Position numbers and translations under genes: made by a program. From Pristiophorus japonicus (taxonomy: Eukaryota): DNA of 60,399 bases. This document shows positions 1 through 60,399 of this stretch, piece after piece (positions within the stretch are counted from its first letter, which is position 1; each line of letters begins with the position of its first letter). The stretch covers positions 1-60,399 of the forward strand of contig NW_027251199.1 in assembly GCF_044704955.1 (NCBI RefSeq), in the 5' to 3' direction. Below the pieces are notes generated by a model that worked only from the letters and a program-made list of their open reading frames with translations, did not search any database and had not been told where the DNA came from.

Positions 1-613
1 TCCCCATTCTCTCTCCACCAGTCGCTCCATTGCTCCCCCATTCTCTCTTCCCCACCCGTCTCTCTCCCCCCAGTCTCTCTCTCTCTTCACCCCCCCCAGT
101 CTCTCCCCCTCTGCCCCCTGCCCAATCTCTCTCCTTGCACCCAGTCTCTCTCTCCCTCCCACCCTCCAGTCTCTCTCTCCCACCCCCACCCCACCTTCCA
201 GTCTCTCTCTTCCCTCCCAGTCTCTCTCTCTCTCTATCCCCCCCAATCTCTCTCTCTCCCCCGCCCCCCCAGTCTCTCTCTCTCTCTCTCCCCGTCCTCT
301 CTCTCTCTCTCTCTCCCCCCTGTCTCTCTCTCTCTCTCCCTCCCCCAGTCTCTCTCTCTCTCCCTCCCCCGCCCCCCCAGTCTCTCCCTCCCCACCCCCC
401 CAGTCTCTTCCTCTCTCCCCCCCAGTCTCTCCCTCTCTCCCCCCCACCCCCCCGTCTCTCTCTCTCTCCCCCCACCCCCCCGTCTCTCTCTCCTCTCTCT
501 CTCTCTCCTCCCCCCCCCGGTGTCTCTCTTCTCTCTCCCCCCCCCCTGTCTCTCTCTCTTCCCCCCCCCCCCTGTCTCTCTCTCTTCCCCCCCCCCCCGC
601 CCCCCAGTCTCAG

Positions 614-647
<34 letters not shown>

Positions 648-660
648 CCGTCCCGTCCCT
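1..660. repeat. C/T-rich low-complexity minisatellite (CCCAGTCTCTCTCTCTCCCCC-like units), intronic to the kelch gene
   Basis: Almost purely pyrimidine strand with recurring CCCAGTC(TC)n(C)n units; its ORFs are poly-Pro/Ser/Leu artefacts. Confidence 0.95.
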
Positions 661-1119
661 ATTATAGGCAAAAGTCCTGAAGATAATCCATAGCTAGACA
701 CACTCGGCACAACACCAGCTCACGCTACATGCCCGACATCCGCTGTCGGGTTTGAGGAGTCTGTGCATGCATAAATGTCGAGGGCAGAGTTCAGGGCGCA
801 TAGGGGCAGAAGGATGCTCAAAAACGAGGGCAAAATAATCACTATTTATATTATTGTCTGTCATCAAACACTGAATTTTATTCAGGTTTTTCAGATTTGT
901 TCACACATTGTTAAAAACAAATGAGCCAATAATGATTTGAAGCATCAAGTACCTGAGGTTGAATGGTGCAGTGAGTTTAAATCCTATTCTTTCACCTCTG
1001 TGGTCTGTGTTCCAATGCAGCCCAGAGTGAGGGGCTGGCGAGTTTCCTTTGCCTCTTGGCTATAAAGATCCTAAGTAAATTGAGTCTGGGGCAACCTCAG
1101 CCATGAAAAATTCACACTG

Positions 1120-2266
1120 GGTGCTCCTGAGGTTGTCTGACATTAGCATCCTCAACCAGGCCAACATCCCCACCATTGAAGCACTGACCACACTTGATCA
1201 GCTGTGCTGGGCAGACCACATTGTTCGCATGCCAGACACGAGACTCCCAAAGCAAGTGCTCTACTCGGAACTCCTTCATGGCAAACGAGCCAAAGGTGGG
1301 CAGAGGAAACGTTACAAGGACACCCTCAAAGCCTCCCTGATAAAGTGCAACATCCCCATTGACACCTGGGTGTCCCTGGCCAAAGCCCGGGAGGGCACTG
1401 AGCACTTCAAGTCTCATCGCCGAGAGCATGCAGAAATCAAGCGCAGGCAGCGGAAAGAGCGTGCAGCAAACCAGTCCCACCCACCCCTTCCTTCCTTCAT
1501 GCTGGCCTTCATAGCGAGAGGATTTGAGTATAGGAGCAGGGAGGTCTTACTGCAGTTGTACAGGGCCTTGGTGAGACCACACCTTAAGTATTGTGTGCAG
1601 TTTTGGTCTCCTAATCTGAGGAAGGACGTGCTTGCTATTGAGGGAGTGTAGCAAAGGTTCACCAGACTAATTCCCGGGATGGCAGGAGTGACATATGAAG
1701 AAAGACTGGATCGGTTAAGCTTATACTCACTGGAATTTAGAAGAATGAGAGGGGATCTCATAGAAACATATAAAATTATGACGGCACTGGACAGGTTAGA
1801 TGCAGGAAGAATGTTCCCGATGTTGGGGAAGTCCAGAACTAGGGGTCACAGTCTAAGGATAAGGGGTAAGCCATATAGGACCGAGATGAGGAGAAACTTT
1901 TTCACTCAGAGTGGTGAACCTGTGGAATTCTCTACCACAGAAAGTTGTTGAGTCCAGTTCGTTGGATATATTCAAAAGAGAGTTAGATGTGGCCCTTATG
2001 GCTAAGGGGATCAGGGGGTATGGAGAGAAGGCGGGAGTGGGGTAGTGAAGTTGCATGATCAGCCATGATCATGTTGAATGGCAGTGCAGGCTCGAAGGGC
2101 CGAATGGCCTGCTCCTGCACCTATTTTCTATGTTTCCCTCAACGACTATCTGTCCCACCTGTGACAGAGATTGTGGCTCTCGTATTGGACTGTTCAGCCA
2201 CCTAAGAACTCATTTTAAGAGTGGAAGCAAGTCTTCCTCGATTCTGAGACTGCCTATGATGATGAT
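1120..2266 (+). mobile_element. RTE-clade LINE 3' fragment, split by a CR1 insertion at about 1496-2133
   Basis: Translation [39 protein letters not shown]; resumes after the CR1 with CPTCDRDCGSRIGLFSHLRTH and an (ATG)n tail at about 2256-2267. Confidence 0.88.
1496..2133 (+). mobile_element. CR1/HER1-type LINE 3' fragment
   Basis: [36 protein letters not shown] and YEERLDRLSLYSLEFRRMRGDLIETYKI; 3' end GGCCGAATGGCCTGCTCCTGCACCTATTTTCTATGTTT. Confidence 0.92.
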
Positions 2267-2442
2267 GGTTTGGGGCAGTGCTATTCTGCATCTAACCAGT
2301 GCTGCACCTGACCTGGGAGTGTTTGATGGGATGTGTAGAGGGAATTTTACATTTCACCCAATGCAGAGTAAAGCTCTCTCTACACTTGATTCAGACACTG
2401 GGTCCCAAAATGGAAATCTTTCATGCCCCAGTACTGACATAA

Positions 2443-3840
2443 GGACATAAGAATTAGTAGCAGGAGTAAACCATATGGCCCCTCAAGCCTGCAATGCCAT
2501 TCAATAAGATCATCAACCTCAACTCCACTTTCCTGCCTGATCCCCATATCCCTTGATTTCCTTAAGAGTCCAAAAATCTATCTATCTATCTATCTCAGGC
2601 TTGAATAGACTCAACCACTCAGCACCACAGCACTCTGGGGTAGAGAATTCCAAAGATTTATAAACCCCGAGGGAAGAACTTCCTCCTCATCTCAGTCTTA
2701 AATGGCCTTATCCTGAGACTATGCCTCCTAGTTCTAGACTCTCCAGCCAGGCGAAACGACCTCTCAGCATCAACCATGTCAATCCCCCTCAGAATCTTAT
2801 GTTTCAATGAGGTCACCTCTCATTCTTCTAAACTCGAGTGTATAGGCCCAATCTATCCTCATAGGAATCAAGGGATATGGGGACAGTGCAGGAACATAAG
2901 AAATAGATGCAGGAGTAGGCCTTTTGGTCCCTCAAACCTGCTCCACCATCTAATATCATGGCTGATCTAATCTTGGGCTCAGCTCCACTTCCTTTCCCGC
3001 TCCCCATAACCCTTCACTCCCTTATCGTTCAAAAATCTGTCCCTCTCCACCTTAAATATATTCAATGATCCAGCCTACACAGCTCTCTGGGGCAGAGAAT
3101 TCCACTGATTTACAACCCTCAGAGAAGAAATTCCAGTTCTAAATGAGCAACCCCTTATTCATAAATTATGCCCCCCTAGTTCTAGATTCCCCCACGAGTG
3201 GAAATATCCTCTCTGCATCCACCTTGTCGAGCCCCCTCAGTATCTTATATATTTCAATAAGATCACCTCTCTTTCTTCTAAACTCCAATGAACATAGGCC
3301 CAATCTGCTTAATCTTTCTTCATAAGTCAACCCTTTCATCTCAAGAATCAATCTAGTGAGCCTCTTCTGACTGCCTCTAATGCAAGTATATCCCTCCTTA
3401 AATAAGGAGACCAAAACTTTACGCAGTACTCTAGGTATGGTCTCACCAATACCCTGTACAGTTACAACAGGACTTCCTTGCTTTTATACTCCATCCCCCT
3501 TGCAATAAAGGTCAACATTCCTTTTACCTTCCTGATTACTTGCTGTACCTGCATACTAACTTTTTGTATTTCATGCACAAGGACCTCCAGGTCCCTCTGT
3601 ACTGCAGCATTTTGTAATCTCTCTCCATTTAATTAATAATTTGCTTTTTTATTTTTCCTGCCAGTGGATAACTTCACACTTTCCCACATTATACTCCATC
3701 TGCCAAATGTTTGCCCACTCATTTAGCCTGTCTATATCCCTTTGCAGATTCTTTGTGTCCTCCTCACAACTTGCTTTCACACCCATCTTTGTGTCATCAG
3801 CAAACTTGGTCACAACACAATCGGTCCCTTCATCAGTCAT
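2443..3840 (-). mobile_element. Cluster of CR1/HE1-type 3' fragments on the minus strand
   Basis: Repeated ACATAAGAA..GCAGGAGTAGGCC tails; minus ORFs KFADDTK..LQRDIDRL and YEERLSRLGL..LEFRR.RGDLIE. Confidence 0.85.
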
Positions 3841-4127
3841 TTGAAAGGAAAGTGGAGTTGAGGTAGAAGATCAGCCATGATCTTACTGCATGGCAGAGCA
3901 GGCTGGAGGAGCCAAACTCCTGCTCCTATTTCTTATGTTCTTATAGGACAGCCCTCTCATCCCAGGGATCAATCTAGTGAGCACTGAAACAGGTTTTTAA
4001 AGCGAACCTACAAGCAGAATTTGTATTCATTTGAATAGGCGGTGAAGTTTGTAAAGCAGCCCAAAGCCTAGCACTGTGCCAAGTGAATGTACTGCGCTTG
4101 GCACACACACACTTCATGCTGCGTTAC

Positions 4128-5052
4128 CTACTGCTGCTACGGCGTACTGGGTGAGGTTTCTGCGGCGGAGAGGGGCGCAGGCTTGCCAGCTGTTGGTTTT
4201 GGGCAGGAACTGAAAGAGCTCCTGCTCTTCGCGCTCGTGTCTGCCCCCCAGCACGTACATGGTGTCGAAGCGCCTGCCGCTTTGGGGCAGGGAGCGGGCC
4301 GCCGCCGCCCAGCTCTGGGGAAGGCCGCGCTCCAGCACTCTCACCAAGCTGCCGTAAGGGTCGGGCTCGGCGCCGCGCTGGGTCCACTTCACCAGCCGGT
4401 CGAGGAAGGCCAGGCTGAGGAACGGGGCTCTCACCAAGCCCAGCAGCTCCCGCAGCTCGTCCTCCCGGCTGCGGTGGTAGCTCGTCCACTTCACCACTGC
4501 CTCCAGCACTTGGTCGTCCCCGGTCACGTACAGGTCGTCGCTGGCCAGCAGCTCGGCCAGGGCCTGCTTGGAGAGCTGCAGGAACTCCTCCTCGTCGTCC
4601 TCGTCCTCCAGCAGGGCGGCCAGGTGGGTGAGGGCCACCCCGCGGGCGGCGGCGGCCAGGCCGGTGCAGGCGAAGCGCCGGCCGTAGGCCCAGGCCCCCA
4701 CGCAGTTGCCCACACGCAGCTCCCGCTGCAGGAAGGCGGCGCACAGCAGCTTCACCCGCTCAAATTGCAGGAAGTCGGCCGCCTCCAGCAGGGACGTGGC
4801 GTTGTGCCGTCCCACCGTCACTCGGCCGTGGGCAGCGAAGCCCAGCAGCAGCCCGAAGGCCTCGGGGTCCAGGCCGCGCAGCACGATGTGAGCCTCCGAC
4901 CGCTCTCGGGTGCCCCCGTAGAACATGGCCTGGAAATACCGGCTGGCCGACGACAGCACGCCCCGGTTGACATTGAAAAGTCTCTGGCCAACTTCAAGCA
5001 CGGTGTCGGCGGCCGGGGCCCCGTCCCCGGGGCTTGTCGGCTGGCAGGCCAT
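4128..5052 (-). CDS. Kelch-like (BTB-BACK-Kelch) protein, first coding exon; remaining exons lie beyond the window start
   Basis: ATG in GACATGG context. BTB: VLSSASRYFQAMFYGGTRE, LLEAADFLQF. BACK: FLQLS..LAELLASDDLYV..VLEAVVKW..ELLGLVR. First kelch repeat MYVLGG..NSWQACAPL..YAVAAVG. Splice donor TAG|GTAACG at 4127, phase 1. GC/CpG-rich. Confidence 0.92.
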
Positions 5053-5074
5053 GTCCCCAATCCCCGGCCCGCTA

Positions 5075-5135
5075 CTTTATATTTAGCCCGATTCAGAGAG
5101 GCCAGAGTTATGTGTGGCATCTGCGCCTATTTTGG
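5075..5135 (-). promoter_or_regulatory. Candidate muscle-type proximal promoter: MEF2/TATA-like element, E-box and CArG box
   Basis: Minus-strand CTAAATATAA (5086-5077) fits YTA(W)4TAR and overlaps TATAAAG; CATCTG at 5118-5123; CCTATTTTGG at 5126-5135 fits CC(W)6GG. Confidence 0.55.
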
Positions 5136-5212
5136 TGCACTAATAAGGGTGACACTGGGTCACCAGACAAGAATCATCACCAACAAGTGCCCCTTTTAGG
5201 GCACCAATAATA

Positions 5213-5630
5213 TAGGAAATAAACACAGGAACAGGAGTAGGCCATTTAGCCCCTTGAGCCCGTTCTGCCATTCAGTGAGATCGTGGCTGATCTGCGACCT
5301 AACTCCATATACTCGCCTTTGCCCCACATCCCTTAATACCTTTGGTTAACAAAAATCTTATAAATCTCGGATTTAAAATTAACAATTGATCTAGCATCAA
5401 TTGCCGTTTGCGGAAGAGAGTTCTAAACTTCTACCGCCCTTTGTGTGTAGAAGTGTTTCCTAATTTCACTCCTGAAAGTTCTGGCTCTAATTTTGAGACT
5501 AGGCTCCCCACCCCCTCCCCCATTCCTAGACTCCTCAACCAGTAGAAATAGTTTCTCTCTATCTACCCTACCTGTTCCCCTTAAAACTTCAATCCAATCA
5601 CCCCATAACCTTTTAAATTCTAGGGAATAC
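5213..5630 (-). mobile_element. CR1/HE1-type 3' fragment
   Basis: CAGGAGTAGGCCATT tail; minus ORF YSLEFKRL.GD.IEV..FRSEIRKHFYTQRAV. Confidence 0.8.
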
Positions 5631-5909
5631 ACCCTAATGTGTAGAACACATGGCCCAATCAAACTGAAAGAAGCTCAACATTAACAACAACAAATGGTCC
5701 CAACAAAAACAAAGGGAATCTTCCCAACTAAATCAGAATGTTGTTATCAGTGTCTACAAAATATTCTATACCCTGTGGAGCACACCGATTGCGAAAGGCC
5801 TTAAACATACCGGCAGACATGGCATGTTCCCTCTCCAAGGCCACCCGGTCACGGAGAATACCACGGAAGAGAGTCAGCAGCCAGGACGACCACCTCCATG
5901 GTGTTACTT

Positions 5910-7720
5910 TTTTTATTTATTTGTTCATGGGATGTGGGTGTCGTTGGCAAAGCCAGCATTTATTACCCATCCGTAATTACCCTTGAGAAGATGGTAGTGA
6001 GCTGCCTTCTTGAACCGCTGCAGTCTGTGGTGAAGGTACTCCCACTGCGGTGTGAGAGATAGTCTGATCTGTGTTCACACTGCAGTATGTGAAATAGTCG
6101 CCCCGACCTGCAAGAACCATCAGCAGGTCAGTCCTTTAAAGGAGCATACCACTTCACGGTACAGCGCGTACTGGAGAGCGACGACTGTGAAGATGGTGAC
6201 TGGATTGGACATCACAAGGTCCAGGTCGCTGATTGGAGCGTGGACAGGTACAGTAGGGGTAGTGACGTTGGAGCGCCGGAGCAGCGAGTGACTGTGGAAC
6301 GACGTGATACAGGTCCAGGAAAGGCGTGAGTTCGGGGCCCAGAAGAGGCAAGGGCCCAGGGGTAGCACGGGCCAGCCCACACTGCAATATGTGTGCGCAC
6401 TAGGTGCGTGCAGCAGAGCAGGTCTCCAGTCGTCTTGGTTAACCCTTGCCACTGGAGCAAGACCAAGCTCTGACAAGCCCGTGTGGTGGATGGTGTGCAA
6501 CGGCCACCACACGTTAAAAAAAATCCACGCACAGGTATCTTCCTTCATTCAATATGTAGTTTGGGACCTGGAATATTAGGTCCTTCATTGAAACACCTGT
6601 GAACTCATCCATTTTTGGCATGGAAGGAAGTCATCCTCGATACGAGGGACAGCCTATGATAATGATGACTCCCACAGTGCTGTTAGGGAGGGACTTCCGG
6701 GATTTTGATCCAGCGATGATGAAGCAACGGCGATATACTTCCAAATCAGGATAGTGTGTGACTTGGAGGGAACGTGGAGTTGGTGGTGTTTCCATGTGCC
6801 TGCTGCCCTTGTCCTTCTAGGTGGTAGAGGTCACGGGTTTGGCAGTTGCTGCCAAAGAAGCCTTGGCGAGTTGCTGCAGTGCATCTTGTAGATGGTACAC
6901 ACTGTAGCCAGGGTATGTCGGTGATGGAGGGAGTGAATGTTTAAGGTGATGGATGGGGTGCCAATCAAGCGGGCTGCTTTGTCCTGGATGGTGTCAAGCT
7001 TGTTGAGTGTTGTTGGAGCTGTACTAATCCAGGCGAGTGGAGTTGGTGGAAAGGCTTTGGGGAGTCAGGATGTGAGACACCCACTGCTGAATACCCAGCC
7101 TCTGACCTTCTCTCGTTGCCACAGTATTTATGTGGCTGGTCCAGTTAAGTTTCTGGTCAATGGTGACCCCCTAGGATGTTGATGATGGGGGATTCGACGA
7201 TGGTAATGCTGTTGAATGTCAAGGGGCGGTGGTTAAACTCTTGCTTGTTGGAGAACTTGCCACTTATCTGTCCAAGCCTGAATGTCGGCCAGGTCTTGCT
7301 GCATGCGGGCATGGACTGCTCCTTATCTGAGGAGTTGCGAATGGCACTGAACACTGTGCAATCATCAGCAAACACGCCCACTTCTGACCTTATGATAGAG
7401 GGAAGGTCATGATGAAGCAGCTGAAGATGGTTGGGCCTAGGACACTGCTCTAGGGAACTCCTGCAGCAATGTCCTGGGGCTGTGATGATTGACCTCCAAC
7501 CACCACAACCATTTTTCTTTGTGTTAGGTATGACTCCAGCCAGTGGAGAGCTTTCCCCCTGATTCCCATTGACTTCAGTTTTACTAGGGCTCCTTGATGC
7601 CACACTCGGTCAAATGCTGCCTTGATGTAAAAGGCAGTCACTTTCACCTCACCTCACCTCTGGAATCCAGCTCTTTTGACCATGTTTGGACCAAAGCTGT
7701 AATGAAGTCTGAAGCCGCGT
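5910..7720 (-). mobile_element. Degraded LINE (CR1/L2 group) RT and 3' region, interrupted at 6046-6667
   Basis: Minus ORFs IKAAFDRVWHQGALVKL..GVP and GVFADDCTVF. Confidence 0.8.
6046..6667 (+). mobile_element. Non-autonomous retroelement with RTE-derived 3' tail, 8-bp TSD
   Basis: Ends GGAAGGAAGTCATCCTCGATACGAGGGACAGCCTATGATAATGATG, matching the RTE 3' end; flanked by ACTCCCAC at 6038-6045 and 6668-6675. Confidence 0.82.
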
Positions 7721-8519
7721 GGTCCTGGCAGAACTATACCCCCAGCAAGGAATTCAAGGGACTGTGTCCCAGCAAAGAATCAGTGGCTTCAGGATAGGAG
7801 AGTGGAAAATGTGTTAAAAAAAATTGTCACAGCACCCTGGATCACAGAATATTCTTTTCACCTCCATTGCACTGACATCAATTCCGAACCAACCAGCCCC
7901 CCAACCGAATGGTCCTCATCGTCCACTATTTAAATTTAAAAACAAAGACAGATATGATGAGAAAGTAAGGAGACACATCATCCTAAAATTTACCCAATTA
8001 CAAAAATAGTCCGATGGGGCCTGCAGGAGTTAACTGGGAAAGGGGTTAAAGGTTACCTCGGATTATTTAACTATATTCTGTGCTCCCGTATAACACACGA
8101 TATTCCCACACAAATCTTTCCTTAGCAGATCCTTCTGCAAATACAAGTTCCCAAAGCAGCTCGAGAGGCCACCCAGCTGTCTGGCTCTGGGCGCCAATCC
8201 ACTGAGGAACTTCCCATGGCAGAAAATAAGCCATGGTGCGTACTTAGTGAACTAGGTAGCTGCGTTAAAGAAAACATGGAATTAAAAGGGAAATTAATCT
8301 TGTATGTCATACATTACTGTGTACATCTATATACACACACACACACACACACACACAAGTGTGTACACCTGCAGCGGTTTTCAGGTTTTGACTGCTCGTG
8401 TTAGAACTTGGGGGGGGGCTGTTTTTCTATGTTAAGGGTGCTATATATGTTTTGTTGTTAAGGATGGGTTTATGTCTGGGGCGATGATGTGTTGTCAGAT
8501 TATTTATTTATTATTGGGC

Positions 8520-9715
8520 CTCCTTAGACAAGCCATAATTTCCTCCAGTGAAATATTGGCAACATTCGAGCCATCATCTTCGATTCCTGCCGGGACTCCA
8601 TCTCCTTCCCAGCTACCGTCTCAGGCTGAACCAGACTGTTCGCAACCTTGGTCTCCTGTTCAACCCCAAGTAGAGCTTCTAACTCCATATCCTGTCCATC
8701 ACCAAGACCACATATGTTCAGCTCCACCTCTGCCCCTACTTCAGCCCATCTGCTGCTGAAACCCTCAAACATGCTATTGTCACCTCCAGACCCGATTACT
8801 CCAATGTTCTCCTTGCTGGCCTCCCATCCTCCACAAACTTCAGTTCATCCAAACTTCTGCTGCCTGTAGCCTATCCTGTTCCAAGTTTCCTTTTCCCATC
8901 ATCATCATAGGCAGTCCCTCGAAACGAGGATGACTTGCTTTCAAGCCGAAAAGGGATGAGTTTACAGGTGTTTCAATGAAGGACCTAATATTCCAGGTCC
9001 CGAACTACATCTTGAAGGATGGAAGATGCCTATGCATGGATGTTTTTCACACAGCCTTGACAGAGCTAGCTCTTGGTCCAGTGGCAAGGATCAACCAAAC
9101 TCTCGCCTCTCCTGGACCCCGATTACATCCCTCTACGAACTCTTGCCGCTCCTTTGCCCTGACCTCGCCACTCCTGCTGTACCTGCCCACACTGCAGTCA
9201 GCCGTTGCTCTCCTGCAGCAGCATGCGCTGCTCCCTGCAGTGGTATGCCGCCATATGCTGCTCCCTCTAATGGCCCCGGCCTGCTGATGGTCTTGCAGGC
9301 CGGGACTGCGGGACAGGGATCATCCCTGTCCTCACTGGTGTACATTGGCTCCTGTTCCTCCAGCGCCTTAAATTTTAACTTTTCCTCCTTGTGCTTAAAT
9401 CCCTACATGGCCTCACCTCTCCCGATTTCTGTAACCACCTCCAGCCCTACATCTTATCCGCAACCTCTTCATTACTCTAACTCTGGCCTTGCATGCATTT
9501 TACACTCCCTTCACCCTACGATTGACAGCTATGCTTTCAGCTGCTTTGGCTTTATACTATGGAGTTCCCTTCCTAAATCCATTCTTCTCTTTAGCCCCGT
9601 CTTTTCCTTTAAGACATCCCTTCTTAATCCTGACATCTTTGACTCAGCACTTTTCCTCTGTGTCAGGCTTTGGGATGTTTTCTACATTAAGTAAGCTATA
9701 TAGTTGTTCATGTTG
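8520..9715 (+). mobile_element. L2-type LINE 3' fragment, interrupted by an RTE-tailed element at about 8897-9315
   Basis: TCTGCTGCTGAAACCCTC..GTCACCTCCAGAC..TACTCCAATG..CTGGCCTCCC motifs shared with the 35520-36690 L2 copy. Confidence 0.7.
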
Positions 9716-10120
9716 ATCATCATCATAGGCAGTCCCTTGAAACGAGGATGACTTGCTTCCACGCTGAAAAGGGATGAGATCACAGGTGTTTCAATGAAGG
9801 ACCTAATATTCTGGATCCTGAACTACATCCTGAAGGATGGAAGATGTCTGTGCATGGATTTTTTTAACGTGTGGTGGCCGTTGCACCCCAGCCACCATAT
9901 GGGCTTGACAGAGCTAGGTCTTGGTCCAGTGGCAAGGATTAACCAAGACAACGGGAGACTAGCTCTACTGCACGGACCTAGCAAGCACACATATTGCAGT
10001 GTGGGCTGGCCCGTGCTGCCCCTCGGCCCTCGCCTCTTCTGGGCCCTGAACTCTCGCCACTCCTGGGCCCCGATCACATCCCTCTACGAACTCTTGCCGC
10101 TCCTTCGCCCTGATCTCCTG
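8897..10120 (-). mobile_element. Two copies (about 8897-9315 and 9717-10120) of the RTE-tailed non-autonomous element
   Basis: Both begin (CAT)nAGGCAGTCCCT.GAAACGAGGATGACTTGCTT and share body sequence with 6046-6667. Confidence 0.8.
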
Positions 10121-10189
10121 TTGATAGGTTAATGCTGGGATTGTGCAATCTGGGTCAGAAATACTTTATTGCTGAGGGTGGTGCAGAGT

Positions 10190-10485
10190 GGGTTAAGTGT
10201 GACATCACCACTGACACCTGGGAGACCCTGGCCGAAGACCACCCGAGGTGGGGAAAGTGCATCCGGGAGTTCTTCGAGTCTCAACACAAAGAGCGTGAAG
10301 AGGTCAAGCGCAGACAGCGGAAGGAGCGCACGGCAAACCAGCCCCACACACCCCTTCCCTCGACGAATGTCTGTCCCACCTGTGACAGGGTCTGTTGCTC
10401 TCGTATTGGATTATTCAGCCACCAAGAGAAATCACTTTGGGAGTGGAAGCAAGACTTCTTCGAATCTGAGAGACTGCCTACGATG
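10190..10485 (+). mobile_element. RTE LINE 3' fragment
   Basis: [37 protein letters not shown] followed by the RTE 3' end. Confidence 0.8.
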
Positions 10486-10486
10486 T

Positions 10487-13400
10487 CCTAGGGGGAGTGT
10501 TTGCTAGTGCTGTTGGGGAGGGGTTAAATTAAAATGGCATGGGGAATGGGAACCTATGCAGGGAGACAGAGGGAAATAAAATGGGGGCAGAAGCAAAAGA
10601 TAGAAAAGAGAATAGTAAAAGTGGAGGGCAGAGAAACAAGGCAAAAATCAAAAAGGGCCACATTACAGCAAAATTCTAAAGGGACAAAGAGTGTTAAAAA
10701 GACAAGCCTGAAGGCTCTGTGCCTCAATGCGAGGAGTATTCGTAATAAGGTGGATGAATTAACTGCGCAGGCAGCTATTAACGATTATGATATAATTGGG
10801 ATTACGAAGACATGGCTCCAGGGTGACCAATGCTGAGAACTCAACATCCAGGGGTATTCAACATTCAGGAAGGATAGACAGAAAGGAAAGGAGGTGGGGT
10901 AGCGTTGCTGGTTAAAGAGGAAATTAATGCAATAGTAAGAAAGGACATTAGCTTGGATGATGTGGAATCTGTATGGGTAGAGCTGCGGAATATCAAAGGG
11001 CAGAAAACACTAGTGGGAGTTGTGTACAGACCACCAAACAATAGTTGTGAGGTTCGGGATGGCATCAAACAAGAAATTAGGGATGCGTGCAATAAAGGTA
11101 CAGCAGTTATCATGGGCGACTTTAATCTGCATATAGATTGGGTTAACCAAGTTGGTAGCAATGCGGTGGAGGAGGATTTCCTGGAGTGTATTAGGGCTGG
11201 TTTTCTAGACCAATATGTCGAGGAACCAACTAGAGAGCTGGCCATTCTAGACTGGGTGTTGTGTAATGAGAGAGGACCAATTAGCAATCTCGTTGTGCGA
11301 AGCCCCCTGGGGAAGAGTGACCATAATATGGTAGAATTCTTTACTAAGATGGAGAGTGACAGTGTTAATTCAGAGACTAGGGTCCTGAACTTAAGGAAAG
11401 GTAACTTCGATGGTATGAGACGTGAATTGGCTAGGATAGACTGGCAAATGATACTTAAAGGGTTGACAGTGGATAGGCAATGGCAGACATTTATAGATTA
11501 CATGGATGAACTTCAACAATTATACATCCCTGTCTGGAGTAAAAATAAAAAGGGGAAGGTAGCTCAACTGTGGCTAACAAGAGAAATTAGGGATAGTGTT
11601 AAATCCAAGGAAGAGGCATATAAATTGGCAAGAAAAAGCAGCAAACCTGAGGACTGGGAGAATTTTATAATTCAGCAGAGGAGGACAAAGGGTCTAATTA
11701 GGAGGGGGAAAATAAAGTATGAGAGGAAGCTTGCAGGGAACATAAGCTTCTATAGATATTTGAAGAGAAAAAGATTAGTGAAGACCAACGTTGGTCCTTT
11801 GCAGACAGAATCAGGTGAATTTATAATGGGGAACAAAGAAATGGCAGACCAATTGAACAAATACTTTGGATCTGTCTTCACTAAGGAAGACACAAATAAC
11901 CTTCTGGAAATACTAGGGGTTCGAGGGTGTAGCAAAAGGGAGGAACTGAAGGAAATCCTTATTAATCAGGAAATTGTGTTAGAGAAATTGATGGGATTGA
12001 AGGCTGATAAATCACCAGGGCCTGATAGGCAGCATCCCAGAGCACTTAAGGAAGTGGCCCTAGAAATAGTGGATGCATTGGTCATCATTTTCCAACATTC
12101 TATTGACTCAGGATCAGTTCCTATGGACTGGAGGGTAGCTAATGTAGCACCACTTTTTAAAAAAGGAGAGAGAAAATGGGTAATTATAGACCGGTTAGCC
12201 TGACATCGGTGGTGAGGAAAATGTTGGAATCAATTATTAAAGATGAAATAGCAGCGCATTTGGAAAGCAATGACAGGATCGGTCCAAGTCAGCATGGATT
12301 TATGAAAGGGAAATTATGCTTGACAAATCTAGAATTTTTTGAGGATGTAACTAGTAGAGTGGACAAGGGAGAATCAGTGGATGTGGTATATTTGGACTTT
12401 CAAAAGGCTTTTGACAAGGCCCCACACAAGAGATTAGTGTGCAAAATCAAAGCACATGGTATTGAGAGTAATGTACTGATGTGGATAGAGAACTGGTTGG
12501 CAGATAGGAAGCAGAGAGTGGGAATAAACGGGTCCTTTTCATTAGGTGAAGGAATTGAATGTAATATCTCCAAGTTTGCAGATGACACTAAGCTGGGTGG
12601 CGGTGTGAGCTGTGAGGAGGATGCTAAGAGATTGCAGGGTGACTTAGACAGGTTAAGTGAGTGTGCAAATGCATGGCAGATGCAGTATAATGTGGATAAA
12701 TGTGAGATTATCCACTTTGGTGGCAAAAACAGGAAGACAGAATATTATCTGAATGGTGACAGATTAGGAAAAGGGGAGGTGCAACGAGACCTGGGTGTCA
12801 TGGTACATCAGTCATTGAAGTTTGGCATGCAGGTACAGCAGGCGGTGAAGAAGGCAAATGGCATGTTGGCCTTCATAGCTAGAGGATTTGAGTATAGGAG
12901 CAGGGAAGTGTTACTGCAATTGTACAGACCCTTGGTGAGGCCACACCTGGAATATTGTGTTAGTTTTGGTACCCTAATCTGAGGAAGGACATTCTTGTTA
13001 TTGAGGGAGTAAAGCGAAGGTTCACCAGATTGATTCCCAGAATGGCAGGACTGACATATGAGGAGAGACTGGATCAACTGGGCTTCTATCCACTGGAGTT
13101 TAGAAGAATGAGAGAGGATCTCATAGAAACATATAAAATTCTGACAGGATTGGACAGTTTAGATGCAGGAAGAATGTTCCCGTTGCTGGGGAGTTCCAGA
13201 ACCAGGGATCACAGTCTAAGAATAATGGGTAAGCCATTTAGGACCGAGATGAGGAGAAACTTCTTCACTCAGAGAGTGGTTAACCTGTGGAATTCTCTAC
13301 CACAGAAACTTGTTGAGGCCAGTTCGTTAGATATATTCAAAAGGGAGTTAGATATGGCCCTTATGGCCAAAGGGATCAAGGGGTATGGCGAGAAAGCAGG

Positions 13401-13492
13401 AAAGGGGTACTGCGGTTGAATGATCAGCCATGATCTTATTGAATGGCAGTGCAGGCTCGAAGGGCCTGCACCTATTTTCTATGTTTCTATGA
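10487..13492 (+). mobile_element. CR1/HER1-type LINE, near full ORF2 (APE endonuclease + RT), frameshifted and internally deleted
   Basis: CLNARSI, GVVYRPP, IMGDFN, LGKSDH, KSPGPD, NYRPVSLTS, VYLDFQKAFDK, KFADDTK; the SGVPQGSVLGP segment is missing near 12540; tail TTTTCTATGTTTCTATG. Confidence 0.95.
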
Positions 13493-13544
13493 CGATGAAG
13501 TTTGGTTTATTGCTGGGGTGGTGCAAGATGGGTTAAGTTTAAAT

Positions 13545-13980
13545 AAGAAAGACTTGTCTTTATATACTGTCTTTCATGACCTTAGGACATCCCAAAGCAC
13601 TTTACAGCCAATTAAGTACTTTTGAAGTGTAGTCACTGTTGTAATGTAGAAATTGCAGCAGCCAATTTGCACACAGCAACCTCCTACAAACAGCAACGTG
13701 ATAATGACCAGATCATCTGTTTTAGTGATGATTGAGGGATAAATATCGGCCAGAGCACTGGGGATAACTCCCCTGCTCTTCTTCGACATAGTGCCATGGG
13801 ACCTTTTATGTCCAGCAGACATCTCATCCGAAAGACGTTACCTTCGACAGTGCAACACTCCCTCAGCACTGCACTGGAGTGTCAGCCTAGATTATTGTGG
13901 TCAAGTCTCTGGAGTGGGACTTGAACCGACAATCTTCTGACTCAGAGGCAAGAATGCAACCAACTGAGTCACAGTTGACA
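13545..13980 (-). mobile_element. tRNA-headed SINE with Deu-like core and L2-like tail
   Basis: Minus-strand head TGACTCAGTTGG..GGTTCAAGTCC (A/B boxes); body nearly identical to the insert at 39640-39960. Confidence 0.75.
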
Positions 13981-15252
13981 ATATTGAAAGGGTGGGGGGC
14001 GTGGGTGGCATGCAAGATGAATTAAGGTGGTGTAATGCTGAGGATGTTTCAGGATTAGTCATGATTGATGTATTGCTGGGGATGACTCAGGATGGGATAA
14101 GTTTAGGGTATCCTCAATTGTCTCCTCCCAGTAGCTAAAGAGCTCCTCCCAGAGTTGCAATGCGGATTCTGCTCACTAAGGGGCACAATAGACATGATCT
14201 TCACCACTTGACAAATCCAAGAAAAATTTAGGGAGCAGCATCAACCTCTGTACATGGCTTTCTTTTACCTCACAAAGGCCTTTGACTCTGTCAATTGTGA
14301 GGGATTATGGAGTGTCCTCCTCAAATTCGGCTGTCTTCAAAAATTTATCACCATAAGAACATAAGAAATAGGAACAGGAGTAGGCCGTAGGGTCTCTCGA
14401 GCCTCTCCGCCATTCAATAAGATCATGGCTGATCTGATCATGGACTCAGCTCCACTTCCCCGCCCGCTCCCCAAAACCCTTTATCCCCTTATCGTTTACC
14501 AGCCTCAGCCTGCTTCACGACGACATGCAAGTCGTGATTCTTACCAACGGATCCACCACAGACCCAAAACAAATGCGGGGTCAAGTAAGGCTGTGTCATC
14601 GCACCAACGCTCTTTTCAATCTTCCTCGCTACATTGCTTCATTTCACCTTTAACAAGCTCCCCGCTGAAGTGGAGTTAATCTACAGGACACGCAGGAAAT
14701 TGTTCAACTTCTGACGCCTCCAGTCCAGATCCAAAGTTGTTCCAACCTCTGTCATTGAATTACAAAATGTAGATGACGCTGTTGTGCACATTCGAAGTCC
14801 GAACTCCAAACCATCGTTGACACCTTCACTGAAGCATACGAGATTCTGGGCCTTACATTAGACTTCAGTAAGACAAAGGTTCTCTACCAACCTGCCCCCG
14901 CCATACAGTACTGCTCTCCGATTATCAAGATCCATGACGAGACCTTGGACAATGTGGACCACATCCCATACCTTGGGAGCCTACTATCAGCAAGGACAGA
15001 CATCGATGATGAAGTCCAACACTGCCTTCAGTATGCCAGTGTAGCCTTCAGCCACCTGAGGAAAAGAGTGTTCGAAGACCAGGATCTCAAACCCAGCACC
15101 AAGCTCAGTAGTGATATTCGTCCTATATGCTTCAGAGACATGGACTATGTATAGTAGGCATCTCAAAGCACTGGAGAAGTACCACCAACACTGCCTCCGC
15201 AAAATCCTGCAAATTCATTGGCAGGACAGGCGCACCAGGCCAACATCCCCAG

Positions 15253-15501
15253 TGTCATGTATCTTACATTATTATATATAACTGTATCCCAGCATGCTAT
15301 ACATGACTGTAATAAGATATGACCTGTAACCACCAGCATACCTTACCACCGGGGGTGCACTTGCAAGAGACAGGTATATAAGCACAGGTCTCAGGCAAGT
15401 GCCGCATTCCAGAGCTGTGAAATAAAAGGTGCAGGTCCAGAGTGACCTTGACTTCACCACAAGCCTCATGTGAATCTGTACTGAGGGGACAGGACTTTAC
15501 A
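15253..15501 (+). repeat. Gypsy 5' LTR
   Basis: TG..CA ends, TATATAA and AATAAA inside; 7 mismatches to the 3' LTR by my count. Confidence 0.97.
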
Positions 15502-15536
15502 GTGGCGATGGGTTACGGGATTACAGAATCCACAGA

Positions 15537-16415
15537 ATGGCGAACAACGGATCAGATGAAAAATACAATGCAGGAGACAATTGGGAGGACTTTATAGAAA
15601 GGCTCCAGCAAAGCTTTGTAACCAAAGACTGGTTAGGCGACGATATGGCAGACAAGAGAAGAGCCCATCTCTTGACCAGCTGTGGCTCGAAAACATACGC
15701 TTTAATGAAGGATTTGTTGGCACCTGAGAAACCAGCAAGCAAGTCGTTTGAAGAATTGAGCACACTGGTAAGAGACCACCTGAAGCCAGCGAGCAGCCTA
15801 CACATGGCCAGACACAGGTTCTACAACTACAGACGCTGTGTGGGCCAGAGCATACCCGACTTCGTGGCAGAACTTCGAAGGTTGGCTAGTTTATGTGAGT
15901 TCTCCGATGAACTGAGGAGAGAAATGCTGAGAGACTCTTTCATTGAAGGAATAGGCCACGCAGGCATATTCCGAAAGCTCATAGAGACCAAGAACCTGAC
16001 CTTAGATGCAGCAGCACTGGTTGCACAGACATTCTTGGTAGGGGAAGAAGAAACGAGGTTGATTTACAATGCAGGTACGACAACTAACGAAATAATGGAA
16101 CAAGGAGTTCACAGCATTAGAAAAGCTGCTACCCCCACATAAAACCGGCAGAACAGGCTTTCGATAGCAAGCAGTGGCAACAGAAGCCATCAAGGGCCAC
16201 AGGAACAGCCGTTCACACCTCATCAACCCACAATGCGAGCAATCAACTACAAATTGAGAGAAGCTCAAGAGAGATCAGCCAGACGCAGCCCATTCTTTGC
16301 AAGCAGTCTGTGCTGGAGGTGTGGGGGTGGGCACTCTTCAAGGGAATGTCGATTTCAGCAGGCTGTTTGCAGGAACTGTGAATATACAGGGCATTTGGCC
16401 CGCATGTGCAAATAA
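15537..16415 (+). pseudogene. gag: Gypsy gag (premature stop at 16140) with two CCHC knuckles
   Basis: WEDFIERL..FVAELRRLASLCEF..LRD.FI.GI; CWRCGGGHSSREC and CRNCEYTGHLARMC. Confidence 0.9.
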
Positions 16416-16553
16416 ACGGCAGCTCGGCTGGTATACGAATCGGATGGGTCGGAAAGCGGACCAGAAGACGGTGGGGACAGTACCTGGGACACCGATGTAC
16501 AGCGGGTCAACACGATCAATTGCCGCTGCTCCTACGACAGGACGCCTCCTATA

Positions 16554-19500
16554 ATGATGAGGGTCCTACTCAACGGGATATCTGTCAACATGGAGCTGGA
16601 TACAGGAGTGAGTCAATCTCTCATGGGCGCTCAACAATTTGAACAACTGTGGCCGCATAAAAGAGACAGACCAAAACTCACAAGGGTCGACACCAAACTA
16701 AGAACCTATACTAAAGAAATCGTACCAGTCCTTGGCAGCGCCATGCTCTCTGTCACACACAAAGGGACAGTGAATCGACTTCCCCTGTGGATTGTCCCCG
16801 GAGACCCCCCAGCACTGCTGGGGAGAAGCTGTCTGGCAAAACTAAACTGGAAATGGGATGATGTCCATGCCATGTCATTAGAGGAACGGACCTCCTGCTC
16901 AACAGTTATAAAACGATTTGAACATCTCTTTCAGCCAGGTGTGGGCACTTTCAAAGGGGCCAAAGTCAAAATCTACATCACACAGGATGCTAGACCGGTC
17001 CATCACAAGGCCAGAGCTGTACCCTATGTGATGAGAGAAAAGATTGAACACGAACTAGACAGGCTTCTGCGGGAAGGCATTATATCACCTGTGGAATTTA
17101 GCGACTGGGCAAGTCCCATCGTCCCAGTCATGAAGCCTGATGGATCCGTACGAATCTGTGGGGACTACAAATCTACCATAAACAGAGTCTCCCTACAGGA
17201 CCAGTACCCGCTGCCCAGAGCGGAGGACTTATTTGCCACATTGGCTGGAGGTAAACTTTTCTCAAAATTAGACCTCACATCTGCGTATATGACGCAAGAA
17301 TTGACCGAGGAATCCAAGCTACTCACCACCATCAGCGCACATCGAGGCCTTTTCATGTACAATCGATGCCCATTCGGCATCAGGTCGGCAGCTGCCATAT
17401 TCCAGCGCAACATGGAGAGTCTGCTCAAGTCCATCCCGGGGACGGTTGTATTTCAAGACGACATACTTATCACAGGTAGGGACACCGACTCCCATCTCCG
17501 TAATTTGGAGGAAGTACTAAAGCGGTTGGATCGGGTAAGCCTGCGAGTAAAGAAATCCAAGTGCCTGTTTCTCGCACACGAGGTTGAATTTTTGGGCAGG
17601 ATTGTCGCTGATGGAATCCGCCCAACAGAGTCCAAAACAGAAGCAATTCGCCTGGCACCCAGGCCCCAGAATGTCTCAGAACTGCGCACCTTTCTCGGGC
17701 TACTCAATTACTTTGGGAACTTTATGCAGAACTTAAGCACGCTGCTGGAGCCTCTCCACGTGCTCCTCAGGAAGGGGTGCGATTGGTTTTGGGGGGACGC
17801 CCAGGATCGTGCCTTCAATAAGGCACGCAACCTTCTGTGTTCCAACAGTGTTTTGATTTTCTTTGACCCAGGTAAAAAGCTAGTTCTCACATGCGATGCG
17901 TCAGCGTATGGGGTTGAGTGCATTTTGCAACATGTCAATAGTGCGGGCAAATTACAACCCATAGCTTATGCCTCCAGGTCACTTTCGCGGGCGGAGCGCG
18001 GGTACGGAATGGTAGAGAAGGAGGCGCTCGCGTGCGTGTACGGTGTCAAAAAGATGCACCAATACCTTTTCGGGGCCAAGTTCGCATTAGAAACCGACTG
18101 CAAGCCCCTCACTTCCCTCCTATCCGAGAGCAAGGCAATAAACGCCACACCTCGGCGCGAATTCAACGGTGGGCACTCATGCTGGCGTCCCACGACTATA
18201 CCATAAGGCACAGACCAGGCACAGGCAACTGTGCCGATGCGCTCAGCAGGCTACCCCTGGCGACCACGGAAGGGTCTGACGAACAGGACTGTGAGATAGT
18301 CATGGCAATCAATGCCTTTGAGTCCACAGGTTCGCCCATGACAGCTCGCCAAATCAGAACCTGGACGGCCAGCGACCCCACATTATCCTTAATAAAAAGA
18401 TGTGTCCTAACCGGTGACTGGGCAGAGGCTCGCGATGCCTGCCCCGAGGAATTAAAACCCTTTCACAGGCGCATGCATGAGCTTTCACTACAAGCAGACT
18501 GCCTGATGTGGGGCAGCCGAGTAGTCATGCCTCTGCGACGCAGAGAGGCATTTGTCCGGGAGCTCCACCGCGAGCACCCGGGATCATTCTCATGAAGGCC
18601 ATAGCCAGATCCCACGTCTGGTATTGACGCGGACTTGGAGCTCTGCGTCTGAAGGTGCACCATTTGTGCCCAACTCAACAATGCCCCCAGGGAGGCTCCA
18701 CTGAGCCCCTGGCCTACCAAACCGTGGTCGCGGGTGCACGTAGACTATGCGGGCCCATTCATGGGCAAAATGTTCCTCGTAGTTGTAGATGCATTTTCAA
18801 AGTGGATCAAATGCACCATTTTAAACTCGAGCACAACCTCCACCACTGTGGAGAGCCTCGCAACCATGTTTGCAATGCACGGAATCCCTGACATATTGGT
18901 CAGTGACAATGGTCTGTGCTTCACCAGCGCAGAATTCCAAGACTTTATAATTGACCACGGCATAAATCACATCAAGATGGCACCGTTCAAGCCGATCTCC
19001 AACGGCCAGGTGGAGAGAGCAGTGCAAATTATTAAACAAGGCATGCTTAAAATCTAAGATCCCACGCTGCAGGGTCGCCTGTCGCGACTGCTGTTGGCAT
19101 ACAGATCTCGTCCGCACTCACTGACTGGGATCCCCCCGCGCAACTGTTGATGAAAAGGACTTTAAAAACAAGGCTCTCATTAATCCTCCCAGACATGCAC
19201 GAAATCGTTGAGGCAAAGCGCCGTAAGCTGACTGAGTACCATGACAGAAATTCGAGAGGGAGATGGAATGAGATAGGGGACAAAGTGTTTGTACTAAACT
19301 ATGGCAGGGGTCCCAAATGGCTTGCAGGGACAGTAACGGGCAAGGAAGGAAACAGGCTACTGGTAGTACGAATGGACAATGGCAAAACCTGCCGGAGGCA
19401 TGTAGACCAAGTCAAAAGCAGATTTACCAAGAGCACTGCGGAACCAGAGGCAGACTACAATGTGGAACTCGCACCACACCTGGTGAAAAGACAGAGGGAA

Positions 19501-19659
19501 CAACCTGAGGAAAGGGCAATCCCAACAGACAGCCCAGGCGAGTCAACAACAATCACACCAATCGAAACAGACAGCCCAGACGAGATACCAGCAACCACAC
19601 CCAAAGAAAAACAGACATCAAGGCAAACAACTGAACCACAACTCAGACGCTTCACGTGA
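16554..19659 (+). pseudogene. pol: Gypsy pol (PR-RT-RNaseH-IN), frameshifted after RNase H
   Basis: PR MELDTG; RT RICGDYK, PFGI, VFQDDIL; RH LTCDASAYG, EKEALA; IN HVDYAGP, VSDNG, SNGQVERAV, KWLAG..RRHVDQ. Confidence 0.93.
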
Positions 19660-19719
19660 GAGCGTAGACCACCTGAGAGACTGAACCTATAAAGACAATA
19701 AGACCTTGGGGGAGGGTGA

Positions 19720-19968
19720 TGTCATGTATCTTACATTATTATATATAACTGTATCCCAACATGCTATACATGACTGTAATAAGATATGACCTGTAACCAC
19801 CAGCATACCTTACCACCGGGAGTGCACTTGCAAGAGACAGGTATATAAGGACAGGTCTCAGGCAAGTGCAGCATTCCAGAGCTGTGAAATAAAAGGTGCA
19901 GGTCCAGAGTGATCTTGACTTCACCAAATGCCTCATGTGAATCTGTACTGAGGGGACAGGACTTTACA
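19720..19968 (+). repeat. Gypsy 3' LTR
   Basis: Direct repeat of 15253-15501. Confidence 0.97.
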
Positions 19969-20423
19969 CCCAGCATCATAGCATTGACCACGCTCAATCA
20001 GCTCTGATGGGCGGGCCACATTGTCTGAAAGCCCGATACTAGGCTCCCGAAACAGGCACTCTACTCCAAGCTACGTCACAGCAGGCGAGCCCCAGGAGGG
20101 CAGAGAAAACGCTTCAAGGACACTCTCAAAGCCTCTTTGAAAAAAATGAAACATCCCCAACGACTCTTGGGAATCCCTGGCCCAACGCTGCTTAAAGCGG
20201 ATGAGCAGCATCCGAGAAGGCGGTGAATACATTTGAGTTTCTTCGCCGGGAGAAGGCGGAAGGAGCATATGACAAATCAAGCACCCCACCCACCTGTCCC
20301 TCCAACCGCCCCACCTGTGACAGAGACTGTTGATCCCGCATTACTCTCATCAGTCAACTTAGAACTCATTTTAGTGTGAAAGTAGTCATCCTCAACACCG
20401 GGTAACTGCCTAAGAAGAGAAGA

Positions 20424-20575
20424 TTGCTGGTGATGTTTTGGGATGAGTTAAGTTTAGAGTATTGCTGGGGATGTTGCAGGATGAGTTAAGTTTAGGGTAT
20501 TGCTGGGGATGTTGCAGGATGAGTTAAGTTTAGGGTATTGCTGGGGATGTTGCAGGATGAGTTAAGTTTAAAGTA
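20424..20575. repeat. 38-bp minisatellite GATGAGTTAAGTTTAGGGTATTGCTGGGGATGTTGCAG
   Basis: About 4 tandem copies; degenerate copies also at about 13500-13540 and 14010-14110. Confidence 0.88.
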
Positions 20576-20599
20576 TGACTGAGGGGTACCCAGTGACCT

Positions 20600-21150
20600 T
20601 TGACATGTTATGCTATGACGTCAGTCCCTGCGGTTTCCGGGTCCCGTGACGCGGGCTGGATTCACAGATTGTCAGAGACTCGGTTACAGCGGGCCGCGCA
20701 GCGCCGGTACCCCGAGGAGTGGTGGGCCCGGATTGGAGGCTGGCCCCTCTCAGGTAACTCAGGGGCCCGTTGTTGAGTTTCGCTCGAACCTCCGCGCCGC
20801 TGCGGGGCAACCGAACGTGATGGTGGGCGGGAAACCGGCGAAGGTGATTGACAGGGAAGCGACCAATCAGGATGAGGAAAATCGCGGCCGCCGTGACCCG
20901 ATTGGCTCATTGGCGTTGCTAGGGCGGGTTGCCGCGGGTAGCGGGGTAAGTTGAGCAGCCATCAGCCGGGCCTGCCTCCACCCGGGGCACACCCGCTGTC
21001 GGCTGCGCGTCCTCGGGCTTTGCTCAGGTGCAGGTGCAGGTGGAAGCGGCCTAACCGACGGTCCGGCAGCAGCGCCCGGCCCGAGTGAGTGCGGATTGAA
21101 AGGCCGGGCTCATTGGCTGAAGCTCGGCGCTGCTTCCACACAGCCGCCAA
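20600..21150 (+). promoter_or_regulatory. CpG-island promoter and probable non-coding exon 1 of the CDC42SE gene
   Basis: CpG-dense; CRE TGACGTCA 20616-20623; ETS TTCCGG at about 20635; several CCAAT/ATTGG boxes at 20731-20913; GC boxes; candidate donors GGG|GTAAGT (20946) and CGA|GTGAGT (21085). Confidence 0.75.
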
Positions 21151-22464
21151 TTATAGTCTGTGTGTGGACTCAGTATAAGCTGGCGCCCGCTGGTTCCAGT
21201 CCATTTACAAAGAGGCAGATTTCGCAATTGGTGTGTGTGCTTTTAATTACTATAATCCCCATTAAATGGGAAATCCAGTTAGTTTTACTGCTTGTAAACA
21301 GTTGAGGTCAGATAGAGGGCAATTGCATCTCCTTGGAAATTTCTGGCTGCAGATCAGAAAAACTCAGCATGGAAAAAGCTGCATTTTTAAAATAAGGCCT
21401 TGATTCTATTGCATTGTGATCCAATGAAGTTTGATGTCTGTAATGTGATCAGATTATAGTCTTATATATGTATATAATAGATGATCCAAACACTACAAAT
21501 AATTGACAATACATAATATAATTTCCTTCCCTTTTTGCCCTTCCTCCATTAAATACTGTCTTTAGAAGTATGGCTTTCGCGGGCACTGGTAACATTATGG
21601 CACCTCATCTGTGTATGAATTCTTCAAGTATGGGCTTAATTGGTGAGTTTTGGCTGGGTATTAGAAGACATCACAGCTGAGCTGCATCCTATTGCATACA
21701 GTTCTATTGGAGGGTTGAGAAATAGGAGGCATAGTCTCTAGATAAGGGGTCGGCCATTTAAGACTGAGATGAGGAGAATTTCTTAAGAGTTGTGAATCTT
21801 TGGACTGATGCTGAGTCATTGAGTATCTTCAAGGCCGTGATAGATAGATTCTTTGGACTCGAGGGGAATCAAGGGATATGGGGATCGAGCAGGAAAGTAG
21901 AGTTGAGGTCAAAAATTAGTCATGGTTTTATTGAAGCAGGCTCGAAGGGTTGTATGGACTACTACTGCTCGTAGTTTTTGTGTTCACACACACACTTGCA
22001 TTTTCTACTAGAAGTCACTGGATAGCAATCAGGAGCAGGAACCATGGCTAATTTTTTCATCCCTTTCCTCCCTAATCCCACATTACAACAGTAACTACAC
22101 TTCAAAAGTACTTCATTGTCTGTAAGGTGCTCTGAGACATCTGGTGGTCGTGAAAGGCGCTATATAAATGCAAGTATTCTTTCTTCCCTCTCGATCCCAT
22201 CTAAGGATGCAGGGGCTAATTGTAAGTCCATGCCACTACTTCAGATGAGATAAGCTAACTCAACACAGGCCACTGATGTAACCTGCAACCTTTATGATCG
22301 AGATGTCTGCGCTTCTCTAGTTCTGCTCTCTTGAGCATCCCTGATTATAATCACTCAACCATTTGTGGCTGTGCCTTCTGTTGCCGAGGCCCCAAGCTCT
22401 GGAACTCCCTGCCTAAACCTCTCCGCCGCTCTACCTCTTCTCCTTCAAGACGCTCCTTGAATTC

Positions 22465-24770
22465 GTAATGAGGAACAAGGAAATGGCAGACCAATCGAAC
22501 AAATACTTTGGTTCTGTCTTCATTAAGGAAGACACAAATAACCTCCTGAAAATACTAGGGGACCGAGGGTCTAGTGAGAAGAGGGAACTGGGGGAAATCC
22601 TTATTAGTCAGGAAATGGTGTTAGGGAAATTGAAGGGACTGAAGGCTGATAAATCCCCAGGGCCTGATAGGCTGTATCCCAGTGTACTTAAGGAAGTGGC
22701 CCTAGAAATAGTAGATGCATTGGTGATCATTTTCCAACATTCCATGGACTCTGGTTCAGTTCCTATGGACTGGAGGGTAGCTAATGTAACCCCACTTTTA
22801 AAAAAAGGAGGGAGAGAGAAAACAGGGAATTATAGACCGGTTAGCCTGACATTGGTGGTGGGGAAAATGCTGGAATCAATTATTAAAGATGTAATAGGAA
22901 AGCAGTGACAGGATCAGTCCAAGTCAGCATGGATTTATGAAAGGGAAATCATGCTTGACAAATCTTCTAGAATTTTTCGAGGATGTAACTAGTAGAGTGG
23001 ACAAGGGAGAACCAGTGGATGTGGTGTATTTGGACTTTCAAAAGGCTTTTGACAAGATCCCACATGAGAGTGCAAAATTAAGGCTCATGGTATTGGGGAT
23101 AATGTATTGGCATGGATAGAGAACAGGTTGGCTGACGGGAAGCAAAGAGTGGGAATAAACAGGTCCTTTTCAGAATGGTAGGCAGTGACTAGTGGGGTGC
23201 CGCAGAGTTCAGTGGACCCCAGCTATTTACAATATACATTAATGATTTAGATGAAGGCATTGAATGTAATATCTCCAAGTTTGCAGATGGCACTAAGCTG
23301 GGTGTCAGTGCGAGCTGCGAGGAGGATGCTAGGAGGCTGCAGGGGGACTTGGACAGGTTAAATGAATGGGCAAATGCATGGCAGATGCAGTATAATGTGG
23401 ATAAGTGTGAGGTTATCCACTTTGGTGGCAAAAACAGGAAGACAAATTATTACCTGAATGGTGACAGATTAGTAAAAGGGGAGGTTCAACGAGACCTGGG
23501 TGTCATGGTGCATCAGTCATTGAAGGTAGGCATACAAGTACAACAGGCAGTAAAGAAAGCAAATGGCATGCTGGCCTTCATAAGAATTAGGAACAGGAGT
23601 AGGCCATCTAGCCCCTCGAGCCTGCTCCGCCATTCAACAAGATCATGGCTGATCTGGCCGTGGACTCAGCTCCACTTACCCACCCGCTCCCCATAACCCT
23701 TAATTCCCTTATTGGTTAAAAATCTATCTATCTGTGATTTGAATACATTCAATGAGCTAGCCTCAACTGTTTCCTTGGACAGAGAATTCCACAGATCCAC
23801 AACCCTCTGGGAGAAGAAATTCCTTCTCAACTTGGTTTTAAATTAGCTCCCCCGTATTTTGAGGCTGTGCCCCCTAGTTCTAGTCTCCCCGACCAGTGGA
23901 AACAACCTCTCTGCCTCTATCTTGTCTATCCCTTTCATTATTTTAAATGTTTCTATAAGATCACCCCTTATCCTTCTGAACTCCAACGAGTAAAGACCCA
24001 GTCTACTCAATCTATCATCATAAGGTAACCCCCTCATCTCCGGAATCAGCCTATTGAATTGTCTCTGTACCCCCTCCAAAGCTAGTATATCCTTCCTTAA
24101 GTAAGGTGACCAAAACTGCACGCAGTACTCCAGATGCGGCCTCACCAATAGCGAGGGGATTTGAGTATAGGAGCAGGGAGGTCTTACTGCAATTGTTCAG
24201 GGCCTTGATGAGACCACACCTTGAGCATTGTGTGCAATTTTGGTCCCCTAATCTGAGGAAGGACATTCTTGCTATTGAGGGAGTGCAATAAAAGTTCACC
24301 AGACTGATTCCCGAGATGGCAGGAATGACATGTGAAGAAAGACTGGATCAACTAGGCTTATATTCACTGGAATTTCGATGAATGAGAGGGGATCTCATTG
24401 AAACATATAAAGTTCTGACAGGATTGGACAGGTTAGATGCAGGAAGAATGTTCCCGATGTTGGGGAAGTCCAGAACCAGGGGTCACAGTCTAAGGATAAG
24501 GGATAAGCCATTTAGGACCGAGATGAGGAGAAACTTCTTCACTCAGAATTGTGAACCTGTGGCATTCTCTACCACAGAAAGTTGTTGAGGCCAGTTCGTT
24601 AGAATATTCAAAAGGGAGTTAGATGTGGCGCTTATGGCTAAAGGGATCAAGGGGTATGGAGAGAAAGCAGGAATGGGGTACTGAAGTTGCATGATCAGCC
24701 ATGATCATGTTGAATGGTGGTGCAGGCTAGAAGGGCCGAATGGCCTACTCCTGCACCTATTTTCTATGTA
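22465..24770 (+). mobile_element. CR1/HER1-type LINE RT-3' portion, interrupted by an inverted CR1 fragment
   Basis: KSPGPD, NYRPVSL, VYLDFQKAFDK, GMLAFI|insert|ARGFEYRS; highly similar to 11820-13490. Confidence 0.92.
23580..24147 (-). mobile_element. CR1-type 3' fragment inserted antisense into another CR1
   Basis: Minus [34 protein letters not shown]; tail ATAAGAATTAGGAACAGGAGTAGGCC. Confidence 0.9.
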
Positions 24771-27124
24771 CCTCTTTGACCAAGCTTTTGATCACCTGTG
24801 CTAATTTCTACTTATGCGGTTCGGTGCCAAATTGTTTTATCTCAATACCCCTGTTAAGTGCCTTGGGACGTTTCACTACATTAAAGGTGCTATATAAATA
24901 CAAGTTGTTGCTGTTGTTTATGGCTCAGTTACTCACCGTCCTAACCAGCTGAGCCATTGAAGCGGCTCACTAGCTTTTAAAAATAGATTGGTGACTTGTA
25001 GAGAACTGGTTGATAAATGCAGGACAGCGTGATGGAAATTTACAGATCCCTCAGAGGAGCATGGTATTCTGGTGTATCATATCAATCCCTACAATATTAC
25101 ATATTGAGCTTGTTTCTGAGTAGAAATGACTGAATGGAACTAAACTCGTGACTCAAATAGGATCAGGCTATGCGCCGAGTGAATTTGAATCACTGAGGAT
25201 GTCCTGCCTAAGTCTGGATCAGTGAAAATATTGAGGATGCCTTGCCGACATCGGGGTCAGTAAAGACTTGTTCAAATCAATGGTTTAAATTAGTTAGAAT
25301 TTGGAACACCTCAAAAGTCAAATACAGGCCTGTCCATATTTGAAAAGAGAGGAGACAAGTTAACGTTTGGCTCAGAGAACTTTCATTTGACTAAGGGACT
25401 CCACACAAATGTTAACCTGTCATTTATTTCAGATACTGATGGAGCTATCATGTATTTCTGATATTTTCTGTTTTAATTTTAGATTTCCTTCAGTTTTTCA
25501 TTTTTATCTCTAAAATAAAGCTCCTTTTGTGCACATTCCTCATCTCCGTGGTACTAAAACTGCACACGAGTGGGAAAATTACTACATTTCATCAGGTGCA
25601 GACGGACTTGCATTTCAGTGCCTAATATGACATTTCTAGCGGAAAATCTCCACACTCGCTAAAAGAGCACACAGCTTGGAACAAGCACACATTGATGTAC
25701 GCGAGGTCACGTTATACACAGGGAATCCGATTCCTATTTGGCCCACAGCATACATACCACAATCTGTGTGCCTTCTCCCTTCAGTCAGTCCTTTATAAAC
25801 GCACCAGACGTTCTCACTTAACTATTGTCAACACTAGCAATTTCCAGAAGCTTTCCCGATGACTCAGTGAGTTGATCTAGTGAGTACCCGAGTCACGCGG
25901 AAAGTTTCCAGGTTCCATCCACGGTCTGTTGGGTCAGCTGATCTCTATCATAGCAACAGTAAGGGTGTTATGACTGGCCTCAGCATTCACCAGTTAGGAA
26001 GTGGAAAAAGAACCACAGTTTTGGCATCTTATCCCTAACCATTAAATTTCTGCTGCAGTAAGGACAAAGCCTGTGGGATGGCATCCCAGTAAAGGGGGGA
26101 ACTGTCCCAGTGTGGCAGTATCCCAGTAAAGAGGAGTGATTGTCCCACGGGGACAATGTCCCAGTAAAGAGAAGAGATGGTCCCTGTGGAGCAGAATCCC
26201 AGTAAGGATTCAATGCTTAAGTGGTGAAAATTGGCTAAAAATATCAAAAGAAAAGTCATTTGCAGAAACTGTTTCATTGTAGAACTCGTGTTTTTAAAAA
26301 AAAAAAATTCCCTACTTGAGTTTTCATCCAGTGTTCCAGGATACAGTGCTGTCAGTTAGAAATGACTCAATAATCTGATTATGATGTAACAGACTAGAAA
26401 TGTTTTCCAATGACCTCAGAAAGGTGGAGTCTCAGATTGCAATAAGACCTTATTCCACTTTAATTTACTGGAGCAACTCACTCGGTGGGTATGATTCAGC
26501 AACAGAATCAGCTGGACTGGGGCTAGCTTTGTGCGGAGTTACAGATGAGTTATGAAAGGATTGAAGAATCTGCAGTTCTCGTGTGCTGGGGTTTGACTGT
26601 TTTACACTATTCTGTGCACTGACTGGTCCAACTAGTAAAAGTGCTTTTAGTGAAGGTATAGGTTTACTTAATGTTCCAGCATTTACCGCAATGTCTGACT
26701 AACCGGGTAATGACAACTGTAAAGACACTGACACATACTGTAAATGTCTGAGTCACTGGGCCAGCTACCAAAACATTTCCCAGTGGAAAGTGCAGATTCC
26801 CAAGGACTCTGCAGGCAGATACAAATCGTGCTGCCCAGCAGAACGCCAGAGTCCTGTCCCGACAGTCAGAAATACACTATCCATTTGAAACCATTGGCTA
26901 TGGTGAGGATATTGCTGCGGAGTGGCTGAGAGCGAGCTGTAGGGGTAGAAACTAACACGGTGCATTTTATTCCCTCAGTGATGCTCTTCAGAGAAGTTTG
27001 ACAGAATTCACACGTAAGACTACTATTCATTCTTTATGGATTGTTCATAGTTGTTCAGCTTTATTTATTTATATTTTTCTTACCGTCCCAATTTTCTTCT
27101 CCCTCGGGTTTGAAGACTGGGGTT

Positions 27125-27460
27125 TCATTGGCGTTTGGCTGCCCATGTGTTCACTCTCGCTGGGATTAGGTTCCCCATGCGCTTACTCTCACTGGAGTAC
27201 GAGTTCCCCGAGCACAGGGATTTCCCTGATGTTTGGCTCCCCAGGTGTTCACTCTCACCGAGGTATAGGTTCCGTGGGTGCTGACTCTCTGGGGTACAGT
27301 TCCCCGGGATGCTGACTCTCACTGCGGTTTGGGTTCCCAGGACACTGACTTTCGCTGGGATATAGGTTCCCCAGGAATCTACTTTCCCCGCCGTTTTTGG
27401 GTTTGGCTTCCACAGGTGCTGACTCTCGGGTTCCTGGTCGCTGATTCTCACTGGGGGCCG
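27125..27460. repeat. Degenerate array of the 32-bp GGGGTACAGTTCCCCGGGTGCTGACTC satellite family
   Basis: Exact unit core TGCTGACTCTCTGGGGTACAGTTCCCCGGG at about 27279-27308, with diverged neighbours. Confidence 0.75.
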
Positions 27461-27845
27461 GGGCCAACGGCCAACATCACACACTTACTTCCCAGCAGGG
27501 ATCAGTCACTCATGATCAGGAATAGGATCCTTTGCTGATTATTTTTCCATCCTCCCTATCTCACGGGCAGTAAGGCCAATTTTAATTCTCCTGGGCTCTG
27601 CTGGCTCAGATCAGTTAGCTCAATACAGCTGGGACCTTGCTGCGCTATTTGCCTTGGATACTCACTGGATAAGCTCCCTGACCCAGCATGGGAGCTGTAT
27701 TTTAATAAAAGCTAATGTAGGGCAGTGTAGTGCTGGTGACTTGGTAATTGTGGAGCCTCAGTGATCACTCGCTACCCTGAGCCAGAATACCAAAATAAAA
27801 CCAGATAATTTTTGTCTAACGCAAATATTTATTTTGTTTCTACAG

Positions 27846-28086
27846 CTTGGTTACGGCAGTATTGGCAACACACAAACCTGCAGCATTGGGAGGAGAAAGC
27901 GTTTCAGTAGAAAGACTAATAACCAACCGCCTGACTACTGGACTCGAGCACCCTGCGGTGACGCCACAAGCACCAGAACCTGAGTGTCCTGCAACGGACA
28001 CATCGCCTTCTCGAGTTTCTTTAAGGACTGCAAACATAGCCAAAGTGATCCTGGATTTATCAAACACGGCAAAATAGGTTGTAACA
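27846..28086 (+). other. 5' UTR part of CDC42SE exon 2
   Basis: Polypyrimidine acceptor TTTTGTTTCTACAG| at 27845, continuous to the ATG at 28087. Confidence 0.7.
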
Positions 28087-28140
28087 ATGAGTGAATTCTG
28101 GTTATGTTTTAACTGCTGTATTGCAGAACAACCGCAACCA
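28087..28140 (+). CDS. CDC42SE2: CDC42 small effector (CDC42SE2-like), coding exon 1: MSEFWLCFNCCIAEQPQP
   Basis: Matches the recalled CDC42SE2 N-terminus; donor CCA|GTAAGT. Confidence 0.93.
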
Positions 28141-28597
28141 GTAAGTGTGCTTTTTAAATGAATGAATCCCATACTTTTAACTGCTGCTGAATTTATAATA
28201 GTACAGAACCATACTGCTGGATTTCAGTGACTTATATACTTACTAAAGAGAAGGGGCAGGGATTAGAATGGAATATCTGCTCTCGGCTTTGTATTCCTGG
28301 ACGCTCTTTGAAGTCCACATTGACATTGCACAAGTTCTTTCCAGGGATTGAGGGAGATTAGCACACTAACCATATAACACACGTAACATTGCTTTTCTAC
28401 ACAGTTTAGACTGATTGCACGGTAATCATATTTAGATAGGGTATAACTTTTAATATGAGAATGTTTCTAATGTCAGCTTGCATTAATGGACCTGCTGTAT
28501 ATTCATTGCAATCTGTGCGATGTCAACAGTTTGCCACCGTTGTGTCCATGTGTTAAAGTGCTGCAGGTTCTCAGTTTTGGTATCTTTATTTTAACAG

Positions 28598-28702
28598 AAA
28601 AGGCGGAGGCGGATAGACAGGAGTATGATTGGAGAGCCAACAAATTTTGTTCACACATCGCACATGGGGGCCGGAGATATGTTCGTAGATCGAATGAGCT
28701 CT
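28598..28702 (+). CDS. CDC42SE2: CDC42SE2-like coding exon 2 (CRIB): [35 protein letters not shown]
   Basis: CRIB motif [11 protein letters not shown]; acceptor TTTAACAG|, donor TCT|GTAAGT; phase 0. Confidence 0.95.
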
Positions 28703-29261
28703 GTAAGTATTTCTCAAATACTTTGTAAGGTTACTGAATCTTTTTCATTTGGTGCCTTGTTATTTTGTCTGCTTGCAACTGTGGTGGTGAGTGAGAGTGT
28801 GAGCAGGCACCTCAGCGCTCCTACGCTACACCAGATGCATGAGGTTCCCTGCCTGCCTTGTGTGTCAGTGCACTGTCATTAGTGAGATTGGAAATTCATT
28901 GCATGGGGTGCTGCAGAAGCTAAAATCAGTGTTATTTTAATGTTAGTATTCATTACAGGGTGGATTGCAGTACGAGGGAGTTCAGTTGTTGATTCACAAT
29001 GTTACCCACCTACTACTTCTAGGTATAAAAGAACTTTTTCACATTTTGTGTCAAATAAGCCAGGGTATAAATGACCCATGATTACGTAGAATTATATAGA
29101 AATTACAACACAGACACAGACTGTGCGGCCCATTCAGTCCGTGTTGGTAGTTATCTTCCACATAAGCAGTAGTGCTAATCCAGTGTGCCCGCCCGGTTCC
29201 TATTATCCTTTTACTCCCCATTTACTTCAACCACCTAGCTAACCTATTCATAAATGTTGAC

Positions 29262-29545
29262 GTCATCATCATCATAGGCAGTCCCTCGGAGTCGAGGATG
29301 ACTTGCTTTCACACTAAAAGTGAGTTCTCAGGTGACTGAAGAGTCTGATGCGGGCCATGATGGTCCTGACGTTCCAGGTCATGAACTTCATTTTGAAGTG
29401 TGGCAGATGCCTGTGCGGGAATTCTTTTAACGTGGGGTGGCCGTTGCACACCAGCTACCACATGGGCTTGACCAAGAGCAAGGTCTTGGTCCAGTGGTAA
29501 GGGGGTCCAAGACGATTGGAGACCAAGCTCCGCTGTATGGGACGT
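29262..29545 (-). mobile_element. RTE-tailed non-autonomous element, truncated
   Basis: (CAT)nAGGCAGTCCCTCGGAGTCGAGGATGACTTGC plus shared body. Confidence 0.75.
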
Positions 29546-30764
29546 GGTCTTTGCCTAAATCACTAACTTTTGGTCGTGCATTCCACTGCCTCAACCCATT
29601 GTGTAAAAAAAAAAAAGGAGAGGTTTCTCAGGCTAATGGTGGGTCATTTATAAATCATCCACAGTGAGCAGGTGGCAGGATATAAATGATCCTGGGTGAA
29701 TATAAAATACATAGAATTACATAGAATCTGCAGCACAAATTCGGCCGTTTGGCGTAACTGGTGTTTATACGCCTACCACTCCAATCACCTCTTTCCACCC
29801 TGGCCCTTCTCCCTCATGGATCAAGCCCCATCTTAAATGCTACAGTGTTATCTGCTTCAATCACTCCATGTGGCAGCAAGTTCCACCACTGTGTTTAAAA
29901 AATCCCCCTAAATTCTTTATTTGATCTGTTAGCAGCTATCTTGTATTTATGACCCCCGCTTTGGTCTGAGCTCACTCCCAAGTGGGATCAGTTTCTCCAC
30001 ATCCACCCTATCGAACCCCTTGATAATTTTACACATCTATCAGGTCTCCTTTTCATCTATTTTCCAGATGAAAGAGTGCTTAATATTTCCTGATGGTTGC
30101 ATCTTCTCAAGTCTGGGAACATACTTGTAAAGCCTTTCTCCACTTTCTCAGGTGATGGAGGGGGGTTACTGGGTAGGTTGTTAAGTCTGTAGGTTAGTAT
30201 TATATACATCCAAACCCTTCACTCCCCTGCTTTATTAGTTTATAGTTCTGTCTGTAGTCCGATTAATGCTGTCTGTGGTGAGCAGATACTAGGGTATAAA
30301 TGACTCCAAGCGAATACCACCAACAATTAGCATTTTTTAATGAAAAAAACATCCCAAGTCACGCCACAGAGGTATGCAGAACAATGAGATGCCAAGCAGA
30401 AAAGAGATATTAGGAAAGGTGACCTAAAGCTTGGTCAAAGCGGTTGGTTTTAAGGAAGGTCTTAAGAGAAAGCGATTTGGAGAGGCATCGGGTTATTAAT
30501 TCTAGAGTGTGGGGGCAAAGGCAGCTGAAGGCATGGCCATCAATGGTGGGGTGAAGGGAGGGAGTGATGTATAAGAGGTCAGAGTTTGTGAGGGAGTGGG
30601 CAACAACCACAACCCGCTCTCCACCCACCCACATATCTGGTGGAACATTGAAGTCTTGCTCTCACCTACAGATCATGCGCCAAACACAAGAGCAGGTGAA
30701 AGGTTTTGATATTCCTGCACACTGCCTCTCAGTTTTCAGACCTGAGGCATGCAGCCAATGAACC

Positions 30765-32335
30765 AGTATAAGAAATAGGAGCAACAGTAGGCCATTTGGC
30801 CCTTCAAGCCTGCTCTGCCATTCAACAAAATCATGGCTGATCTTCGACCTCAACTCCACCTTCCCGCACTATCACCATATCCCTTAATTCCCTTAGTTCC
30901 CAAAAAATGATCACCCTCTGTCTTGAATATACTCAACGGCTGATTATCTACAGCTCTCTGGGGTAGAGAATTCCAAAGATTCACACTCCTTATCTCAGGC
31001 CTAAATGGCCGACTCCTTGTTCTGTGACTGTGACCCCGTGTTCTAGATTCCCCAGTTAGGGGAAACATTCAGCATTAACCCTGACAAGCCTCTTAAGAAT
31101 TTTATATGTTTCGATTAGATCACCTCTTATTCTTCTAAACTCTGGGAAATATAGGCCTAGTCTACTCAATCTCTCCTCGTAGGGCAATCCCCTCAACCCA
31201 GGAACCAGTCTAGTGAACCTTCGTTGCATTCCCTCTAAGGCAAGTATGTCTTTCCTTGGGTAAGGAGACCTAGAACTGTTCACAGTACAGTTCGTGTGGC
31301 CTCACCAATACCCTGTATAACTGTAGTAAGACTTATTTACTCTTATACTCTAATCCCTTTGTAATAAAAGCTAATATCCATTTGCTTTCCTAATTGCTTG
31401 CTTTACCTATATGTTAATTTTCTGTGATTCATATAAAAGGACACCCATGTCTCTTTGAATGCAAACATTTCCCAGTTTCTCACCATTCAAAAAACATTTT
31501 GCTTTTTTGTTTCCTACCAAAGTGGATAACTTCACACTTCCCTACATTGTATTCCATTTGCCATGTTCTTGCCCATTCAGTCAACTTGTCTATATCTCTC
31601 TGCAGCCTCTCTGCATCCTCCTCACAGCTTACTTTCCCACCTAACTTTGTATCATCAGCAAACTTGGATACGTTACACTCAGTCCCTTCAGCTAAGTCAT
31701 TATTATAGATTGTAAATAGCTGAGGCCCAAGCACTGATCCGTGCGGTACAGCCTGCAAACTCAAAAAAAAATGTCCCGTTTATTCCTACTCTGTTTTCTG
31801 TTCATTAACCAAACCTCAATTCATGCTAATATATTACTCCCAATTCCATGAGTCTTAATTTTTTGTAATATCTTCTTGTGTGGCACCTCATTGAATGCTT
31901 TTTGAAAATCCAAATACACTGCATCCACTGGTTCCCCCTTATCCATCCTACTAGTTACATCTTCAGAAAATTCTGACAGATTTGTCAAACATGATTTTCC
32001 TTTCATAAAACCATGTTGATTCTGCCTAATCATACTACGATTTTCTGAGTGTACCGTTATCACGTCCCTAATAATATATTCTAGCATTTTGCTTACTACT
32101 GATGTCAGGCTAACTGGCCATAGTCCCTGTTTTTTCTCTTCCTCCTTTCTTAAATAGCGGGGTTATGTTTGCTACCTTCCAATCCTTGGGGACTGTTCTG
32201 AATCTAGGGAATTCTGGAAGATTAATACCAGTGCATCCACTATCTCTGCAACCACCTCTTTTAAAACCCAAGGATGCAGGTCGTCTGGTCCCGGGGATTT
32301 GTCGCCACTTCGTTCCATTCATTTCTCCAGTTAAG
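30765..32335 (-). mobile_element. CR1-type LINE RT-3' portion
   Basis: Minus ORFs QHGFMKGKSCLTNL..VYLDFQKAF, VPHGSVLGPQLFTIY..KFADDTK, YEERLSRLGL. Confidence 0.9.
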
Positions 32336-32820
32336 TGAAGGTTCATGAGGTTGATTCCTGAGATGAAGGGATTATCTTATGAAGAAAGATTGGGCCTATA
32401 TTCATTGGAGTTTAGAAGAATGACAGGTGATCTTATTGAAACATATAAGATTCTGAGGGGGCTTGATAAGGTAGATGCAGAGAGGATGTTTACCCTCGTG
32501 GAGGAATCTAGAAGTAGGGGGCATTATTTCAGAATAAGGGGTCATTTAAAACAGAAATGAAGAGGAATTTCTTCTCTGAGGGTAGTGAATCTTTGGAATT
32601 CTCTGCCTCAGAGAGCTGTGGAGGCTGGGTCATTGAATATATTTAAGGTGGAGATCGACAGATTTTTGAACGATAGGGGAGCAAGGGTTATAGAAACATA
32701 TGGGAAGAGGACAGGGAAGTGGAGTTGAGGTCAGGATCAGATCAGCCATGATCTTATTGAGTGACGGAGCAGGCTCGAGGGGCCAAATGGCCTACTCCTG
32801 CTCCTATTCCTTATGTTCTT
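32336..32820 (+). mobile_element. CR1-type 3' fragment, opposite orientation to the adjacent copy
   Basis: YEERLGLYSLEFRRMTGDLIETYKI; tail GGCCTACTCCTGCTCCTATTCCTTATGTTCTT. Confidence 0.88.
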
Positions 32821-33579
32821 AGTACTATGTCTTTACTTATACTGATTTCTTAAGTACAAGGAGAACTTTTAGACAACCCACTTTCTGATACAACTCTGTG
32901 ATTCTGAAACATGTCCTAAAATGCAGTAATGGCTCCACCTAGCTGTGATAATGCAAACCACCGGATTTATAATTAGAATGGCAGGCTAAAACAGGTTCTC
33001 AGTCCTATTTTTCTCCCCTCTTTCCCCTGAAGACACTGACTCGAGTTGGGGTACACTTCCAGTATCACTAGTGGCTGTTCTTCATGCGTGATTTCAGATA
33101 ATGAGTATCGGCTATTCAGCTGTGGGGGGATCCCGTCCTCACTCGACATATTTCAGCAAGGGTCACTGGATAATGATCACGAGGGACTGAATTTTTCACA
33201 TGCCCAGTCTGAAGGCGCTGAGATCAACTGTAGTGTCCTAGCTAACTCAGTACAGGCCGTGGATTGAACCTGGGACCTCTCTACTCTGCCCTATCACTTA
33301 CAGCAAAAAGTGCTAAACCTTGACTGACCTGCTGTAGAAGTGACAACTCGTGGATGCTAGTCCTGCGGGAGTTAGTCAGAGGCCTGAGATTTCGAGCAAT
33401 GATAGCCGATAAAGGATAAACATTTTAAAAACATGCTTGGTTTTTGAACATGCTAAAGTGAAAAAGTACAGTGTTCGCAAGATTAATTAGAATGAAAACT
33501 ACAGGTGGAAAAGTTTTGACTGTACAGTATTACATTAGCCTGATTTCCCATACTAACAAACACTTTTCTTCTGTCACAG

Positions 33580-33681
33580 GTGAATGACGTACATGGCCAG
33601 ATGCAATCTAAGGGCGGCTATAGTGACACGGTGCCAATTAGTATTCAGACAATGCAGCTTATTGATACGACGGCAGCGTAG
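33580..33681 (+). CDS. CDC42SE2: CDC42SE2-like coding exon 3: VNDVHGQMQSKGGYSDTVPISIQTMQLIDTTAA*
   Basis: QMQSKGGY and MQL.DT match the family C-terminus; TACTAAC branch point at 33551, acceptor TCACAG|; total ORF 86 aa. Confidence 0.92.
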   Translation: MNDVHGQMQSKGGYSDTVPISIQTMQLIDTTAA

Positions 33682-33933
33682 CGTTACTCGGCTACTGAGT
33701 TACATAACTCAGGTAGATCCATTAGTAAGTATCACTGTTGCTGTGGTACTGATTATCGAGTCAAGTAAAACCATTAATAAATATCACCATTACCATTGTA
33801 CTCTGCTTAAACAACAGTTGTACTTTTTTCTCTGCCTCGCTCCTGAAGGTGCTGAGTTTTGCTACAATTCATCAGGCACCAACCTCTCACCTGAGTGCCC
33901 ATTCTTCATGAGTCTAGACTGCGTGTCGGCAAG

Positions 33934-34109
33934 CAATATTCCCTTTAAGTTGTGTGCGTGCGCGGCCGCGCAGTAATCTGCAAGGAACCGTGTAGGCCAC
34001 TCACAAACTTTTCCATTGGAAAATACCGGGCATGCGCAGAAATTTGAAGGGATCACGGATTGAAGTAAACAGGCCACACACAACAAAGCGTAGCTTAGAG
34101 GGAATATTG
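33934..34109. mobile_element. hAT-like MITE (176 bp)
   Basis: TIRs CAATATTCCCTTTAAGTT / AGCTTAGAGGGAATATTG (16/18); 8-bp TSD TCGGCAAG / TCGACAAG. Confidence 0.8.
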
Positions 34110-34999
34110 TCGACAAGGTGTTAAACCATGGAGGGCATCGCAGTTAAGTCTGATTCTGTCCTTGACATTACCTTCCGGCAGGAGTAATTCGAGACCTGGC
34201 TGATTTTCTCCTCCCTGACCTCAGGCTACCCTGACCGAAAACAAATTTAGCACAAACCAGAGGTCAAACCTAGGGCCTTCCTGGCCTGTATACCTCATTA
34301 CCACCACCATCAGCCCTTGCACTGACAGAATTACCCAGGCAAGAGACAAAATCCTCTGAAAGGTCCGAAAATCTATTTTTTTTATACTTATTTTGTTTAT
34401 TAATTTCATTTTGCAGTTCAAATTTTTTTTTTTTTCATTGCCTTGTCATGGCTGTTTTTCCAGCCCCACTGCAGCTACCTGTTTTTTTTCCAGCTGATAC
34501 ATTATCAGTAATCTTACTTGGGGCACACACTTCATTCCTACAAACCTTATTTCTTGTAGTAACAATTTATGGTCCTGCTTTGGTGTCGGCAATTACCATC
34601 GTAAATTGCTATGTTAATTTTTCCCATTCAATTTTACTATGTCAACTGTCACGGTGCTGTTGCAGGCCGTGGCTCTGAAACTTACTTTCATTAACTGACC
34701 ACAGGGATTGGCACAAGCAATTCACTAATTAATGTTAGGGTGCTATTATACTATTCTACACTATATATAGTATTTAATAAGTTAGTGTGTTGGTATACAA
34801 TGCTGCATTGAAGAACTATTCCTTATCGCTGGGTTAATAGTGGCCTTTGCCCTTACCATGTAGAGTAAAGATTTGACCAACAGTTAGAGGAAACTTTGTT
34901 TTGGATGTGCAAGTTTGTTTTATTTGCATAAGTTACATGTACTAACCAGTTTCTTACAGTAGAATGGCTTATTCATGTGAATACTTGTTTTTTTCCCAG

Positions 35000-35080
35000 G
35001 GTTATACCACCTCGCCCCCTCCACAATGTGAACTGGCTCTTGTGATCCAAAAATAAATGCATTATTTGGGTTGCTTTAAT
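35000..35080 (+). other. Candidate terminal non-coding exon of CDC42SE
   Basis: Strong acceptor TTGTTTTTTTCCCAG| at 34999 and AATAAA at 35052-35057; the 3' end is uncertain. Confidence 0.5.
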
Positions 35081-35519
35081 TTTTCCCTCAAGAATCTACT
35101 TGGTCTAATTGATCTTTAATTATTATTTTGCTTGGCCGAGTCCAACAGTGAGCTTGTCATTGTCTGACAAGTTCATTATCCGTTTCATGCTTCCTTCTCT
35201 TTCAATCTGTTGTGGATATTACAGTAATTATCTTGCTACACAATAGCTGGCAACTTAACATATAAAAAGGAATTTATTCTTTCTATTACAAGTCCAACAA
35301 GTAAAAAGTGACCATTGTATTCTCTGATGGTTCAGAGAGTTTATTAGTGAATGGCTGAGGCATACAAAGCAGGAAGGTCTGGTCCCGGGTTCCATTCCTG
35401 GTCTGTGCAGCTAGCTGATCACAGCGGGTCATTATACTTGCCCCAGTGTATCCAGGATCGAAAACATCAACCAGAGTTTCCCCTCCTGATCACTAACATG
35501 ACTGAGTAATGTGGCACTA

Positions 35520-36690
35520 TCCTCCTCACCACCTTGACCTGTCCACAGCCTTTGACATGGTTGGTCACACCAACATCTCTCCTCCGTTGTTCATCTGAGT
35601 GGGACTGCCCTCGCCTGATACCACTCTTGCCTCTCCAGTCGTAGCCAGAGAATCTCCATCAATGGCTTCTCTTCCTGCTCCTGCACCGTTACCTCTGATA
35701 TCCCCAAAGGATCTCCTATTTCTCATCTACATGCTGCCCCTAAGCATCATCCAAAAACACAACATCAGGCTCCACATGTATGCTGACCACACCCAGCTCT
35801 ATCTCACCACCACCTCTCTCGACGACTCAACTCTGTCTGTGATGTCTGACTGCTTGTCCGACATCCAGTCCTGGATGAGGCGAAATTTCCTCCAATTAAG
35901 CACTGAATCCATTATCTTTGCCCCTGCACAAACTCTGTTCCCTCGTCACGAATCTTTCCCTCTCCCTGGACACTGGCTGAGGCTGAGCAAAAATGTTTGC
36001 AACCTTGGCGTCCTATTTGACGCTGAGATGAGTTTCTGACCCCATATCCTCTCCATCACCAAGACCACCTCCGTAATATGGAGCCCGATATCTGCCCCTG
36101 CCTCAGCTTATCTGCTGCTGAAACCCTCATCCATGCTTTTGTTACCTCCAGACTCAACTATTCCAATCCTCTCCTGGCTGGCCTCTCATCTTCCATGCTC
36201 CATAAACTTGAGCTCATCCTAAATTCTGCTGCTCCTCTCCTAACTCGCACCAAGTCCCGTCACCCATCACCCACTGTGCTCACTGATATACATTGGCTCC
36301 CAGTCCACCAATGCCTTGATTTTAAAATTCTCATCCTCGAGTTCAAATTTCTTCATGAGCTCACCCTTTCCTATCCCTGTAACTTCCACCAGCTGCACTA
36401 CAACCCTCTAAGAAATTTGCATTCCTCCAATTCTGATCCTTTGTGCATCCCCAACTTCGTTTGCCGTACCGTTGGTAGCTGTGCCTTCAGCCATCTAAGC
36501 CCTAAGCTTTGGAGTTCCCTTCCAACACCTCTCCACCTTGCCACCTGTCTTTCCTCCTTTAAGATGTTCCTTAAAACCTTTGTCATTGACCAAGCTTCTG
36601 GTCTCCTTTGGCTTGGTGTCAATTTATTTCTGAATAGGCTCCTGTGGAAGTGCCTTGGAACGTTTTACTATGTTGGGCGCTATATGTTGT
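35520..36690 (+). mobile_element. L2-type LINE RT-3' fragment
   Basis: LFLIYMLPL..HMYADHTQLY; LIHAFVTSRLNYSN.LLAGL; HWLPV..FKIL. Confidence 0.88.
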
Positions 36691-37486
36691 AATCAGTGAC
36701 CCCCCCCCCCCACTCACACTGTTGGAAAGTTCCTGCGTGACGACATTAACTGAGGGCAGATTCATCTGATAATCTCTATGGTTTTGTGGGCATAAATGAG
36801 TGTAAACAATCGGGGCCCAAGGGAAGGCCCTTCAAGTGTTAACATTTTAGTTTCAATTCATTTAACCATCATTCATGCATGCCAGGCAAAGCATGTTTAA
36901 GAATCTGCAATCGTGGAAGCTTTTCAATTTTTAATGTGACATACTTATGCCATCAAAATGTATTAAAAGAAACCGAACATACTGAGCAGGTCTCAGTAAA
37001 GATTTTTTTTTTAATTACTCAAAAAATTGCAATTAAAATATCAGAAAAATTATTTTGTTTCCTGGTGCATCTGGAAATCTGGTCGCAGTGCTGAGACCCC
37101 CGAACAAGCGCAGTGTTGGGGGCATGGCCAGTTTGGTGGGCGGAGATTTGTTTGGATGGAGGGTTTGATGACCAACGTAAAGCATCAAGGAGACTTGGGT
37201 ATATTATAGTTACATGGGTAACTCACGCCAAAATCTTCCAATCTTTTAAACCACTTAAATGGTTTAAAGCCCAAATTATATGTGATAATGCGCACGAAAC
37301 TCTAGGCCACTGTTTGTTAAACCGCACCCCCCCCCGGCCACTGTTTGTTAAACTTCACCCCCCCCCCCTGCCATCAAGGTTAATTCTTCCCCTGTGTTTT
37401 TAAACATTTCTGCTTCCCACTATGACTCAGTTGCACATGACCCAGCTCTATCTGACTTGACTGGTGTCTGAGCCACCTGTCAATCA

Positions 37487-38335
37487 ATCAATTATAGGCG
37501 GTCCTTGGAACGAGGATGACCTGCTTCCACACCAAAAGGGATGAGTTCACATGTTTCAGTGGAGGACCCGATATTCCAGTCCTGAACTCCAGGGGTGGAA
37601 GATGCCTGTGCGTGGATTTTTTTAACATGTGGTGACCGTTGCACATCAGCCACCACACGGGCTTGACAGAGCTAGCCTTTATCCAGTGGCAAGGGTAAAC
37701 CAAGACGACTGGAGACCTGCTCTGCTGCACGGATCTAGTGCGCACGCATATTGCAGTGTGGGCAGGCCCGTGCTGCCCCTGGGCCCTCGGCTCTTCTGGG
37801 CCCCACACCCTCATTTGCCGCTCCTCCGCCACAATCTCTCACCGCTCCTCCACCACGATCTCTCGCCGCTGATGTCTCACCGCTCCTCCACCACAAGCAT
37901 TCGGCGCACTTCTGCCACGATCTCTCGCCGCACCTCCGCCACGATCTCTCACCGCTCATCTCTTGTCACATCTCAGCCACGATCTCTCACTGCTCATCCG
38001 CCCCGACCTCCTCTCTCCTCCGCTGTGCCTGTATCTGACTGGTGTCTGAGCCACCTGTATCTGACTGGTCACACATGTGCCTGACAGTGGCTCTGCCGCT
38101 TCTCCGGGGAGGGGGGAAAGCAGAGGAAACGTTTCAAGGACACCTCTCGTCGCCGAGAGCATGCAGAAATCAAGCCCAGACGGCGGAAGGAGCGTGCGGC
38201 AAACCAGAATCCCCACCCACCCTTCAACCACTGTTTGCCCCACCTGTGACAGAGACTGTAACTCCCGCATTGGATTGTATAGCCACCTGAGAATTCACTG
38301 AGTGGAAGCAAGTCTTCCTCGATGATGATGATGAT
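37487..38335. mobile_element. RTE-tailed element (-, about 37487-38030, with internal tandem repeats) and RTE 3' fragment (+, about 38110-38333)
   Basis: Shared body with 6046-6667; CPTCDRDCNSRIGLYSHLRIH plus (GAT)n tail. Confidence 0.75.
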
Positions 38336-39639
38336 CTGACTGGTGCCTGAGCCAGCTGTATTTGATCCATATCTTAAAGTACATTTGTTTTTCTTGTTTT
38401 CAGATTCCTTTATCTTCCTTAAAGTGTTCCTCTGATCCATTGCCTCTCCCTGTCAACTAAGCCAAGATGAAGTTTGTGCTTTGCGTATTGAAGGACTCAG
38501 CGTCATGTTAAAAGTAGCCACATTCCTGCAGGGGAACCTGTTGCTCGGGATACCAGCTGAACATGTACAGAGAAACTCCCTTTGTGTTTTCAGAAGTGGA
38601 CTACATGTTTTTTTTCTAATATTGCCTGAATCAGTCCAATTGGAAGTGTTTTTTGTCCTTGTACAATTTGTTTTTTGACTTGCAATAAGTACTGGAGTTG
38701 GAGATTCCCACACGCAGTGGAGGAATACAGCTTTTTATCACTGTGCAAATGACTGTGTAGCTGTGTTTTGAAATAATGCTTACGTGTTGTGTTGTGTTCT
38801 GTAGCTTTATTATATGAACGGACTTTGTTTTGATGCCCTCAAAGACCTTGGATTTCAGTGTAGAGTTGCAACTTGAGTGGGATGCAGAAGGTCCAGTGAC
38901 TTGATTATATAGGGATACAAATGTTTAGATTGATACTTGTTTTTGAAAATGTAGTTTTTTAAAATTAAATTAACCCACCCCACCCCTGCCACGACTTCCA
39001 TTTTCCTTGTTTCCACTTATGAAAGTGATGATTCCTTGTTGGGGTAGTTCCCCGGGTGCTGACTCTCGCTGGAGTATAGTGCCCTGGTATCTCGCGCTCT
39101 CTGGGGTACAGTTCCCCGGCACTGCCTCTCTCTGGGGTACAGTTCCCCGGCACTGCGCCTCTCTGGGGTACAGTTCCCCGGCACTGCCTCTCTCTGGGGT
39201 ACAGTTCCCCGGCACTGCCTCTCTCTGGGGTACAGTTCCCTGGCACTGCCTCTCTCTGGGGTACAGTTCCCCGGCACTGCCTCTCTCTGGGGTACAGTTC
39301 CCCGGCACTGCCTCTCTCTGGGGTACAGTTCCTCGGCACTGCCTCTCTCTGGGGTACAGTTCCCCGGCACTGCCTCTCTCTGGGGTACAGTTCCCCGGCA
39401 CTGCCTCTCTCTGGGGTACAGTTCCCCGGCACTGCCTCTCTCTGGGGTACAGTTCCCCGGCACTGCCTCTCTCTGGGGTACAGTTCCCCGGCACTGCCTC
39501 TCTCTGGGGTACAGTTCCCCGGCACTGCCTCTCTCTGGGGTCCAGTTCCCCGGGTGCTGACTCTCTCTGGGGTCCAGTTCCCCGGGTGCTGACTCTGGGG
39601 TCCAGTTCCCCGGGTGCTGACTCTCTCTGGGGTCCAGTT

Positions 39640-39960
39640 AAAGAAAGACTTGGATTTATATAGCACCTTTCACGACCACCAGACAGCTCAAAGCGCTTTA
39701 CAGCCAATGAAGTACTTTTGGAGTATAGTCACTGTTGTAATGTGGGAAACACGGCAGCCAATTTGCACACAAGCAAGCTCCCACAAACAGTAATGTGATA
39801 ATGACAGATAATCTGTTTTTGTTACGTTGATTGAGGGATAAATATTGGCCAGGACACCGGGGATAACTCCCCTGCTCTTATTTGAAATAGTGCCATGGGA
39901 TCTTTTATGTCCACACGAAAGGGCAGACGGGACCTCGGTTTAACGTCTCATCCGAAAAAC
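39640..39960 (-). mobile_element. 5'-truncated Deu-like SINE inserted in the satellite
   Basis: Homologous to 13545-13850 (AAGAAAGACTTG..TTTACAGCCAAT..GTGCCATGGGATCTTTTATGTCC). Confidence 0.8.
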
Positions 39961-40444
39961 AGTTCCCTGGATACTGCCTCTCACTGGGGTACAGTTCCCT
40001 GGATACTGCCTCTCACTGGGATACAGTTCCCTGGATACTGCCTCTCACTGGGATACAGTTCCCTGGATACTGCCTCTCACTGGGATACAGTTCCCTGGAT
40101 ACTGCCTCTCACTGGGATACAGTTCCCTGGATACTGCCTCTCACTGGAATACAGTTCCCCGGATACTGACTCTCACTGGGGTACAGTTCCCCAGGTGCTG
40201 ACTCTCACTGGGGTACAGTTCCCTGGATACTGCCTCTCACTGGGACACAGTTCCCTGGATACTGACTCTCACTGGAACACAGTTCCCTGGATACTAACTC
40301 TCACTGGGATACAGTTCCTTGGATACTGCCTCTCACTGGGATACAGTTCCTGGGTGCTGACTCTCACTGGGGTACAGTTCCCCGGGTGCTGACTCTCACT
40401 GGGGTACCGTTCAACTGGTGCGGAGTCACCCTTGGGGTACAGTT

Positions 40445-41180
40445 CATCATCATTATCATCATCATCATAGGCAGTCCCTCAGAATCGAGGAAGACTTGCT
40501 TCCACTCCTGAAGTGAGTTCTTTGGTGGCTGAACAATCCAATACGAGAGCCACAGTCCCTGTCACAGGTGGGACAGATAGTCGTTGAGGGAAAGGGTGGG
40601 TGGGATTGGTTTGCCGCACGCTCCTTCCGCTGCCTGCGCTTGATTTCTGCATGCTCTTGGCATTGAGACTCGTGCTCAGCGCTCTCTCGGATGCACTTCC
40701 TCCACTTATGGCGATCTTGAGCCAGGGACTCCCAGGTGTTGGTGGGGATGTCGCACTTTGAGGGAGGCTTTGAGGGCATCCTTGTAGCGTTTCCGCTGCC
40801 CACCTTTGGCTCGTTTGCCGTGGGGGAGCTCCGAGTAGAGCACTTGCTTTGGGAGTCTCATGTCTGGCATGCGGACTATGTGGCCTGCCCAGCGGAGCTG
40901 ATTGAGTGTGGTCAGTACTTCAATCCTGGGGATGTTAGCCTGAATTAAGACGCTGATGTTGGTGCGCCTGTCCTCCCAGGGGATTTGTAGGATCTTGCGG
41001 AGACGTCGGTGATATTTCTTCAGCAACTTGAGGTGTCTACTGTACATGGTCCATGTCTGTGAGCCATACAGGAGGGCAGGTATTAGTACAGCCCTGTAGA
41101 CCATGAGCTTGGTGGCAGTTTTGAGGGACTGGTCTTCAAACACTCTCTTCCGAAGGCTGCACTGGCGCACTGGAGGCGAA
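40445..41180 (-). mobile_element. RTE LINE 3' fragment inserted in the satellite
   Basis: Minus [42 protein letters not shown]; (CAT)n tail at 40445. Confidence 0.92.
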
Positions 41181-44100
41181 ATGTCAGCCGGATGCTGACT
41201 CGCTTTGGGGTACAGATCCCCGGGTGCTGACTCACTTTGGGGTACAGATCCCCGGGTGCTGACTCACTCTGGGGTACAGTTCCCCGGGTGCTGACTCACT
41301 CTGGGGTACAGTTCCCCGGGTGCTGACTCACTCTGGGGTACAGTTCCCCGGGTGCTGACTCACTCTGGGGTACAGTTCCCCGGGTGCTGACTCACTCTGG
41401 GGTACAGTTCCCCAGGTGCTGACTCACACTGGGGTACAGTTCCCCGGGTGCTGACTCACTCTGGGGTACAGTTCCCCGGGTGCTGACTCTCACTGGGGTA
41501 CAGTTCCCCGGGTGCTGACTCTGTCTGGGGTACAGTTCCCCGGGTGCTGACTCTGTCTGGGGTACAGTTCCCCGGGTGCTGACTCTGTCTGGGGTACAGT
41601 TCCCCGGGTGCTGACTCTGTCTGGGGTACAGTTCCCCGGGTGCTGACTCACTCTGGGGTACAGTTCCCCAGGTGCTGACTCACTCTGGGGTACAGTTCCC
41701 CGGGTGCTGACTCTCTCTCGGGTACAGTTCCCCGGGTGCTGACTCTCACTGGGGTACAGTTCCCCGGGTGCTGACTCTGGGGTACAGTTCCCCGGGTGCT
41801 GACTCTCACTGGGGTACAGTTCCCCGGGTGCTGACTCTGTCTGGGGTACAGTTCCCCGGGTGCTGACTCTGTCTGGGGTACAGTTCCCCGGGTGCTGACT
41901 CTATCTGGGGTACAGTTCCCCGGGTGCTGACTCTGTCTGGGGTACAGTTCCCCGGGTGCTGACTCACTCTGGGGTACAGTTCCCCAGGTGCTGACTCACT
42001 CTGGGGTACAGTTCCCCGGGTGCTGACTCTCTCTGGGGTACAGTTCCCCGGGTGCTGACTCTCACTGGGGTACAGTTCCCCGGGTGCTGACTCTGGGGTA
42101 CAGTTCCCCGGGTGCTGACTCTCACTGGGGTACAGTTCCCCGGGTGCTGACTCTGTCTGGGGTACAGTTCCCCGGGTGCTGACTCTGTCTGGGGTACAGT
42201 TCCCCGGGTGCTGACTCTATCTGGGGTACAGTTCCCCGGGTGCTGACTCTGTCTGGGGTACAGTTCCCCGGGTGCTGACTCCCTCTGGGGTACAGATCCC
42301 CGGGTGCTGACTCACTCTGGGGTACAGTTCCCCGGGTGCTGACTCACTCTGGGGTACAGTTCCCCGGGTGCTGACTCACTCTGGGGTACAGTTCCCCGGG
42401 TGCTGACTCACTCTGGGGTACAGTTCCCCGGGTGCTGACTCACACTGGGGTACAGTTCCCCGTGTGCTGACTCACTCTGGGGTACAGTTTCCCGGGTGCT
42501 GACTCACTCTGGGGTACAGTTCCCCAGGTGCTGACTCACTCTGGGGTACAGTTCCCCGGGTGCTGACTCTATCTGGGGTACAGTTCCCCGGGTGCTGACT
42601 CTGTCTGGGGTACAGTTCCCCGGGTGCTGACTCACTCTGGGGTACAGTTCCCCAGGTGCTGACTCACTCTGGGGTATAGTTCCCCGGGTGCTGACTCTCT
42701 CTGGGGTACAGTTCCCCGGGTGCTGACTCTCACTGGGGTACAGTTCCCCGGGTGCTGACTCTGGGGTACAGTTCCCCGGGTGCTGACTCTCACTGGGGTA
42801 CAGTTCCCCGGGTGCTGACTCTGTCTGGGGTACAGTTCCCCGGGTGCTGACTCTGTCTGGGGTACAGTTCCCCGGGTGCTGACTCTATCTGGGGTACAGT
42901 TCCCCGGGTGCTGACTCACTCTGGGGTACAGTTCCCCAGGTGCTGACTCACTCTGGGGTACAGTTCCCCAGGTGCTGACTCACTCTGGGGTACAGTTCCC
43001 CAGGTGCTGACTCACTCTGGGGTACAGTTCCCCGGGTGCTGACTCTGGGGTACAGTTCCCCGGGTGCTGACTCTCACTGGGGTACAGTTCCCCGGGTGCT
43101 GACTCTGTCTGGGGTACAGTTCCCCGGGTGCTGATTCTGTCTGGGGTACAGTTCCCCGGGTGCTGACTCTATCTGGGGTACAGTTCCCCGGGTGCTGACT
43201 CTGTCTGGGGTACAGTTCCCCGGGTGCTGACTCTCTCTGGGGTACAGTTCCCCAGGTGCTGACTCACTCTGGGGTACAGTTCCCCGGGTGCTGACTCTCT
43301 CTGGGGTACAGTTCCCCAGGTGCTGACTCTCACTGGGGTACAGTTCCCCGGGTGCTGACTCTGGGGTACAGTTCCCCGGGTGCTGACTCTGTCTGGGGTA
43401 CAGTTCCCCGGGTGCTGACTCTGTCTGGGGTACAGTTCCCCGGGTGCTGACTCTGTCTGGGGTACAGTTCCCCGGGTGCTGACTCTGTCTGGGGTACAGT
43501 TCCCCGGGTGCTGACTCTCACTGGGCTACAGTTCCCCGGGTGCTGACTCTCGCTGGAGTACAGTTCCTCGGGTGCCAGTCACTTTCCAGTATCTCACTCT
43601 GGTTTCCAGTTTTCACGTGTCACCGTGCGTGTTCGCAGACCGTTGGATCGCAGAGGACATTACAGCCAAGGCCAGTTCTGTCCTCACCTCACATCCACAG
43701 GTATTACTAGACAGAGATCCCCCCTCCCTATCCCAGAGTGCTGGGTCCAATTGCAGCACGCCTGCAGGTGCCGGTCCCAGCTGACGAGAGTGGGGCTTGG
43801 GGTGGAGCGAGGTGCTGTTCCTAGTTTCTGTGCCGAAAGGGGGAAGGAGTGTTCATCAGTTTACTAATTTGCTGTTGTGTTTGATGCTGTCTGGTCACAG
43901 AGAGTAAGTTGTTTATTGAGAGTAGCTGTGTTGTAGTGGAATGTGAAGCATGAATGTAGCCTCTGAACCCGCACTGACTGCTGCTCACTTTGAAAAGATG
44001 TAGTGCGATTGCTGACATTGAGTGAAGAACACAGCACAAGCCGGGCGAATACAACCTCTGCCTCTGCACGGACCCACCCGCGGGGTATAAACTTCTCAGG

Positions 44101-45807
44101 TTGACTTTGACGGCAGCTTGTAGGTTAATTGCTGTTCAACTAACACTGGAATCACTTGTGTGGCTATGTTTGCTCTAGAATATTGTAATTTTATTGTTTT
44201 AAAAAAAAAAATCACATGCAGTGCATTCCTCTTGCTTATCAGCTTTTGATGACCTGCTGTAAAGTAGGCAGCTTACAGAGATTGAACAGGTTCCTGAATC
44301 AATCTGCTTGCACATTTGGTTTGAAAGGTCCTAGTAAACCCTCGCCACCGCGCCCCCCCAACCCTAGGGTGTCTCATACATGTTCTTTATTCACAGGTGG
44401 TTCTGTTGTCCAATGGCAGCAAAACTCACGTGTGACCAGCACCTCCTTGGCTGCACTGGGAGCATGCTACTCACACCGAATCCGTGATTTTACAAAGCAA
44501 GGAGCTTGTGAGATCTCTGCACAGCTTCCCTACTGGAGTAAAATCATACATGAGATAGTAGTGTCTCGGGGTCATGATAGGGTTACCATAATTTACCGTC
44601 CAAAACTGGACAGGGGTGGGTGCATCAGGGTAGTGAGGTGTAAGAGGGTGTAGGATGAAGGTAGGTGGTGGGTGGGATAGGGATGGGTAGACACTGGGAT
44701 CATGGCTTGAGTTCTGAGCTTTGCTTTGCTGATGGATGTAAACTCATTGAAACTTTAATAAAATAATCAATGCCTGCACATTAGAAGTGAATGGACGTCT
44801 ATTTTAAAACTGTTGATGTGGTGGCTGTGGGTAAGATTACATTGTGTGTATGGGTACAAGCTCTGCTTTGTAATAGTTTGAATTAGATCTAAATGAGGTT
44901 CACCACTGGCTTATGGATTTTAAATCTGATTTTTTTCCTCCAATGTTGTCAAAATATTGAAGGTATTTTAATAAATGTAAAGCCAGAATATGACAGCAGT
45001 ATTTGGATCATTTTTTTCTTTATGAAAACCTGGACTTGCTGCTGGGAGAGGAGACAGGATAGGGTGTCGAGGTGTTCGTAAAGCAGCTTGATGCTGTCTC
45101 CCTGGGTATTTACTGCAGCTGCTCAAAGAGATGCTCCAGAGAGGGCTCACCGACCCTAAACAGTCACCACTCCTTATCAGTTAGCTGACTCTTCCTGCTC
45201 TTTGGAGTCAGTGTTTTAATGTTAGGTGTAACTGATTGTACGGGCACCGCATGATCAGTGAGTTTTTATTGTCCAGAACCTGGAACAATCTGAGCAGCAG
45301 GAATTCCACATTCCGAACATCTGCATCGTTCCGTCTTATCTCAAAACAGCATTGAGCTCCCAAATCAACGCACGAAAACACCAATTGATAGCCATGGGGG
45401 CGAGCAACACTGCTGTCAGATGAGTGTGAGCTTAGAGAGCTACATTAGAGAACTGGAATGGTTCTGCTCCGGCAGTGTCAACATTCAGAGCCTTTACTAC
45501 CATAATCCTTTAATGTCTTTTGGTGGAACAAAAACATTTTGAGCCCACAATACAATTTTCAGTGTGATCACTAATCACCGGAGCTATGGGTTAATCAATT
45601 GAAAAAAATGACAAACTCAAACTTAACTTCTTTCTTATTTCATTATTTGGTATATTTTAAAATTGGGATACTAACTTCATAAAGGTGTTTGGCAGCAGAG
45701 TGGGGGATGCAGTGGGTTAATCACTGGATTTCCATCCCGGTTTGAATCCAGCCCAGACTGATCGAATTAAAGTATCTGAGTTGCTGACAGTGGTGGGTGG
45801 GGTCCTA

Positions 45808-46790
45808 GGGGGTGAAATTGCCCCTTTTTATAGCTCTGTTAGCGCCTCCGGGGCGCCCGGGGAAGGGGGCACTACCGCCTCCCGGGGAATTGTCCAGGAG
45901 TTTGCAGAGGAGCTACCATAACAACAACAACTTGTATTTATATAGTACCTTTAACGTAGTAAAATGTCCCAAGCACTTCACAGGAGTGTTATAAGACAAA
46001 ACAATAAATTTAACACCGAGCCACATAAGAAGAAATATTGGCAGAAGAGGTAGGTTTTAAGGAGCGTCTTAAAGGAGGAAAGAGGTAGAGAGGCGGAAAG
46101 GTATAGGGAGGGAGTTCCAGAGCTTGGGGCCCAGGCAGCTGAAGGCACAGCTGTCGATGGTTGAGCAGTTATGATCAAGGATGCTCAAGTGGGCAGAATT
46201 TGAGGAGCACATACATCTCTGAGTGGGGGGTGGGGAGGGGGGGTAGGTTGTGAGGATGAAGGAGATTAGAGATAGGGAGGGGCAAGGGCCTGGAGGGATT
46301 TAGATGTCAAGGCCAGCTTTTCAGGTCGCGAAGTTGACAGATATCCACTCTCGGGGCGCTCATAAAAGGGAAGGGTACCAGCGACCCAGGCCACCACCTT
46401 TTTTTGTCGGCCAACTCTCGGTTCAACGATGGCAGCCCTAGCGGGGTCCAGGCCGCCATCGTGCAGCCCAGCATTCCATTTTGGGTGCCAGGCTGCAGGC
46501 CCGGTCACACGCTGCCCTGTTGGCCTAGTGGAGATCATCAGAGACCGTGCAGAGTGCGCAGTGACCCTGCCCTTTAATTAAAGGAGAGGGGCGTTGAAGC
46601 TACGCGGAGCATCTGTGTGGCGCTTCAGCACCTCCAAAGGAAGTGGAGTGCGCAAAATTGCGCTCCGCTTCCTTTGAGAGGCGGTAAGGGCAATTCCGCA
46701 GCGGGGGCGGGACTTCTGCGCCTGGCGCTAAAGGTCCTGGCCCCAGAAGGTTACTGCTTCCAATTGGAGTGCAGGGCAATTTTGCCTCCC
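45808..46790. mobile_element. Probable GC-rich non-autonomous DNA transposon (Harbinger-like ends), interrupted by an L2-tail fragment at about 45917-46305
   Basis: GGGGTGAAATTGCCC at 45809 and imperfect inverse GGGCAATTTTGCC at 46773; CpG-rich interior unlike its flanks. Confidence 0.5.
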
Positions 46791-47399
46791 TCGTCTCAAC
46801 CCAGCTCCCAGTGGACATGGACACGGCACAAAACTGCCATTATTTTGGTACTAAAATTGGCAATCTGAGACACTGAAGGATGATTGGTGTGGAAAAAGTC
46901 ACATTGATGAGGTTGGGACAGCACAATTATTTGGTAGTGCAGAGGGAGTTTTATTCTGCACCTAATCTGTGGTGCATTTCATGTGGGAGTATTTAACTGA
47001 AGCTGTATACAAAGAACTTTGCATCTAACCTGATCTGGGAATGCTTAATGGGATTGTAGAGGAAGCTTTACTCTGTATCTAGCCTGAGCTGGGAGTGTTT
47101 GATAACATAGAATGGAGTGAGCTTTACTTAGGAGTGTATTTGAGCTGAGAGTAGTTGATTCTGGCAGATGTACCTAAAATGGAAAATGTTCCATTTGCCA
47201 GCACTAACATCTCTCACCAAATGAGCATAAAATTCACAAAAGAAGTTCAAGCCACCCTACCTACTGGTGTGAATCCATCTTCCACCATCACTGAATGGTA
47301 CGAACTCTGGATACTGTCTATTGGACACAGTAGTTATTCACTGACTTCTGTACAGTTTAAAGAGATACATGTTTTGACATTTCAAACCTAGCTTTTAAT

Positions 47400-47665
47400 C
47401 TTCTTCTTGGGCAGTCCCCTGGAGTCGAGGATGACTTACTTCCACACTAAAATGAGCTCCAAGGTGACTGATGAGACCAATGCGGGCCAGATGTTCCAGG
47501 TCCCAAACTTCATTTTAAAGGGTGGAAGATGCCTGTGCGTGACTTATTTTAACGTGGGGTGGGCATTGCACACCAGCTACCACACGAACTTGACAGAGCA
47601 AGGTCTTGGTCTGATGGCAAGGGGATCCAAGATGATGAGTCCAGGCTCCACTGCATAGACCTAAC
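47400..47665 (-). mobile_element. RTE-tailed non-autonomous element, truncated, with (AAG)n tail
   Basis: TTCTTCTTGGGCAGTCCCCTGGAGTCGAGGATGACTT plus shared body. Confidence 0.72.
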
Positions 47666-48069
47666 ACACACACACACACACACATGTTCCTACTGATACG
47701 AGCTTTTAATATGTTCACAATGGGATGCTGTCTTTTTATATGCATGGCAGAATAGGCTTAATGCAGAAGGGCAGTTATTGCCAGTAATTGGTAGGGAGAT
47801 TTCACTATGTGTAAATCCATTCTACAGAATGATCTAAATTTAATGCTGAGTTTAATATATTTTGATTAAAATGAGTTAGTAAAATAAGATCACTGCTCCA
47901 TGCTTGCTCCCACCTTCTTTCAATGTTCAGTGTAGGGTTTCATTATTTATTCCTTTTAAAGTAAAGCCAGATTAACCATTTAATGCTGTGCACCCACTGG
48001 TTTAATTTTTGACCAGTTTTATATTAAATTATGATTTATAGAACAGGAGTTGAAAAGGCATCTTGTTAA

Positions 48070-48329
48070 TGTAGCATATGTAGGCACCTTTAGTAATGAC
48101 TCCACGAGGCAGGGTATGATACTTAAACTGTGCAGATCTGCAGTCCTTTATTTGCAACTCCTGAGTGCAGACAGGAAGCTGTGTGTTCCTTTTTATACAG
48201 GTAACCCTTAGGTTTCCAGCAGCAGCACCATCTGGTGTACAGGCAAGGTGTGTACAGTGTAAGGGTACATTTAGTGTTGCATCACAGTGTTACAGACATC
48301 ACACAGTAAACAGGCATGCATGCACAACA
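48070..48329 (-). mobile_element. Solo LTR (Gypsy-type), 260 bp
   Basis: TG..CA ends; TSD GTTAA at 48065-48069 and 48330-48334; minus-strand TATAAAA and AATAAA in LTR order. Confidence 0.85.
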
Positions 48330-48918
48330 GTTAAAAGATCAGGTTACGGTTTTTGATATTTTGTATCCAATCGGAAACCCGTCGGTGTTAAAGTTTCACA
48401 CTGGCTACTTGCACATTTGAAGAAGTTATACTCGCGCCCGCTGCTGGTACTTCTGCAATCAGCATTAATGCACAGATACAAAACTGACCGAAGGGTACAT
48501 TTTTTTAATTCAACTCCTATTTCTGAAAGGGGTAAACTTCTGAAGTTTAAGGAATTAGAATGTCACATCATATGGTATATATCTCGAGTTTTATAAAAAT
48601 GAAAATCTGAGTTCTAAATATGGAATAGTCTACCACCTTCCTCTTGTTCGATGTTTGAACTTTAATTGGAATTGGTGTCAATATTTCATGCAATGTACAT
48701 GTGGTAAACAGTGGTTAGGTCATAGGCTGTGCTCTCTGATCTGCGTCCAGGTACAAATCAAACTGGTATACATACAGCATCATTGAAAAAGTTAGCAGAT
48801 AAACTTGTTTCTTCAGCTCTACAACCATAACAGCATGAGAAAATTTGTGGAAATTGCTATATGGATGCATTTATATCCATTCATAGTAAGTATAAAATTG
48901 CCATACTGTTAATGTATT

Positions 48919-49155
48919 TGAAGTGGGACATTGCACTGTGCACGCGGGCTTTAAACTAATCAAATTGTGCCAAAGGATATCGCACGAGGGGAAACATGTA
49001 TTTTAAATGTATAAAAGGCTGTTGAAAATTATCAGCGGAACAGAGACTTGGCTACACCCAGAGCAAGACCTTTTCCCCACCGGTGAAAATAAAGACTACT
49101 AAAACTTTCAAACGCAGACCTGGTGTTGAGTGTTTATTTCAAACACTCCATTTCA
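48919..49155 (+). repeat. ERV 5' LTR (U3 internally shorter)
   Basis: TATAAAA, AATAAAGACTA and CCATTTCA end shared with the 3' LTR. Confidence 0.88.
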
Positions 49156-49157
49156 AT

Positions 49158-49175
49158 TGGCCTAGTTGGCAGGAT
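49158..49175 (+). promoter_or_regulatory. Primer binding site, tRNA-Ser
   Basis: TGGCCTAGTTGGCAGGAT is 16/18 to TGGCGTAGTCGGCAGGAT, the complement of the vertebrate tRNA-Ser 3' end as I recall it; lies 2 nt after the LTR. Confidence 0.8.
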
Positions 49176-49529
49176 CTCAAGCTGGTGGCGGACACCGACA
49201 GATGGAAGCCATGACAAAGGCCTGAGTGCGTTTTTAATTATCACGCACATTTAGGACAAGGGCAGAAATCCGTCTGGTGTCAGCTGCCTGAGATATCCGA
49301 ATCTGCAGGTCTGGTCGGGACTTCAAGTAGTCAGTGGAAAATTCCCAGGTAAAACAATTATGGTCCGTTATATAGAAGTGTGTCTGTGTAACGTTGTGAA
49401 TGTTGCAAGTAACGATCTCGGCTCAGGAGAAGCTGGCAGGAGGTGTACCACTAACAACCAAAAAGATTGCAAGTAACGGTCTCACTCATGAGGAGTAAGT
49501 AAGGGACGTACTGCTGATAATGTATAGCC

Positions 49530-49820
49530 ATGGGAAGTGAGAAACTCGAGTGGGGACCAGAGGGGTTTCTGACACGGTACCTAGCAGATAAAAATCAAAA
49601 ACTAATTGAAACAATGATTAAACAAAATTGGAAACCAGATGACCCACCCACGGCACAAAGGAAGTGATGGGAGTCGGAAAAGAAATAAAAGGAGAAAGCC
49701 CTCGTTTTAGTTACTCGCGCATATTATGAATTAAGTAGATGGACTAGACTATTGACTGAGAAAGCGACGAAATAAACCGATAGTAGGTGTGATGGCGATA
49801 GCACTCGTCAGGACAATATA
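49530..49820 (+). pseudogene. Probable gag N-terminal remnant
   Basis: GCCATGG start, MGSEKLEWGPEGFLTRYLADKNQKLIETMIKQNWKPDD.. then stops; preceded by donor-like GGA|GTAAGT at about 49495; followed by a short CR1 fragment at about 49835-49955. Confidence 0.55.
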
Positions 49821-50744
49821 GAAGTGGTGGAGGTTTAGAGAAGATCTCTTCACCCAAAGAGTGGTGGAGGGTCTGGAACTAACTGCCTGAAAGGGTAGTA
49901 GAGGCAGAAACCGTCACCACATTTAAAAGGTAATTGGAGGTGCACTTGGAGTGTATGGAGATCAGAAATTGAAACTGGTTTAAGGAGTAATGGATAGTTA
50001 TGACTCAATAAAAAGGAGATAAGGGAAGATTATGTTTAAGGCATATTCCTTTGTGTGGCTGTGGCTGTGGCTCCTCCCCCTTTTCCATGTGGCTTTGGGA
50101 AGTTTAAGATTGGAATTACTGAGGTTAATTAACCTATTAATAATCAGACTTTTATTATGGCCACAATAAAATTCTGGTTGGTGTAAATTGTGTGGAGTGC
50201 CTTTAGTTCCAAACATAAGGCATTTCACATCAATAATTGGTCAGAATTTTTAAATTCTGTGTAACTGGAGAGAAAAGGATGAAAAGCTATTGTGTACGGA
50301 GTTGTTTTTCTGAATGTTTATTTTAAGTGTAAAATCACAGAGACTTAAACTGGAAAGGCTGTAAGCTGTGGGACGAAAGTTGACATTGATTGATGGTGTC
50401 TGTGTTTGTCGGCTTTCGAAACAAGGGAAGTTAACTCTTTCACAGGCAGCTGTGAACTCTGTTTTAATTCAGTGGGCGATACCTTTTGAATATTGGAAAT
50501 GTTCTTAATTTGAAGAGAATATTTGCTCCTGGGGTAGAAGGAATTTTAGGGCCATGTTACAAATTAACCCCTTGGGCTCTTAAGCAGAATCACCAGAGAT
50601 TCTCTGTTTCTTTTGTTTTAAGTAAGTGACCATCGGGAAGAAGCGATGTTGTTTAAAGGGGTTACTGGATTGTGCCTGAGGGATCAGGAGGGCACACCAC
50701 CGTAACCGACTACATCTGGCCCCGAGTAAATCTCAGGAGTGGGA

Positions 50745-50910
50745 GGTGGCGGGCCAGGTAATGGAACAAAACTATGCCAGGGTGGAAGTTTTGAAATCCG
50801 GTACATGGGACCGTATAATATCGTTGATAAAGGTAGTCCCATGGTACATGCAGGCCGGTTACCTAGGAGAATTAAATGGTTTTATGTTAACCAGATTAAG
50901 TTTTTTCAGT
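50745..50910 (+). pseudogene. Integrase C-terminal GPY/F module remnant
   Basis: GQVMEQNY../GSFEIRYMGPYNIVDKGSPMV..LPRRIKWFYVNQIK fits the G(D)xV..F.P.(Y/W).GP(Y/F).I..Y.V..FH.NQLK pattern. Confidence 0.75.
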
Positions 50911-50944
50911 TCACCAGTAGGTACCAAGACAAGGGGCAACGGTT

Positions 50945-52060
50945 ATGAAAATGAGGAGCTGGATTCATCCTCTCCAGGGGGATGAGGAAGAAGGGGTGCC
51001 TAATGGGATACCCCCACCTAATCAGGTACAGTATGATCCAAATGGAGGTGGATTGAACACGGGAGCTGGAAGAATCTCCTCGGGTCCCAGATCTGGAACC
51101 ACCTCTTATCCATAGACATACCTCGCAAACCCCGCTAATCTCACGAAGTAGTAAGAGACATATCATGAATGGTAGAAGTAGGGATGGCCGAGCCTATTGA
51201 CAAGAATCACAGCAGAAGGCGGTGAGGCCTGATTAATATGTTGCAACTGATTTAATGCTAGATTATAGAAGGGGAACAAATCGTCTTCAACGCAACGGCT
51301 TGAAGTAATGTATGGATCTTGGTTAATGGAACAAGCCGGAGGAAACCTGCAGCATATTGCAGAGGGAAAGCTCTCTTTCTGGATAACTGATTGAGACCCG
51401 AGGGCAATGTCCACTTGTCAACTTACTAAGTCTCTGCACAAAGTCAGAAGGTTGGTACAGGTGTACCCGGCGGCACAAGTGTCATTTACATCATCCGGTT
51501 AAAGATAGTATGGTATTACCCAATCATGCCTGAGAAAATTTAGTAGGATACAATGAACACCGGAAATGTAACCTGGGTGGATGGGAAAAACATGTGTAGC
51601 CCCAGGCAGAATTGGGTGTGCTCTAACTCAGGACATGTTCATTTGCCTCTACAACATGGTAGAACATGCAGCCTCTGCATGCGGGTTTAATTGGGATGGG
51701 ATAACATGTAACTGCACCATGAAGGCAATTGCGAGACAGCATTTTCCCGTACGATCTGTAAAGAGGGAAGGGTGAATATTGTGACAGCACCATACACCGG
51801 GAATGCCAGTACAGTATCAATCTCACTTATCCCATCACGACAGGAAGTTTGTTTTACCCCAATCCAAACTGTGAGCCTTGAGGCACAGGTTTCATTAAGT
51901 ATTTATTTGGGTAGGCAAGCAAATATCACAAAGGAGTTCAAAATGTAACTGCCAAAGGGAAGATATAATGAATTTGGATAGTTAATTGGGCCAATTGAGG
52001 ACCAAGTACAATGGGCATTAAGCAAAATGGGGAAGAGGGTCACAACAGCTAGACGCTGAG
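50945..52060 (+). pseudogene. env-like remnant 1 (no TM seen)
   Basis: MYGSWLMEQAGGNLQHIAEGKLSFWIT (51308-51390); GCALTQDMFIC..ACGF..CNCTM; GEYCDST..QY; VCFTPIQTV. Confidence 0.65.
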
Positions 52061-52079
52061 GTGATACTTACGATACATA

Positions 52080-53310
52080 TGATCGAAATAGTCCGACATT
52101 GAACCACGAGACGATGTATGGTTTTCATGTTATCTATTGTCTAACAACAACCGACACACACTATCGGTAAGCAGCGGGGGTGGCAACTGTTAACACATTT
52201 GTCATAGCCAGTATATACCAAGAAGTTCAAGACTTAGCCCAACGTTTGAGAACCCTTTTACTAAAGAGAAACGATCTGACTTCGCAGTTGTCAGAAACGG
52301 GACGAGGTCGCCAGACAAATGCTGCAAGTCGAGAAAATCCGAGAGCCTCATGCCCAAACTATCAATACGTTAAGTGTGACTAAATGATCTAACCCAAGAA
52401 AGACATAAAGAACTTGTATGTGCAATGTACAGCATGTGATCACTAGGGAACATCCGATACAATGTAAACCAGATGAAACGGAAAAATACCCGATTGGTTA
52501 AATAATGAGCAGTTGTCCAAATGGACTAAGGACGGTATTACCTTCTGCGATGTTCGCAAAACAACACAAGTGTTTTTGTCCCCAAGTAATTGTATCACCA
52601 AAGAGGTGAAGTTGATAGGTATGGTCCTAGCTATCCCACAGATAGAGGAGTGGACCTCTGGACGGTACGGAACATTGGCGAGATACAAGGTCAATCCCGG
52701 GTTTTATTCCACGATATGCCCCCTTATGCAGTAAACAAACAGCCCCCTTTCAGGGAGGGACTGAGGCGGCAGCCCGGGATGATGGGACGTACTGCATACC
52801 TACCAAGGGAAATATGAGTACAAGCATGGTACTGTCATATGTGCGATCCCAGAACCTAATTTTTGTTTTAAGCCCAAAACTGTGGTCCAGATAGGCCATC
52901 GATACCTATTCCCACAAAAGGAGGAACACATAAAGAACATTACTTTGAACAACCCAGAATGCAGTGATGAAATGAAACAATTCGAGATACCAAGTTGGCA
53001 AGACATTCCCCGTCTCGAAAAGCAATTGAAAAAGGACACTGAGAAAGTAAAAGGACATTATTAGATTTTGGAGGATTCCATACAGCATTCGAAGGACATC
53101 GAAGAAACCCTAAAGGACATTCAGTGGTGCGAACATGTATGGAATTGGGGAAATGAATGTGGATATCCATCCATGGATTTGTATAGCTTCTCACGTACTG
53201 GTGGTTATACAGTTAGGGCTAGCAGTGGGATGGGGAATTGGGTTACTTGTGGCATGCAGGACGAAGGAATTATTTAGCTTCACATGCACTAAGCATCCCT
53301 AACCTAGCAC
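52080..53310 (+). pseudogene. env-like remnant 2 (with membrane anchor)
   Basis: SGVATVNTFVIASIYQEVQDLAQRL (fusion-peptide/heptad-like); CAMYSM*SLGNIRYNVNQM/GKIPDWL; GTYCIPT/YEY..CAIPEPNFCFKPKTVVQIG; Trp-rich QWCEHVWNWG; TM HPWICIASHVLVVIQLGLAVGWGIGLLVAC at about 53168-53258. Confidence 0.75.
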
Positions 53311-53402
53311 TGATCACCGCAATTGGGGTGGGATGCATAAGGCAGGTAACATAATACTTTGTATTCTTAGGCTGGGTAGCCAATTAGCAAAAGAGAGGGG
53401 GT

Positions 53403-53895
53403 TTAAATGGGAATCAAGGGGTTAACAATGCAACCTGCAAATTAGCTGCAATGGCTGAGACAGCATGTAAACATAAACCCCAGACTAAAGTAAATCCCCT
53501 GAAATAATGTCTTAAGCGCAAGCAGGAATGTGGTTTGTAAATGGCGTAGTCTAAACAGCAACGGCTTCAAATGTACACACCACAAACTTCAGGCGAATGT
53601 TGAACGTTACGCGTGCTAGGCATAAAAATAGGCGAGTGGCTATGTGACGCGAAAGACGATTAACCAATCAGCCACTGTGCATGCGGGCTTTGAGCGAATC
53701 AAATGGTGCCAAAAGGATTGTGAGGTTGAGCAGGTACCTTTAAGTGTATAAAAAGCTGTTGAAACTTACGCATCGTTGGACAGTGACTTGGCTAGACCCA
53801 TAGCAGGTAATTTTCCCCGCCGGTGCGAATAAAGACTATTTGAACTTTCGAACGTAGACCTGGTGTCTAGTGTTTATTTTAAATACTCCACTTCA
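53403..53895 (+). repeat. ERV 3' LTR (about 493 bp)
   Basis: Follows the PPT; contains CCAAT, TATAAAA, AATAAA; ends CCACTTCA plus TSD. Confidence 0.88.
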
Positions 53896-53967
53896 GTATT
53901 AATGAAATATTAAGTTCTGGTCTTTCATATTTGTCATTTCACCAATGTGAGAGAGCTTGTTGTAAAA

Positions 53968-54310
53968 ACATAGAAACATAGAAAATAGGTGGAGCAGGCC
54001 ATTCGGCCCTTCGAGCCTGCACCGCCATTCAATGAGTTCATGGCTGAACATGCAACTTCAGTACCCCATTCCTGCTTTCTCACCATACCCCTTGATCCCC
54101 CTAATAGTAAGGACTACATTTAACTCCTTTTTGAATATATTTAGTGAATTGGCCTCAACAACTTTCTGTGGCAGAGAATTCCACAGGTTCACCACACTCT
54201 GGGTGAAGAAGTCTCTCCTCATCTCGGTCCTAAATGGCTTACCCCTTATCCTTAGACTGTGACACCTGGTTCTGGACTTCCCCAACATTAATAAGAACAT
54301 AAGAACATAA
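53968..54310 (-). mobile_element. CR1/HE1-type 3' fragment
   Basis: (AAACATAG)n tail; minus ORF KSRTR.HSLRIRGKPFRTEMRR.FFTQ.VVNLWNSLP. Confidence 0.88.
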
Positions 54311-54648
54311 AGATCCCAAGAATTGGGAGTTACTGAGTTGTGACATAAGGTCCACATCTGAACCATCTCCTCAGATGCTGATTTTTTGTCACATTTAACA
54401 GCTTCTAAATCAGTTTACATTTTAAATATTCCAGTGGATAATTGTTACATTGCACCTTTTAAAAGGACAGAAATACTGGAGGAGCTGGGAAGATTGAACA
54501 CCAGCAAAATCAGTGCAAGAGGTCATTGCACTTTGCAAATCTCACAATTATACACTTACGACAGTGACTTATGCAGTGCTGTTACATTTCCTTTTTTTGT
54601 TGAAGCAAAATAAAGCAGATTCAGCACCAACTTATGGAAAAGCAAGAG

Positions 54649-54654
54649 TTTATT
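54649..54654 (-). terminator. Candidate LSM7 polyadenylation signal
   Basis: AATAAA on the minus strand about 750 nt past the stop, followed by T/GT-rich sequence. Confidence 0.5.
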
Positions 54655-55397
54655 GTACAAGGAGGACAATGTTCGTCGTCCACATCCAGCTTCAAAAAAG
54701 AAACAAATCAAATCTCTGAAGAGACTTACATTAAACACGTTTCTATGTAAGACTCCAACATAAGTTTTGGAAATGTTATTCACAAACATATGGAATAACT
54801 ATTCAATACTGGTACTTAAAAAAGAGATAGAGTAAAGTTGCCTGAGAAAATAAAAGGCGACTTCAGAAATATCTAATCAATTTAACACAATCTTAAATAA
54901 ACAATATGAAAAGTATAAAATTGCAGGTTTCTAAATCAGCTGGTTTTTAAAACAAAAATATCTTCCACTAGTGATCATTGCTGGGGGAATTCAGCTGCAG
55001 CTTGAATTGAGTGATTGTTTCCACTGCACGATGATTCCAGTGCCACAGAGAGCTCAGCATGCTCACTGACTCAGCTTCATTCCTAGGATCTGGTTCCATT
55101 GTTACACAGACTGCTGCCATGTCTAAATGCACCACTCCTGGATTACAGGATAGTACAGCCAGCACTGCAATATGCAACTGCTGGATAGTATAGCAACAAG
55201 TTCACAACTGATCTGCACAAGATAAAGAAATGAGTGCAAGCTCCTGCTTGCCACCCAAAACATTCAGCCTATAACTACATTTAGAAACATCCCAGTGCTG
55301 GTGATATTACAAGTCCCCATCATACACATCAGCTTTGGCTAATGGATAAAACCAACTAAATTGGAATCCTGAGAAATAGTGATGAGACATTTTCAGG

Positions 55398-55540
55398 CTA
55401 ACCATCTTGCTGTTGGATGAAAGGATTTGGAATGGCCTCCATCCCATCTTGTGGGCAGATTAGAACAACCGAGGTCCCTCTGCATACAACCAAGCCAAGC
55501 TGGCGTGTGTCTTCAGTCAATTTGTATTGGTCATCTGGAT
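55398..55540 (-). CDS. LSM7: LSM7 exon 4: DPDDQYKLTEDTRQLGLVVCRGTSVVLICPQDGMEAIPNPFIQQQDG*
   Basis: Sm2 motif; near identical to recalled vertebrate LSM7; acceptor TTTCAG|. Confidence 0.97.
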
Positions 55541-56211
55541 CTGAAATTTATTACACTTATGTTAAGTTTGTACAAAATATTTATTAGCCTTTTATCCAGC
55601 TCTGTAACACGAAGCACAACATGCATACTGGACAGGCTGAAAGAGGAAAAATAAACATCTGTATTTCAAATAGGAAATTGTATAACGAAGGAGCACAGCC
55701 CCACCCCAAGCGTTGGCTCCAGCACAGACATTGCCTGGATGCTATCGGCTGGAAAATTAGAGTAAAGCTTTGGATTAGAATCAAGTTCCCTCCATTCTGC
55801 CAAAACGAGCACTGCCAGAATCCAGGCATCCTCAGTAAACCTGCAGATCAGTAGGTATCTGGTTATCTGCATCCAGCTGGTAGCACCTCATTTATAGTGC
55901 CAGGCTGCAAATCTGACTTGCAGCCAGAAACGCACACCTACGCCTACACCCGCACAGAGCTCTGCTCTCAGTTGCTAAGTTTTAAACTTATTGGAAGTGT
56001 CAAGCTCAAGTGATGAGATGGCATCCCCCAAGAGGGTCTCAGGACTCTGCTTTGCGGTCTGGCTAATATCAAATACTACAATTATCAGAAAGTGGAAACC
56101 ACTTTACAACATCACAGGAGCAGAATATACTGCACCCATAAGTAATTTTGTGCTGTAAATTGTCCACAAAGCAGCTGTGTTATAAGACCCAGGATCATTT
56201 TTATGGCTTAC

Positions 56212-56283
56212 CTCTCACGTACTCTATAGTTCCATCCAAAACAAGATTAAGGAGTGGGTCAAACCCTTTCAAAATCCCACTGG
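56212..56283 (-). CDS. LSM7: LSM7 exon 3: ASGILKGFDPLLNLVLDGTIEYVR
   Basis: Sm1 motif G.L.GFD..LNLVL; AACAG| and GAG|GTAAGC; 72 nt. Confidence 0.97.
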
Positions 56284-56998
56284 CTGTTAAGTGGAAAAAA
56301 AAGTTACTTCAACAAACAAATTAACAGCTTTGCAACATAGGCAATACACAGTGGAATTAAGTATGCAGCACACAGGACTCTTGTCACTATCCTTTTCTTT
56401 CCTCTCCCACCCTTCCAATATTAACTTCAGTAATAGTCATCATTGAAGACCAGTACTGAAACAGCAAAGCTTTGATTTCCAGCTAAAGTCATTTTAACTT
56501 ACAACAGAACAGGGTTACTGCACTTCACTACTGGGGGATTGTATGTGTCACCTTACAACTCAAAAAATTAATAACTGTTGAAACTTCTATTTTAACACAT
56601 TCTGCATTTGTTAAACTCAGCCTCCTCATTACCACCAATCTAAAACGTCATGATAATTATGCTGGCCAGCTGCAGCTAAAAAAAACACCAGCAACAGGAA
56701 TTAAATTTAAACAAGTTACTGCTAAAAGGAACGAGATGAAAAATGTAAATAGCTTCACTTTACCGATAACATTGTATTTTGTATCACGGATCTTTCCCCC
56801 AAAATTTCTGGACTCGTCCCATGCTGATCTAAGCAGCCACCATTCTACCCCAACGCCACATGGGGAAGGACTTAAAAGTTCACATTTCAGCGGCTCTTGC
56901 AGCCTCTTGTAAATGTCAAATTGAGTTATATACACATACACACACATTATTATATATGAGAGAGAGAGAGATACAACGCCCAGATAACGAAACAGTAC

Positions 56999-57089
56999 CT
57001 TCTCGTCCACCTTGAAATTTTACACGGATTGTTTTGTCTATGTACTTGGAGAGATCGAGGATACTCTCCTTCTTTTTCTTCTCCTTATC
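56999..57089 (-). CDS. LSM7: LSM7 exon 2: DKEKKKKESILDLSKYIDKTIRVKFQGGRE
   Basis: Matches the LSM7 N-terminus; CCAG| and AAG|GTACTG; 91 nt; exons total 312 nt = 103 aa + stop. Confidence 0.97.
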
Positions 57090-57572
57090 CTGGATTTAAA
57101 GACACAAAAGGAATGTCAGAGTGCAATTCTCACAGCACGAGCTTTTCGGGGCCGCACACATTGGTGCCAGAGCCACCGATAAACCGTGAAACAGCGGTTC
57201 TCTCAAGCTGATCAGACTCAGGATTCCGGCACCGTTAAAGCCGGCCCATGACACTGAAACAGCACAAACCAGCGAGGAAAGAATGTAAACACCCGGGTTC
57301 CAGGCTTTGGTTTCATGGCCCGGAGCCACAATGGGTGACCCGCGAAGATTCGGACAGACAGAGGAAACAAATAAAAGCATTGGGAACAGCGGGGAGTTTA
57401 ATGAGGGCCAGGGGCGGGTTTGCAGTCTCAGCATCCTAAACACAGGCACCGCTCAATGCGCAGAAAGCTCGGGCCTTCACTCCTCGGCTCGGCCCGGCCC
57501 GCCACGCTCGGGCCTTCACTCCCCGGCCCGTTTACTCTCGAACCCATCGCCCAGTCCCTGCCGCGCTCTCAC

Positions 57573-57578
57573 CGCCAT
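57573..57578 (-). CDS. LSM7: LSM7 exon 1 coding part (ATG GCG)
   Basis: GAGATGGCG|GTGAGA in the CpG island; phase 0 joins to give MADKEKKKK. Confidence 0.9.
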
Positions 57579-57874
57579 CTCCGCGCCGACACCCTCTGAC
57601 CTCCGCCCCCGGTGACCTTTAACCCCGGCCGGCAGCCTGAGTTCCGACAGTCGGAGTTTCCTGGCCCCGACCCACCAGCTCTGTTGCGGTGGGTTTTCGG
57701 TCTGTTTAAAAATAAAAATAAAAATCCGGCGCCATTCAACGCCACCGGAGTTCACTGATATTCTTTCCCCCACCCCCGCCGCGCGCGCCCCCATTTTCCG
57801 CATTTGGACTGGTCGGGCCCGTGTATGGGCGCTACCACTGTCCCGGCTGGAGGGGTGCAAACCGCAACTCGAAG

Positions 57875-57922
57875 ATGGCGCTGGGAGCACGGCTGTTGCT
57901 GTTCGCCCTCCACCTCACTCAG
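57875..57922 (+). CDS. SPPL2B: Probable SPPL2B exon 1 (signal peptide MALGARLLLFALHLTQ)
   Basis: AAGATGGCG start, hydrophobic signal peptide ending in Q with phase-0 donor CAG|GTACCG. Human SPPL2B is head-to-head with LSM7 and starts ..LARLLAAFLLLAAQ; identity rests on synteny. Confidence 0.7.
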
Positions 57923-58214
57923 GTACCGGCACCTATTCTCATTCCGCCCACACACCCCGGGCCGCTACCGCCCGCGCAGCGCACCGCACGCCCAATCCAT
58001 CCGCTCCTCGGCCCCGGATTCTCGCCAACCTTCCCCCGCCACAGTCTCCGCTCACCGTCCCTCAGTCTCACCAAATATCCCGTTCGCCCCAGTCAAACCT
58101 GCGCACCTCTGCCCCCTCCCCGTGTCCCCAATCGCACTCCGCCCACACATCCCTCATCTCCCCTAACCCCCGCAGTAGCCTGCCCTTCCCTTTCCCTCTC
58201 TCCCTCCGCCTCGG

Positions 58215-60399
58215 TCTCACCGTCCTTTGCCCCAAGCCCCCACTGTGCTTTGCCCCAAGCTCCCCCCGCCCCACACCGTCCTTTGCTCCTTTGTCCCAGG
58301 CTCTCCCCCCCCATCGTCCTTCGCCCCAAGCCCCCCCCCCCATCGTCCTTCGCCCCCCCCCCCATCGTCCTTCGCCCCCCCCCCCATCGTCCTTCGCCCC
58401 AAGCCCCCCCCCCATCGTCCTTCGCCCCCCCCCCCCATCGTCCTTCGCCCCAAGCCCCCCCCCCCCATCGTCCTTCGCCCCAAGCCCCCCCCCCCATCGT
58501 CCTTCGCCCCAAGCCCCCCCCCCCCCATCGTCCTTCGCCCCAAGCCCCCCCCCCCCATCGTCCTTCGCCCCAAGCCCCCCCCCCATCGTCCTTTGCCCCA
58601 AGCCCCCCCATCGTCCTTTGCCCCGCCCCCCCATCGTTCTTTGCCTCAAGCCCCCCCCATCGTCCTTTACCCCAAGCCCCCCCCCATCGTCCTTTGCCCC
58701 AAGCCCCCCCCATCATCCTTTGCCCCAAGCCCCCCCATCGTCCTTTGCCCAAGCCCCCCCCCCATTGTCCTTTGCCCCAAGCCCCCCCCATCATCGTCCT
58801 TTGCCCCAAGCCCCCCCCCATCATCGTCCTTTGCCCAAGCCCCCCCATCGTCCTTTGCCCCAAGCCCCCCCATCGTCCTTGCCCCAAGCCCCCCCCCATC
58901 GTCCTTTGCCCCAAGCCCCCCCCATCGTCCTTTGCCCCAAGCCCCCCCCCCCATCGTCCTTTGCCCCAAGCCCCCCCCATCGTCCTTTGCCCCAAGCCCC
59001 CCCCCATCGTCCTTTGCCCCAAGCCCCCCCCATCGTCCTTTGCCCCAAGCCCCCCCCCATCGTCCTTTGCCCCAAACCGTCCTTTGCTCCTTTGTCCAAG
59101 CTCTCTCCCCCCCCCCCCCCGCCACCGTCCTTTGCTCCAAGCCCCCCCCCCATCGTCCTTTGCCCCAAGGCCCCCCCATCGTCCTTTGCCCCAAGCCCCC
59201 CCCCCCCCGCCCTTTGCCCTAACCCCCCCCCCCCGCCCCTTTGCCCCAACCCCCCCCCGCCCTTTGCCCCAACCCCCCCCCCCCGCCCTTTGCCCCAACA
59301 CCCCCCCGCCCTTTGCTCCAAGCCCCCCTCCCCCCCGTCCTTTGCCCAAGCCCCCCTCCCCCGTCCTTTGCCCCAAGCCCCCCTCCCCCCGTCCTTTGCC
59401 ACAAGCCCCCCTCCCCCCCCGTCCTTTGCCCCACGCCCCCCTCCCCCGTTCCTTTGCCCAAGCCCCCCTCCCCCCGTCCTTTGCCCCAAGCCCCCCCCCC
59501 TCCCCCGTCCTTTGCCCCAAGCCCCCCTCCCCTCGTCCTTTGCCCCAAGCCCCCCGCCCCCCGTCCTTTGCCCCAAGACCCCCTCCACCCGTCCTTTGCC
59601 CCAAGCACTCTGACCTCCGTCCTTTGCCCAAAGGCCCCCTCCCCCCCGTCCTTTGCCCCAAGGCCCCCTCCCCCCCGTCCTTTGCCCCAAGCCCTCTCAC
59701 CCCGTCCTTTGCCCCAAGCCCTCTCACCCCGTCCTTTGCCCCCTCCCCGTCCTTTGCCCCCTCCCCCGTCCTTTGCCCCCTCCCCCCGTCCTTTGCCCCT
59801 TTTGCCACCTCACCCGTCCTTTGCCCCAAGCCCCTCCCCCCCCGTCCTTTGCCCCAAGCCCCTCCCCCGTCCTTTGCCCCAAGCCCCTCCCCCCGTCCTT
59901 TGCCCCAAGCCCATCCCTCCCGTCCTTTGCCCCAAACCCCCTCCGTCCTTTGCCCCAAGCCCCCCCAACCGGTCCTCCCCCATCTCTCCAGCCCTGCGTT
60001 CCCTCCCTACCCCACCTCTGCGTTCCCTCCCTACCCCACCCCTGCATTCCCCCGCCAGCCTTGCATCCCCCGCCTCCCCTCCAGTCCTGCCCCCTGCCCC
60101 CCCCCACCGGTCCTGCTCCCCCAGTCCTGCCCCCCCCCTCCTGCCCCCTCCCGTCCTGCCCCCTCACCCCCTCCTGTCCTGCCCCCTCCCCCCCTCCTGT
60201 CCTGCCCCCTCCCCCCCTCCTGTCCTGCCCCCTCCCACCCTCCTGTCCTGCCCCCTCCCCCCCTCCTGTCCTGCACCCTCCCCCCCTCCTGTCCTGCCCC
60301 CTCACCCCCTCCTGTCCTGCCCCCTTCCCCCCCCCCCGTCCTGTCCTGCCTCCTCGCTACCCCCTCCTGTCCTGTCCCCTCCCTCCCCCCTCCTGTCCT
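58215..60399. repeat. C-rich minisatellite complex: (C)nATCGTCCTTYGCCCCAAG units, then CCTCCTGTCCTGCCCC units
   Basis: More than 2 kb of tandem units with variable C-runs; its ORFs are poly-Gly/poly-Pro artefacts. Confidence 0.95.

Follow-up and report, generated by a model that had tools for sequence, protein, structure and literature searches.

The provirus at 48919-53895 of the window (the whole stretch of DNA analyzed, 60,399 nucleotides from Pristiophorus japonicus) is a dead copy without polymerase, one member of an abundant family of shark endogenous retroviruses (ERVs). We hold with good confidence that this pol-less family is a likely recombinant copied in trans, whose two parents (lineages A and B) are canonical retroviruses outside the lokiretroviruses (Loki) and probably related to snakehead retrovirus (SnRV), and whose Env has a predicted F-protein (class Ib) fold. 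The provirus is composed as follows.

48914..48918, + strand: left target-site duplication (TSD), GTATT, read from the sequence
48919..49155, + strand: 5' LTR, 237 bp, beginning with TGAAGTGG, lineage B, most of U3 gone
49158..49175, + strand: primer-binding site (PBS), tRNA-Ser(AGA), 16/18 bases match
49176..49815, + strand: leader and gag start (gag from 49530), interrupted by stops, 77% nucleotide identity to pol-bearing lineage-B copies
49826..50475, + strand: non-coding filler beginning with a repeat tail, common to partly deleted lineage-B copies
50500..50945, + strand: integrase C-terminal remnant, GPY at 50808, lineage A
51190..52098, + strand: env piece 1, lineage A, F-like head, fusion peptide and first heptad both missing; its Cys-rich motif spans 51617-51709
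52100..52169, + strand: short leftover of another Cys-rich env stretch, with YCLTT at 52135; lineage-A copy L093 has it too
52166..53270, + strand: env piece 2, lineage B, with second half of fusion peptide, heptad, F-like beta region, second heptad and transmembrane segment (TM)
53389..53401, + strand: polypurine tract (PPT)
53403..53895, + strand: 3' LTR, ~493 bp, terminating with CCACTTCA
53896..53900, + strand: right TSD, GTATT, read from the sequence

Much of the anatomy described in the first-pass annotation was recovered: the 5-bp TSD, the 8-bp terminal inverted repeat (perfect, TGAAGTGG / CCACTTCA), the tRNA-Ser PBS, here compared with the 3' end of tRNA-Ser(AGA) as the host itself encodes it, the PPT, the gag start, the integrase GPY/F remnant, the env-like remnants, now resolved into two pieces, and the missing RT, there being no pol in the window's provirus. 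As the 5' LTR measures 237 bp against ~493 bp for the 3' LTR, it lacks most of U3. Six of 11 two-LTR copies (strict terminus pattern) have a 5-bp TSD, one mismatch being allowed, the same length as given for ERV3/ERV4 in PMC4299795. Across 36 aa, the gag start is 42% identical to the N-terminus of Gag in a sister family that carries pol. The repeat tail opening the filler, probably a LINE 3' end, resembles 54122-54214 on the minus strand.

The pol-deleted family gives at least 150 matches per probe in the P. japonicus genome. Lineage B is the source of the LTR, PBS, gag start and last env piece, and lineage A of the integrase tail and upstream env piece. The window's matches to the B copy L155 are confined to 48994-49815 and 52166-53895, and those to the A copies L093, L066 and L107, which do not have this element's LTR, all lie within 50100-52169. 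Pol-bearing relatives exist for both lineages. Among 20 loci retrieved for a long gag-env distance or a long gag frame, B-type pol parts stand behind the window's leader or gag start in 11, with RT in nine and env piece 2 as well in five. Lineage A is linked to its RT through L105 (68-76% nucleotide identity in env), and its relatives L077 and L080 carry a tether and RNase H (dual RNase H). The A and B RTs are just 40-45% identical and lie in different clades. The family is likely a recombinant of these two distantly related shark retroviruses.

In the proposed course of events, a lineage-B genome would have lost gag-pol and acquired the stretch from integrase to env of lineage A, the likeliest route being a template switch between RNAs packaged together. 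Only cis signals (LTR, Ser PBS, leader and PPT) would have remained in the hybrid, which would have been copied in trans by B-type helper viruses, its double env presumably never being one working protein. The parent viruses are predicted to have entered cells via a furin-cleaved, trimeric F-type fusogen. Non-autonomous recombinant ERV families keep their cis signals, lose coding regions, reach many copies and spread in trans. The shark family resembles them in all these respects, but differs in the low RT identity of its parents and in having tandem env pieces from both.

An RT tree of pol-containing relatives was built, as the first-pass annotation had suggested. In this tree, Loki RTs (three references, L110-L112, matching the published Loki signature) are sister to all canonical retroviruses (100/98), and the RTs of relatives that have LTR, PBS and gag start in common with the element (L155 additionally its downstream env piece) fall inside the canonical group (100/98). 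Clades with Loki are rejected for lineage B (p-AU 1e-67) and for lineage A (p-AU 0.0009). Thus, the element belongs neither to Loki nor to a Loki sister lineage, the placement first proposed for it. RT nesting among described retroviruses was the outcome that the first-pass annotation had itself named as counting against its view. Lineage B groups with the sister shark family and cyprinid-fish ERV proteins (97/95), and lineage A with frog and coelacanth ERV proteins (88/91). An integrase closest to CGIN1 is a further mark of Loki; the 'NYNRIN-like' labels on RT neighbours are automatic names. Foamy RTs form a separate clade with full support (100/100), with the shark RTs outside, in a tree without fish foamy-like ERVs. 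The signature CPFGYxNSPAEFNIFL, found in the Loki paper's data set (PMC7947760), is absent from the RT of the shark relatives, which have the motif type (L/V)PQGF(H/Y)NSP, as in SnRV. A 9-codon pattern of the Loki RT signature has 0 exact matches in G000, a weak test, and 0 in viral contigs; scanning the viral contigs with shark RT gave no confirmed relative.

Both parent lineages likely belong to clade Huo, the SnRV-related ERVs of Xu et al. 2018 (PMC6001957). The assignment is graded as likely because SnRV does not resolve as sister of either lineage and because the RT tree was built without ERV-L, ERV-S, ERV4, fish foamy-like and CmiERV references. An RT clade of A, B, fish, frog and SnRV is not rejected (p 0.10), nor is grouping with SnRV in another RT tree (p 0.44). 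The shark elements are like SnRV and SnRV-related ERVs in RT motifs, in top RT identity among named references, in host group, in overall Env layout and in a weak Env profile match. They differ in the lack of a resolved clade, in the Ser PBS and pol-less two-lineage recombinant structure of the element, and in an Env much nearer that of Loki.

Alternatively, the parents may be separate unnamed deep retrovirus lineages, no nearer SnRV than other class III-like groups, one of which may have had a Loki-like env donor. This is rather unlikely, although SnRV lies in a polytomy in all trees, the A and B RTs are as divergent as stated above, and a shark Env profile scores Loki far above SnRV (42 vs 7.2 bits). 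Against it, each of the five B RT stretches scores higher with SnRV than with the RTs of Loki, gamma and foamy viruses (identity of 38-44% to SnRV and 30-40% to Loki, the SnRV value always being the higher), a cartilaginous fish is reported to carry SnRV-related ERVs (CmiERV lineage I of the elephant shark, Han 2015, PMC4422223), and SnRV Env aligns to shark Env over 283 columns with motifs in common (27.6%, E 6.5e-4). An SnRV-related origin of both parents is preferred as probable.

The env region is composite. The first-pass annotation had read fusion-peptide-like segment, heptad, Cys-rich region, heptad and TM as one F1 motif order; these motifs are in fact drawn from two env pieces. C..FIC..CG..C (51617-51709) lies upstream of the fusion-peptide-like segment (52171-52200), in the separate piece 1, and only G.YC (52784) and C..FCF.P (52840-52875) follow that segment as described. 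The segment is also not whole: the recombination joint at 52166 falls inside the fusion peptide, leaving only its second half, without the furin site. In the window copy, piece 1 additionally lacks ~430 bp of N-terminal part found in sister copies. Piece 2, with its transmembrane segment at 53195-53251, has several stops and frameshifts and has lost the matching cysteine stretch in a ~140-bp gap at ~52736; other copies have no such gap. As noticed before, LxNRxxLD and CX6CC are both missing from the env region in all three frames, and a gamma-type TM with immunosuppressive domain and CX6CC, as in gamma/epsilon-type (class I) ERVs, was not found there.

It is very improbable that the two pieces once formed one functional Env, with a duplicated F-like head as surface subunit, or that piece 1 was a secreted, fusion-dead blocker. 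Such readings would be consistent with the fusion-peptide deletion in piece 1, which is probably in frame, a multiple of three (~190 nt missing in 11/11 two-piece copies measured against 10 single-env copies), with the window copy being in frame across the joint, and with a third-position excess among copies in piece 2 (0.080/0.069/0.112). However, a common stop is visible at the end of piece 1 in 17/27 copies, the pieces are in frame in 4/27 copies and out of frame in 23/27, piece 2 has no furin site and has kept just half a fusion peptide, and the Cys-rich part of piece 1 has evolved without codon bias (no third-position excess, 0.060/0.058/0.059). Exchange with helper lineages that are coding may account for the bias in piece 2. 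A single functional two-headed Env is rejected given the common stop, the broken frame, the missing furin site and half fusion peptide, and the absence of codon bias in piece 1.

The first-pass view of a non-gamma, F-like Env in a cartilaginous-fish ERV gains support from homology searches. A shark-only Env profile detects Loki Env at 42 bits and foamy Env at up to 20 bits, the foamy match being to the Cys-rich beta region, with shuffled or reversed controls at no more than 3.4 bits, gamma/delta Env below 0 bits and SnRV Env at 7.2 bits (E 13). Shark and Loki Env also align over 287 columns with hhalign (96%, E 2.6e-9). The fold was modelled for the sister family, from an alignment that contained Loki and SnRV rows. 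This Env core model (pLDDT 68) matches RSV F (Foldseek E 1.1e-11, TM 0.44-0.48), and residues 12-407 align with F proteins, predicting a three-domain F core from both cleavage products, as in class Ib fusogens (F, foamy Env, spike). In VIA-align, F proteins take the first nine places among 48,161 chains (Z 8.7-10.8), followed by two foamy Env. The model made without Loki and SnRV rows is poor (pLDDT 50, best E 8e-4). Shark Env is predicted on this basis to fold like F of RSV-/measles-type viruses.

The comparison with Fusion_gly, TLV_coat and foamy Env profiles put forward in the first-pass annotation was made by Pfam scans of the window env pieces and 13 natural shark Env homologs. None of the three profiles was matched by either set (Fusion_gly 0/13 at E<=1), whereas 2/2 Loki Env match Fusion_gly. 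SnRV Env matches none of the three. Sequence-profile searches of the PDB with shark Env returned no F protein, and a word-index search for homologs, run with the env frame of one copy, had no matches. Homology to Mononegavirales F (PF00523) is thus reached via the predicted fold and the homology to Loki Env, without a direct Pfam match.

That the element is a shark lokiretrovirus or Loki sister lineage is improbable in the extreme, since its homologous Env, the tether and RNase H of its relatives and the TGAAGTG start that one published Loki LTR shares are set against rejection of an RT clade with Loki for both parents, the missing RT signature and codon pattern (the latter a weak test), and a dual RNase H that is common to all retroviruses (PMC7947760) and therefore not diagnostic. 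The F-like layout is not diagnostic either, because foamy Env has the same F fold (PMC11468914) and SnRV Env shows the layout weakly. An F-like env is insufficient for calling an element Loki. Compared with Loki (Wang and Han 2021, PMC7947760), the shark lineages are alike in the LTR-gag-pol-env layout and in the F-like Env of the parents with furin site, fusion peptide, coiled coil and TM, and differ in RT clade and signature and in the lack of a Fusion_gly match. The count of Loki in 0/6 cartilaginous-fish genomes, as given in PMC7947760, is unchanged by the shark element. The predicted fold is shared with two class Ib fusogens, foamy Env and paramyxo/pneumovirus F (Fernandez et al. 2024, PMC11468914), and with foamy Env also the sequence of the Cys-rich beta region. 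However, the shark RT is outside the foamy clade, the sister-family Gag has two CCHC fingers, and the receptor-binding part, where present, is N-terminal to the F core in alignments of sister Envs and not inserted.

Taken by itself, the window copy is a dead fossil of an ordinary kind. Its family documents recombination between retrovirus lineages just ~40-45% identical in RT, and its relatives are canonical-RT shark retroviruses with a predicted F-like Env, whose profile detects Loki and foamy Env by sequence. This F-type Env, resembling those of Loki and foamy viruses in sequence, suggests that such Envs are old and widespread among retroviruses. Comparing the Envs of Loki and of canonical retroviruses, Wang and Han saw no similarity in sequence and favoured separate gains of env (PMC7947760, PMC9040795), and foamy Env was later linked to F by structure only (PMC11468914). 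We tentatively entertain, at somewhat short of an even chance, that an F-type (class Ib) Env was ancestral to all retroviruses and Loki, with the shark Envs as a sequence bridge for Loki, foamy and SnRV Env and with the orthoretroviral class Ia Env as a later replacement. If true, this would contradict the favoured independent env gains in Loki and canonical retroviruses, and the shark Envs would join Loki, foamy and SnRV Env, hitherto tied by structure alone or not at all. Because Loki and foamy Env both come within reach of the shark Env profile, an alignable Env tree makes it testable where retroviral env came from.

The window element is an endogenous retrovirus (ERV), without pol, that is likely a dead recombinant of two lineages, here A and B. 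Its landmarks, with the other features of the window, are as follows.

Features of the window
48919-53895: ERV element between GTATT duplications; its 8-bp terminal inverted repeats are perfect
5' LTR of the element: 237 bp, most of U3 missing
3' LTR of the element: about 493 bp, behind the polypurine tract
50142-50179: imperfect palindrome of 38 bp within the element's non-coding filler
4117-5076, minus strand: kelch-like host gene exon, an open frame that encodes BTB, BACK and a Kelch repeat
10878-12979, plus strand: LINE with endonuclease and RT domains
15474-19656, plus strand: Gypsy-type LTR element with gag, protease, RT and RNase H

Between the LTRs lie the start of gag, the tail of the integrase (with GPY) and remnants of env. 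Of the 18 bases of the primer binding site (PBS), 16 match the 3' end of a tRNA-Ser(AGA) gene of the host, and the same type of PBS was found in 35 copies of the element's family. Neither a gamma-type immunosuppressive domain nor CX6CC was found in the window env. The first-pass annotation, made from the sequence alone, had correctly noted the duplication and termini, the tRNA-Ser PBS, the gag, integrase and env remnants, the polypurine tract, the absence of RT and the missing gamma-type motifs. Across the host genome the tRNA-Ser 3'-end pattern has 1,022 exact matches, and long tandem arrays carrying it, with a period of about 1.95 kb, occur on C23 at about 18.5-20.5 Mb.

The same annotation had read the env remnants as a single gene in F1 order. 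However, the C..FIC..CG..C motif lies at 51617-51709, upstream of the fusion-peptide-like segment at 52171; because the Cys motif comes first, the proposed order joins two genes. Natural Env proteins give a tandem double match on family copies. Env piece 1 has 70-80% DNA identity to single-env lineage-A elements (L066, L081, L090-L107) that are without the window element's LTR. Env piece 2 matches lineage B, as do the element's LTR, PBS and gag start. The lineage-B copy L155 has LTRs, gag and pol, and its only env contains a furin site and an entire fusion peptide; the window's match to it begins at 52166, within that fusion peptide. About 190 bases (fusion peptide and first heptad) are missing from piece 1 in 11/11 measured two-piece copies, from 12 submitted. 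Of 27 copies, 17 show a shared stop where piece 1 ends, and 4 have both pieces in one reading frame. There is no codon-position bias in the Cys-rich part of piece 1, and piece 2 has a third-position excess. We infer a dead composite, in which recombination would have joined the two env lineages, with copying in trans and piece 2 perhaps refreshed by coding helper viruses. A lineage-A copy (L093:8027-9289) is also a hybrid in env, where a second Cys-rich region, heptad and TM belong to another env type, and repeated rounds of env recombination seem to be frequent in these families.

RT trees of pol-bearing relatives included gamma, delta and foamy viruses labelled by RT motifs (the delta label is our assumption), and Gypsy-like proteins as an outgroup. 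Lokiretroviruses (Loki) were represented by three elements whose RT fits the published signature and whose Env matches Pfam Fusion_gly in 2/2 tested, and snakehead retrovirus (SnRV) by L147, with RT identical, over the stretch compared, to SnRV as aligned in Dataset S2 of the Loki paper. In every tree, all without ERV-L, ERV-S, ERV4 and fish foamy-like references, shark RTs fall within retroviruses, and Loki is sister to the retroviruses as a whole. The software flags both Loki and the outgroup as long branches; a mixture model recovers the same split (99/97). Lineage B, a sister shark family and ERV proteins of cyprinid fish form one group (97/95); ERV proteins of frog and coelacanth group with lineage A (88/91). 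The earlier proposal of a Loki member or sister lineage fails, as clades with Loki are rejected for both B (p-AU 1e-67) and A (p-AU 0.0009); the window element is not a lokiretrovirus. A clade uniting SnRV with A, B and their fish and frog neighbours is absent from the recovered tree but is not rejected (p 0.10). Five lineage-B stretches share 38-44% RT identity with SnRV and 30-40% with Loki; for the lineage-A copy L080 the values are 43% and 32-35%, respectively. The parent shark retroviruses are probably SnRV-related.

In published work, Loki are defined by RT, with 0/6 cartilaginous-fish genomes positive (Wang and Han 2021, PMC7947760), RT in cartilaginous fish is mostly clade III (Blanco-Melo 2024, PMC11089739), an SnRV-related ERV lineage occurs in elephant shark (Han 2015, PMC4422223), the SnRV-related clade is named Huo (Xu 2018, PMC6001957), and 5-bp duplications are given for ERV3 and ERV4, with SnRV-related ERVs left unclassified (Chong 2014, PMC4299795).

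A profile of 17 natural shark Env stretches, with window, Loki and SnRV rows left out, scores 91 bits on piece 2 and 63 bits on piece 1. It scores 42 bits on Loki Env, 7 bits (E 13) on SnRV Env, and 2-20 bits on 16/17 foamy Envs (six at E<0.05); in 357 controls, made by shuffling or reversing foamy Envs, the top score is 3.4 bits, and 0/18 gamma/delta Env-sized frames exceed 0 bits. The strongest foamy match is in the Cys-rich beta region, outside any coiled coil. Aligned shark Envs match Loki Env (probability 96%, E 2.6e-9) and, weakly, SnRV Env (27.6%, E 6.5e-4). Loki has a homologous Env and a separate RT, SnRV a nearer RT by identity and a weak Env match, and foamy viruses a similar Env by profile and predicted fold. 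Independent env gains are the view preferred by Wang and Han (2022, PMC9040795), and foamy Env has been tied to F by structure, with sequence conservation described as absent (Fernandez 2024, PMC11468914).

A shark Env model built without Loki and SnRV rows is poor (pLDDT 50), and all PDB matches listed for it are F or foamy Env. An Env-core model from the family sister to B, whose alignment contained Loki, SnRV and window rows, has pLDDT 68 and matches RSV F (E 1.1e-11, TM 0.44-0.48); with VIA-align, nine F proteins come top and foamy Env next. No shark Env matched Pfam Fusion_gly, and a sequence-profile search of PDB found no F. The F-like Env first suggested stands on predicted fold and Loki Env homology but not on the Pfam check, and the envelope is predicted to be of class Ib (F-protein) type. 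Weak fold matches to the low-confidence shark model include the predicted Envs of walleye dermal sarcoma virus (E 1.7e-3) and walleye epidermal hyperplasia virus (E 0.06); epsilon Env may merit the same comparison.

All ten Env homologs with names checked are labelled sharks or skate, and one such protein is found in the host genome at 100% identity, which places the host among the sharks. A bamboo shark annotation (P0132) is a stop-free F-like Env of 739 aa, which may be a young provirus or a captured gene. In two further homologs (P0127, P0135) the gene model fuses an env fragment with sequence of the host; one, from a shark, carries the label Niban 1-like, and the other is unnamed and has a caspase domain. 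They may be artefacts of annotation or ERV pieces that became exons.

In the 5.9-Gb host genome, env, integrase-tail and gag-start probes each gave at least 150 matches (150/150 scored candidates; 5,000-8,000 candidates), and the deleted layout is repeated in the best DNA matches. LTR pairs of 12 related copies diverge by K2P 0.05-0.13 (L037 was excluded, its pair not being clean), and the window element's own pair by 0.22 across 219 bases. Element age is poorly fixed, because the two published rates, 2.2e-10 (PMC4422223) and 2.2e-9 (PMC7947760) per site per year, turn a distance of 0.1 into about 230 or 23 million years. A young, large lineage-A family (L080 type) is present on many contigs, with RT 94-99% identical among 150 scored matches, many of them in stop-free frames of >1,400 codons; in related families the two LTRs of a pair are only about 3% apart. 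These data suggest that retroviruses carrying an F-type env were recently active in this shark.

This lineage's Env is not covered in the available text of PMC13524379, PMC12583693, PMC11521997, bioRxiv 10.1101/2024.03.17.585361 or PMC12440569, and a search that left out most subscription literature found no report of an F-like Env for ERVs of sharks or of the SnRV-related group. The new results are the map of the hybrid's structure and a link, at sequence level, of shark Env with both Loki and foamy Env.
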